Part shown: positions 1-50,297 of the stretch, one piece after another
Layout: every line of letters begins with the position of its first letter
How positions within the stretch are numbered: position 1 is the stretch's first letter
From: an uncultured Gammaproteobacteria bacterium
GTDB lineage: Bacteria; Pseudomonadota; Gammaproteobacteria; Poriferisulfidales; GCA-002705445
DNA length: 50,297 bases
Direction: 5' to 3'
NCBI GenBank assembly: GCA_913065025.1
Contig: CAJYAP010000005.1
Location: forward strand, 1-50,297
The notes under the pieces: generated by a model
Database searches by the model: none
Seen by the model: the letters and a program-made list of their open reading frames with translations, nothing else
Told to the model about the DNA's origin: nothing
Position numbers and translations under genes: made by a program

Positions 1-86
1 GATAGAAAAAATAAATAAATTATTTTTATATACTGCTTAACTTATGTATATAATAATTCTTAATTAAATAATTTAAGAGAACTCTT

Positions 87-1433
87 ATGTCTAGTGAAAG
101 TCAGATCTTAAAACTTAATGCAATAACCGAGTCTCTAAACTCTGGAGCAATGATTAAAGCTAAATTAATACTTAATGGCCTTCATCCTGCAGAGATTGCT
201 AGATTATTGGAAAGTTCTCCAACGAGACAAAGAAGATTAATTTGGGAGATGCTTGACCATGATAATGATGGTGAAGTTCTTTTAGAAGTTGGGGAGGAAG
301 TACGAAGTAATTTAATGGAATCAATGGATGAGAAATCCCTTTTAGCTGCAACTAAAGGGTTGGATGTAGATGATCTTGCAGATCTTTTAGAAGAACTGCC
401 GGAAACGGTTGTAACTCAAGCTTTGCAAGGTATGGATTATCAGTACAGAACTCGCTTAGAAGCAGTAATGAACTATAATGAGGATACTGCTGGCGGTCTA
501 ATGAATACAGACACAATCACCATTAGGCCTGATGTTACATTAGATGTAGTTCTAAAATACTTAAGATTAAAAAAAGAAATACCACAAAATACAGATAATA
601 TTATTGTAGTTGATAGATATAATCATTACTTAGGAATATTGTCGGTGACTAATTTATTATGTGCTGACCCAGAAAAAACTGTATCTGAATCTATGAATAG
701 AAATTATATTTCCATTAGATCAAATGCCTTTGCAAGCGATGTTGTAAATATTTTTGAGGATAGAGATTTAGTATCAGCTCCTGTAGTTGATAAAAATAAT
801 ATACTTCTTGGAAGAATTACAATTGATGACGTTGTAGATGTAATTCGTGAAGAAAGTGAAAGCGCTGTCCTAAATATGGCAGGTTTAACTGATGAGGAAG
901 ATATTTTTGCACCTATTTTACCTTCAACTAGAAGAAGAGCAATTTGGCTTGGTATAAATTTAATTACTGCACTAATAGCTTCAGGAGTTATTAGTTTATT
1001 CCAAGATACAATAGAAAAAGTAGTAGCTCTCGCTGTTTTAATGCCAATAGTTGCAAGCATGGGAGGTATCGCTGGATCTCAAACTCTAACTTTGGTAATT
1101 AGAGGTATAGCTCTTGGTAATATAAGCTCTACAAACTCAAAATCTTTATTAATTAAAGAAATCTCTGTTGGTCTTTTAAATAGTTTTTTATGGGCAAGCG
1201 TAATTGGAGTTTTATCTTCTTATTGGTTTGACAACTATTTAATAGGAGTTGTTATTGGTATAGCAATGATTGCCAACCTCTTTTTTGCAGCACTATCCGG
1301 AGTTTTAGTTCCCATTATACTTAAAAAAATAGGTGCGGATCCAGCGCTAGGGGGAGGAGTAATTCTTACTACGATTACTGATGTAATAGGATTTTTTTCT
1401 TTTCTTGCTCTAGGTACAATTTTTCTTCTCTAA
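87..1433 (+). CDS. mgtE: Magnesium transporter MgtE
   Basis: N-terminal LHPAEIA...DDLADLL domain, CBS pair (TAGGLM, GRITIDDVVD), membrane domain with MPIVASMGGIAGSQT and ADPALGGG..TTITD motifs. Confidence 0.96.
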   Translation: MSSESQILKLNAITESLNSGAMIKAKLILNGLHPAEIARLLESSPTRQRRLIWEMLDHDNDGEVLLEVGEEVRSNLMESMDEKSLLAATKGLDVDDLADLLEELPETVVTQALQGMDYQYRTRLEAVMNYNEDTAGGLMNTDTITIRPDVTLDVVLKYLRLKKEIPQNTDNIIVVDRYNHYLGILSVTNLLCADPEKTVSESMNRNYISIRSNAFASDVVNIFEDRDLVSAPVVDKNNILLGRITIDDVVDVIREESESAVLNMAGLTDEEDIFAPILPSTRRRAIWLGINLITALIASGVISLFQDTIEKVVALAVLMPIVASMGGIAGSQTLTLVIRGIALGNISSTNSKSLLIKEISVGLLNSFLWASVIGVLSSYWFDNYLIGVVIGIAMIANLFFAALSGVLVPIILKKIGADPALGGGVILTTITDVIGFFSFLALGTIFLL

Positions 1434-1676
1434 TTAAAATTTCTTTTTAATTACTTTCTTAGCTGACTCAGATAGTGATGAGGTTGTTTCTTTGAACTTT
1501 TTTAATAATTTTTTTGCCCATATAAATTCGGTTGCTAATATAGCTAAACCTACAGGGATAACAATAATTGCTGGGCCTGGTGTGAAAAATAATATACACC
1601 CTATTAACACAACAGAAGTACCTATCAAAAATGTAGCTAATCTTCTTATTTGTTTATACAGTATTTCCGGTGTCAT
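1434..1676 (-). CDS. Small membrane protein, PGPGW-domain family
   Basis: Two hydrophobic segments flanking TPGPA, followed by GLAILATEFIWAKKLL, typical of the PGPGW family; lies 7 bp downstream of dcd. Confidence 0.75.
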   Translation of the reverse strand: MTPEILYKQIRRLATFLIGTSVVLIGCILFFTPGPAIIVIPVGLAILATEFIWAKKLLKKFKETTSSLSESAKKVIKKKF

Positions 1677-1683
1677 ATTAAAT

Positions 1684-2247
1684 TTACTTAGGTAAAGTTA
1701 CTCCTGTCTGTTTTTGATACTTTCCACCCCTGTCTTTATATGAAGTTTCGCATACAGTATCAGATTCAAAAAATAACATTTGCGCCACACCCTCATTAGC
1801 ATAAATTTTTGCTGGTAGCGGTGTTGTATTTGAGAATTCTAGTGTTACATGACCCTCCCACTCCGGCTCTAGAGGAGTAACATTGACAATTATGCCGCAT
1901 CTGGCATAAGTAGATTTACCAAGGCAAATTGTTAAAATTGATCTAGGAATTTTAAAATATTCAACTGTTGAAGCTAAAGCAAAAGAATTAGGAGGTACAA
2001 TACATGTGTCACCTTCAAAATCTACAAAACTATTCTTATCAAATTTTTTAGGGTCAACTACCGCCGAATTTATATTTGTAAATACTTTAAACATACTGGA
2101 ACATCTTACATCATATCCATAGCTAGAAACTCCATATGATATAACTTTTTCGCCTGATAAAGCTTTTACTTGCTCTGGCTCAAAAGGAGATATCATATCC
2201 TCCTCTTTAGCCATTTGTTTAATCCATGTATCAGGCTTAATTGACAT
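1684..2247 (-). CDS. dcd: dCTP deaminase
   Basis: [32 protein letters not shown] and YANEGVAQ motifs. Confidence 0.97.
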
Positions 2248-2251
2248 AATG

Positions 2252-3337
2252 TTAGTTATTATCTATTACAATTTTTGGAAATTTAGCACTATAATCTTTA
2301 GCTTGAGCTGCTAATTTTCCGGCTGCTTTTCTCGCTATTTCTCCATATATCTCTGCTATTCTTCCACTTGGATCAAAAACTACACTCGGTTTACCCGTAT
2401 CAGTTTGCTCTCTTATAGATTTATCTAAAGGTAACTGCCCTAATAAATCAACTTTACTTTCATCGGCTAGAGAAGTACCACCTCCTTCCCCGAATATTGA
2501 CTCTTCATTTCCACATTCACTACAAATATGTAAACTCATATTTTCAACAATTCCAAGAACTGGGACCTCGACTTTTTCAAACATTTTCAAACCTTTTCTG
2601 GCATCTAGAAGAGCAATATTTTGTGGTGTTGTAACTATGATTGATCCACTTACTGGAATTTTTTGTGCCAATGTTAATTGAACATCGCCTGTGCCTGGAG
2701 GCAAATCTATAATAAGATAATCAAGTTCACGCCACTGGGTATCTGTTAATAGCTGCTCCAAAGCCTGAGTTACCATGGGCCCTCTCCATATCATAGGCGT
2801 TTCTTCGTCAATCAAAAATCCAATAGACATAGCTTGTAGTCCATGATTTTCCATTGGTTCCAATGACTTGCCATCTTGAGAATCTGGCTGGCCAGATAAT
2901 CCCATCATTCTAGGTATACTTGGACCATATATATCAGCATCCAAAATTCCTACATTTGAACCCTCTGCCGCCAAAGCTAAAGCAATATTTACAGCTGTAG
3001 TAGACTTACCTACACCACCTTTACCTGAAGCAACCGCAATAACATTTTTTATATTTTGCATTGGTTGTAAGCTTTTTTGTACAGAATGGCTCTCAATTTT
3101 CCATGTGATCTCAACTGTGCCGCATGTTATTTTGTCAGACGATAATCTATCAATTATCATATGATTTAGTGTTTCAGCATAATTTTTAGCTGGGTAACCT
3201 AAGCATATTTTTAAATTTGCCTTGTTATCTACCAAATCGATTGATTCTACTGACTTAGTATCAACTAGACTTTTCCCTGTATTTGGATCAGTCAATTTTT
3301 TGAGTGATTCAACGACCATGCTTTCAGTCAACGACAT
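2252..3337 (-). CDS. apbC: Fe-S cluster carrier ATPase ApbC/Mrp
   Basis: [11 protein letters not shown] Walker [22 protein letters not shown] and C-terminal CxxC; divergent from metG as is common in Proteobacteria. Confidence 0.96.
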
Positions 3338-3417
3338 TATTTTCTCCTTTTGATTTAAATACTTTAATACTTAACTTTAACAATATTATATACTAGTTCA
3401 TATATTTTGGAGAGAAA

Positions 3418-5412
3418 ATGAAAACAAATAATAAAATATTGGTAACAAGTGCCTTACCTTATGCAAATGGCCCAATTCACCTGGGACACCTTGTAGAATA
3501 TATACAAACTGATATTTGGGTTAGATTCAACAAGACTATTGGCAATGATGTTGTATATATTTGTGCAGATGATGCACATGGTACTCCAATAATGCTTAAA
3601 GCAAAAGAACAAGGAATATCTCCAGAAGAATTAATTGAAAAAACAAAAAATAACCACGAGGCCGATTTCAAAAAGTTTTTTATTAATTTTGATCATTACT
3701 CTTCTACAAATTCAAAAAAAAATGAAGAGCTTTGTAAAAAAATATTTATCAAATTGAAAGAATCTGGACATATATCTCAAAAAATAATTTCACAATTTTA
3801 TGATGATAAAGAAAATATTTTTTTACCAGATAGATACATAAAAGGAATATGCCCAAAATGTAAGGCAGAAGATCAATATGGTGATTCATGTGAAAGTTGT
3901 GGAGCAACATATTCACCAACAGAATTAATAAACCCAGTATCAATCTTATCTAATACAAAGCCCATGACTAAGGATACAAATCACTACTTTTTTAATTTAA
4001 AAAGTTTTAAAGATTATCTAATTAAATGGACAAAAGAACATGATCTTCAGGCAACTATAAGAAATAAATTAAATGAGTGGCTAAATGATAATTTAAATGA
4101 TTGGGATATCACTAGAGATGCTCCTTATTTTGGCTTCAAAATTCCTAACGAAGAAGATAAATACTTTTATGTTTGGATGGATGCTCCCATAGGATATATT
4201 GCTGCTTTTGAAGAATATTCTGAAAAGAATAATAGATTTGAAGGTATTTGGAATAATGAAGATAAAGGTCAAATTTACCATTTTATAGGAAAAGATATTG
4301 CTTACTTCCACTCACTTTTTTGGCCTTCAATTTTAAATGGTGCTGGCTACAGAACGCCAAATGGGATTTTTTGCCATGGCTTTTTAACAGTGGATGGAAA
4401 GAAAATGTCGAAGTCACGGGGGACTTTTATTAAGGCTTCTGATTATCTTAATTATCTTGATCCTGAATTCTTGAGATATTATTTTGCAAGTAGGCTAAAT
4501 GATAGTATTGAAGATATAGATCTCAACTTTGATGATTTAACTAAAAAGATTAATAGTGACTTAGTTGGAAAGTTAATAAATCTTGCCAGCAGATGTTCTG
4601 CGTTTTTAGAAAAAAATTCTAAATTGATGCTGTCGAAAGAATTAGAGGATAAAGAAAAATTTTTAAGTTTTCTAAATAACATTGAAGAAATAAAGAATCT
4701 CTATTATCAAAGAAAATACAGTAGTGCTATTAATAAGATAATGTTGATGACTGATACAGCTAATCAATATATAAACGAAAAGAAACCATGGTCGTTAGAC
4801 GACTTAGACAAAGTTCAGGAAATTTCAACACAGGGATTAAACTATTTTAGAACTTTAGTTATTTTATTATCGCCAGTTATGCCCGACCTCTTAGAAAAAG
4901 TAGAAAATATGTTAAACGAGGAAAATTTAGTATGGAACGATAGTTTATCACCTATACTAAACAAAAAAATTAAAAAATTTACAACATTAAAAAATCGAAT
5001 TCAAAAAGAAGATGTCGAAAAATTAAAAGAAGGACTAATGAAAAATAATAATAATAAACAAGATATGAAGGTGCCTAATATGAGTAATGAAATTGAATAC
5101 GATGACTTTGCTAAAGTTAATCTTAGAGTTGGAGAGATAGTAAGCGCAGAAAATATTGAAGGTGCTGACAAACTTTTAAAGCTAACCGTAAATCTAGGAA
5201 CTCTTGGAGATAAAGAAATTTTTGCTGGTATAAAAAAATTTTACAATTCAGAGGACTTGATTGGTTTGAAAACATTAGTGGTTGAAAATTTAAAACCAAA
5301 GAAAATGAAATTTGGGACATCATCTGGGATGGTTCTAGCAGCAGATTCTGATGGCGATATTATTGTTATAGAAGCAAATAATAAAATTAAAAATGGGTCG
5401 AAAGTAAAATGA
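3418..5412 (+). CDS. metG: Methionine--tRNA ligase
   Basis: PYANG.IHLGH (HIGH), KMSKS, Zn-knuckle CPKC..CESC and C-terminal tRNA-binding OB domain. Confidence 0.98.
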
Positions 5413-5738
5413 ATCAAAGACCAGTAGCATTTATAGATGAAAAAAATTGTATAGGTTGCGCAATTTGTATACAAGTATGTCCTTTTGATTCAATAATAGG
5501 TGCACAAAACTTTTCTCATAGAATTAATTTTAATGAATGTCCTGGATGTAAAATATGTATTTCCAAATGTCCAACTGACTGTATAAAAATTATTAAAATT
5601 AACCAAGACAAGAATGATATTAAAAAAAGAGTAAAATTTAATTATAATAGAAGAGAACGTAGAAAAAATAATATAGAAAAAAGATATTCTGAGAGTATAG
5701 AAAAACAATTGGAAGAAATTCTTAATTATCAAAAGTGA
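5409..5738 (+). CDS. 2x[4Fe-4S] ferredoxin resembling the C-terminal half of RnfB/RsxB
   Basis: Two CxxCxxCxxxCP motifs ([12 protein letters not shown]; [12 protein letters not shown]) plus a basic helical tail; ATGA overlap with the metG stop; no N-terminal membrane anchor. Confidence 0.8.
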
Positions 5739-7147
5739 ATATTATTTTTATCTTTAAAAGAAAATGGATCAAACCACTTTAATTTATTATGAAGCTTAAC
5801 CACATCCCCAATAATTAATAATGTGGGTGGTATAATTTTATTTTCCTTAATTATTTTCGGCATGCTAAGTAAATCTCCAATTATTACTTCTTGATCTGCT
5901 GTAGTTCCTTTAACTATTAAAGCTGCTGGTGTTTTTTCTTTTAACCCATGTTTGATTAATTCTTCACATATGACTTTAGAACCATGCATACCCATATAAA
6001 AAACTAAAGTTTGCTTTTCGTGAGCTAACATTTTCCAATTTAAATTAACAGTGCCATCTCTTAGGTGTCCAGTAACAAAAATGCATGCCTGCGAATGATC
6101 TCTATGAGTTAATGGTATGCCAGCGTAACTCGCACATCCTGATGCTGCAGTTATTCCCGGTACAATTTGAAAAGGTATGTCGTCATTTATTAAACTTTCT
6201 ATCTCCTCACCGCCTCTTCCAAATATAAAAGGATCTCCTCCCTTGAGTCTCAAAACTTTCTTACCTTCAAGTGCTAAGCGAGCTAGTAATTCATTTATAT
6301 TTTCTTGTGGCATGGCGTGATCTGCTCTTTGTTTTCCAACATATATTTTCTCAGCATCCTGCCTTATTAAATTCATAATTGGTTCAGAAACTAATCTATC
6401 ATAAATTACCACATCTGCTTTCTGCATCAATCTTAATGCTTTAAAACTAAGTAGCTCTGGATCTCCTGGGCCTGCTCCTACAAGATAAACTTCACCATTT
6501 TTATCTGGGATTTTTTCTTCCTTAATAGATTTATCTAAGGCCTTTTTTGCTTTATCAATATGCCCTGATAAAACCATTTCAGATAACGGACCATCTAAAA
6601 ATGCCTCCCAAAAATTTCTTCGCTCTTTAATACTTGAAAAATGATCTTTTACTTTACTCCTATATTCCATCATTACTTCAGCTAATTTGCTAAATGAAAA
6701 AGGTATAACTGTTTCCAATTTCGTTTTAACTAAACGAGTTAATATTGGAGACGCTGCGCCAGATGAAATTGCTATTTTTATAGGATCTCTATCTACTACT
6801 GAAGGTATTAAAACGTTTCCATTGATAGAATCTTCAGCCATATTAATTAAAATATTCTTACCTTTTGCTATCTTTGCAATAAGCGCATTAGTATTTTTAT
6901 CGTTTGTTGCAGCAACGATTAAGAATTGGTCTTTTATGTCATTCTCTTCAAATTTTCGCTTTTCATGAATAAAATTTTTATTATCTTTTATAATATGCTC
7001 AATATCATCAATGATTTCAGGCGAAATCATTTTTACATTCATTTTAGATTTAAGAATTGGGATAAGCTTTCTACTGGCAACTTTTCCTCCACCTATAATC
7101 AAACATTTTTTGCCAGATGTATCTATAAATAAAGGCAAATAGTTCAT
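5729..7147 (-). CDS. cysG: Siroheme synthase CysG (multifunctional)
   Basis: N-terminal GGGKVASRK dehydrogenase/ferrochelatase domain; C-terminal [14 protein letters not shown] and [16 protein letters not shown] methyltransferase domain. Confidence 0.96.
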
Positions 7148-7369
7148 TTTTTCTCCCCACTCATTATACTATTTTTGATAATAATTCTTACACTTAGCAA
7201 CTATAAAAGATATATTGCAAAGTAGGTGTTTAAATCCTTTATATATGCATCATTATCATTATTATATAGGTTTTTTTAAAATCAAATAAAAAATAGATAG
7301 CTGTTTACTTAAAACTATAGAATAATAAATACCTTAAGAATTGAAATTTTAATGCTAGGAGAATTGAAT

Positions 7370-8002
7370 ATGTCTATATCTAAAGAAGAATTAGAAAAAA
7401 TAATGGAAAAAAAATCTGGTATGCGAAGAGAAGCATATGACAGAAGAGCAGCTCAAGAGAATAAAGACGAAGTAAGCGCAAGTGCTTGTGAAAGGTTTAT
7501 GAGCCTTCCTGAGTATAAAAATGCTCAAGTCATAATGTGGTATATAGACTGTAGATCGGAAACAAGAACTAAACCTCATCTCATTAAAGAAGTTGAAAAG
7601 GGTGAAAAAAAAATTATTGTCCCTTATTGCACCGAAGATGAAAACGGAGAAAATAAGCTTGGTCTTTGGCATATGTCTAGTTTAGAAGAAATGGTAGTTG
7701 GTAAATGGGATATTTTAGAACCACCAAAAGAACTATGGGGAAATCCTGAAAAAGAAGTTACTCCACAAGAGCTTGATATGATAATGGTTCCTGGCACAGG
7801 TTTTGATAGAACTGGTGGAAGAATGGGGAATGGTCAAGGCTACTACGACAGAACTATGGAGCAAGTTAGGCCAGAATGTTCATTAGTAGCTCTTTGCTAT
7901 GAATCTCAGTTATTTGATGAAATTCTTGTCGCTCCTCATGACGTTTATATGGATAAAGTAGTTACAGAGTCTGATGTATACGAAGGCAAAGGAAGAGGTT
8001 AA
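7370..8002 (+). CDS. 5-formyltetrahydrofolate cyclo-ligase (methenyl-THF synthetase)
   Basis: ILEP, LDMIMVPGTGFDRTGGRMGNGQGYYDR and PHDVYMDKVVTE family motifs; ATG at 7370 follows an AGGAGA RBS at 7357-7362 (ORF track starts at 7352). Confidence 0.92.
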   Translation: MSISKEELEKIMEKKSGMRREAYDRRAAQENKDEVSASACERFMSLPEYKNAQVIMWYIDCRSETRTKPHLIKEVEKGEKKIIVPYCTEDENGENKLGLWHMSSLEEMVVGKWDILEPPKELWGNPEKEVTPQELDMIMVPGTGFDRTGGRMGNGQGYYDRTMEQVRPECSLVALCYESQLFDEILVAPHDVYMDKVVTESDVYEGKGRG

Positions 8003-8005
8003 ATT

Positions 8006-8929
8006 ATGACTGCAATTATAGACGACACATATGCTGAAGCTTTTAAAAGTATGTACTCTGAAGTACTTATTACTGCAATTAATAGAAAATGGCTAGATCA
8101 TGCTGTTAATGCTGCTACGGGAAATGCGTCAAGTAGTATTCTATGTGATTGTGAAGCTGGTCTGGATAGATATGTAGGGCCAGGTGGCGACGAAAGTGTT
8201 TCAACTCCTGATGGCAGACCTGGAGCAATAATACAGCTGCACATACCAAAATTTTGGAAAGATCCAAAAAAACTTGAGAAAGCTGCTTTAGTAAGAATCA
8301 GCCAAAATATTCTCACATGTCCTACTGCATCTTGCTTCAATCTTATGGAAGATAGCGAGTCTTATTTTAAACTTGGAAAAAAAGTTGCTTTTTTTGGCAA
8401 TAAATACCAAAAAAGAATAGAAAGGTTCGGAAGAAAAATGTGGTGGATACCTATATTAGGTGGTGAGTTTATCATGGATAGAAGGCTAGGATACTCTGAT
8501 GGTCTTATGGGTGGAAACCTATGGTACTTTGGTAAAAATACAAAATCAGCTTTAGAAGCTGCTGAAAAAGGTGTTGAGGCTATTTTGCCAATACCAGATG
8601 TTATTACTACTTTTCCTGGTGGTATTGCAGGTAGTGGGTCTAAAGCTGGAAGTGACTATGATTTTACAATAGCTAGCACATATGAGAAGTTCTGCCCTTT
8701 ACTTCAAGATAACCCTGATGTTGAAGCTGCTTTGCCTGAAGGAGTAAATTCAGTAATGGAAATTATAATGAATGGTAAAGATATGAGATCTATCATAATT
8801 GCTACTCAAGCAGCAATTGAAGCTTCTAAAGAAACTAAAGATTTACTTATGATTTCTGCAGGAAACTACAATGGTAAACTCGGTAAAAGTTTCATTTACC
8901 TTCACCCTGATAAGCAACCTGAAGCTTAA
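8006..8929 (+). CDS. Formylmethanofuran:tetrahydromethanopterin formyltransferase family protein (divergent Ftr/FhcD paralog)
   Basis: DDTYAEAF, CEAG, TPDGRPG, LTCPT, GGNL, FPGGI..SGSK and SAGNY.GKLG motifs of the Ftr family; no fhcA/B/C next to it. Confidence 0.9.
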   Translation: MTAIIDDTYAEAFKSMYSEVLITAINRKWLDHAVNAATGNASSSILCDCEAGLDRYVGPGGDESVSTPDGRPGAIIQLHIPKFWKDPKKLEKAALVRISQNILTCPTASCFNLMEDSESYFKLGKKVAFFGNKYQKRIERFGRKMWWIPILGGEFIMDRRLGYSDGLMGGNLWYFGKNTKSALEAAEKGVEAILPIPDVITTFPGGIAGSGSKAGSDYDFTIASTYEKFCPLLQDNPDVEAALPEGVNSVMEIIMNGKDMRSIIIATQAAIEASKETKDLLMISAGNYNGKLGKSFIYLHPDKQPEA

Positions 8930-8954
8930 ACTAAAAATAATTTAAAAGATTAAT

Positions 8955-9824
8955 ATGAAATATACAGAAAAAGGAACTTTGATATTAGATGGGAGATTTG
9001 TAGCTCAAGAAATGCAAACTTCTATTAAGAAAAAAATTGACGAATCAGGTGTGGATATTACACTCGCGACCGTTTTAGTAGGCGATGATAAACCAAGTCA
9101 GCTTTATGTAAACAACAAACATAAGCAAGCTACTGCCTCATCTATTAAGTCGTTACATGTAAATCTTCCAGGAGATATTTCTCAATTAGAACTGGAAAAT
9201 AAAATATCAGAGCTTGGAAATGACTCTTCCGTAAATGGTATCCTTATACAAATGCCTTTACCAAAAGGATTGAATGAAGATAGTGTCATTGAGATGATTC
9301 CTACCAATAAAGATGTTGATGGTCTTAAAGAACAAAATCTTGGTAAATTAATTGTTGGAAATGATGTGCTACGACCATGCACACCTCTAGGAGTTATGAA
9401 ATTAATAGAGTACTATAAGCTTGAGACAGTAGGTAAAAAAGCTTTAGTTATAGGTAGATCAAGACTAGTTGGAATGCCTCAAGTTATTATGTTTGGGTCA
9501 AAAGGAGTTGATTGCACTGTCACATTAGCTCATTCTAGAACAAAAGATTTAGATGAATTAATTTCAGAATCCGAAATTGTAGTGCCAGCAATTGGTGTGC
9601 CAGGTATTATAAATGCTAAAAACGTAAAAAAAGATGCTATTTTACTTGATGTTGGTATAAGTAGTGACGAAAAAGGTATTCACGGAGATGTTGATTTTGA
9701 TTCTGTAGATGGAATAGCAAAGGCTGTTACCCCTATGCCCGGAGGTACTGGCCCAATGACAGTTGCAAGCTTGCTTGAAAATACCATGAAAGCTGCTCAA
9801 CTTCAGGGTATAATCTCTTCTTAA
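8955..9824 (+). CDS. folD: Bifunctional methylene-THF dehydrogenase/methenyl-THF cyclohydrolase
   Basis: YVNNK, GILIQMPLP, KDVDG, PCTPLG, GRS..VG.P, GDVDF and TPMPGGTGPMT motifs. Confidence 0.95.
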   Translation: MKYTEKGTLILDGRFVAQEMQTSIKKKIDESGVDITLATVLVGDDKPSQLYVNNKHKQATASSIKSLHVNLPGDISQLELENKISELGNDSSVNGILIQMPLPKGLNEDSVIEMIPTNKDVDGLKEQNLGKLIVGNDVLRPCTPLGVMKLIEYYKLETVGKKALVIGRSRLVGMPQVIMFGSKGVDCTVTLAHSRTKDLDELISESEIVVPAIGVPGIINAKNVKKDAILLDVGISSDEKGIHGDVDFDSVDGIAKAVTPMPGGTGPMTVASLLENTMKAAQLQGIISS

Positions 9825-9853
9825 GTAGAATCTATAATGTTTATAATTAAAGG

Positions 9854-9882
9854 TTGAGCCTCACATAATGCTATGGCATTAT
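9854..9882 (+). promoter_or_regulatory. Candidate sigma70 promoter and overlapping palindromic operator upstream of sga
   Basis: TTGAGC (9854-9859), 17 bp spacer, TGnCATTAT extended -10; inverted repeat ATAATGC-N4-GCATTAT at 9865-9882. Confidence 0.35.
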
Positions 9883-9958
9883 TTACGCCTTATTTCATTT
9901 TAATAAAATATAGATTTCATTAAAATTTAACGAATTTAACAACTTAAAGGAAAATATT

Positions 9959-11197
9959 ATGCCTGGCCAAAAACTATCATTCCCTGGAAGAAATTATTTA
10001 TTTGCTCCTGGACCAACACATATTCCAACAGTAGTACAGAATGCTATGAACGTACCTATGGAGGATCACAGAGCTCCTGATTTCCCAGAGCTTGTAAAAC
10101 CAATTTTAAGAGATTTAAAGAAAGTATTTTTAACAAAAACTGGGACTCCATTTATTTTTCCAGCTACTGGAACAGCAGGATGGGAAGTTGCTTTAGCGAA
10201 TACACTTTCACCAGGCGATAAAATCCTAACTTCAAGATTTGGTCAATTTAGCCACCTTTGGTATGACTTAGCAAAAAGAATTGGGCTAGAAGTGGAGTTA
10301 ATTGATACAAAATGGGGAAATGGTATTGAAATAGAGAAATTTAAAAAAGCTTTAGCAAATGACAAAGATAAGAAAATAAAAGCTGTTGTTGTTTGTCATA
10401 ATGAAACTGCGACTGGAGTCACAAGTGATATTGCAGGATTAAGAAAAGCTATGGACCAAGTTAAACACCCTGCTCTTTTGATGGTTGATGGTGTAAGTTC
10501 TATTGCAAGTGTTGAATTTAGATTTGATAAATGGAAAATAGATATAGCGGTTAGTGGATCTCAAAAAGGGTTTATGCTTCCAGCTGGTTTAGCTATTCTA
10601 TGCTTTAGTAAAAAAGCATTAGCTATGCGAAAAACAGCAAAATGCAAAAGATGTTTCCTTGATATACAAGATCATATAAATACAAATAAAGACGGATTCT
10701 TTCCTTATACTCCACCTGTCAATCTTCTCAGAGGCTTGAGAGTTGCTATTGACCTTTTATTAGAAGAAGGAATGGAAAATGTGTTTGCTCGTCATAAAAG
10801 ATTGGCTAGTGGTGTAAGAGCAGCAATCAGAGCTTGGGGTTTAAAATTAGCAGCCTCATCTCCAAAATGGCAATCGGATACAGTTAGTGCGATATGGTTA
10901 GAACCAGGTTCAAAGAATAACCCAGATGGTAAAAAAGCTATGGAAGTAATTAGCATAGCTTACCATACATACAATATTTCACTCGGCGCTGGACTTACAC
11001 AGGTTGCTGGAAAAGTTTTTAGAATTGGTCACCTTGGTGATAACAACGAAGCAAGAATGATGGCTGCACTTGGTGCTGTTGAAATGGCTATGATTGATGC
11101 TGGAATTAAATTTACACCAGGAAGTGGAACTGGTGCAGCTGCTAAATATTGGACAAGTAATCCGAATAAAGCTTTAAAGAAAAAGAAGAAAAAATAA
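9959..11197 (+). CDS. sgaA: Serine--glyoxylate aminotransferase (class V PLP enzyme)
   Basis: GRNYLFAPGPT, EDHRAPDF, VCHNETATGVTSD, DGVSSIAS, SGSQKG (PLP lysine), FPYTPP and FRIGHLGD motifs; serine-cycle gene context. Confidence 0.92.
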   Translation: MPGQKLSFPGRNYLFAPGPTHIPTVVQNAMNVPMEDHRAPDFPELVKPILRDLKKVFLTKTGTPFIFPATGTAGWEVALANTLSPGDKILTSRFGQFSHLWYDLAKRIGLEVELIDTKWGNGIEIEKFKKALANDKDKKIKAVVVCHNETATGVTSDIAGLRKAMDQVKHPALLMVDGVSSIASVEFRFDKWKIDIAVSGSQKGFMLPAGLAILCFSKKALAMRKTAKCKRCFLDIQDHINTNKDGFFPYTPPVNLLRGLRVAIDLLLEEGMENVFARHKRLASGVRAAIRAWGLKLAASSPKWQSDTVSAIWLEPGSKNNPDGKKAMEVISIAYHTYNISLGAGLTQVAGKVFRIGHLGDNNEARMMAALGAVEMAMIDAGIKFTPGSGTGAAAKYWTSNPNKALKKKKKK

Positions 11198-11218
11198 CAA
11201 TATAAAAAGGATAATTAT

Positions 11219-12166
11219 ATGAGTCATAAAATATACGAACAAACTTCTAGAAGAGTGCAAAGAAGTGAGCTGGCTGTGCCTGGATCTAATCCAAAGATGT
11301 TTGAAAAAGCATTAAACAGCGACGTTGATTTTGTCTTTTTAGATTTAGAAGATGCTGTAGCTCCTGATGATAAAGTAACAGCAAGAAAAAATGTCATAGA
11401 AGCTCTTCAAGATTTAGATTGGCAAGGTAATGGCAAGACAATTTCTGTTCGAATTAATAGTATTGATACACACTATATGTATCGTGACGTAGTTGAAGTG
11501 GTAGAGCAAGCCGGTGAACACTTAGATACTATCTTACTTCCTAAAGCTGGTACAGCCTCTGATATCTACATGTTGTCAGCATTACTCAATCAAATTGAAA
11601 CTTCTAAAGGTCTTAAAAAGCGTATTGGTATTGAAATTTTAATTGAAACTACTTTAGGTATGGCGAATGTAATGGATATAGCTAAATCTGGTCGCGATGA
11701 AAGACTGGAAGCAATGCATTTTGGTGTTGCTGACTACGCTGCAAGTTGTAGGGCACGTACAACAGTTATTGGTGGTTTAAATCCAGATTATCCTGGCGAT
11801 CAATGGCATGCTGATTTGTCACAAATGTTAGTAGCATGCAGAGCATACGGTTTAAGAGCAATAGATGGTCCATTTGGGGATTTTAAAGACCCATCAAGTT
11901 ATACTTTAGCTGCAAAAAGAGCTGCTGCTCTTGGGTATGAAGGAAAATGGGCTATTCACCCTTCGCAAATCGAGCTAGCAAACGAAGTATTTACACCTCC
12001 ACCAGCAGAAGTTGATAAAGCAAAAAGAATTTTAATAGCTTTAGATGAAGCTGCAAAAGCAGGTCAAGGGGCCGCATCATTAGATGGTAGATTAATTGAT
12101 GCTGCATCAGCAAAAATGGCAGAAAACATTGTTGAAACTGACAAAGCTATAAATTCAAAAAAGTAA
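11219..12166 (+). CDS. mcl: Malyl-CoA lyase (HpcH/HpaI aldolase/citrate lyase family)
   Basis: RSELAVPGSN, FLDLEDAVAP, DTHYMYRDV, HFGVADYAAS, DQWH, DGPFGDF and GKWAIHPSQ motifs. Confidence 0.9.
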   Translation: MSHKIYEQTSRRVQRSELAVPGSNPKMFEKALNSDVDFVFLDLEDAVAPDDKVTARKNVIEALQDLDWQGNGKTISVRINSIDTHYMYRDVVEVVEQAGEHLDTILLPKAGTASDIYMLSALLNQIETSKGLKKRIGIEILIETTLGMANVMDIAKSGRDERLEAMHFGVADYAASCRARTTVIGGLNPDYPGDQWHADLSQMLVACRAYGLRAIDGPFGDFKDPSSYTLAAKRAAALGYEGKWAIHPSQIELANEVFTPPPAEVDKAKRILIALDEAAKAGQGAASLDGRLIDAASAKMAENIVETDKAINSKK

Positions 12167-12192
12167 ATTAATAATAAAAAGGGGAATGTATT

Positions 12193-13356
12193 TTGGACAT
12201 ACATGAATATCAGGCAAAAAAAATATTATCATCCTACGGTGTACAAATTTTAGATGGAGAACTTGCACTTAACGCTTCAGAAGCTGTAGCGGCATTTAAC
12301 AAATTAGATTCAGATATATGTGTTGTAAAAGCACAAGTTCATTCTGGTGCTAGAGGTAAAGCTGGCGGGATAGTACTGTGTAAAACTGAAGAAGAAGTTA
12401 AAATTGCATCAAACAAACTTTTTGGTACCCACCTAAAAACTATACAAACTGGTGATGAAGGTAAGATAATTGAGAGACTATATATAGAATCCGGTTGTGA
12501 TATTGATAGAGAGATATACTTAGCTTTTGTAATGGATAGAGCTTCACAAAGAATTGTTATAGTAGCTTCTGCGGAAGGTGGGATGTCTATAGAAGAACTT
12601 GCTATTGAAAAACCTGACTCAATCAAAAAAATAGAAATAGACCCAGTAGTTGGACTTACAGGATTCCAAGCTAGAGAATTAAGCTTTGCCTTAAATCTGC
12701 CTAAAGAAGCTCTTGGGAAAGCCGTAAAATTATTTATGGGTTGCTATAAAGCAATGACTAATTTAGATATGAATATGTTAGAAATAAATCCATTAGTGTT
12801 AACAAAGGACAATGATTTAATAGCATTAGATGCAAAAATTAGTTTTGATGATAATGCTATGTTTAAGCACCCAGATATTGATGCACTAAATGATAATGCT
12901 CAAAAAGATCCAAGAGAGGTTGCAGCAAAAGAACATGATTTAAGTTATGTCGGTTTAGACGGCGATATTGGTTGTATTATAAATGGTGCTGGTTTAGCTA
13001 TGGCCTCCATGGATATGATTAAATATTGCGGGGGAGAGCCTGCAAACTTTTTAGACATTGGTGGCGGAGCTTCACCAGAAAGAGTTGGGAAAGCTTTTGA
13101 ACTTGTTTTAGCTGACAAAAAAGTAAAAGCAATGCTTGTTAATGTTTATGCTGGTATTAATAGATGTGATTGGATAGCTGAAGGATTGGTTCAAGTAATT
13201 CCAAAAGTAAATTTACAAATTCCTTTAATAGTTAGGCTATCTGGAACAAATGTGGAAGAAGGTATTAAGATAGTAAAAGATAGCGGACTTCCAATTATTT
13301 TAGCTGACACTTTAAAAGATGCAGCTCAAAAAGCAGTTGATGCTGCCAAACAATAA
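12193..13356 (+). CDS. mtkA: Malate--CoA ligase (malate thiokinase) beta subunit
   Basis: SucC-like fold with MtkA-type MDIHEYQAK and AGINRCDW (SucC typically has GGIVRCD); TTG start after a GGGG RBS; directly after mcl. Confidence 0.87.
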   Translation: MDIHEYQAKKILSSYGVQILDGELALNASEAVAAFNKLDSDICVVKAQVHSGARGKAGGIVLCKTEEEVKIASNKLFGTHLKTIQTGDEGKIIERLYIESGCDIDREIYLAFVMDRASQRIVIVASAEGGMSIEELAIEKPDSIKKIEIDPVVGLTGFQARELSFALNLPKEALGKAVKLFMGCYKAMTNLDMNMLEINPLVLTKDNDLIALDAKISFDDNAMFKHPDIDALNDNAQKDPREVAAKEHDLSYVGLDGDIGCIINGAGLAMASMDMIKYCGGEPANFLDIGGGASPERVGKAFELVLADKKVKAMLVNVYAGINRCDWIAEGLVQVIPKVNLQIPLIVRLSGTNVEEGIKIVKDSGLPIILADTLKDAAQKAVDAAKQ

Positions 13357-13370
13357 TAAAGGGGTAAATA

Positions 13371-14261
13371 ATGTCAGTTTTATTAAATAAAAATACAAAA
13401 GTTTTAGTTCAAGGAATTACAGGGAGAATCGGTAATTTCCATGCTGAAGAAATGATTGCATATGGCACAAATGTAGTAGCTGGTGTAACACCAGGAAAAG
13501 GTGGTTTAACTCATCTCGGAAAACCTGTTTTTAATACGGTAAAAGAGGCTGTTGAAGAAACTGGAGCAGAAGCAACGATAGTTTTTGTTCCCGCTGCCGC
13601 TGCCGCTGATGGTATTATGGAAGCTGCAGATGCTGGAATTAAATATGCTGTCTCAATTACAGATGGAATACCTGCTCACGACATGATAAGAGTCAAAAGG
13701 TATATGCTTAGATATAAAAAAGATGAAAGAATGATTTTAACAGGACCAAATTGCGCAGGAACTATTACGCCTGGTGAAGCCATGATTGGAATAATGCCTG
13801 GTCATATATATATGCCTGGTGAAGTTGGTGTTATTGGAAGATCTGGAACTCTCGGTTACGAAGCAGCCTCTCAGATGAAGGCGGAAGGAATTGGTATTTC
13901 AACTAGTGTTGGTATCGGGGGCGATCCAATAAACGGTAGCTCGCATAAAGATATTCTAGAGTTATTTAATGAGGATGATAAAACAAAAGCAGTTATGATA
14001 ATCGGTGAAATTGGCGGACCACAAGAAGCAGAAGCCGCAGAATATATTCAAAGAAATATGAAAAAACCAGTTGCAGCATATATTGCCGGGCTAACTGCTC
14101 CAAAAGGAAGAAGAATGGGTCATGCTGGAGCTATTGTTTCAGGTAAAGGTGAAAGTGCAGCAGAGAAAGTTGAACTTCTTAAAGAAGCCGGAATTCATAT
14201 AATTCCTAACCCTTCTGAAATGGGAAGTACAATGAAAGAAGTTATGGATAAACATTTATAA
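13371..14261 (+). CDS. mtkB: Malate--CoA ligase alpha subunit
   Basis: SucD-like with MtkB-type TDGIPAHDM, GPNCAG and GIMPGHIY; MGHAGA phospho-His motif. Confidence 0.87.
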   Translation: MSVLLNKNTKVLVQGITGRIGNFHAEEMIAYGTNVVAGVTPGKGGLTHLGKPVFNTVKEAVEETGAEATIVFVPAAAAADGIMEAADAGIKYAVSITDGIPAHDMIRVKRYMLRYKKDERMILTGPNCAGTITPGEAMIGIMPGHIYMPGEVGVIGRSGTLGYEAASQMKAEGIGISTSVGIGGDPINGSSHKDILELFNEDDKTKAVMIIGEIGGPQEAEAAEYIQRNMKKPVAAYIAGLTAPKGRRMGHAGAIVSGKGESAAEKVELLKEAGIHIIPNPSEMGSTMKEVMDKHL

Positions 14262-14279
14262 ATTTAAACGGGGAAAGAG

Positions 14280-15251
14280 ATGAGTAAACCTACAGTATTA
14301 GTTACAAGAAAATGGCCTTCTGAAGTAGAAGAAGAATTAAAATCAAAATATGATGTAACACTTAATGAGAAGGACGTGCCTATGAGCATTCCTGAACTTC
14401 AAGCAGCGTTTCAAAATTATGATTGCGTTTGCCCAACTGTTACAGACCCTATTAATGCAGAAGTACTTTCTGTAGAAAATAAAAAAGCTAAAATAATAGC
14501 GAGTTTTGGCGTTGGATTTAACCATATAGATCTTGATGCAGCAAAAAAAGAAAATTTAGTTGTTACAAATACACCTGAAGTTCTTACAGACTGTACAGCA
14601 GATATAGCAATGACTTTGCTGCTAAGTGCCGCAAGAAGGACTAGTGAAGGAGAAAGAGAATTAAGAGCTGGCAAATGGGCTGGATGGAGACCAACGCATC
14701 TAAGAGGTACACAAGTAACAGGCAAAACTTTGGGTTGCATTGGTTTTGGAAGAATAGCTCAAGCTACAGCTGATAGAGCTCATTTTGGATTTGGAATGAA
14801 AATTATATTTTCGGATCCATATATGCCATCAGACGAAGTTATTAAAAAATATGATGCTACACCATGCTCAAGTGTTGAAGAGGTTTTAGAAAAAGCAGAT
14901 TTTGTTTCTATTCACTGCCCAGGCGGAGAAAGTACTTATCATCTAATGAATAAAGAAAGAATTGGTATGATGAAAAAAGGCGCTTATCTAATAAACTCAG
15001 CTAGAGGTGATGTTATTGATAACGACGCTTTAATAGAGGCATTAAAAAATAAAACAATCGCTGGGGCAGGATTAGATGTGTTTGAAGGTGAGCCGAAGTT
15101 AAATCCAGGATTCTTAGATTGCGAAAATGCTGTACTGCTTCCTCATTTAGGTAGTGCCTCAACTGAAACAAGAATAGCAATGGGCATGAGAGTACTTGAA
15201 AATATGGAGGCTTACTATAGTGATAAAGAGCCCGGAGATAGGGTAGCTTAA
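14280..15251 (+). CDS. D-glycerate dehydrogenase / hydroxypyruvate reductase (D-2-hydroxyacid dehydrogenase family)
   Basis: FGVGFNHID, TNTPEVLTDCTAD, GFGRIA, INSARG, GLDVFEGEP and LPHLGSA motifs; last gene of the serine-cycle cluster. Confidence 0.88.
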   Translation: MSKPTVLVTRKWPSEVEEELKSKYDVTLNEKDVPMSIPELQAAFQNYDCVCPTVTDPINAEVLSVENKKAKIIASFGVGFNHIDLDAAKKENLVVTNTPEVLTDCTADIAMTLLLSAARRTSEGERELRAGKWAGWRPTHLRGTQVTGKTLGCIGFGRIAQATADRAHFGFGMKIIFSDPYMPSDEVIKKYDATPCSSVEEVLEKADFVSIHCPGGESTYHLMNKERIGMMKKGAYLINSARGDVIDNDALIEALKNKTIAGAGLDVFEGEPKLNPGFLDCENAVLLPHLGSASTETRIAMGMRVLENMEAYYSDKEPGDRVA

Positions 15252-15274
15252 ATAAATCATGACGTTATAAAATT

Positions 15275-15301
15275 AAAAGCTAGTTATTACTAGCTTTTTT
15301 T
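15275..15301. terminator. Intrinsic terminator, probably bidirectional
   Basis: AAAAGCTAGT-TATT-ACTAGCTTTT hairpin ending in a T7 run, between convergent genes. Confidence 0.8.
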
Positions 15302-15313
15302 GTATACAATAAT

Positions 15314-15982
15314 TTACTCTCTTATAGAAATCTCTTTTTCAATTTTAGAAAGCACTGCTTTAATATCAGAAATCTCTGTAAGAGTTTCCATATCTTTTTT
15401 TACAAGATTTATATTAACTTGAGCTAATTTCAACTCTTTATTATATTTTCCTATGCTAGTAGTATCATTTTTCTTATCTTTAACTAATCTAGAATAAAAC
15501 TTTTTACTTTCTTCTGTTTCATGAAAAGCACTCATCATAGCTAAATATGCTGAGCCTAGGCGAAAATCATAAGCTTTATAATCTCTTAAATTTTTTACTA
15601 GCGGCCTATTATCTTTTATTATATTCATAAAAGTATCTTTAAAACTTAGTAATGTATTTTCTATTTCTATATTTACTTTGTAATCTTGAATAATTTCATC
15701 TATAACATTCGTTATCTGAATTCTCACATCATCATATTCAAGTAGAGCTACTAATAACTTTTTTTCTAAATTTTTTTTAGAATCTATTTCTTTTATACCA
15801 TCTTCATCAAGATAATTTTTAAGAGAAATTCTTGTTTTTTGCAAATCTTTTATATTCATACTCTCTAAATTATATGAATATTTTGAAATATAATTAGAAT
15901 CAATTATAGGATGAGGCTCATCTGTTGCAGAATAAGAATTTATAGATAGCAATAGCATTGTAGTTAATATTAAATATTTCAT
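15314..15982 (-). CDS. Hypothetical exported alpha-helical protein
   Basis: 222-aa ORF with a Sec-type signal peptide (MKYLILTTMLLLSINSYS/A) and AGGA RBS; 13 bp downstream of the ALDH gene; family not recognised. Confidence 0.75.
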   Translation of the reverse strand: MKYLILTTMLLLSINSYSATDEPHPIIDSNYISKYSYNLESMNIKDLQKTRISLKNYLDEDGIKEIDSKKNLEKKLLVALLEYDDVRIQITNVIDEIIQDYKVNIEIENTLLSFKDTFMNIIKDNRPLVKNLRDYKAYDFRLGSAYLAMMSAFHETEESKKFYSRLVKDKKNDTTSIGKYNKELKLAQVNINLVKKDMETLTEISDIKAVLSKIEKEISIRE

Positions 15983-15995
15983 AGATTCCTAAAAA

Positions 15996-17444
15996 TTATA
16001 AAGTTATATTGTTTGAATTTATTATGATAAGTTTATCATATAATAAATCAGAAAATGAGTATTCTATTCCACCTACAGCTTCCCCTGAATGCTTTATACC
16101 ACCAAATGGCATCCAGTCTACTCTAAATGCAGTTTGTTCATTTATAAATACACTTTTAGCATCAAGATTTTCATAGCATAATATTGCTGTATCAATGTTT
16201 TTTGTGTACACGGATGACTGGAATGCAAACTTATCATGGTTTGCTTTCTGTATAGCTTCATCTATTGTGTTGAAGCTATATAGACATAGAACTGGACCAA
16301 AAATTTCGTGGCTGCTTACTGTAGAGTTTTCTTTTGGATTTTTTAAAACTGTGCATTCATAAGTTGTTTCATTTTTAGCAAACCCACCACATATTAATTC
16401 AGCACCTTCGCTTATTGATTTTTTTATAACTTTATCTATTCTTTTAACTTCAGAAGGTCTAATTAATGGCCCAACATCTGTTGTTATTTTTCTTGGATCT
16501 CCAACTTTTATTTTTAAGATTGCCTTTTTTATAAGTTCTGTGAATTGATCAATCAAATCTTCGTGAATAATAACTTTTTGAATTGATACGCACACTTGCC
16601 CTGCATGATAGAAAGCGCCTCTTAGTATAGACGGTAATATTTTTTGTATGTCAGCATCTTTATCTATTATTACAGAACCAACACCTCCATGTTCCATTGC
16701 GCATTTTGCACCTGGTGGCATCATAGTCTTTAATTTCCATCCAACATCAGAGCTACCGATAAAAGATAGAAAAGATATTCTTGGGTCTTTAACAAATTTT
16801 TGTGTAATGATGTGATTTTTAATATTGATCATCTGACAAAATTCTTTTGGTAACCCTGATTCTAATAATAACTTTATAAACTCATAACACGAAACTGGAG
16901 TTTCTAATGAAGGCTTAATAATAATTGGACATCCAGCTGCTATAGCTGGTCCTATCTGATGAATAACTAAATTCAATGGATGGTTAAACGCACTGATAGC
17001 TAGTACTGGCCCGACTGGAAATTTTCTTGTAAATGCTATTTTATTAACTGAAGCTTTATTAATATTCATAGGTATTTCAGTTCCATGAGATTTCTTTAAA
17101 GCTTCTGCACACAGTTCTAAACCGTTTACTGCTCTTTCAACTTCAATTTTTGAATCTTTTAAGGGCTTACCGCCCTCAAGTGCAATTATATTAGTAAATT
17201 TTCTTGAATTTTTTAAAAGCTTATTTCTACAGTTTTTTAAAATCTCTAATCTTTTGATCTTACTTAAATACTTTTTATTATTTTTAAAAGCGTTTGATGA
17301 AACATCAAGAATTTGATCTACTTCTTTTTTAGAAATACATTCTACCTTCCCTATTTTTTTTAAATCCCATGGCGAGTATAAATCAACATATGTTGGGTCT
17401 TTTATTTTTATAGGCGTGATATTTTTGATATTTCTAACCGTCAT
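15996..17444 (-). CDS. Aldehyde dehydrogenase (ALDH21/RL0313-like; candidate succinate-semialdehyde dehydrogenase)
   Basis: SAFNHPLNL, FIGS, MEHGG (catalytic Glu), GQVCVS (catalytic Cys), EIFGPV, FRVDWMPFGG.K.SG. Confidence 0.9.
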   Translation of the reverse strand: MTVRNIKNITPIKIKDPTYVDLYSPWDLKKIGKVECISKKEVDQILDVSSNAFKNNKKYLSKIKRLEILKNCRNKLLKNSRKFTNIIALEGGKPLKDSKIEVERAVNGLELCAEALKKSHGTEIPMNINKASVNKIAFTRKFPVGPVLAISAFNHPLNLVIHQIGPAIAAGCPIIIKPSLETPVSCYEFIKLLLESGLPKEFCQMINIKNHIITQKFVKDPRISFLSFIGSSDVGWKLKTMMPPGAKCAMEHGGVGSVIIDKDADIQKILPSILRGAFYHAGQVCVSIQKVIIHEDLIDQFTELIKKAILKIKVGDPRKITTDVGPLIRPSEVKRIDKVIKKSISEGAELICGGFAKNETTYECTVLKNPKENSTVSSHEIFGPVLCLYSFNTIDEAIQKANHDKFAFQSSVYTKNIDTAILCYENLDAKSVFINEQTAFRVDWMPFGGIKHSGEAVGGIEYSFSDLLYDKLIIINSNNITL

Positions 17445-19098
17445 ATGTTTTCTCTAGTGAGCCTAAAAAATCAGTCAATTTTTCATTTTCTGAATAATCT
17501 ATTGGTATTACGAATAAAGTTGGGCCTTTAAGACCTTCGGTCTCATTTAGCCTTTTTGTTATTTTTGAGCTGTCATTCTCGTATATGTAATTCCAATTAA
17601 ATGATTGAGCTAATTGCTCCCATTGAGGATTATCAAAATCAAGGTCTGTTGATTTTCCAAATTCTGCTTGCTGCTTCCATTTTATTAAACCGTAAGATTT
17701 ATCCTCCCAAATTATTGCCACAAAATCAGACCTCATTCTCTTTGCTGTTTCCATCTCCTGAAGATTCATTAAAAAACCAGCATCACCACATATAGCGAAT
17801 ATTTTTTTCTTATTATTTGATAGTGACGCTGCTATTGCCGCTGGTAATGCATATCCCATTGAGCAAAATCCATTTGGTATTATGCAAGTGTTTGGTTCGT
17901 AACATGGGTAGTGTCTTGCAATCCACATTTTGTGTGCCCCAACATCAGATATTAATATATCGTTCTTACTTAAAAAATTTCTCAAATCATAAAGAAACTT
18001 CTGGGGTTTTATCAGGCCTTTTTGCTTATCATCTTTATACTTTTCATTATCAACTTTCAGCTCATTTCTTAATTTTTTTACATTTTGTAAAGCGTATGGC
18101 TTAATTCCTTCTCTATCTATTATTTTATTTAATACAGATAAGGAATGGGCTAGATCTCCAACCACTTCTACCTGAGGTATATAATGTTCGTCAATTTCAG
18201 CGGCTTCAAAATCTATATGTATAATTTTTGACTTTGAATTTCTGTTCCAAAGTTTAGGATGGTATTCAACCATGTCGTATCCAAGTGTAATAACTAAATC
18301 AGAATCTTTAATTGCTATATCTCCAAAATCAATAGCTCCCAAACCTACTGTTGAAAGATAATATTCAGAGTTGCAGTCTACTGCTCCTTTACCCATAAAT
18401 GTTGTAACAACAGGAATATTGGTCCTTTCACAAAAGTCTCTGAGTTGACGTGATGATCTTTTCCTTATTGCTCCATTTCCAGCAATAAGTATTGGTGACT
18501 TTGCCTCAATCATTAGTTTGAAGGCTTTATATATAATATCATCTTCAGCTATTGATCTTCTGTAGGGAAAGGATTTCAGTGGTTTGGCGTTCACATCTAA
18601 CTTTGATATATCTTCTGGTAACTCTATATGAACAGCACCTGGTTTTTCTAACGTTGCGAGTCTTACAGCTTTTCTTACAATCTCGGGAATTGTTTTTGGA
18701 TTTCTAATAGATGTTGTCCACTTAGTAACAGACTTAAACATATTGCACACATCCAATATTTGATGTGACTCCTTATGAAGTCTATCTGATGAACCTTGTC
18801 CTGTAATGACAAGTATCGGGGAATGGTCCATATTTGCATCAGCTACGCCTGTAAGTAAATTAGTCGCTCCCGGCCCGAGTGTGCTTAAACAGCAAGAAAG
18901 TTTACCAGTTAACTTTCCATATGATTCTGCCATAAAAGCTGCTCCCTGCTCATGCCTTGTCAAAATAAATTTTATCTTCTTAGACTCGTGAAGAGACATT
19001 AAAAAATCAGCATTTTCCTCTCCAGGAACGCCAAAAATATACTCAATACCTTCATTTTCAAGGCACTTTACAAATAAATCAGAAGTCTTCATATTCAT
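17434..19098 (-). CDS. ThDP-dependent enzyme, acetolactate-synthase-large-subunit-like (candidate 2-oxoglutarate decarboxylase)
   Basis: FGVPGEEN, RHEQGAAFMA, TLGPGATN, ESHQ, DVGAHKMW.AR and GDAGF ThDP-binding motif; no regulatory small subunit nearby. Confidence 0.88.
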   Translation of the reverse strand: MNMKTSDLFVKCLENEGIEYIFGVPGEENADFLMSLHESKKIKFILTRHEQGAAFMAESYGKLTGKLSCCLSTLGPGATNLLTGVADANMDHSPILVITGQGSSDRLHKESHQILDVCNMFKSVTKWTTSIRNPKTIPEIVRKAVRLATLEKPGAVHIELPEDISKLDVNAKPLKSFPYRRSIAEDDIIYKAFKLMIEAKSPILIAGNGAIRKRSSRQLRDFCERTNIPVVTTFMGKGAVDCNSEYYLSTVGLGAIDFGDIAIKDSDLVITLGYDMVEYHPKLWNRNSKSKIIHIDFEAAEIDEHYIPQVEVVGDLAHSLSVLNKIIDREGIKPYALQNVKKLRNELKVDNEKYKDDKQKGLIKPQKFLYDLRNFLSKNDILISDVGAHKMWIARHYPCYEPNTCIIPNGFCSMGYALPAAIAASLSNNKKKIFAICGDAGFLMNLQEMETAKRMRSDFVAIIWEDKSYGLIKWKQQAEFGKSTDLDFDNPQWEQLAQSFNWNYIYENDSSKITKRLNETEGLKGPTLFVIPIDYSENEKLTDFLGSLEKTYDG

Positions 19099-19145
19099 CC
19101 ATAATACATAAGATATAACTATAGTATAATGAAATTATGATTAAT

Positions 19146-19262
19146 ATGAATAAAAAATTAAAAACAATAAGCTTAATAATTATAACATTATTAATACTAG
19201 TATCGTGTGATCAAAATGTTGATAAGAGAAATATAAATGAAGAAATATCCTTTGACAGTTAA
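19146..19262 (+). CDS. Putative small lipoprotein (38 aa), absent from ORF track
   Basis: Manual translation MNKKLKTISLIIITLLILVS-CDQNVDKRNINEEISFDS*: basic N-terminus, hydrophobic core, LVSC lipobox; stop is 6 bp before amgK (alternative ATG at 19137). Confidence 0.6.
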   Translation: MNKKLKTISLIIITLLILVSCDQNVDKRNINEEISFDS

Positions 19263-19268
19263 AATATA

Positions 19269-20258
19269 ATGCAAAAAGTAAAAATACAAAAATATATTAG
19301 TAAAGAATTTAAAGGAAATAAATTCTCTATTAGTGAAATAAAAGGTGATGCAAGCAATAGAAAATATTATAGGGCAATATCAAAAAAAAGAAAATTAATT
19401 ATAATGGATAGCAGTTTAGAAAAAAGAAATTATAATAATTTTCTAAAATTCACAAAAATATTTGAAAATAAAAAAATTAGGGTCCCAGAAATTTTTTATA
19501 AAAATTTAGATAAAAAAATTCTTGTTATGGAAGATCTAGGTAATAATTTAATTTATGATAAAGTAAATAAAAATAATTTTTTTGAAATTTATGAAAAAGC
19601 AATAATAAATATTATTGATATTCAAAAAATAAAAGATAAAAGTATTAATAAATATACAAGAGAAAAGTATTTTAAAGAAAGTTTTTTATTCTTAGAATGG
19701 GTTCTTAAAAGTTTTTTCAAACTAAAAATTTCAAATAAAGATAGTAGAAAATTAAAAAAATCATTAGATTTTTTAGTAAATAATATTAATTATGAGCATA
19801 ATAAACTCGTTCATCGTGATTACCATTCTAAAAACTTATTTTATAAAAGTAAAAAAGTAATAATTATAGATTATCAAGATGCTCTGTATGGTTCACCTTT
19901 ATATGATTTTGTTTCTATCATAAATGATTGTTATAGAGATATTGATAAAACTAGTAAAAATTTGCTTCTTAATTTATTTTTATCTACGTACAATGATGTT
20001 CATATAAAAAAGTTTTCAAATGATGAGTTTTTTCATAATTATCATTTGCTCACAACACAACGACACTTAAAAGCTTCAGGGATATTTTGTAGATTGAGTG
20101 TTAAATACAATAGACATAATTACTTAAAGCACCTATCTAGAACTTTAAATTATATAGTTAATGCTTCGTACGGTTATGGTAATCTTGATATTGTTAACTA
20201 TTATGCTCAAGAGGTTATTAATATTTTAAATGAAAGCAATTATTCTAGCCGCAGGTGA
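19269..20258 (+). CDS. amgK: Anomeric MurNAc/GlcNAc kinase AmgK (aminoglycoside phosphotransferase family)
   Basis: GDASNRKYYR, MEDLG, HRDYHSKNL, IDYQDA and QRHLKA.GIFCRL motifs; paired with murU. Confidence 0.85.
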   Translation: MQKVKIQKYISKEFKGNKFSISEIKGDASNRKYYRAISKKRKLIIMDSSLEKRNYNNFLKFTKIFENKKIRVPEIFYKNLDKKILVMEDLGNNLIYDKVNKNNFFEIYEKAIINIIDIQKIKDKSINKYTREKYFKESFLFLEWVLKSFFKLKISNKDSRKLKKSLDFLVNNINYEHNKLVHRDYHSKNLFYKSKKVIIIDYQDALYGSPLYDFVSIINDCYRDIDKTSKNLLLNLFLSTYNDVHIKKFSNDEFFHNYHLLTTQRHLKASGIFCRLSVKYNRHNYLKHLSRTLNYIVNASYGYGNLDIVNYYAQEVINILNESNYSSRR

Positions 20259-20895
20259 AGGAAAACGTTTTGGTGATATAACTAAAACAATACCTAAACC
20301 CTTAATTAAATTAGATGAACTTTCACTAATAGAACATAATATATTATTATTAAGAAAATTTGGCTTTAATGATCTAGTTATAAATGTGTCATATCTTTCT
20401 AATTTGATTATTGAATTCTTGGGATCTGGATCTAGATACAATGTTAATATTAACTACTCCGTAGAGAAACCTGGTCCACTTGAAACAGGAGGTGGCATAC
20501 AAAATGCGCTTAAAATTCTTGGTAATGAGCCTTTCTTAGTAATAAATTCCGATATTTATACTGACTGTAAACTTTCAGATATTAAAGTAAATAATAACGA
20601 CCTTGCGGCTTTAGTTATGGTCAAAAATCCACCGCACAATACTAATGGAGACTTTTCTTTAGATAATAAAAGAATCACATTAAGCAATAAAAATACAATG
20701 ACTTATTCGGGTATAGGTATTTATAAACCAGAAATATTCTCAAAATATAAAATTAAAAAATATAAATTAATTGATGTACTTTTAGAACATATAAAAAATA
20801 ATAAAATATCAGGTGATGAACATAAAGGAATATGGTATGACGTAGGTGATATTAAAAAATTAGAAAATGTTAAAAGATTATTTTTTAACAATTGA
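20230..20895 (+). CDS. murU: N-acetylmuramate alpha-1-phosphate uridylyltransferase
   Basis: ILAAGEGKR, PKPL, LETGGGI..AL, NPPHN..GDF, TYSGIG and WYDVG motifs. Confidence 0.88.
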   Translation: MKAIILAAGEGKRFGDITKTIPKPLIKLDELSLIEHNILLLRKFGFNDLVINVSYLSNLIIEFLGSGSRYNVNINYSVEKPGPLETGGGIQNALKILGNEPFLVINSDIYTDCKLSDIKVNNNDLAALVMVKNPPHNTNGDFSLDNKRITLSNKNTMTYSGIGIYKPEIFSKYKIKKYKLIDVLLEHIKNNKISGDEHKGIWYDVGDIKKLENVKRLFFNN

Positions 20896-21483
20896 TTTCC
20901 AGCTTTGACTATCTCTTATAATATTCAACGCATCATTTAGTAATGATTTCCCAGGATCTTTTTTATACCAAGTTGATAAACCTGATGGGTGTGGAAGTGA
21001 TACAATATCTATTTTTATATCGTCTTTTTTATAAATAATTTTTTTACCAACCACATCATTTAATTTTTTAAATTCTATAAACTGTGATATTGCAAGCTTT
21101 CCAACTGGTATTATTAATTTAGGTTTCAGTGAATAAATCTCGAAGTTAAGCCATTTCGAGCACTTCTTTATTTCGATTTCAGATGGTACTCTATCTCCTG
21201 AACCAGAAATATTTTTTCCCGGGTAGCATCTACATACTGCAGACATATAAATATTTTTTCTAAATTTCTCCTCACTTAAACCTATAGAAGAAAACCACTT
21301 AAACATATTTTTTCCCGCTGTCCATGCAAAAGGTCTTTTAAGATCACCTTCTTTTACTCCTGGAGCTTGACCAATTAAAATTATTTTAGATTTTATTGGA
21401 TTGCCCACTATTGGTTTTCCTTTCATATCTTGACATTTATTACATTTTAGCAGCTCTTCATGATGTTGAATTATATTATTCAC
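20878..21483 (-). CDS. Uracil-DNA glycosylase superfamily protein (probable Fe-S type)
   Basis: CxxC, LIGQAPG, RPF...AG, CRCYPG..DRVP and LPHPSG motifs; GTG start. Confidence 0.85.
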   Translation of the reverse strand: MNNIIQHHEELLKCNKCQDMKGKPIVGNPIKSKIILIGQAPGVKEGDLKRPFAWTAGKNMFKWFSSIGLSEEKFRKNIYMSAVCRCYPGKNISGSGDRVPSEIEIKKCSKWLNFEIYSLKPKLIIPVGKLAISQFIEFKKLNDVVGKKIIYKKDDIKIDIVSLPHPSGLSTWYKKDPGKSLLNDALNIIRDSQSWKSIVKK

Positions 21484-22344
21484 TTATCCAGTATATTTAA
21501 TAAAGGTTTTATATAGTTCCTTCGTAATTTCGCCACATATTCCTTCATTTATCTTCATATTATCAATAATAGTTATTGGTAGTATTCCTTGAGTGGAATT
21601 TGTAATAAATACTTCATCAGACTCTAATAATTCATTTTTAGAAAAATTTTCTATTAATAATTTATTTCCATTTTCTTTGATTATTTTTTCTATTACAAAA
21701 GAACGTGTTACACCAGGAAGTATTAGATTACTTTTAGGAGCAGTTTTTATAATATTGTTTTTTACTATAAATACATTGCTTGAGCAACCCTCTGTGATAA
21801 CATCATCTCTGATTAAAATAGCTTCATAAGCCCCTTCCTTGTAAGCTAATGTTTTAGCATATGAGTTAAATAATAGTGAGATAGATTTTATGTTGCATTT
21901 TTTCCATCTCTTATCTTCCATAGTAATTGATTTTTTCCCAATAATATTTTTTTCTTGCAAATTATCTATCTCAGAATAAAACATTGATACTGCAGTAATA
22001 TAATTTTTAGTAGCAGCATGCTCTCTCAAAACTCCGTCACTAATATCTTTTGGAGCACCTCTTGTCACCTGTATATAAAGATAATAATTTTTATATTCGC
22101 TATTATTTGTAAAATCATTAATATTTTTAAACCATTCTTTTTTAGTGTATGGATTTTCTAAACCTATCATTTTTAAACTTTCTTGAAGCCTTTTGTAATG
22201 ATCTTCTAAAAGAAATGGTTTTGAATTAAAGTATGGTATTAACTCATAAATACCATCAGAAAATAAATATCCTCTGTCAAATAAAGAGACTTTCGCATCT
22301 TTAGCATTATAAATAGTGCCATTTAAAAAAACTTTGTTTTTCAA
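21484..22344 (-). CDS. dat: D-amino acid aminotransferase (class IV PLP enzyme)
   Basis: DRGYLFSDGIYE, YIQVTRG, IKSISLL, EGCSSNVF and ILPGVTR motifs; follows the dac gene. Confidence 0.85.
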   Translation of the reverse strand: MKNKVFLNGTIYNAKDAKVSLFDRGYLFSDGIYELIPYFNSKPFLLEDHYKRLQESLKMIGLENPYTKKEWFKNINDFTNNSEYKNYYLYIQVTRGAPKDISDGVLREHAATKNYITAVSMFYSEIDNLQEKNIIGKKSITMEDKRWKKCNIKSISLLFNSYAKTLAYKEGAYEAILIRDDVITEGCSSNVFIVKNNIIKTAPKSNLILPGVTRSFVIEKIIKENGNKLLIENFSKNELLESDEVFITNSTQGILPITIIDNMKINEGICGEITKELYKTFIKYTG

Positions 22345-22345
22345 T

Positions 22346-23491
22346 TTAATTTTCTATAAAAAAGTTTGCTATATAGTCGTATGTTCTTCTGTATAAATTC
22401 CCTTCTTCTATCCTTTTTAGTGCATATATTTTTTCAGTTGCAACCACTTTATTATTTTTCCAAAAATCAATTGTTCCTAAGTTTTGATTCAACCTAACTG
22501 GCGCTTCTATTTTGGAGAGAAGATTTAATTTTGGAATAATTTTTTGATCTTCATGCTTTAAAAATGTGATATAAATATCTTTATTAAATCCAATATCTAT
22601 ATACTTTTCTTCACCATTCCATATTCTTTCTTTGGCTATAATTTTATTTTTCTGAAAATATTTTTTAGTTATAAAATTTCTAAAACCAAATTTAAAGAGT
22701 GTTTTTGCATATTTGAATCTTACTTTTGAGCTTTTAGCTCCAAATATAACTGATACAAGTCTTGTTCCTTCAAGTTCTGCTGAAGCAGATAAACAATATC
22801 CTGCTGAACTTGTATGCCCTGTTTTTATTCCATCTGCATATTCATAGGTTGTTAGTAGCCTATTTCTATTTAGTTGAGTAATATTATTATATGTATACTT
22901 TTTCTGTGAGAACCGTTTATATTGTTCTGGAAAATCTTGAATAAGTCTTTGTGATAAAATTGCAAGATCTCGAGCCGTCGTATAATGATCCTTATTGGGC
23001 ATTCCTGAAACATTTTGAAATTTTGTATTATCTAAGCCCATTTCTCCTGCAAGTTTGTTGAGCATTGTAACAAAAAATTCTTCGTCTCCTGCAATATGTT
23101 CAGCCAAGGCTACACTTGCATCATTACCTGACTGAACTATTACTCCTTGTATTAAATCCCTTACCTGAACTTTTTTACCGACTTCGACAAACATCCTTGA
23201 CCCAACCATTTTCCATGCTTTCTTACTAATGGTTACATAATCATTCTCACTTATGTACTTAGACTCTAATGATTTGAAAACAAGGTAGAGTGTTGCTATC
23301 TTGGTTAAACTTGCTGGCTCAACTTTCTTATCGAGATTTTTTCCCGCTATAATTGATCCTGATTTTACATCTAATAACGCATAACTAGACGCATCAATAT
23401 TTGGTACAGCAAAAGGATATTCATTTTCTGCATAAGTTAAATTAGTTGTAGAAAAAAATATCAGAAGTAAGCTTATTATAATTTTATACAT
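22346..23491 (-). CDS. dacA: D-alanyl-D-alanine carboxypeptidase (PBP5/6 family)
   Basis: PASLTK (SxxK), SGNDA (SxN), KTGHT (KTG) motifs and a signal peptide. Confidence 0.92.
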   Translation of the reverse strand: MYKIIISLLLIFFSTTNLTYAENEYPFAVPNIDASSYALLDVKSGSIIAGKNLDKKVEPASLTKIATLYLVFKSLESKYISENDYVTISKKAWKMVGSRMFVEVGKKVQVRDLIQGVIVQSGNDASVALAEHIAGDEEFFVTMLNKLAGEMGLDNTKFQNVSGMPNKDHYTTARDLAILSQRLIQDFPEQYKRFSQKKYTYNNITQLNRNRLLTTYEYADGIKTGHTSSAGYCLSASAELEGTRLVSVIFGAKSSKVRFKYAKTLFKFGFRNFITKKYFQKNKIIAKERIWNGEEKYIDIGFNKDIYITFLKHEDQKIIPKLNLLSKIEAPVRLNQNLGTIDFWKNNKVVATEKIYALKRIEEGNLYRRTYDYIANFFIEN

Positions 23492-23568
23492 TGCGTCCTC
23501 AGATTAAATATTTTTGAATGCTCATATTATATCATCTGCATCTTATTTTATAAAATTAATAATTAACA

Positions 23569-24078
23569 CTATTTTTTTATCACTTCAATTGCTTCAATAA
23601 AAACTCTCGTTGTACCCTGAGAAATAAAATCAAGCTTTTTTGCAGCGGCGTAAGATAAATCAATTATTCTTCCTTTTTTAAATGGCCCTCTATCATTTAC
23701 TCTTACGACTAAAGATTTATTATTTTTTAAATTCGTAACTTTCACATAGCACGGTATAGGTAAGCTCTTGTGCGCTGCAGTTAAATTATACATATTGTAT
23801 ACTTCTCGTGTAGAAGTTAATCTTCCGTGAAATTTTTTTCCATACCAAGAAGCAATGCCCTCTTCTGAATATCCTACATGTGTTTTCCATGTTGTATACT
23901 TTACACCAAAGACCTTATAAGATTTTGGATTTCCATATTTACTATATTTTTCTATTTTAGGAATTACTTTTTTAGAAGAATAATTCTTTTTATACTTACT
24001 TGTATTATCCTTTTTAATAACTGTACAGCTAGATAACAACATCGAAAGTATAATAAATATTAAATATAAATATTTCAT
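23569..24078 (-). CDS. rlpA: Septal ring lytic transglycosylase RlpA family lipoprotein (DPBB domain only)
   Basis: Lipobox [38 protein letters not shown]; no SPOR domain. Confidence 0.92.
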
Positions 24079-25067
24079 TTGCCTGCTGCTATTCTCTCAC
24101 TAAGTGTAGATACAACCATCGCATAAAATGTACTTGGATTATAAGACATTATTACTTTAAAGTTTTTGTAGCCTAATTTATATTCTTTATTTTCTTTACT
24201 AAGCAATATTAAATATTTTTTACCTTGATTATTATTCTCTTTAATAAGAATTTTCTTTAATTTTTTTTCTGTAACCAATATGGTCTTTACATCACCTTTT
24301 TTAAAAATATCATTTATATACGTTTCTTTTATCTTTATATTAGAGTATATATTTTCATTTTTTTTCCACCCATTTTTAATTAAATAATTAGCGACACTTG
24401 CATAAATATCATGCTTACTATTCCATAAGTCTATTTTTCCATCATTATTATAGTCAACTCCTAATTTTATATAACTCTCTGGCATAAATTGAGGTACGCC
24501 CATAGCCCCTGCATATGAACCATATAATTTATCATGATCTAAATTATTTTTATAAGTTAAAACTACAAAGTATATAAGTTGTGCTTTAAAATATTTTGAT
24601 CTTCTTGGGTGTTTTAATGCTAAAGTACCTAAAGAGTCTAAAACCTTAACTCTTCCAGTTCCTTTTCCATAATTTGTTTCAACTCCTAAGAATGCAACTA
24701 TTACTTCAGATGGTACACCATACTTATTTTCTACATCTTTTAGAAGCTTGTAGTTTTGTTTATGATACTTTATACCTTCTTTTATCCTTTTTTTAGTGAT
24801 AAAAATTTTTTTATACTGATCCCATGTTGACTTTCTTTCTACTGCATTACTCATGGAATCAAGTGTTTTCTGACGAAATTGTATAGATTTTAAAACTTTA
24901 TTAACATATTCTGGATCTACATTATGTTTATTTCTTAAAATAGATTTTATTTGTTCTATTTCAATAGGATAATTCTTTAAATTCTTATTACTCTCTGCAT
25001 GTACAAAATTTACTGGTAAACATGTTGAACAGAATATTATAAAAATACATAAAGAAAGTTTGTTCAT
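24075..25067 (-). CDS. mltB: Lytic murein transglycosylase B
   Basis: [40 protein letters not shown] and YN.S..YAM motifs. Confidence 0.92.
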
Positions 25068-26138
25068 TTAATTTCTCCTATTTACAGAAAATATTATACC
25101 AAATGCTAGAAAAATTGATATTAAGGAACTACCTCCTAAACTTAAAAGAGGAAGTGTCACGCCAACTACTGGCAATACTCCTACTGCCATGGAAATATTT
25201 GTTATTATTAACAGTATGAGTATTGCAGTAATACTTCCGGAAAGTATTTTGGAAAAGTAGTTTTTAGCTTTACTTGTTATATATACACATCTTATTATTA
25301 TTGCCATATAAAATAATAATAATATTAATATACCTATAAAACCAAACTCCTCAGCAAAAACTGCAAATATAAAATCTGTTCCTCTTTCAGGAAGAAATTC
25401 AAGTTGTGATTGCGTACCATTTAAAAATCCTTTGCCAAAAAATCCACCTGATCCTACAGCAATTTTTGATTGCATAATATGGTATCCTGAGCCTAATGGG
25501 TCAGAAGCTGGATCAAACATTGTTATGATCCTTTGTTTCTGGTACGGGAGTAAGAGAAACTTCCACATGACTGGCATAAAAACTATCAATAATCCTGAAA
25601 GATATGCGATATACTTTTTTCTGATTCCACCTAAGAATATTGTAATTGTCCCGCACAAAAGTATTATTAGTGATGTTCCTAGATCTGGCTGCTTAATTAC
25701 AAAAAAAATCGGTGCAAATATAATTAAAAAACTAAAAATTAGTTTTTTTAAACTAATATCTTTGTCGTCAGACAAAGAAAAATACCAGGCGAGCATCATT
25801 GGCACAGTAATTTTTAGAATTTCAGAAACTTGTAATGAAAATCCCATTACAATGATCCATCTTTTAGCTCCTTTCGAATCGTGACCCCAAAATAAGGTAA
25901 TGGCTAAAAATATTAAACAAATTATATAAATATAAGGAGTTAATTGTTTTAATTTATTAATTTCAATCGAACTAACTATAATCATTAAAATAAAACAAAA
26001 AAGGAGTCGTGAGCCTTGTCTGATTACTATATCTACATCTTGGTTAGTTGCGCTATAAAGTAATGCCAAGCCAAATAATGAAACTAACATTATAAACACA
26101 AATAAAACTGAATCTGAAATACTTAAAATTTTATTCAA
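25068..26138 (-). CDS. rodA: Rod shape-determining protein RodA
   Basis: GAKRWI, QPDLGT, DPLGSGYHI.QS.IAVGSGG, FLPE..TDFIF, LPVVG..LP; TTGA overlap with mrdA. Confidence 0.95.
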   Translation of the reverse strand: MNKILSISDSVLFVFIMLVSLFGLALLYSATNQDVDIVIRQGSRLLFCFILMIIVSSIEINKLKQLTPYIYIICLIFLAITLFWGHDSKGAKRWIIVMGFSLQVSEILKITVPMMLAWYFSLSDDKDISLKKLIFSFLIIFAPIFFVIKQPDLGTSLIILLCGTITIFLGGIRKKYIAYLSGLLIVFMPVMWKFLLLPYQKQRIITMFDPASDPLGSGYHIMQSKIAVGSGGFFGKGFLNGTQSQLEFLPERGTDFIFAVFAEEFGFIGILILLLFYMAIIIRCVYITSKAKNYFSKILSGSITAILILLIITNISMAVGVLPVVGVTLPLLSLGGSSLISIFLAFGIIFSVNRRN

Positions 26139-27979
26139 TATTTCTCTCTTATATTATCAAAATAATAGTTTATGATTTCATTACTTATCGGAGCAGCATA
26201 TTTACTTCCACTTCCAATATTCTCAATTATTGTAGCTATAACGATTTCGGGATTTTCTTTAGGTGCGTAGCCAATATAAAGTGAATGATCTTTTAAATAA
26301 TCAGGAATATCTTCTTTTTCTCTAACGTCTGTTTTCTGAGATAGTGAATAAACTTGAACAGTTCCTGTTTTTCCAGAAATATTATTATATTTATTTTTAG
26401 TTGCCCAGTAAGCTGTACCATTTTCTTGATTCACGACTTTGAACATTGCGTTATTGATAGTTTCCCAATCTTTTAAACTAATTTTGTTTTTAAGATAATT
26501 TTCTTTTTCTAAAATCTTTTTATTTTTTTTCATTTGTATATTTTTGTTCAATTTTGGAATTACAATAGATCCATTATTTGCAATTATACTTGTTGCATAA
26601 GCTAGTTGTATTGGTGTTGTTAAAAAATAACCTTGACCAATACCAGTTATCACTGTGTCACCTTTAGTCCACTTATGACCAATATTTTTCACCTTCCATT
26701 CATTTGTAGGTAAAACTCCAGATGATTCATATGGCATATCTATTCCTGTTTTTTCTCCAAAGGAGAAATATTTAAAGAATGATGTCATTTTTTGTATACC
26801 AAGATTATTTGCTAACATATAAAAATAAACATCGCATGATTGAATGATAGCTTTTTCTAAATCAACAATTCCATGGCCTTCAGGCTTCCAATCTCTATAC
26901 CTCCTATTACTATTTGGTAACTGAAAAAATGGTCCAGCATAGTACTCGGTCTTAGATTCAATTATTTTATTATGCAAACCGTTTAAGGCAAGAATGGGTT
27001 TTATTGTTGATCCCGGAGAATAAAGACCATTTATAGATCTATTAAACATTGGGCTTTTGAGTTTTTTTATTGCTTCATTATCCGTTTTGAAGTTCCATAA
27101 TTTATCATTAGGATTTATTGTTGGTGAGCTAACCATAGCTAATATTTCACCATTTTTTGGGTTCATAAGTATAGATGATCCTGCATAGTCTTTTAGTTTT
27201 GAATACATAAACTTTTGGAGTTCTATGTCTAAAGTTAAATGCACATCACTGCCTGGAGTAGCAGACTGCTCCTCTATATCCCTTATCTGCCTTCCTCGTG
27301 CATTAACTTCTACTCGTTTATATCCTGGATCACCGTAAAGAACATTTTCGTAATATTTTTCAATGCCAGTTTTCCCAGTATATTTAACATTCTTGTATTT
27401 TTTTCTATCTAATTCGAATAAATCTTTTTTATCAATATATCCAATATTTCCTAAGACATGCGCCGTAATTTCATTATGTGGATACTTTCGCATTAGGCTG
27501 GCAGTAACATCTAAACCATCATATTTATATCTAATAGCCAAAACTTTGGCAATCTCAGCGTCATTCAAATTAGACTTCAAAACTATTGAATTATGATGTG
27601 AATATCTTGACTTTTTTTTATGGAAAATTTCAATTTCTTTTTTTGTTAAACCAATTTCTTTATTGACTGCATTAATTATTTTTATTACATCTTTCGATTC
27701 TTTGATATTGATTTCTACCGAATAAAAAGAAGAATTGTCTGCTAGGACAATATTGTTTCTATCGTAAATAATTCCTCTTCTTGGGGGTGTTTGAATATAC
27801 TTTATTCTGTTAGTTTCTGATAAAGTATCAAAATGCTTAAAACTGACAACCTGAAGAAAGTAAATTCGTATTATCAAAAATATTGTCAATACTGATAAGA
27901 TTAAAATCAAAATAGCGAATCTGTTATTAAATAACCTTTCAGCGTTTACTCTGTTAAAATCCCAAAATGATTTTCTCAA
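26135..27979 (-). CDS. mrdA: Penicillin-binding protein 2
   Basis: N-terminal TM, RG.IYDRN, PGSTIKP (SxxK), SCDVYFY and GKTGT; TTG start with a GAGG RBS. Confidence 0.95.
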   Translation of the reverse strand: MRKSFWDFNRVNAERLFNNRFAILILILSVLTIFLIIRIYFLQVVSFKHFDTLSETNRIKYIQTPPRRGIIYDRNNIVLADNSSFYSVEINIKESKDVIKIINAVNKEIGLTKKEIEIFHKKKSRYSHHNSIVLKSNLNDAEIAKVLAIRYKYDGLDVTASLMRKYPHNEITAHVLGNIGYIDKKDLFELDRKKYKNVKYTGKTGIEKYYENVLYGDPGYKRVEVNARGRQIRDIEEQSATPGSDVHLTLDIELQKFMYSKLKDYAGSSILMNPKNGEILAMVSSPTINPNDKLWNFKTDNEAIKKLKSPMFNRSINGLYSPGSTIKPILALNGLHNKIIESKTEYYAGPFFQLPNSNRRYRDWKPEGHGIVDLEKAIIQSCDVYFYMLANNLGIQKMTSFFKYFSFGEKTGIDMPYESSGVLPTNEWKVKNIGHKWTKGDTVITGIGQGYFLTTPIQLAYATSIIANNGSIVIPKLNKNIQMKKNKKILEKENYLKNKISLKDWETINNAMFKVVNQENGTAYWATKNKYNNISGKTGTVQVYSLSQKTDVREKEDIPDYLKDHSLYIGYAPKENPEIVIATIIENIGSGSKYAAPISNEIINYYFDNIREKY

Positions 27980-28008
27980 ACTATTACCTCTTCTTTTATC
28001 AATAATTA

Positions 28009-31000
28009 TTAAAATTTAATTTTTTTTATAACAAATTCTTTTAAATCATCCATTATTAAATAAAAACATGGTAAAACTATTAATATCAATATAGTAGCAA
28101 ATAATAGGCCAAAACCTAAACTTACTGCCATTGGAGATAAAAACTTTGTTTGACCAGTAGCGAAAAATATTAGCGGTGAAATTCCTAAAAATGTTGTAAC
28201 TGATGTTAGTATTATTGGCCTAGCTCTTACATTACAAGCTTCGATTGTAGCTTGAATTTTATCTTTTCCCGCTTTTCTTAGTTTTTTTAAAAAATCTATT
28301 AGAATGAGTGAATCATTAACTACAATTCCTATTAAAGCTAGTAAACCAATTACAGATAAGAACTGTAAATTATAACCGAATAATATATGCCCTAGTATTA
28401 CTCCAACTACCGCAAACGGAATAGAAAATAAAACAACTAGGGGGTCTAAAATCGTTTTAAATAAAACTGCTAATATAAAAAATATGATTCCTAATGATAC
28501 AAATGCTGCTTTTTTCATATCTGCAAAATTTTCCCTGCTTCTCTTCTTACTACCTAAGTACATATACTCGTATGATGCATCTTTCTTAAAAATTTCTTTG
28601 TATTTTTTGTCAAATATATCCGTTACTTCTAAAGGAGTAATAATGCTTGGATCTACGTCAGCACTTATTTTTGCAAGTCTTTGACCATCTCTTCTTCTAA
28701 CAGTATTCATTCCTCTAGACACTTCTATATCTGCTACTTCTGCTAAGTATATTGTTTTCCCTGATTGTAAAACTATGGGTAACTGATAAAGCTTGCTACT
28801 ATCATTTCTGTATTTTTCTGAATATATCAGTCTTACTGGAACACGCTCTCCTTTCAAATTAAAGTATGCTGTTTCTAAACCTAAAAAACCTGTCCTAACT
28901 GATTCAGAAATATCAGCTTGACTTAAACCTAGCTCTTTACCCCTATTATTTATTTGATACTTAAATTCAACCTTTCCAGGATCTTGATCTTGCTCAGCAT
29001 CCTTAACACCATCAATGTTAGATAAAAAACTTTCAATTTCTTTTGCATATTTAGTTAATATTTTTTGATCTTGACCAACGACTCCTATAACAATATCAGA
29101 ACCACCTGGGCCCCCCGAAGCTTTTTTAACTGCTAATTTCTGTAGACCGGCTACAGAAGAGAGCTTCTCCCTCAAAGAATTTATTATTTCTTTTTCACTT
29201 CTATCTCTTTTACCATGGTTGTCAAAAGAGAGATTAAATATAGGAGTAACAACATAATCAACAAAACCTTGAGGACTCCTTTTCTTTAAACTTACAACAA
29301 TTTGTATATACTGACTTCCTAAATCGAATCTACTAAAATCTTTAAAACTTACACCAACATTAGTGTATAGGGATTCTAGCTCATCTTCATTTAATTCGGA
29401 TAAAATAATTTCTTCTAACTTAATTGCTAATCTTTCACTATCTTTAACACTACTGGTTATTGATGCTTCGCCATTTATAAAAAATTGACCGCTATCAACT
29501 TTCCCAAATTGATAGTAAGGAATCCTAGTTACGGCAAAAGTTATAATTACAATTAATACTCCTACTGTGATGCTTGAAACTAAATACCTATTTTTAATAC
29601 ATATATTTAGATATTTATTATAAGTTAATAAAGCTTTTTTCCATTTTTCTTTCTTTGTATTAGTTTTTTTTGGCTTTTTTAGAAAACTTGCGCAGTGAGA
29701 TGGTAATACTATAAACGCTTCCATTAATGAGCCTAATAAAGCAACAGTTACAACCAATGGAATAACTTCTATAAACTTTCCTAAGGTTCCAGAAATACTT
29801 AACATAGGTAGAAAAGCTGCAATAGTAGTTAAAGTAGAAGCTACTATAGGCCAAAAAACTTCTCTTGCTCCTAATTTTGATGCTGCAATCGGCTCCATGC
29901 CGTTCTCAATATGTCTGTAAGTATTTTCTGTAACTATAATTGCGTCGTCAACAACCATTCCAAGAGCTACTAGAAACGCAAATAAAGAAATCATATTGAT
30001 TGTGAATCCAAATACATACATTCCAAATGCTGCAACTAAGAATGAAACTGGTATTCCAAATGCTGTTATAAATGCAACTCTGGAATTTAAAAAAAAATAT
30101 AAAGACAATAGTAATAATGATAAACCTATTACTCCTGATGATTTTACTGTGTCTAACCTAGTTTTAACATTTTTTGAAAAATCACTGAAAACACTTACTT
30201 TCAAACCTTGTGGTAAAGAATAATCATTTACAATTTCTCTTACATTTTTAGATACATCAAACACAGAAGCTTCTGCAGTTTTTGTCACAGACATGTTTAC
30301 AGCTTTTTTTCCATTAAACCTTCCAACTGAGTTTTCTTCTTCTAATCTTTGCTCAACGGAAGCAATTTCTTTTAATAATAATTGCCCGCCAATATTATTA
30401 TTTTTTAATGTTATGTTCTCTATTGATTTAATAGATGACGAACCTAATCCTCTCAATAATATGTCACCCTCTAAAGCTTTTACTGATCCTCCAGGCAAAT
30501 CTCTAATATTGTTCCTTAAAGCATCAATAATTTCTCTTGTAGAAATATTTTTTGCCGATATAACAGACGGATTTATTATTACCCATACTTCATCATCTCT
30601 ATTTCCTGCTATTCCAACACCAGCAACGCCATTAAGCTGCATGATTTTTTGTTTTATATTTTTTGCATTTTTGAATAATAAACTTTGTCTTGTGTCTCCA
30701 AAAATACTTACGCTTATTACCGGAAACCTTGTTTTTACTCTTGATATCTCGGGGTCGTCCGCCTCGCTTGGAAAGCCATCTATTGCATCTACAATATCTC
30801 TAACCGATCTTAATAATTCGTCCACATCTGCTTCTGGTTTCAATCTTAAAGTTACAGCTGATACTCCTTCTGAGCTTTTTGAGTAGTAAAAGTCTATATC
30901 CTGAATATTGTCTAAAGTATCCTCTATCGGAATAGTAACCTGTTTTTCAACTTCTTCAGGTGACGCTCCATCATATTTTGTAATGATTTTAATAGCATCT

Positions 31001-31119
31001 TTTTCTACAACTGGAAACATTTCCTCAGGCATTGACTGCCAGGATATTACTCCTATTATAACAACTAGAAATAAAAATAAATTTACAACCAGTGGGTTTT
31101 TTATAGAATAATCTATCAT
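28009..31119 (-). CDS. RND efflux transporter permease subunit (AcrB/AcrD/AcrF family)
   Basis: 1036 aa with two large periplasmic domains, GMVVDDAIIVTEN, GIVVNDS and RARPIILTSVTT motifs. Confidence 0.92.
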   Translation of the reverse strand: MIDYSIKNPLVVNLFLFLVVIIGVISWQSMPEEMFPVVEKDAIKIITKYDGASPEEVEKQVTIPIEDTLDNIQDIDFYYSKSSEGVSAVTLRLKPEADVDELLRSVRDIVDAIDGFPSEADDPEISRVKTRFPVISVSIFGDTRQSLLFKNAKNIKQKIMQLNGVAGVGIAGNRDDEVWVIINPSVISAKNISTREIIDALRNNIRDLPGGSVKALEGDILLRGLGSSSIKSIENITLKNNNIGGQLLLKEIASVEQRLEEENSVGRFNGKKAVNMSVTKTAEASVFDVSKNVREIVNDYSLPQGLKVSVFSDFSKNVKTRLDTVKSSGVIGLSLLLLSLYFFLNSRVAFITAFGIPVSFLVAAFGMYVFGFTINMISLFAFLVALGMVVDDAIIVTENTYRHIENGMEPIAASKLGAREVFWPIVASTLTTIAAFLPMLSISGTLGKFIEVIPLVVTVALLGSLMEAFIVLPSHCASFLKKPKKTNTKKEKWKKALLTYNKYLNICIKNRYLVSSITVGVLIVIITFAVTRIPYYQFGKVDSGQFFINGEASITSSVKDSERLAIKLEEIILSELNEDELESLYTNVGVSFKDFSRFDLGSQYIQIVVSLKKRSPQGFVDYVVTPIFNLSFDNHGKRDRSEKEIINSLREKLSSVAGLQKLAVKKASGGPGGSDIVIGVVGQDQKILTKYAKEIESFLSNIDGVKDAEQDQDPGKVEFKYQINNRGKELGLSQADISESVRTGFLGLETAYFNLKGERVPVRLIYSEKYRNDSSKLYQLPIVLQSGKTIYLAEVADIEVSRGMNTVRRRDGQRLAKISADVDPSIITPLEVTDIFDKKYKEIFKKDASYEYMYLGSKKRSRENFADMKKAAFVSLGIIFFILAVLFKTILDPLVVLFSIPFAVVGVILGHILFGYNLQFLSVIGLLALIGIVVNDSLILIDFLKKLRKAGKDKIQATIEACNVRARPIILTSVTTFLGISPLIFFATGQTKFLSPMAVSLGFGLLFATILILIVLPCFYLIMDDLKEFVIKKIKF

Positions 31120-31129
31120 AATTTTTTTA

Positions 31130-32191
31130 CTATTTAGATATTAAAATATCTTGACCTTCTGACAGAGAAGAAACATCTTTTACTACTATCAAATCGTTTG
31201 ATTTTATATTTCCATTAATTACATAAATTTTTTCAAATCTCGTCAAAATATTTATTTCCTTTTTTTGTAATTTTTTATTATAAATCACAAAAACAAACTT
31301 TTTCCCATTATCGCTTAGAACAGATGAGACTGGCACACCAAAACTTTTGTTAATTTTTGGCAATATAAATTTTGCATTTGCTAACATACCTGATCTCAAC
31401 CTATCATCTTTTATTCTTATTCTTAATAAATGGGTGTAAGTTTCTAGATTTGGACTTGTTTGAAATGATATTAATTTTCCTTTTGAAATAATTTGATTTG
31501 ACGAAACTTCAATATTCATATTTAACTCTAAACCATCAATTACATCCCCTCTTACTTCAACATAAAGATCTAAACTTGAAGTATCTATCAAATTAGCTAC
31601 GATAGTATTGGGGCTTACAACATCACCTTCATCAATATTAATTTCGTTAATAACACCTGAGAAGTTTGCCTTTATAAATGTTTTATGAAAATCTTGTCTG
31701 CTTCTATACATTTTTGATTCTAATTCAATCTGCTTTTGAACAGTTTTATCATATTGGGATTTTGACAATAACGATTTTTTGTCAAGAGCAGCCATTCTTT
31801 CAACTTCTTTAGTTTGCAATTCGTAATTTTTTTTTGCTAGTTCATATAATTTTTTATATATGTAATATTCTTCTAATATTAATATTTTATCTCCAGATTT
31901 TATAAATTCACCTGGCTGTACCAATTTTTTTGATAATCTTCCGCTTATTTCAAATTTTAACTCAGCTTTTTTAGATGGCTCTAATCTTCCAGTATAATCA
32001 ACTATTGGAGCTATATTTTCTATTTTCAACTGCATTGCATCTACAACTACCGGAATAGGCCTATTTACGTTTGCTTCTGGCTCAGGTTGAAAAATAACTA
32101 ATAAAATAGAAATAGATATAAATGCAAATAAAGCTATTATACTAAGCTGACCTTGATTTTTAATGATTTTATAGCTTTTTAGTTTACCCAA
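31130..32191 (-). CDS. RND efflux periplasmic adaptor (MFP) subunit
   Basis: N-terminal anchor, lipoyl-like halves (FEISGR...V.PG; IKANFSGVI), LRSGM and VPVSSV; directly upstream of the RND permease. Confidence 0.88.
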   Translation of the reverse strand: MGKLKSYKIIKNQGQLSIIALFAFISISILLVIFQPEPEANVNRPIPVVVDAMQLKIENIAPIVDYTGRLEPSKKAELKFEISGRLSKKLVQPGEFIKSGDKILILEEYYIYKKLYELAKKNYELQTKEVERMAALDKKSLLSKSQYDKTVQKQIELESKMYRSRQDFHKTFIKANFSGVINEINIDEGDVVSPNTIVANLIDTSSLDLYVEVRGDVIDGLELNMNIEVSSNQIISKGKLISFQTSPNLETYTHLLRIRIKDDRLRSGMLANAKFILPKINKSFGVPVSSVLSDNGKKFVFVIYNKKLQKKEINILTRFEKIYVINGNIKSNDLIVVKDVSSLSEGQDILISK

Positions 32192-32258
32192 AATATTCTC
32201 TCATGAATTAATATAATACAGTCATTATCTCAAATTTTTGCTATATAATATATGTTAT

Positions 32259-34688
32259 ATGATAAATTCAAATAAAATAATACTGTGTGTTTTTTTAATA
32301 TTAAATAGCAGTGCATATGCTGATGAAGCTAATAATTTAGAAGAAAAAAGTTTCTTTTGTTGCTCTATTAATGACTTGTACAAAACTGATTCCTCAATTG
32401 ATAATACTCAAAATCTTCAGCTACAGAATGGGCCTCTCGAAAGTATAAACATTGTAAAAGTAAAAGAACGACCAGATAATACTATCAAAGAAATTCAGCT
32501 ATCAAAAGAAATTATTAATACAAAAACTAAACAAAATATTAGTGATGTGGAAAATTCTTCTATTGGAAGTAGCATAATTACAAATCATGACCTAATAGAA
32601 GTTGAAGCTGATGAGTCTTATTGGCATGAAGGTAAGCAATTAACAATTTTACAAGGTGATACAAAAATTGTTAGAGGCAGTGAGACTATAAGAAGTGAGC
32701 TAACTAATTTTTTACAATTAGAAAACAGGGCAAGATTAAGTGGTCATGTTCAGTATAATGCTGATGGCATAGAAGTTAGAGCACCCTACGCAGAGTATAA
32801 TACCAAAGAGTCTAGAGCTGATTTTATATCTCCTAAATACAAATATTCATCTCTTAATATATCTGGTAAAGCAAGGTATGGAGTTAGATTAAAAAATAAA
32901 AAAATGTTTTTAAAAAATTCTACATATACAACATGTGATTTAATTAATCCTGACTGGAATTTAATTAGTAAAAGTACAGAATTAGATTTTGAAAGAGGTG
33001 TTGGTACTGGTAAAAATGTATTTGTTACGGTCAAAGGCGTCCCTGTTTTCTATTCGCCTTATATGCAATTTTCTTTAGACGAGCAAAGAAAAACTGGTTT
33101 CCTAGTCCCAGATTTTTCAGGGAGCTGGGTAAAAGGTCCAGATGTTATTGCACCTTTTTACTGGAATATAGCAGAAAATATGGACATGTTGATTGAGCCA
33201 TCATATATTCAAGAAAGAGGAAGTCAAATTACATCTCACTTTAGATATTTAAATAATAATTATAAAGGATCAATATTTTTATCATACTTAGATGATGATT
33301 CGCAATACAAAGTTTCTGGAAAAAATACTAGAGACAATAGCGACAGATATAATATTTATTTAGAACATAAGCAAAATTTTAAAAATAATTTGAGTGTCGA
33401 TATGTTGTATGATAAATATTCTGACAAAGACTATTTTGATGATTTTGGATCAGGTATTTCTAGAAGTAGCACATCTTATAAAACTAGGCATTTAAAATTA
33501 AATTATAATTTCAATGGTTGGGATATAAATTCTAGGTTTAAAGGTTATCAGGTATTTGATAAAAATGTTAACTCGTCCTCTAAACCGTATGATATTTTGC
33601 CTGAAATCAACCTTAGTAAGAGATGGGATAAAAAATTTGCGAGTTTTGATTTAAAATCTTCCTTGTCAAAATGGGACCATATATCAAAAGTTGACGGTGC
33701 AAGAGCCGATATTCAAATAGGGCTTGATAAAGTTTTTCAAATGAGAGGAATAAGTATCAAGCCAAGACTAAAAATTCAACATACCAGTTATGACTTAGAT
33801 AATCAGGTTGCAGGGTTTACCTCGACCCCTAGCAAAACAATACCAATCTTTACTCTTGATAATCAGATAACACTTACAAAACAAATAAAAAATACAGATA
33901 TAGCTCATCAAGTAAGGCCACGCATATTTTACTTATATTCAGGTGAAGAAAATCAAGATGATATTCCGATTTTTGATACAGGCCTTAATGAATTTACTTA
34001 TTCTCAATTGTTTAGAGATAATAGCTATTCTGGCTTAGATAGAAATAGTGATACAAATCAGATGACTATTTCCATATCATCAAGCTTCTACAATTTGAAA
34101 GAATTTAGAAATATATTTACAGCTAGTGTTGGACGAATAATTTATTTTGAAGATAGAAATATATCTACTGATAATAATACAACTTATACAACACCAAATT
34201 CAAATATTATCGGTGAGTTGGAGTACAACCCTGTAAAAAATATAAGCTTAAAGTCTACTTTTTTATATGATACAAATGGAAAAAATAATAAAACTCAAAA
34301 AAATATTCATTCTTTTCAATATAGAGGAAAAGGCAACAATGTGTTTAATGCAAGCTACAGATACAGAAAAGATGATACTGAACAAGGCGATGTAAGCTTT
34401 GCTTATGGGATTAATGATCGTTTAAATATTCTCGGTAGATGGAATTATGACTTTAAAAATAATTCAAATGCAGAAAATGCTGGAGATATAGAAACTTTAG
34501 CAGGATTAGAGTATGAAAGCTGCTGCTGGAAAGCAAGGCTTGTTCAAAGAAGATATAAAGTAGATACAGAAATATACGAAAAAGATATACAATTTCAAAT
34601 AATGTTAAAGGGATTTACAGATGTAGGTACCCCTCTTGGAGACCTAATTGCTGATAGTATCAAAGGATATATGGATGAAGAATACTAA
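32259..34688 (+). CDS. lptD: LPS-assembly protein LptD
   Basis: YTTC, GVPVFYSPY, RKTGFL.P, PFYWNIA.N.D, P.FDT, QLFRDN.YSGLDR and GLEYESCCW motifs; ATG at 32259 preferred over the TTG at 32238. Confidence 0.95.
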   Translation: MINSNKIILCVFLILNSSAYADEANNLEEKSFFCCSINDLYKTDSSIDNTQNLQLQNGPLESINIVKVKERPDNTIKEIQLSKEIINTKTKQNISDVENSSIGSSIITNHDLIEVEADESYWHEGKQLTILQGDTKIVRGSETIRSELTNFLQLENRARLSGHVQYNADGIEVRAPYAEYNTKESRADFISPKYKYSSLNISGKARYGVRLKNKKMFLKNSTYTTCDLINPDWNLISKSTELDFERGVGTGKNVFVTVKGVPVFYSPYMQFSLDEQRKTGFLVPDFSGSWVKGPDVIAPFYWNIAENMDMLIEPSYIQERGSQITSHFRYLNNNYKGSIFLSYLDDDSQYKVSGKNTRDNSDRYNIYLEHKQNFKNNLSVDMLYDKYSDKDYFDDFGSGISRSSTSYKTRHLKLNYNFNGWDINSRFKGYQVFDKNVNSSSKPYDILPEINLSKRWDKKFASFDLKSSLSKWDHISKVDGARADIQIGLDKVFQMRGISIKPRLKIQHTSYDLDNQVAGFTSTPSKTIPIFTLDNQITLTKQIKNTDIAHQVRPRIFYLYSGEENQDDIPIFDTGLNEFTYSQLFRDNSYSGLDRNSDTNQMTISISSSFYNLKEFRNIFTASVGRIIYFEDRNISTDNNTTYTTPNSNIIGELEYNPVKNISLKSTFLYDTNGKNNKTQKNIHSFQYRGKGNNVFNASYRYRKDDTEQGDVSFAYGINDRLNILGRWNYDFKNNSNAENAGDIETLAGLEYESCCWKARLVQRRYKVDTEIYEKDIQFQIMLKGFTDVGTPLGDLIADSIKGYMDEEY

Positions 34689-36036
34689 TATAAAATGTTT
34701 TATTTTAATAATAATTTTATTTTGCTCTAACTCGTTCGCAAAGATCCTAGATCAAGCTATTGTAATTATTGAGGATGATGTAATTACTCAGTCTGAATTT
34801 GAGAAAAAACTAAATTTTGTTATAAATCAATATAAGATGAGTGGTAATAGCCTGCCGAACGACAGAAGTGCTTTTCAAAAGCAACTTCTAGATAGCATGG
34901 TAAATATAAGGCTTATGCTAAATTATGCTAGAAAAAGTGGTCTCGTAATTGAAGAATGGATGGTTGATAAGGCTATGGAAGATATGGCTAAAAGATCAGG
35001 TGTTTCACTTACTGAATTTAGAGAGCAAATTATAGAAAAAGGTGCTGACTACAATTTTTTTAGAGAATTTTTAAAAGAAGATCTCATTACAAGAGAAGTA
35101 AAAAGAAGAGTAATATCTCAAAAAGTAAAAATTAGTAAAAAAGAAATAGATGAATTTGTAACACATCAATCCCATATTTTTAAAGAAAATAATCAATATA
35201 AAATATCCAATATACTTATTTCTATTTCTGAAAATCCTTCTATTCAAGAAAAATCATCTGCAAAGAAGAAGGTTGAAATGATAAAGAAAAAATTTTTAAG
35301 TGGTGGACAATTTTCAACTTTAGCTAAAAACTACTCTGATAGTGGTAATGCTTTATCAGGAGGTGACCTTGGTTGGAGAAAGATCAGTGAAGTTCCTAGA
35401 ATATTTTTAGATGAGCTAGAAACATTAGATGTTGGCAAAATTAGTAATGTAATTGAGAGTACAAATGGATATTATATTTTCTACTTAGAAGATAAAAAAG
35501 AAATGGAAAATGTGGAAATAGAAGAAAGAAATGTAAGGCATATACTTATAAAAAGAAATGCAATTGTGACAAATGAACTGGCTTCTAACAAATTGCTAGA
35601 GCTTAAAATAAGAATTGAAAATGGAGAATCTTTTTCAGATCTAGCGAGAGCACATTCCGAAGATACTATGTCTGCAGCTAATGGTGGTGAGCTAAATTGG
35701 TCTGTGAAGGGAAGTTTTGTTCCAGAATTTGAAGATAAAATTGATACGTTACCATTAAATAAAATTAGTGAGCCTTTTTCAAGCCAATTTGGCTGGCACA
35801 TACTAGAAGTGTTAGGAAAAAGAAATCAAGATAATACAGAAATAGTTAAGAGAAGTCTTGCCAAAAGGTATATTACTTCAAGTAGGTCCCAAGAAGTTGT
35901 AGACGCTTGGATAATAGAACTTAAAGAAAAAAACTATATTAAATATCTTGCCGAAAGTAGCCCCAAAATTTATGATAAAAATATAAAAAATAATGATTTA
36001 GAATTACAGCAGATTTGGGATCCATTTTCAAAATGA
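34675..36036 (+). CDS. surA: Periplasmic chaperone/PPIase SurA
   Basis: Signal peptide, SurA N-domain and two parvulin domains (GGDLGW; RHILI...GGELNW...SQFGWH); ATG at 34675 (ORF track starts at 34648). Confidence 0.93.
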   Translation: MKNTNIKCFILIIILFCSNSFAKILDQAIVIIEDDVITQSEFEKKLNFVINQYKMSGNSLPNDRSAFQKQLLDSMVNIRLMLNYARKSGLVIEEWMVDKAMEDMAKRSGVSLTEFREQIIEKGADYNFFREFLKEDLITREVKRRVISQKVKISKKEIDEFVTHQSHIFKENNQYKISNILISISENPSIQEKSSAKKKVEMIKKKFLSGGQFSTLAKNYSDSGNALSGGDLGWRKISEVPRIFLDELETLDVGKISNVIESTNGYYIFYLEDKKEMENVEIEERNVRHILIKRNAIVTNELASNKLLELKIRIENGESFSDLARAHSEDTMSAANGGELNWSVKGSFVPEFEDKIDTLPLNKISEPFSSQFGWHILEVLGKRNQDNTEIVKRSLAKRYITSSRSQEVVDAWIIELKEKNYIKYLAESSPKIYDKNIKNNDLELQQIWDPFSK

Positions 36037-37025
36037 AAAATATTCCTAAAATTCTTATTACTCCAGGAGAACCATCTGGGATAGGTTATGATATTCTTCT
36101 AGATATTCCAAAAAAAAGATTCCCTGCAAATATAATAGCAATAACGAATATTGATCTACTAAAACAGAGAGCGAATATCTTAAAGAAAAAAGTTAATATT
36201 GTAAAAGTTAATATTAATGATAATAATCTTCCTTCAAAATCTAATGACGATATTTATGTCCACGACTTGAATGAAGCTAATAAAGTTAAAATTGGAAAAC
36301 CAAGTATTAAACATGTTCCTTTAATCTTAAAGTCTCTGGATTTAGCAATAGCGTCATGCATTAATAATTTAGCAGATGCTTTTGTGACTGGGCCCGTGCA
36401 AAAAAGTACAATTATGGAGTATGGGGTGAAATTTTCAGGGCACACTGAATATATTGGATTAAAATGTGGGAGCGAACCTATAATGATGTTGCATACTGAA
36501 AGACTTAAAATTGCATTATTAACCACCCATGTTCCTTTATCAGAAGTTCCAAAACTTATTACAAAAGAAAGACTAGAGTCTTATATTGAGATAATTAGCA
36601 AGGACTTGATTGATAAATTTGGTGCCAATAATCCAAAAATTAGCGTATGCGGACTAAATCCACATGCTGGAGAAAATAGCTATATTGGATCCGAAGAAGA
36701 GAAAGTTATAATCCCAGCTATTAACTCTATGAGAGAAAAAGGATTTAACGTTGAAGGTCCTTTTTCTGCAGATACAATATTTACAAAAGATGATACTGGG
36801 CTAATTCTAGCAATGTTTCATGATCAAGCACTGCCAGTCATAAAAACTATTGGCTTTGGAAATATTGTGAATACAACACTAGGTCTTCCAATAATTAGAA
36901 CGTCTGTAGATCACGGGACTGCTTTAGATATAGCTGGTAAAAATTTAGCCGATTCAAGTAGTCTTATTTCAGCAATTAATACTTCAATTAAAATTGTAAC
37001 TGAAAAAAATGCTAGAAAAAGTTAA
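36033..37025 (+). CDS. pdxA: 4-hydroxythreonine-4-phosphate dehydrogenase
   Basis: TPGEPSGIG, FSGHTEY, TTHVPL, GLNPHAGE, MFHDQ and RTSVDHGTA motifs; ATGA overlap with surA. Confidence 0.96.
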   Translation: MKNIPKILITPGEPSGIGYDILLDIPKKRFPANIIAITNIDLLKQRANILKKKVNIVKVNINDNNLPSKSNDDIYVHDLNEANKVKIGKPSIKHVPLILKSLDLAIASCINNLADAFVTGPVQKSTIMEYGVKFSGHTEYIGLKCGSEPIMMLHTERLKIALLTTHVPLSEVPKLITKERLESYIEIISKDLIDKFGANNPKISVCGLNPHAGENSYIGSEEEKVIIPAINSMREKGFNVEGPFSADTIFTKDDTGLILAMFHDQALPVIKTIGFGNIVNTTLGLPIIRTSVDHGTALDIAGKNLADSSSLISAINTSIKIVTEKNARKS

Positions 37026-37782
37026 TCCAAAAAAAAAATTAGGTCAAAATTTTCTAATAAATAAGTTCACAATAAATAAAATATCAGAAATAATAAATAT
37101 ATCTGAAGACGATTTAATATTAGAAGTTGGCCCCGGACAAGGAGCTTTAACGGAAGATATAATTAAAAAAACAAAAAATTATATTGGTGTAGAAAAAGAT
37201 AGTAATCTATGCAATATTCTAAAAAGTAGTTACGGGGATAAAATTACTATAAGAAATGAAGATATATTAGAAACTAATTTTAAAAATATATATAAAAAAA
37301 AATATAGGATTATCGGAAATATTCCATACAATATATCAACAAAATTACTATTAAAGTGCATTGAGAATAAAGAAGATATCACGAATATTCACTTTATGAT
37401 GCAGAAAGAATTTGTTGATAGAATCGTTTCCGAGCATGGTAATAAATCTTATGGAAGACTTACGGTGTTAATACAGCTATTTTTTATTGTAGAAAAATAT
37501 ATTGATATTGATCCTAAAGATTTCTACCCCCCTCCTAAAATTCACTCTTCTTTCATGAGCTTAACGCCTAGAAAAAAGATTTTACTTGCTAAGGATGAAA
37601 TAGAAGACTTTCTTGTTTTTTCAAAATCTATATTTAGCACAAGAAGAAAAAAAATTAAAAACTGCATAAATATCCGGAGCATTAATTTGTATGATAATAT
37701 GGATAAAAGAGCTGAAGAATTAACAATAATTGAAATGATTAAATTATTTAGAGATATTAGAAATGATGGAGAATTTATATAA
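37009..37782 (+). CDS. rsmA: 16S rRNA m6,2A dimethyltransferase
   Basis: KKLGQNFL, LEVGPGQGALT, GNIPYNIST, MQKE, YGRL and F.PPPK..S motifs. Confidence 0.95.
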   Translation: MLEKVNPKKKLGQNFLINKFTINKISEIINISEDDLILEVGPGQGALTEDIIKKTKNYIGVEKDSNLCNILKSSYGDKITIRNEDILETNFKNIYKKKYRIIGNIPYNISTKLLLKCIENKEDITNIHFMMQKEFVDRIVSEHGNKSYGRLTVLIQLFFIVEKYIDIDPKDFYPPPKIHSSFMSLTPRKKILLAKDEIEDFLVFSKSIFSTRRKKIKNCINIRSINLYDNMDKRAEELTIIEMIKLFRDIRNDGEFI

Positions 37783-38143
37783 AGTTGATGTTGAAGTTAA
37801 AACTGAATATGTTGAGTATCAATCTATACCAAGTGAAAATAGATATGTTTTCTCATATACTGTTACTATCAAAAATTCCGGTAAAATACCTGCAAAACTA
37901 ATTAGCCGGCACTGGATTATTTCAGATGCTAATGGAAAAGTTGACGAAGTTAAAGGTCTTGGAGTCATTGGAGAACAGCCTAGATTGCTCTCAAATCAAT
38001 CTTTCGAGTACACCAGTGGAACTATATTAAATACGCCAGTTGGAACAATGCATGGACAGTATCAAATGGTAGCAGATAATGGATATGAATTTGATGCTGA
38101 AATACCTTTATTTTCCCTAAATATACCTAAAATTTTAAATTAA
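37763..38143 (+). CDS. apaG: ApaG protein
   Basis: YVFSYTVTI, LISRHWII.D, GVIGEQP and FEYTSG motifs. Confidence 0.96.
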   Translation: MMENLYKVDVEVKTEYVEYQSIPSENRYVFSYTVTIKNSGKIPAKLISRHWIISDANGKVDEVKGLGVIGEQPRLLSNQSFEYTSGTILNTPVGTMHGQYQMVADNGYEFDAEIPLFSLNIPKILN

Positions 38144-38144
38144 A

Positions 38145-38963
38145 ATGTCTACTTATGCTATTGGTGATATTCAAGGTTGCTACAAAGAATTTAGAAAATT
38201 ATTAAAAGAAATAAATTTTAATAAAAAAAAAGATACATTGTGGTTGGCTGGAGATTTAGTAAACAAGGGCCCAAAATCTTACGATGTCATTAAATATGTT
38301 ATGGATTTAGGCTCAAATGCTATAACTGTTTTAGGAAATCATGACTTTTTTTTAATGGCATCTTATTACAAGCTTGATCCATGGCCTTACAAAAAAAATA
38401 ATTTTGATGATATTCTTTCACACAAAGACAGTGATCAAATAGTAAGCTGGTTAAGAAAACAAAAATTAATTCATTTAGACGATGAATTAGGACATATGAT
38501 TGTTCATGCAGGAATTTACCCAAAATGGAAAATCAAAGAAATGTTATCAATGGCATTTTTGATTGAAAAAGAATTACAAAGTGAAAAATGTAAGCAATTT
38601 ATTAAGACTTTATGGTGTAATAAACCAGATAGTTGGAATCAAAATCTTACTAAGCAAGAAAAATTAATTTTCGCAACTAATGTATTTACACGAATGAGAT
38701 ATTTAAAAAATGATTTATCACTTGATTTTTCAGAAAAATTAAGCCCAAAAGAAGTAAGTACTAGCTTATTATATCCATGGTACGAGATAGATAGTGAGAT
38801 ATATAATAAATATAGAATCATTATTGGGCATTGGTCGACTTTAGATTTTTACGAGAAAGAGAACTTAATTTCTATTGATACTGGTTGCGTATGGGGAAAT
38901 AAATTAACTGCTATAAAGCTTTTAAGTAATAAAAAGATAAAAAGATTTCAGGTCAAGTGTTAA
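38145..38963 (+). CDS. apaH: Symmetrical bis(5'-nucleosyl)-tetraphosphatase
   Basis: YAIGDIQGC, GDLVN.GP.S, LGNHD, VHAG, TRMR, GHWS and DTGCVWG motifs. Confidence 0.95.
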   Translation: MSTYAIGDIQGCYKEFRKLLKEINFNKKKDTLWLAGDLVNKGPKSYDVIKYVMDLGSNAITVLGNHDFFLMASYYKLDPWPYKKNNFDDILSHKDSDQIVSWLRKQKLIHLDDELGHMIVHAGIYPKWKIKEMLSMAFLIEKELQSEKCKQFIKTLWCNKPDSWNQNLTKQEKLIFATNVFTRMRYLKNDLSLDFSEKLSPKEVSTSLLYPWYEIDSEIYNKYRIIIGHWSTLDFYEKENLISIDTGCVWGNKLTAIKLLSNKKIKRFQVKC

Positions 38964-39442
38964 ATATTTCTAATTAAAATCTCAGATTTAAAGCTATGAG
39001 TATTGTTCTCGTTTTTTTCATAGAATACTGAGTCAATAATACTCCAATTAGAAAATTTAATTTTTGGAAAATACTTATCGCCCTCCAGCTCTTCGTTAAT
39101 GGTAGTGAGATAAATCTTATTTGCTCTATTTACCGTCTGACAATAAATATCTTCACCGCCTATAATAAATATTTCTCTTTCATCTTTTAAAGTACTTAGC
39201 GCATTATCCAAGTTATCAAATACCAGTAAATTTGGATCTTTTAATTTTCTAGACAAGACAATATTTTTCCTTTTTGGTAGTGGTTTTCCAATCGATTCAT
39301 AAGTTAATCTCCCCATTATTATAGTACTTCCCATGGTGACTTTTTTAAAATTCTTAAGATCATCCGATAAATGCCATGGCATGTCATTATCTTTTCCAAT
39401 AACTCTATTTTTTGACATGGCAACTATAATAGATATATTCAT
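38960..39442 (-). CDS. folA: Dihydrofolate reductase
   Basis: VIG..N.MPWHL..DL..FK, IMGR.TYESIG.PLP.R.N, IIGG and GD.YFP motifs. Confidence 0.96.
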   Translation of the reverse strand: MNISIIVAMSKNRVIGKDNDMPWHLSDDLKNFKKVTMGSTIIMGRLTYESIGKPLPKRKNIVLSRKLKDPNLLVFDNLDNALSTLKDEREIFIIGGEDIYCQTVNRANKIYLTTINEELEGDKYFPKIKFSNWSIIDSVFYEKNENNTHSFKSEILIRNI

Positions 39443-40237
39443 TTATATAGCTATTACCCCACTAATATGAGGGTGCGCCCTATAATCTTGAATCTCAAAA
39501 TCTTCGTATTTGAAAGAAAGTATGTCTTTAACCTCACTATTTATTTTCAGCCTTGGCAATTTATATGGCTTTCTTAGAATCTGTATTTTAGCTTGCTCAA
39601 GATGGTTGCTATATAAATGCAAGTCCCCAACTGTATATATAAAATCTCCAACGTCATGTCCTAATACATGAGCAATCATATGAACTAATAATGAATATGA
39701 CGCTATATTAAATGGCACGCCTAGGAATGCATCAGCACTTCTTTGGTACAACTGACATGAAAGTTTATTTTTTGCTAAATAAAATTGAAACATGCAATGA
39801 CATGGTGGTAAAGCCATTTCTTCTATTTCGCCTACGTTCCATGCAGAAACTATATGCCTTCTAGAGTCAGGATTATTCTTTAGATTTTCTATCAAATTTT
39901 TTAATTGATCTATGCTAGAACCGTCGTTTTTACCCCAGTTTCTCCACTGAACTCCATAAATTTTCCCCAAGTCACCATTATTGTCAGCCCACTCATTCCA
40001 GATTGATACTCCATTTTTATTTAAATAATCAATATTACTATCACCGTTAATAAACCATAAGAGTTCATGGATAACTGACTTTAAATGAAGTTTTTTTGTT
40101 GTAATTAACGGAAAGCCTTTCGAAAGATCGAATCTAGTCTGATATCCAAATGTAGAAAGTGTTCCTATTCCAGTTCTATCACTTTTTTCAATACCATTTT
40201 CTATAATATGGTTAAGCAAATCAAGATACTGCTTCAT
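39443..40237 (-). CDS. thyA: Thymidylate synthase
   Basis: DRTGIGT, IWNEWA, YGVQWR, MALPPCH and [17 protein letters not shown] motifs. Confidence 0.98.
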
Positions 40238-40242
40238 AAGCT

Positions 40243-41013
40243 TTAATTACCTTTTCCTATTTTTAAAAAATATAAACCTAATAAAAACATTGGTATACAA
40301 AGAATTTGGCCCATTGTAACCCAATTCAAGGCTAGATATCCAATATGAGCGTCTGGAACTCTAAAAAATTCCACAGTAAATCTAAATAAAGAATACAGTA
40401 TTAAAAAATATGAGGTCATAACCGACGCTTTAAGTTTTTCGGTAAATACAAAATTTAATATTATAAATAATACTATGCCCTCCAAAATTGCCTCGTAGAT
40501 TTGGGTCGGATGTCTCGGCAAATTATCTATTTTAGGAAATATTACACCCCAAATTATATCAGTTGGCTTTCCCCATAATTCACCATTGATAAAATTTCCA
40601 ACCCTTCCTGTAAATAAACCAATTGGCACTAATCTAACTATAAAATCAGATATCTCAAAAAAAGGTATTTTATTTTTTTTGCAAAAGTAAACAATGGCTA
40701 AGATCACACCAATAAAACCACCATGAAAACTCATGCCGCCATTCCACAAATAAAATATTGTTATAGGATTCTCTAATGTATATGAAAAGTTATAAAAGAT
40801 TGTGTAACCTACTCTTCCTCCAATTAGAATTCCTAAAAAACAGTAAAACATTAAATCAGAAAAATCATCCCTATTAATTCCTACAATATTTTTTTTTATA
40901 TAAAGATTTCCTACGTACCATGCCGATAAAAAGGCTATTAAATACATAATTCCATACCAATAAATATGGAAGTCACCTAGCGAGATAAAAATTGGATTTA
41001 TATCGTGTATCAT
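40243..41013 (-). CDS. lgt: Prolipoprotein diacylglyceryl transferase
   Basis: [41 protein letters not shown] and RF.VEFFR.PD motifs. Confidence 0.97.
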
Positions 41014-41054
41014 TACTAATAATTTTTATTATAAATGTATATAATAGCAGAGCT

Positions 41055-43100
41055 ATGATTATAAATCGTCTTTCTAAAGAAACTAGTCCTTACCTTCAAC
41101 AACATGCTGAAAATCCTGTTGATTGGTATCCTTGGGGTGAAAATGCTTTAGAAAAAGCTAAGAGCGAAAAAAAGCCTATATTACTATCCATTGGTTACTC
41201 TGCTTGCCACTGGTGTCATGTCATGGCGCATGAGTCTTTTGAAGATATTCAAACTGCTGAAATCATGAATAAATATTTTATAAATATAAAAGTTGACAGA
41301 GAAGAGAGGCCGGATCTAGATAAAATATACCAAACATCTCAGATTCTTCTTAACCAAAGATCAGGAGGGTGGCCACTAACTATGTTTTTGTCTCATGAAA
41401 ACCAAGCTCCATTCTTTGGCGGTACTTACTTTCCAAATGTTGCAAAATATAATTTGCCTAGTTTTAAAGAATTACTTATCAAAGTTCACGAATATTACCA
41501 AAATAACTACAATGATGTATTAAACCATAATAAATCCATAATTAAAGCACTTGAAGGTATCCACAAAAAAAATAAAACTGATGAGAAAATTGATGAAGAT
41601 ATAGAGAATAAGTATATACAAAATGTACGTAAAAATTTTGATCAAACTATGGGTGGTTTTGGTTCAGCTCCAAAATTTCCGCAACCAGGTGTAATAATGC
41701 ATATTTTAAATAATAGCCAATACCATAAAAAAGAAAAATACAAAGATTTAAACATGGCGCTTTTTAGTCTTTTATCTATGCAGGAAGGAGGAATTAATGA
41801 CCAGCTAGGCGGGGGATTCTTTAGGTATTCAGTCGATGATGTTTGGATGATACCTCACTTTGAGAAAATGCTTTATGATAATTCGTGTTTGTTGGAATGT
41901 TATTGCAAAGCATACTCTATAACAAAAGAAAAAAGTTTTCTTGATACTGCGCAAAAGACCGCAAATTGGATTGTAAGCGAAATGCAATCCTCAGAGGGTG
42001 GTTTTTTTTCAAGTATTGATGCGGATTCAGATACTGGAGAAGGACAATACTATATATGGGATAAAAATGAGATTAAGGAAAATTTAAATAGTAATCAATA
42101 TAAAGTATTTTCTAAATATTATGGGCTCAATAAAAAAGATAATTTTGAAAAAAAATACCATTTGTATATTTCTTATAATTCTATAAGTGATTTTAAATCT
42201 CGAAAAAAAGATGTTGATAAAAAATTACTTAATGAAAGTATTAATATACTATTAAAGGTTAGAAATAAAAGAAAAAAACCTTTTACAGATGAAAAGATAC
42301 TTACTTCTTGGAATGCTTTAGCAATAAAATCATTAATTGATTATAGTAAGGCTTCTAAAGATATGAGTTACATAATTAATACCGAAAAAGCTATTAATTT
42401 TTTAATAGATAAAATGTTATCTAAAGATGGCTTGAATGCTACATATAAAGATGGCAAATCTCATATTAATGCATACTTAGATGATTATGCTTTTTTAATT
42501 AATTCTATTTTAAATTTTTTATCAATTAAGTGGAATAATGAATTATTTGGAAAAACTCTACTATTAACAGATTTGTTAATTGATAAATTTTTAGATCATG
42601 AGGATGGTGGTTTTTTCTTTACTGCAAAAGATCATGAAGACCTTATTCAAAAGCCTAAACCAACGGAAGATGAGGCTTTTCCATCCGGGAACAGTATTGC
42701 CGCCAAAGTATTAATTAAATTGGGCTTTCTTATGAACAATACAAAGTATCTAGACTCAGCAGCTACAGTATTTAAATATGCATCTAAACGAATCAACGAT
42801 TCACCAAATGCACATAGTTCGCTTCTTGATAGTTATTTGTTACTAAATGAGCCATTTGTAACAATAATTCTAAAAACAAACCAATCGTCTAAAAATATAG
42901 ATTTGTGGGTAGATCATCTTTCTAATATAAATAAATCATATGTAGATTATTACCATATACCTGAAACTAATACTGGGTTTGCAAATATTGATAATAAAAT
43001 ATCATCTGATGATATTACAGCATATATTTGTACAGATTATACATGTGAAGAGCCAATTTATGATATTGAGAAGTTTATATCTAGGATCAATCTTTTATGA
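41055..43100 (+). CDS. Thioredoxin-domain protein YyaL/DUF255 family (SPATA20-like)
   Basis: [48 protein letters not shown] and LDDYAF motifs; ATG at 41055 avoids overlap with lgt. Confidence 0.92.
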
Positions 43101-43843
43101 AAATACTAATTTTCTTTAAAAAACTTTTTAGATTTATTTCACATATAACTAATACTAAAAAGATAATTAGCGATATTGGAGATTTTAAAGTATGCGCAAA
43201 TGAAGCTCAATCTGAAAAAATAAGATTATGGTTCAAAAAAATTTTAGATATTATTGAAATTAAAACTGTAATTAGAGGAAAAATAAAAAAAGGCAATTAT
43301 TTAATAATTTCTAATCACTCATCTTGGTTAGATATCATAATACTAGGTAGCACTTTTAGAACTACGTTCTTGTCAAAAATTGAAGTTAGCCGTTGGCCAA
43401 TTATTGGAAAGATTACAACAGCGGTGGACATGCTTTTTATAAATAGAGGGACAAAGAATGCTGCCTCTTTAGCTGTTGACGGAATTTCAGCATTCTTAAA
43501 AAATAATAGAAGTGTAACGATTTTCCCTGAAGGTACATCTTCAGGTGGACAAGGTTTACTTAAATTTAAACCTAGACTCTTTGCCAGCTGCATCGAAACT
43601 AACTCTCCAGTTCAATGCGTTATAATTAAATATCCTCATAAAGATGAAAAGATACATCCGAGTGTTCCTTTTGTTAGAGGTAATTCTTTATTTTTAAATA
43701 TTATAAAAGTTTTATTTCAAAATGATATTGTTGCAGAAGTCACAATATCAGAATTAGTAGTTTCCGAGAACAAAGACAGAAGATCTATTACCAATGAATG
43801 CTACGAAATTGTAAAAAATAATTTAGAAAACAATGCTAATTAA
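43097..43843 (+). CDS. Lysophospholipid acyltransferase family protein (PlsC/OlsA-like)
   Basis: NHSSWLD (HxxxxD), FINR and FPEGT motifs. Confidence 0.88.
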
Positions 43844-44516
43844 TATTTTAGAAACTGCTTTTAATTTAATTATCACGCTAAATGATGATTTATTTGAGAT
43901 CATAAATCTTTCCCTCAAAGTTACTTTATCTGCGTTAATAATTGCAGTATCAATAAGTATTCCATTTGGGGCATTTCTAGTATTTTATAAAAATAAGTTT
44001 CAATCTTTTATAGTACTTATTGCTAATACTCTTATGGGTATGCCGCCAGTAGTTCTTGGTCTTTTGATATACACACTTGTATCAAAAAAAGGTATTTTTG
44101 GCTTTCTAGATATACTTTATACACCAACTGCAATGATACTTGCTCAAACTCTACTGATAACTCCTATAGTAATATCACTTACCTATGAAGAGATTTATAA
44201 AAAAAATAAAGAATATGACTTATTACTAAACTCTTTAAATTTAAATAATTTTTCTAAATTAAAGACACTAATATATGAATGTAGATACGCTCTTCTAACA
44301 GTTGCTTTAACAGGTTTTGGTAGAGCAAGTGCAGAGGTAGGTGCAGTTATGATAGTAGGTGGGAACATAAATCATTTTACTAGAGTTATGACTACAGCTA
44401 TAGCATTTGAGACAAGTAGAGGTAGTATCGAATTAGCTGTAGCACTAGGTTTAATTTTACTTTTAATTTCTTTATTAATTACTCTCTTAATAAAATCTTT
44501 AAGGAAAATAAGCTAA
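43833..44516 (+). CDS. tupB: ABC transporter permease, tungstate TupB-like
   Basis: LMGMPPVVLGL, AMILAQ..L.TPI and GFGRA.AEVGAVMIVGGNI.HFTRVMTTAI..ETSRG motifs. Confidence 0.82.
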   Translation: MLINILETAFNLIITLNDDLFEIINLSLKVTLSALIIAVSISIPFGAFLVFYKNKFQSFIVLIANTLMGMPPVVLGLLIYTLVSKKGIFGFLDILYTPTAMILAQTLLITPIVISLTYEEIYKKNKEYDLLLNSLNLNNFSKLKTLIYECRYALLTVALTGFGRASAEVGAVMIVGGNINHFTRVMTTAIAFETSRGSIELAVALGLILLLISLLITLLIKSLRKIS

Positions 44517-45212
44517 ATGAATATTTTTCCACTAAAAATTAATAATTTAAATTACTCAGTAAATGAAAATACTATTTTAAAAGATATACATCTAACTTGC
44601 GAAAAGAATACTTTAACAATTATAGCTGGCAATAATGGTTCGGGGAAAAGTACTTTACTAAAAATACTTCATGGACTCATTAAAGTACCTATAAATACAG
44701 TACGCTGGGGGGATTACTCCACTTCTAATATTAAAATAAATCAGTCTATGGTATTTCAAACACCTATACTTCTTAATAGAACTACATACGATAATCTAGC
44801 TTATGTCACAAAAAAAAAGAATATAACAGAAAAATTTTATGTTGAAAAAATTATAGAAAAATTAAATATAAAAATTATATCAGATATAAATGCTAAATAT
44901 TTATCTGGAGGAGAAAGACAAAAAGTAGCTATTGCAATGTCGATAATAGGAAGTCCAAAGGTAATATTCATGGACGAGCCAACATCCCAGCTTGACCCCG
45001 CTTATAAAAACGAAATTGAAAATATAATTGTAGATCTCTCAAACAATGGAGTAAAAATATTCCTTACATCACATGATATATCTCAAATAAGAAGGATTGG
45101 TAAAGAAATAATATTTTTAGATAAGGGGAAATTAATATATCACGATTGTATAGAAAAATTTTTCAAAGATAAACACTGTGATTTAGTGAATAACTATATA
45201 AATTATGGATGA
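44517..45212 (+). CDS. tupC: ABC transporter ATP-binding protein, TupC-like
   Basis: GNNGSGKST, MVFQ.P, LSGGE.Q, DEPT and SHD motifs; directly follows tupB. Confidence 0.78.
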   Translation: MNIFPLKINNLNYSVNENTILKDIHLTCEKNTLTIIAGNNGSGKSTLLKILHGLIKVPINTVRWGDYSTSNIKINQSMVFQTPILLNRTTYDNLAYVTKKKNITEKFYVEKIIEKLNIKIISDINAKYLSGGERQKVAIAMSIIGSPKVIFMDEPTSQLDPAYKNEIENIIVDLSNNGVKIFLTSHDISQIRRIGKEIIFLDKGKLIYHDCIEKFFKDKHCDLVNNYINYG

Positions 45213-45214
45213 AA

Positions 45215-46369
45215 TTAGAAGAAAGTTAAATTATTATTTGCGTGCTTAATTATTTTTTCTTTCAAATAATTAGACTTTTGCATATTAAACATGGCTGTTC
45301 TTATAATTTTATTTGCCAAACTATTTTCAATAGAATAAATTTTCTCTATAAATTTTAATTGTTGCCTTGCCTTTTTATTTACTATTTTTTGTTTTCTTGC
45401 ATAACCTGAAAAAAATTTCCCGCTGTCAAATGTATTATTATTTTTATTTGTAATACTCATAATTTCTATAATATCTGAGACTCCTAAATTTAATCCCATG
45501 CCAGCTAATGGATGTACAGAGTGTGCAGAATCACCGACAAATAAAACCCTGCCCTTCTCATATCTCTCAGCATCATAACCTATTAAATCAAACGAAATAA
45601 GTTTTGTTATTAGCTCTATTTTTCCAAATTTATTATTTGTTATCTTAGCTATAAATTTGCATATATTATTTTCCGAAAATTTCTCATTATCGAAGAAATT
45701 GTTCTTAACACTTACTACCATTGAAAATAAATTGCTAGATATTGGTAAAAACGCAACTGGGCCACTTTCTAGAAAAATTTGATAAGCAATTCCTTTATTT
45801 GATTTTTCATGGGATATATTAAAAACTAATGCCTTTGAATCGTAATAATCATAAATATTTTCAATTTCTAATTTTTCTTTTAGTTTAGAATTTACCCCTT
45901 CGCAACTAAACAAATATTCAGCTTCTATAGTTTTATTATTTCTTGTTATAACTTTTACATTTTTCTTTATCTCATCTAAATTAATAATCTCACAATTATC
46001 TAGGAAATTAATGTTCTTATCTTTTTCTATTTTCCCTAAAAGCGAAGATATGATATTTTTACTTTGAGCTATATAACCAACGTTGTTATTATTTTCTTCA
46101 CTTGAAAAGCTAAGTAAATTATTATCATTAAATTTTCTGTAGAAGAGTTTCATTCCATTCAATCTATTTATTGATGCAATATCTTGCCATATTTCTATAT
46201 CATTAAAGAAATTTTTTGTTTTCTCTGATATTGAGTAAACTCTATTTATTTTTAAAGCGTTAGAAAAATTTTTTTCTATTATCACTACTTTCTTCTTCTT
46301 TAGGCTCAAAGAAAGTGCCAATGACATACCTATAATTCCTGATCCTACTATGATCACATCTGTTTTCAT
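45215..46369 (-). CDS. FAD-dependent hydroxylase, UbiI/UbiF/VisC family
   Basis: GSGIIG dinucleotide fold, RVYSIS, AYQ.FL..GP.AFLP and GDSAHSVHPLAGMGLNLG motifs; downstream of ubiH. Confidence 0.82.
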   Translation of the reverse strand: MKTDVIIVGSGIIGMSLALSLSLKKKKVVIIEKNFSNALKINRVYSISEKTKNFFNDIEIWQDIASINRLNGMKLFYRKFNDNNLLSFSSEENNNNVGYIAQSKNIISSLLGKIEKDKNINFLDNCEIINLDEIKKNVKVITRNNKTIEAEYLFSCEGVNSKLKEKLEIENIYDYYDSKALVFNISHEKSNKGIAYQIFLESGPVAFLPISSNLFSMVVSVKNNFFDNEKFSENNICKFIAKITNNKFGKIELITKLISFDLIGYDAERYEKGRVLFVGDSAHSVHPLAGMGLNLGVSDIIEIMSITNKNNNTFDSGKFFSGYARKQKIVNKKARQQLKFIEKIYSIENSLANKIIRTAMFNMQKSNYLKEKIIKHANNNLTFF

Positions 46370-46371
46370 AT

Positions 46372-47583
46372 TTAATCTTTAAGGGTTGAAATTAATGACT
46401 GAGAGAAATTCACTCCTAACAAGTACCTTATAGCGTTAACTCTTAAGTTCTTGTTCATATCCATTATTAAAAAAGAAGTGCTAACTATGTTATTTTTAAT
46501 AAATCCGTTTCCGTGCACAAAAGATGCTAAAAAATCAGTAAAATTAACTAATCTATCAACTTCATTTATTCTTTTTTCATAATAATCTTCGAATATAGAT
46601 AGAAAATCTTTCTTATCAAGCTTGGTTAGATTTTTTATCAGATTAGTTAAATAAGCGCAATCACGTAATGATAAATTAAAGCTTTGAGCTGCTATAGGAT
46701 GGAGCGTATGGGCTGCATCTCCTAGTAAACATATATTTTTGTTAATAAATTTTTTATAATATTTCATTTTTAATGGATAAATTTTTATATTTTTAACTTC
46801 TTCTAATTTTCCACATTTGTTTCCAATAAGTTTTTGAAAGTAATTTTTAACTTCAACCATATTTAGGTTTTTTATAGTATTAGATTCTTCTTGATCTGTT
46901 GAGTATATTAATGACCATGCATTTTCTTTTCTAGGTATAATCCCCAAAATACCACGACTTGTAAATCTCTCAAATGCTGTTTCTGAATTATATTTATCAG
47001 AGACTATTTCGCAAGTAACTGCATTTTGATGATAATCTTTTTGAACTTTTTCTACAAATATCTTATTTACTAAATTGTCTGTTGATCCAGTTGAAAATAT
47101 TAAAGAATCTGAATTAGTAAATTTTTCTTGGGCATTTTGAATGTACTTTATTTCCACAGTACTACCTTCTTTTACCTCAATTACTTCTGCTTCATGAACG
47201 AACTGAATATTATTTTCATCTTCTATATTTTTATAGAGAATTTTAATTAGAGTTTTAACTGGAAGCTGATAACCCAAAGACTCTAAATCTTCATCAGAAG
47301 ATTTCATAATGGTTGAGCCGAAAATATTTTTTTTTGAGATGTGAATATTTTTCACTTCTGTGCAATGTTTTTTGATCTCACACCATATTCCTATACTTTG
47401 AAGAATAATCTTACTTGTATTAGATAAAACAATATATCTATCATTATCTGTTGTTTTATAAAATATTTTTGGTTGTATATCTATTAGAGAAATATTTATT
47501 TTCGTATTTTTTAGAAGATTACAAAATGCTAGGCCTGTTAAACCTGCTCCAATTATTGTTATATTATCTTTTTTATTATGCAT
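46372..47583 (-). CDS. ubiH: 2-octaprenyl-6-methoxyphenol hydroxylase UbiH-like
   Basis: GAGLTG, IHIS...FG, DYHQ.A, AFERFT..G, YPL and GDAAHTLHPIAAQSFNLSLRD motifs; pepP-ubiH gene order. Confidence 0.82.
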   Translation of the reverse strand: MHNKKDNITIIGAGLTGLAFCNLLKNTKINISLIDIQPKIFYKTTDNDRYIVLSNTSKIILQSIGIWCEIKKHCTEVKNIHISKKNIFGSTIMKSSDEDLESLGYQLPVKTLIKILYKNIEDENNIQFVHEAEVIEVKEGSTVEIKYIQNAQEKFTNSDSLIFSTGSTDNLVNKIFVEKVQKDYHQNAVTCEIVSDKYNSETAFERFTSRGILGIIPRKENAWSLIYSTDQEESNTIKNLNMVEVKNYFQKLIGNKCGKLEEVKNIKIYPLKMKYYKKFINKNICLLGDAAHTLHPIAAQSFNLSLRDCAYLTNLIKNLTKLDKKDFLSIFEDYYEKRINEVDRLVNFTDFLASFVHGNGFIKNNIVSTSFLIMDMNKNLRVNAIRYLLGVNFSQSLISTLKD

Positions 47584-47584
47584 T

Positions 47585-48877
47585 TTATTGGTTGCACAGT
47601 GATTCTATTTCATGACGAGATTTTGGTAAATCCAAAGTTATTACCTCACTTCCATTTTCTGTTACTAGAACATCATCTTCAATTCTTATCCCAATTCCTT
47701 TCCATTTTTCATCAACATTATTATTTAAATAGTTTATATATATTCCGGGCTCGACGGTTATAACCATTCCAGGCTTAAAAAGAATATTTTCATATTCTCC
47801 TACATCATGAACATCTAATCCTAGCCAATGACCAGTTTTATGCATAAAGAAATCCTTGTAGGATTCGTTTTTTATTACATCTTCATATTTATCTGTTAAT
47901 AGATTTAGCTCAATCAGACCTTTTGAAATCTCACTAACTGTTACTTTATGAACTTCATCCCATGTGACTCCAGGCTTTATAAATTCTATAGCTTTCTCTT
48001 GCGACCTTAAAACAATATCATAAATTTCTGCTTGCTCTTTAGTAAATTTTCCATTTACTGGAAATGTTCTAGTTATATCAGATGCGTAGCCCTGATTTTC
48101 AGCTGCTGCATCTATTAAAACCAAATCTTTATCTTTTAATAAACTTTCATTTTTTACATAATGTAATGTGCAAGCATTATTTCCGCTTCCAACTATAGAC
48201 ATATAAGCATAATGCATATTATTCTTATTAAAAATATATTTGATCTCTGCATCTAACTCATATTCGTACATCCCAGGCTTTGATTTTTTCATTGCTTCTT
48301 TATGTGCTTTAATTGAAACTTTTGCAGCATCTTTAATTAATTTAATCTCATATTTGGATTTAATTAATCTTAAGTTCTGTGTCAATGAATGCAACGCAAT
48401 AATTTGATTTGGGAATGAAAAATTTTTTCTATTATTCTTGCCAGAATTTGATATTTGCTCTTGAATAAAACTATCTAATTCATTATTTAATCCCGATTCA
48501 ATAAACAAGCTATCTTTATTTTTAATAAAATCTAGTATTTTATCTTTACAATCGTTGTATCTGTGTACTTCCGTAAAATCATACATTTTTTGGACTGTAT
48601 CATTATCTATTCTAGTGCCATCCCATACCATTTCATACTCTGAAGTATTATCTCGAAAAAGTATCGAGTTAATTTTCTCGTTTTCTTTAAAAATTAAATT
48701 TATTAAATTTGGTTCACTTAATCCAGTTATATATAAAAAATCACTATTTTGTCTATATGGATTTTCAACATCCTTTGTTCTGTAGTTCTTATTAGCAGAT
48801 GATAATATAGCTACAGAATTTCTAGGCATCCTAGAAATTAAGGCCAATCTTCTTCTTTTAAGTTCATTTAATTCCAT
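47585..48877 (-). CDS. pepP: Xaa-Pro aminopeptidase
   Basis: YRQNSDFLY.TG..EP, LIDAAAE..GYASDITRTFP, H.TGHWLGLDVHDVG, TVEPGIY and GIRIEDDV motifs. Confidence 0.96.
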   Translation of the reverse strand: MELNELKRRRLALISRMPRNSVAILSSANKNYRTKDVENPYRQNSDFLYITGLSEPNLINLIFKENEKINSILFRDNTSEYEMVWDGTRIDNDTVQKMYDFTEVHRYNDCKDKILDFIKNKDSLFIESGLNNELDSFIQEQISNSGKNNRKNFSFPNQIIALHSLTQNLRLIKSKYEIKLIKDAAKVSIKAHKEAMKKSKPGMYEYELDAEIKYIFNKNNMHYAYMSIVGSGNNACTLHYVKNESLLKDKDLVLIDAAAENQGYASDITRTFPVNGKFTKEQAEIYDIVLRSQEKAIEFIKPGVTWDEVHKVTVSEISKGLIELNLLTDKYEDVIKNESYKDFFMHKTGHWLGLDVHDVGEYENILFKPGMVITVEPGIYINYLNNNVDEKWKGIGIRIEDDVLVTENGSEVITLDLPKSRHEIESLCNQ

Positions 48878-48924
48878 ATTTCACCAACTAAAATAATAAA
48901 TATAGTTTATTTAGTATTTAACTA

Positions 48925-48953
48925 TTGACCTTCAATGCTCACAATAATAATAT
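48925..48953 (+). promoter_or_regulatory. Candidate sigma70 promoter for zapB-zapA
   Basis: TTGACC (48925-48930), 17 bp spacer, TAATAT (48948-48953); a TATAAT also lies at 48951-48956; implies a very short leader before ATG 48963. Confidence 0.4.
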
Positions 48954-48962
48954 AATTAATAT

Positions 48963-49196
48963 ATGAATAATGATCACATAATATCCTCACTAAATAAAGA
49001 CTTAGACGAGCTCGAAGCTAAAATAGAGGAATTGTCCAACAAATATCTAGACCTTAAAAAAGAAAATCAGCTACTAAAAGAGAGACAAGAAATAGAAGTC
49101 TCTGAAAAATTTAAAATTAAAGAAAAGAATCAAAAAGTTCAAAATAAAGTAGAAGGTATAATTAATAGATTAAGGTCCCTAGAGTATACTCAATAA
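48963..49196 (+). CDS. ZapB-like coiled-coil protein (TIGR02449-like)
   Basis: 77-aa heptad coiled coil (L..LE.KIEEL...L..EN..L; KVEGII.RL.SLE) overlapping the zapA start, divergent from pepP. Confidence 0.8.
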   Translation: MNNDHIISSLNKDLDELEAKIEELSNKYLDLKKENQLLKERQEIEVSEKFKIKEKNQKVQNKVEGIINRLRSLEYTQ

Positions 49197-49498
49197 TGAA
49201 TGATCAAGATAAAAAAATTCCGGTTACTGTTAAAATTTTAAATCAAAATTACGATATCTTTTGTAATGAAAATGAAAAAGAAAACTTATTTAACTCAGCT
49301 GAGCTACTGAATGACAAAATGATGAAAACAAAAGCTGAAGGAAAAACCATAGGTTTAGATAGAATAGCAGTAATTTCAGCATTAAATTTTGCAAATGACT
49401 CACTAGACCATAAAAACATTACAAACACATTGAGTTCTACTATAAAACAAAAAATTCATAGTCTTAATGAGAAATTAGACTCAATTCTACAAAATTAA
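49196..49498 (+). CDS. zapA: Cell division protein ZapA
   Basis: V.VKIL...Y.I.C...E...L..SA..L..KM and G.DRIAV.SALN motifs; conserved position upstream of 6S RNA. Confidence 0.92.
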   Translation: MNDQDKKIPVTVKILNQNYDIFCNENEKENLFNSAELLNDKMMKTKAEGKTIGLDRIAVISALNFANDSLDHKNITNTLSSTIKQKIHSLNEKLDSILQN

Positions 49499-49552
49499 TA
49501 CTTAAGTTTTAATCAGTAGTCAAATTATTTTATATTTGATATATTTGATTCA

Positions 49553-49724
49553 TAACTGATGTATTCGATATTATAGTTATGTCTTTGTTCCTAATTTTAA
49601 AATAGGGATTAAGTAACTTATAGCAGGTGTGCAAACCTAAATTTTAGGTAGCCTAATGTATAAAACTTAAGCCCACCTGAACTCAGCGGTTCAAGGAAAA
49701 TTAATAATAACGGTACATCGGTTT
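49553..49724 (+). ncRNA. ssrS: 6S RNA
   Basis: Terminal stem AACTGATGTA (49554-63) pairs with TACATCGGTT (49714-23); internal GGTGTGCA...AGCCT and CCCACCTGAAC...GGTTCAAGG resemble conserved gammaproteobacterial 6S segments; ~170 nt; located downstream of zapA. Ends are approximate. Confidence 0.88.
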
Positions 49725-49759
49725 CTTTCTATAAAATTATTATAAATAAATTTTAATAT

Positions 49760-50080
49760 TCATAAAAAAAATAAATAATGTGAAAAAACTAAATAATTTA
49801 ACAAAATATTATAAATAACTAAAAAAAATCAAAAAAAGTTAAAAATACATTAAATAACTAAAAAAATATCAGAAAAAACATAATAAAAGACTAAAAAAAT
49901 ATTTTTTTAACAAAAAATAAGAAAAAAGAGTAATAATTACTTAAAATAAAAAAAAATTAAAGAAAAAATGTCGAAAATTGAAAGAAAAAAACATTTTTTT
50001 TTATTTTGATGCGAATTACGTTAAAAAAAAGCTAAAAAATAAAAAAAACAAATAAATGAATTTTTTATTTAAAAAAAAAG
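49760..50080. repeat. Extremely A-rich non-coding region with ~10-bp phased A-tracts and an imperfect direct repeat
   Basis: A-tracts start at about 49783, 49791, 49803, 49813, 49821, 49831, 49841, 49852, 49860, 49873, 49885, 49893, 49912 and 49922; TAAATAACTAAAAAAA occurs at 49812 and 49851. Confidence 0.7.
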
Positions 50081-50149
50081 ATTGTATTTCACTTTAATAT
50101 CATTAAACTTTTATTTGATAACCAACTTTAAGTGTTTTGGAGGATTTAA

Positions 50150-50297
50150 ATGGCCATTAAACGTAAGAAGAAAAAGGTAGTAAGAAAAACAGCTGCTAAG
50201 AAAAAAGTTGTACGAAAAGCAGCTAAAAAGAAAGTAACTAAACGTAAAGTTGCTAAAAAGAAAGTAGCTAAGCGTAAAGTTAAAAAGAAAGTTAAGA
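50150..50297 (+). CDS. Histone H1-like Lys/Arg/Ala/Val-rich repeat protein (5' part, truncated by window end)
   Basis: GGAGGA RBS at 50139-50144, ATG at 50150; manual translation MAIKRKKKKVVRKTAAKKKVVRKAAKKKVTKRKVAKKKVAKRKVKKKVK..., frame open to the window end. Confidence 0.82.
   Translation, partial: MAIKRKKKKVVRKTAAKKKVVRKAAKKKVTKRKVAKKKVAKRKVKKKVK

What the first reader, a model, noticed from the sequence alone, without database searches (positions are those of the whole stretch)
7370..9824. Candidate new C1 route: Ftr-like formyltransferase + 5-formyl-THF cyclo-ligase + FolD as a formate-independent methanopterin-to-folate bridge
Seen: three tightly spaced co-oriented genes (3 bp and 25 bp gaps) encode 5-FCL, an Ftr/FhcD-family protein and FolD, directly in front of sga-mcl-mtkAB-hpr. 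There is no ftfL, mtdA, fch or fhcABC anywhere in the 50 kb. Established: Ftr moves a formyl group between formyl-methanofuran (methylofuran in bacteria) and N5 of H4MPT. 5-FCL uses ATP to convert N5-formyl-THF irreversibly to methenyl-THF. FolD can reduce that to methylene-THF, the C1 donor of the serine cycle. Methylorubrum extorquens instead connects the two pterin pools through free formate and FtfL. Inference: an Ftr paralog accepting THF would make exactly the N5-formyl-THF that 5-FCL needs, giving formyl-methylofuran (or formyl-H4MPT) -> 5-CHO-THF -> CH=THF -> CH2=THF -> serine. The cost is one ATP, as with FtfL, but no free formate is released. This would turn 5-FCL from a metabolite-repair enzyme into a flux-carrying step. 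I know of no characterisation of such a module, but could not search the literature. Alternative: the pair only detoxifies the 5-CHO-THF by-product of high SHMT flux.
Basis: partly seen in the sequence, partly recalled or inferred. Interest (0 to 1): 0.9.

Follow-up and report, generated by a model that had tools for sequence, protein, structure and literature searches.

The report
Formyltransferase paralog paired with 5-formyl-folate cycloligase
A marine bacterium carries a second, unusual copy of a methanogen-type formyl-transfer enzyme welded to the gene that recycles 5-formyl-folate, a pairing conserved across two phyla that probably moves one-carbon units into the folate pool without passing through free formate.

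Summary
In detail: 5-FCL (7370-8002), an Ftr-family gene (8006-8929) and folD (8955-9824) are co-oriented, with gaps of 3 and 25 bp, ahead of sga-mcl-mtkAB-hpr.

- **Second paralog.** The Ftr-like protein (FtrL) is a divergent second copy. A complete B-A-D-C formyl-methanofuran cluster lies on contig C16, and fae/mch lie on C1.
- **Distinct clade.** FtrL forms a tight clade on a long stem (67-99% identity inside it, 47% or less to other full-length family representatives) and keeps the catalytic Glu.
- **Conserved pairing.** 5-FCL lies directly upstream in 76 of 78 evaluable loci, from Gammaproteobacteria and Planctomycetota. It is the only 5-FCL in all 51 carrier genomes searched.
- **Contrast with ftfL.** Among gammaproteobacterial carriers, 6 of 49 have FTHFS and 42 of 49 have neither FTHFS nor PurU. 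Among FhcD-only Gammaproteobacteria, 33 of 42 have FTHFS. Planctomycetota show no such contrast.

Best reading (about 0.5): FtrL formylates N5 of tetrahydrofolate from formyl-methylofuran or formyl-H4MPT, 5-FCL spends ATP to make methenyl-THF, and FolD reduces it. No enzyme assay exists. I found no description of this module in seven literature searches.

The parts
7370..8002 (+). 5-formyltetrahydrofolate cyclo-ligase (5-FCL), of the subfamily linked to FtrL; 210 aa from the ATG at 7370
   Evidence: PF01812 131.1 bits and TIGR02727 127.7 bits against a cut-off of 84.9. AGGAGA lies 7 nt before the ATG at 7370. It is the only 5-FCL in the genome. Identity is 57.8-98.6% in the 75 adjacent orthologues scored, and 25-36% to the 5-FCLs of FhcD-only Gammaproteobacteria over near-full-length matches.
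8006..8929 (+). FtrL: divergent paralog of formylmethanofuran:H4MPT formyltransferase (Ftr/FhcD family)
   Evidence: PF01913 and PF02741. TIGR03119 scores 297.8 bits against a cut-off of 292.6. It is 37% identical to the genome's own FhcD. It scores 220 bits to archaeal Ftr 1FTR and 160 bits to M. extorquens FhcD 6S6Y_D, with the catalytic Glu aligned at E252. It forms a separate clade on a long stem.
8955..9824 (+). FolD, bifunctional methylene-THF dehydrogenase / methenyl-THF cyclohydrolase; the only copy found in the genome
   Evidence: PF00763 112.1 and PF02882 183 bits. tblastn finds a single hit in the genome. folD follows FtrL within 300 nt in 55 of 75 evaluable loci.
9959..11197 (+). 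serine-glyoxylate-type class V aminotransferase (sga-like)
   Evidence: PF00266. The nearest NCBIfam model is BhcA, at 561 bits, below its cut-off of 650. An sga homologue lies within 5 kb downstream of FtrL in 55 of 71 evaluable loci.
11219..12166 (+). malyl-CoA lyase-like gene (mcl)
   Evidence: PF03328 HpcH/HpaI 121.3 bits. Related lyase models all score below their cut-offs.
12193..14261 (+). malate-CoA ligase subunits (mtkA 12193-13356, mtkB 13371-14261)
   Evidence: NF010647 malate--CoA ligase beta scores 614.5 bits against a cut-off of 604. The alpha subunit matches NF004230 at 423 bits.
14280..15251 (+). hydroxypyruvate/glyoxylate reductase-like 2-hydroxyacid dehydrogenase (hpr)
   Evidence: PF02826 and PF00389. 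Glyoxylate reductase models score below their cut-offs.
15275..15298 (.). terminator-like two-way hairpin (10-bp stem, T runs on both sides) after hpr; possible end of the fcl-to-hpr unit
   Evidence: The number of terminator-like sites in the region is not above chance (6 found, 5.4 expected), so only its position is suggestive.

Best explanation
**Proposed function.** FtrL and the 5-FCL directly upstream of it form a two-enzyme module. It carries formyl groups from the methanopterin/methylofuran side of C1 metabolism into the tetrahydrofolate pool without free formate.

**Proposed steps**
1. Fae, an MtdB-like dehydrogenase and Mch, all encoded on contig C1, oxidise formaldehyde to N5-formyl-H4MPT.
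2. FtrL is a free-standing enzyme closer to archaeal Ftr than to FhcD. It takes the formyl group from formyl-methylofuran, or directly from formyl-H4MPT, and places it on N5 of THF.
3. N5-formyl-THF is a stable dead end. The co-translated 5-FCL therefore spends one ATP to cyclise it to 5,10-methenyl-THF.
4. FolD reduces methenyl-THF to methylene-THF for serine hydroxymethyltransferase and the serine-cycle genes that follow. It also hydrolyses methenyl-THF to 10-formyl-THF for biosynthesis.

**Shown here**
- The gene identities.
- The separate FtrL clade with its catalytic Glu retained.
- The conserved pairing.
- A single 5-FCL in each carrier.
- The scarcity of FTHFS and PurU in gammaproteobacterial carriers.

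**Inferred**
- THF as the acceptor.
- The identity of the formyl donor.
- The direction of flux.
- Any channelling between the two enzymes.

**Possible reason the module is needed.** Most carriers have a B subunit that looks redox-competent, of the Fwd type. Such a complex would oxidise formyl-methylofuran to CO2 internally and leave no formate pool for FtfL to use.
For: **1. FtrL is a second, distinct paralog**
- The genome has two FTR-family genes, at 202 and 146 bits.
- The stronger one lies in a B-A-D-C cluster.
- 49 of 50 carrier genomes have both score classes.
- In the tree FtrL is a tight clade on a long stem. Pairwise identity among 30 paired members is at least 67%. Identity is 47% or less to other full-length family representatives, apart from one clade representative at 62%.
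- The catalytic Glu is kept and is invariant in 30 of 30 aligned sequences.

**2. The pairing is conserved**
- 5-FCL is directly upstream and co-oriented in 76 of 78 evaluable loci. Many pairs have overlapping or very short junctions.
- In Planctomycetota loci the flanking genes are unrelated, so the pair is the conserved unit.

**3. The linked 5-FCL is the only one, and it is unusually conserved**
- It is the only 5-FCL in G000 and in all 50 carriers searched.
- It passes the bacterial MTHFS equivalog model.
- 36 of 42 FhcD-only Gammaproteobacteria have a 5-FCL match to this query. 34 of those are distant, at 25-36% identity over near-full-length matches.
- The linked enzyme must therefore also cover the ordinary 5-formyl-THF reaction.

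**4. Contrast in folate-formate enzymes**

| Group | FTHFS present | Neither FTHFS nor PurU |
|---|---|---|
| Gammaproteobacterial carriers | 6 of 49 | 42 of 49 |
| FhcD-only Gammaproteobacteria | 33 of 42 | 7 of 42 |

**5. Position in the cluster.** fcl-ftrL-folD sits in front of the serine-cycle genes. From recall, mtdA-fch occupies the comparable place in M. extorquens.

**6. Use of the furan cofactor**
- A Methylococcaceae MAG has fcl-ftrL-mfnB.
- G021, a 2.6 Mb record titled 'chromosome', has no canonical FhcD and no FhcA above cut-off.
- G021 keeps Fae, an MtdB-like gene and Mch and MfnB. Most of these lie beside fcl-ftrL-folD.

**7. Chemistry (established knowledge plus inference).** Ftr chemistry formylates N5 of a reduced pterin. 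N5-formyl-THF is known to be used only by 5-FCL and, slowly, by formiminotransferases (PMC3223725, passages).

**8. Fwd-type B subunits are commoner in carriers**
- They occur in 38 of 50 carriers and in 11 of 42 FhcD-only genomes.
- They carry a Cys-His active-site motif, or an in-frame TGA at that exact position in two Planctomycetota genes.

**9. RNA libraries.** Contigs from marine RNA-seq libraries of two studies cover the genes. They bridge the fcl/ftrL junction (7563-8188) and the ftrL/folD junction (8782-9133). The tool cautions that such libraries can hold DNA.
Against: - **No biochemistry.** No Ftr-family enzyme is known to accept THF. That statement is from recall and was not checked in a paper here.
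- **No contrast in Planctomycetota.** FTHFS is present in 1 of 4 carriers and in 7 of 24 FhcD-only genomes.
- **The two routes can coexist.** 6 of 49 gammaproteobacterial carriers have FTHFS as well.
- **Carriers are related.** They cluster in a few lineages, so the counts are not independent. In the class sample, carrier genomes fall in 6 families. 4 of those families have no FTHFS match in any carrier searched, and 2 have one.
- **Single 5-FCL.** Because it is the only copy, the linkage could reflect something other than consecutive steps.
- **Donor access is unclear.** In M. extorquens methylofuran is tightly bound to Fhc and almost none is free (PMC6926001, passages). How FtrL would reach formyl-methylofuran is therefore open.
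- **The 5-FCL family may accept another pterin.** THF-free methanogens also encode 5-FCL homologues, suggested to act on formyl-H4MPT (PMC3087415, passage).
- **The bridge may not be essential.** From record titles and one preprint, some carriers appear to belong to lineages predicted to obtain formaldehyde from methylated amines for the serine cycle (bioRxiv 10.64898/2026.04.01.715867, passages).
- **G021 is not a clean case.** It has a FwdC-like domain gene beside NAD-type formate dehydrogenase genes, so it does handle formate.
- **folD is not always attached.** It is absent from the cluster in 20 of 75 loci.
Confidence: 0.5

Rival explanations
1. The module works on H4MPT only. FtrL is an ordinary free-standing formyl-methanofuran:H4MPT formyltransferase isoenzyme. 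The linked 5-FCL homologue cyclises N5-formyl-H4MPT to methenyl-H4MPT at the cost of ATP.
For: FtrL scores higher to archaeal Ftr (220 bits) than to FhcD (160 bits) and keeps the core conserved residues. 5-FCL homologues exist in methanogens that lack THF, and a role on formyl-H4MPT has been suggested for them (PMC3087415, passage). A related 5-FCL (48% identity) sits beside two Mpt_N-family genes in G390, which has no FtrL.
Against: Mch already catalyses this step reversibly without ATP, and it is present in G000 and G021. An ATP-driven copy would run a futile cycle against the oxidative pathway. All 51 carriers would then lack any THF-type 5-FCL, although 36 of 42 FhcD-only relatives have one. 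The enzyme passes the bacterial MTHFS equivalog model. This reading does not explain folD and the serine-cycle genes being attached, nor the scarcity of FTHFS.
Confidence: 0.15
2. The pair is a repair unit. Both enzymes dispose of the N5-formyl-THF made by the side reaction of serine hydroxymethyltransferase. 5-FCL does so with ATP, and FtrL does so without ATP by passing the formyl group to methylofuran or H4MPT for oxidation.
For: 5-FCL is a known repair enzyme, and another formyl-transferring enzyme family (glutamate formiminotransferases) can replace it (PMC3223725, passages). High SHMT flux is expected in serine-cycle organisms.
Against: Two enzymes consuming the same substrate are an unlikely tightly linked pair. 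The pair also occurs in Planctomycetota loci with no serine-cycle genes nearby. G021 has no FhcA or canonical FhcD to dispose of the formyl group. Both proteins are at or near the top of the cluster for conservation, which is more than expected of a repair function. By inference, moving formyl from the very stable N5-formyl-THF to methylofuran should be uphill.
Confidence: 0.12
3. The link runs in the dissimilatory direction. FtrL moves formyl from the folate pool (10-formyl-THF) to methylofuran, so that folate-bound C1 units from demethylations can be oxidised by the Fwd/Fhc complex. It would stand in for the missing PurU and FTHFS.
For: 42 of 49 gammaproteobacterial carriers have neither PurU nor FTHFS, so folate-bound C1 has no known exit to formate. 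folD is adjacent.
Against: This does not explain the near-universal coupling to 5-FCL. Ftr chemistry acts at N5, not N10. G021 has no complex that could accept formyl-methylofuran.
Confidence: 0.08
4. There is no functional coupling. FtrL is a redundant FhcD isoenzyme that spread by horizontal transfer as a cassette together with a neighbouring housekeeping 5-FCL.
For: Identities of 70-78% between Gammaproteobacteria and Planctomycetota suggest transfer as a unit. Pairwise identities of the two proteins correlate (r = 0.81), as any co-inherited genes would.
Against: Adjacency is kept in 76 of 78 loci while all flanking genes change. The resident 5-FCL was replaced in every carrier. The long stem and very short internal branches of the FtrL clade point to a changed and then tightly held function. 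A 1-Mb streamlined genome keeps both genes.
Confidence: 0.08

Closest known systems
Methylorubrum extorquens link between H4MPT and folate pools: FhcABCD releases formate, then FtfL (FTHFS), Fch and MtdA
   Same: It has the same start (formyl-H4MPT / formyl-methylofuran) and the same end (methylene-THF for the serine cycle). It costs one ATP. The folate-side genes sit with serine-cycle genes.
   Different: Here no FTHFS was found and no second Mpt_N-family dehydrogenase was found with the genome's own MtdB-like query. fch was not searched for. The proposed intermediate is N5-formyl-THF rather than free formate and N10-formyl-THF. The ATP is spent by 5-FCL rather than FtfL, and FolD replaces Fch plus MtdA.
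Archaeal formylmethanofuran:H4MPT formyltransferase Ftr (Methanopyrus kandleri, PDB 1FTR/2FHJ)
   Same: It aligns over its full length at 220 bits, has the same two-lobe architecture, has the catalytic Glu aligned, and is encoded as a stand-alone gene.
   Different: FtrL is a separate clade with clade-specific changes. A Glu replaces an Arg that is conserved in 85% of other members (window residue 19). There are insertions at residues 60-62 and 85-86, and several invariant Arg/Lys residues where other members vary. It is always next to 5-FCL. The proposed acceptor is THF, which is untested.
FhcD subunit of the bacterial formyltransferase/hydrolase complex (PDB 6S6Y chain D)
   Same: It belongs to the same family, and both occur in bacteria with Fae/Mch and H4MPT biosynthesis genes.
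   Different: FtrL is 37% identical to the genome's own FhcD and scores 160 bits to 6S6Y_D. It is not encoded with A/B/C subunits. It is present in G021, which lacks FhcA and canonical FhcD.
5-formyltetrahydrofolate cyclo-ligase (MTHFS/YgfA) as a metabolite-repair enzyme
   Same: It has the same family and the same conserved glycine-rich ...GYYDR and PG..FD stretches seen in alignments to solved 5-FCLs. It is the only copy in the genome.
   Different: It belongs to a subfamily that is 57.8-98.6% identical across two phyla, against 25-36% to the 5-FCLs of FhcD-only Gammaproteobacteria. It is tightly linked to FtrL. The proposal is that it carries main assimilatory flux.
Glutamate formiminotransferases that moonlight as 5-formyl-THF:glutamate formyltransferases (Jeanguenin et al. 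2010, as described in PMC3223725)
   Same: This is a precedent for ATP-free formyl exchange at N5 of THF, and for comparative genomics linking such an enzyme to 5-FCL.
   Different: It is an unrelated fold. It replaces 5-FCL (the two anticorrelate) rather than accompanying it, and it removes the formyl group rather than supplying it.

Membership tests
Ftr/FhcD family (PF01913 + PF02741; TIGR03119) | Two-lobe FTR + FTR_C architecture over the full length, scoring above curated cut-offs | tested here: met
   PF01913 144.1 and PF02741 160 bits. NF002554 scores 318.3 bits against 297, and TIGR03119 scores 297.8 bits against 292.6, so the margin is small.
Ftr/FhcD family (PF01913 + PF02741; TIGR03119) | Catalytic glutamate (Glu245 in M. 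kandleri Ftr, a number from recall; Glu252 in M. extorquens FhcD per PMC6926001) | tested here: met
   E252 of FtrL aligns with the Glu of the ...YEIV... stretch of 1FTR. It is invariant in 30 of 30 FtrL sequences.
FhcD (subunit of the FhcABCD complex) in the strict sense | Encoded with fhcA/B/C, and groups with characterised FhcD sequences | tested here: not met
   The canonical fhcD lies in the B-A-D-C cluster on C16, and FtrL is elsewhere. FtrL is a separate clade from the genome's own FhcD. G021 has FtrL but no FhcA above cut-off and no canonical FhcD.
Ftr/FhcD family | Transfers formyl between (formyl)methanofuran/methylofuran and N5 of H4MPT | not testable with these tools
   Only indirect hints exist. 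mfnB lies next to ftrL in L081, and MfnB is kept in G021.
5-formyltetrahydrofolate cyclo-ligase (PF01812; TIGR02727) | Domain over the full length above the equivalog cut-off, with conserved nucleotide- and folate-binding stretches | tested here: met
   127.7 bits against 84.9. It aligns to solved 5-FCLs 1YDM and 1SOU with the G.G.GYYDR and PG..FD stretches matched. These stretches are invariant in 30 sequences.
5-formyltetrahydrofolate cyclo-ligase | Substrate is N5-formyl-THF | not testable with these tools
   Indirect support only. It is the only 5-FCL in G000 and in all 50 carriers searched.
Serine-cycle gene cluster (sga, hpr, mtkAB, mcl) | All five genes present and co-oriented | tested here: met
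   mtkA passes its equivalog cut-off. The sga, mcl and hpr assignments rest on Pfam families and context. glyA, gck, ppc and eno were not searched for.
FtfL-dependent formate link between the H4MPT and THF pools | Formate-tetrahydrofolate ligase (PF01268) present | tested here: not met
   No match in G000, which is 83% complete. No match in any of the 8 closest carrier genomes, G001-G008.

The most novel reading that the evidence does not exclude
FtrL is a formyl-methylofuran (or formyl-H4MPT):tetrahydrofolate N5-formyltransferase, an activity new for the Ftr family. Together with 5-FCL it forms a formate-free, ATP-driven bridge between the methanopterin and folate C1 pools. 5-FCL would then be a main-flux assimilatory enzyme in widespread marine Gammaproteobacteria, apparently including sponge-associated lineages, and in Planctomycetota. 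The bridge would have arisen alongside bacterial Fwd-type formyl-methanofuran dehydrogenases that never release formate.
Probability: 0.45. Interest if true: 0.88.

Novelty: new variant of a known kind. Interest (0 to 1): 0.78.

Why it matters
All textbook accounts connect the H4MPT oxidation pathway to the folate-dependent serine cycle through free formate and FtfL. If FtrL and 5-FCL do what is proposed, several things follow:
- Many abundant marine bacteria would use a different connection.
- An enzyme filed as metabolite repair would be a central assimilatory step.
- The Ftr family would gain a second pterin substrate.
- Metabolic reconstructions that score C1 assimilation by the presence of ftfL would be misreading these genomes.
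- Synthetic methylotrophy would gain a short route from formyl carriers to methylene-THF that does not depend on a formate-dependent ligase.

The hypothesis can be tested directly with two small soluble proteins and a spectrophotometric assay.

Tried and rejected
**Steps that gave no usable result**
- Complex prediction on two FtrL copies plus 5-FCL, each given as a 30-row alignment, returned 'no answer' with score 0.00. It says nothing for or against binding.
- A search for fused FtrL forms of 539-2000 aa found one unrelated protein at 33% identity. Fusions of about 517 aa fall in the 'near' length range. Only the best 120 hits of that range were visible, so they are not excluded.
- The promoter scan was not above chance (37 found, 30.2 expected).
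- The protein-atlas look-ups only repeated the family names.
- The mirror correlation of FtrL and 5-FCL identities (r = 0.81) is what any co-inherited genes would give. I do not use it as evidence of interaction.

**Ideas considered and dropped**
- I first read G021 as lacking every Fhc/Fwd part. A later search found a FwdC-like domain there. It lies beside NuoE/F-like and Fdh-alpha genes, not beside A or D subunits. The inference from G021 is therefore weaker than I first thought.
- The idea that Fwd-type B subunits exclude FTHFS was rejected. 9 of the 11 FhcD-only genomes with the Fwd-type B subunit also have FTHFS.
- No PQQ alcohol dehydrogenase scored above cut-off in G000, so the C1 substrate of this organism remains unknown.

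**Things I could not do**
- Residue-level comparison with the cofactor contacts of Ftr. The structural paper on 2FHJ was not in the library. Supplementary figure S8 of PMC6926001 lists the active-site residues, and supplements are closed.
- RNA contig depths were not used to rank genes, and uncovered stretches are not reported as findings.

**Literature**
Seven searches found no paper that links an Ftr-family gene with 5-FCL. Papers outside the held library, and supplements, could not be checked.

Full report
**1. The observation**

The ORF listing gives three co-oriented ORFs at 7352-8002, 8006-8929 and 8955-9824. Pfam and NCBIfam identify them as follows:
- A 5-formyltetrahydrofolate cyclo-ligase: PF01812 131.1 bits; TIGR02727 127.7 bits against a cut-off of 84.9.
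- An Ftr/FhcD-family protein: PF01913 144.1 and PF02741 160 bits. TIGR03119 scores 297.8 bits against a cut-off of 292.6, so it passes only just.
- FolD: PF00763 and PF02882.

AGGAGA lies 7 nt upstream of that ATG, and it gives the 210 aa seen in most orthologues. The gaps are 3 nt and 25 nt.

The next five genes are sga-like, mcl-like, mtkA (614.5 bits against a cut-off of 604), mtkB and hpr-like. A terminator-like two-way hairpin follows hpr at 15275-15298.

**2. The rest of the genome**

The window is contig C5 of a 982,694-base, 36-contig assembly. It has about 30% G+C and is 83% complete.
- No FTHFS match was found.
- Contig C1 carries fae, a CitG-like gene, an MptN-like ligase, mch, an ATP-grasp gene, an Mpt_N-family (MtdB-like) dehydrogenase and beta-RFAP synthase.
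- Contig C16 carries a FwdD-like gene, then subunits B, A, D and C of the formyl-methanofuran complex, a ferredoxin and a GltD-like oxidoreductase.
- The D subunit there scores 411 bits on TIGR03119. It is the canonical FhcD.

The window's protein, which I call FtrL, is therefore a second paralog. It is 37% identical to the canonical FhcD. FolD, 5-FCL, Mch and the MtdB-like gene are each single-copy in the assembly.

**3. FtrL is its own clade**

The 120 best relatives are 74-99% identical. In a library clustered at 50% identity, the clade collapses to one full-length representative at 62% identity plus fragments. The next full-length proteins are 47% identical or less.

I built a tree from 60 sequences. 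These were 15 FtrL sequences, the genome's own FhcD and 44 representatives of 270-400 aa. Shorter representatives were dropped. The tree puts FtrL on a long stem with very short internal branches.

FtrL scores higher to archaeal Ftr structures (1FTR, 220 bits) than to M. extorquens FhcD (6S6Y_D, 160 bits). The catalytic Glu aligns and is invariant in 30 of 30 FtrL sequences.

Clade-specific features:
- A Glu where 85% of other members have Arg (window residue 19).
- Inserts at residues 60-62 and 85-86.
- Invariant basic residues (R55, K126, R137, R140, R160, K294) at positions that vary elsewhere.

I could not map these onto the cofactor pockets. The residue lists are in a paper not held in the library and in a closed supplement.

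**4. The pairing with 5-FCL**

A scan of one genome per species returned 80 loci.
- 5-FCL lies directly upstream and co-oriented in 76 of the 78 loci that have upstream sequence.
- One exception has it about 1 kb away on the other strand. The other has none in the locus.
- Junctions are mostly overlaps or a few bases.
- folD follows within 300 nt in 55 of 75 loci, and sga follows within 5 kb in 55 of 71.

The pair also occurs in MAGs labelled Planctomycetota (70-78% identity), where the flanking genes are unrelated. In a Methylococcaceae MAG, the methanofuran-biosynthesis gene mfnB follows ftrL.

G000 and all 50 carrier genomes that I searched have exactly one 5-FCL match. In most it lies directly beside FtrL, as coordinate comparison shows. 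In one (G044) it is on another contig, and in one (G049) it is about 1.2 kb away.

That 5-FCL is 57.8-98.6% identical among the 75 adjacent loci scored. In FhcD-only Gammaproteobacteria, 36 of 42 genomes have a 5-FCL match to this query:
- 34 are distant, at 25-36% identity over near-full-length matches and up to 45% over short C-terminal stretches.
- G149 (54%) is one exception. Its contig ends just after the gene.
- G390 (48%) is the other. There the gene sits beside two Mpt_N-family genes and no FtrL.

Across the cluster, FtrL and 5-FCL are at or near the top for conservation. Against L025, for example, the identities are fcl 76, ftrL 81, folD 55, sga 70, mcl 70, mtkA 60, mtkB 76 and hpr 70%.

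**5. Relation to ftfL**

I searched 50 of the 80 carrier genomes. The cap is 50 loci per call, and I left out mainly short contigs.

| Group | FTHFS present | PurU present | Neither |
|---|---|---|---|
| Gammaproteobacterial carriers, first set (44) | 4 full-length | 0 | 40 |
| Planctomycetota carriers, first set (6) | 0 (one fragment with a TGA) | 2 | 4 |
| Carriers in the class sample (7) | 2 | 1 | 4 |
| FhcD-only Gammaproteobacteria, class sample (42) | 33 | 5 | 7 |
| All unique gammaproteobacterial carriers (49) | 6 | 1 | 42 |

The class sample was an even draw of 401 genomes of the window's class. Of these, 54 have an FTR-family match. By score class, 9 are of the FtrL type, including G000 and one unpublished genome, and 45 have FhcD only. 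After dropping four unpublished genomes, 7 carriers and 42 FhcD-only genomes remained. Two of the 7 carriers are the same genomes as in the first set. The 33 FhcD-only matches for FTHFS include partial matches, matches cut by contig ends and two with an internal TGA.

A second phylum does not repeat the contrast. In 301 Planctomycetota, 28 have an FTR match. FTHFS is present in 1 of 4 carriers and in 7 of 24 FhcD-only genomes.

Carriers are related to each other, so these counts overstate independence.

**6. A possible reason: no formate pool**

The B subunit on C16 keeps a C-x2-C-x3-C...C motif and the active-site stretch SVCHGPS. It also has a FwdD-like partner.

By contrast, M. extorquens FhcB lacks the cofactor and iron-sulfur motifs (PMC6926001, passages). 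An opinion article states that fwdD is not present in Proteobacteria or Planctomycetes (PMC5020050, passage).

Proteins of this B type are at least 45% identical to the window genome's copy. They occur in 38 of 50 carriers of the first set and in 5 of 7 carriers of the class sample. They occur in 11 of 42 FhcD-only genomes.

In two Planctomycetota genes an in-frame TGA stands exactly where the Cys is. That is what a selenocysteine enzyme would show.

This fits a true formyl-methanofuran dehydrogenase that passes formate internally to its oxidising site. FtfL would then have nothing to work on. The fit is loose, because 9 of the 11 FhcD-only genomes with this B type also have FTHFS.

**7. G021**

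This 2.6 Mb record, titled 'chromosome', has FtrL but no canonical FhcD and no FhcA above cut-off. It has neither FTHFS nor PurU.

It keeps Fae, an MtdB-like gene, Mch, MptN and beta-RFAP synthase in one block beside hpr, fcl-ftrL-folD. MfnB lies a few kb further off. There, FtrL is the only recognisable user of the furan cofactor and the only exit from formyl-H4MPT.

One caveat applies. A FwdC-like domain gene lies elsewhere in G021, next to NuoE/F-like and Fdh-alpha genes.

**8. Mechanism**

Ftr chemistry formylates N5 of a reduced pterin. Applied to THF, it would give N5-formyl-THF. The passages I read name only 5-FCL and, slowly, formiminotransferases as enzymes that use this compound (PMC3223725, passages).

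A formyltransferase that loads THF would therefore need 5-FCL beside it, and that is the conserved arrangement. On energetics, PMC6926001 quotes +4.4 kJ/mol for transfer from formyl-H4MPT to methylofuran and -22.9 kJ/mol for hydrolysis of formyl-methylofuran. I infer that transfer to the very stable N5 position of THF is feasible. The stability of N5-formyl-THF is from recall.

The ATP cost equals that of FtfL.

The main rival is that the 5-FCL acts on formyl-H4MPT, as suggested for methanogen homologues (PMC3087415, passage). That is hard to square with three facts: Mch is present, this is the only 5-FCL in every carrier, and folD is attached.

**9. Expression**

Contigs from marine RNA-seq libraries (runs X1-X4, two studies) match the region at 95-100% identity. 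One spans 7563-8188, across the fcl/ftrL junction. Another spans 8782-9133, across the ftrL/folD junction. The tool cautions that RNA libraries can contain DNA and that a contig across two genes does not prove a single transcript.

**10. Literature**

Seven full-text searches found no description of an Ftr-family gene coupled to 5-FCL.

I read passages only, not whole texts, of these papers:
- PMC6926001
- PMC3087415
- PMC5020050
- PMC3223725
- PMC9874027
- bioRxiv 10.1101/2025.06.11.659106
- bioRxiv 10.64898/2026.04.01.715867

The last describes cultured marine Arenicellales with a serine cycle. Its text contains neither 'formyl' nor 'methanopterin'.

**11. Verdict**

The interpretation survives every computational test available here except replication of the ftfL contrast in Planctomycetota. 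It remains biochemically untested.

I put about 0.5 on the formate-free bridge. I rate it a new variant of known kinds: a new subfamily and a probable new substrate in the Ftr family, and a new role for 5-FCL.

Noticed in passing
G000 contig C16:14822-21810 (locus L005:4822-11810): The genome's formyl-methanofuran complex looks like a true dehydrogenase rather than the Fhc hydrolase. A FwdD-like gene precedes a B subunit that keeps a C-x2-C-x3-C...C motif and the SVCHGPS active-site stretch. A ferredoxin and a GltD-like oxidoreductase follow subunit C. An opinion article states that fwdD is not present in Proteobacteria (PMC5020050, passage).
   Followed up: partly
L092 (G046:C298:5000-6450) and L093 (G044:C80:1100-2550): In two Planctomycetota genomes the same B-subunit type has an in-frame TGA exactly at the position of the active-site Cys (...SL*HGPT...). 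This suggests a selenocysteine-containing bacterial formyl-methanofuran dehydrogenase.
   Followed up: partly
L081:10965-11672: In a Methylococcaceae MAG the gene after fcl-ftrL is mfnB (4-HFC-P synthase, 228 bits), the first step of methanofuran/methylofuran biosynthesis.
   Followed up: no
L088:4432-9482 (G390): A 5-FCL 48% identical to the window's lies in a genome without FtrL. It overlaps a PLP-dependent decarboxylase gene by 4 nt and sits back to back with two Mpt_N-family (MtdA/MtdB-like) genes. This 5-FCL subfamily therefore keeps company with H4MPT-linked genes even without FtrL.
   Followed up: partly
L091:8793-14996 (G021): A FwdC-like domain (261 bits) lies directly upstream of NuoE/F-like and Fdh-alpha genes, in a genome with no FhcA or canonical FhcD. 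In my ORF call it reads in one frame with a P-II-like N-terminal part.
   Followed up: no
window 12193-14261 and the whole genome G000: tblastn with MtkA and MtkB finds no second succinyl-CoA-ligase-like locus in the assembly. Either sucCD lies in the missing 17% of the genome, or this ligase serves both roles.
   Followed up: no
window 15314-19098, minus strand: Three genes converge on hpr: a 222-aa ORF with no Pfam match at the threshold used, an aldehyde dehydrogenase (394 bits) and a thiamine-diphosphate enzyme. They may belong to glyoxylate or C2 metabolism.
   Followed up: no
whole genome G000: No PQQ-dependent alcohol dehydrogenase scores above cut-off (best 27.9 bits). No close homologue of G021's NAD-type formate dehydrogenase was found (best 25-26% identity). 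MfnB was not found in G000, although the close relative G004 has it. The C1 substrate of this organism is unknown, and the assembly is incomplete.
   Followed up: partly
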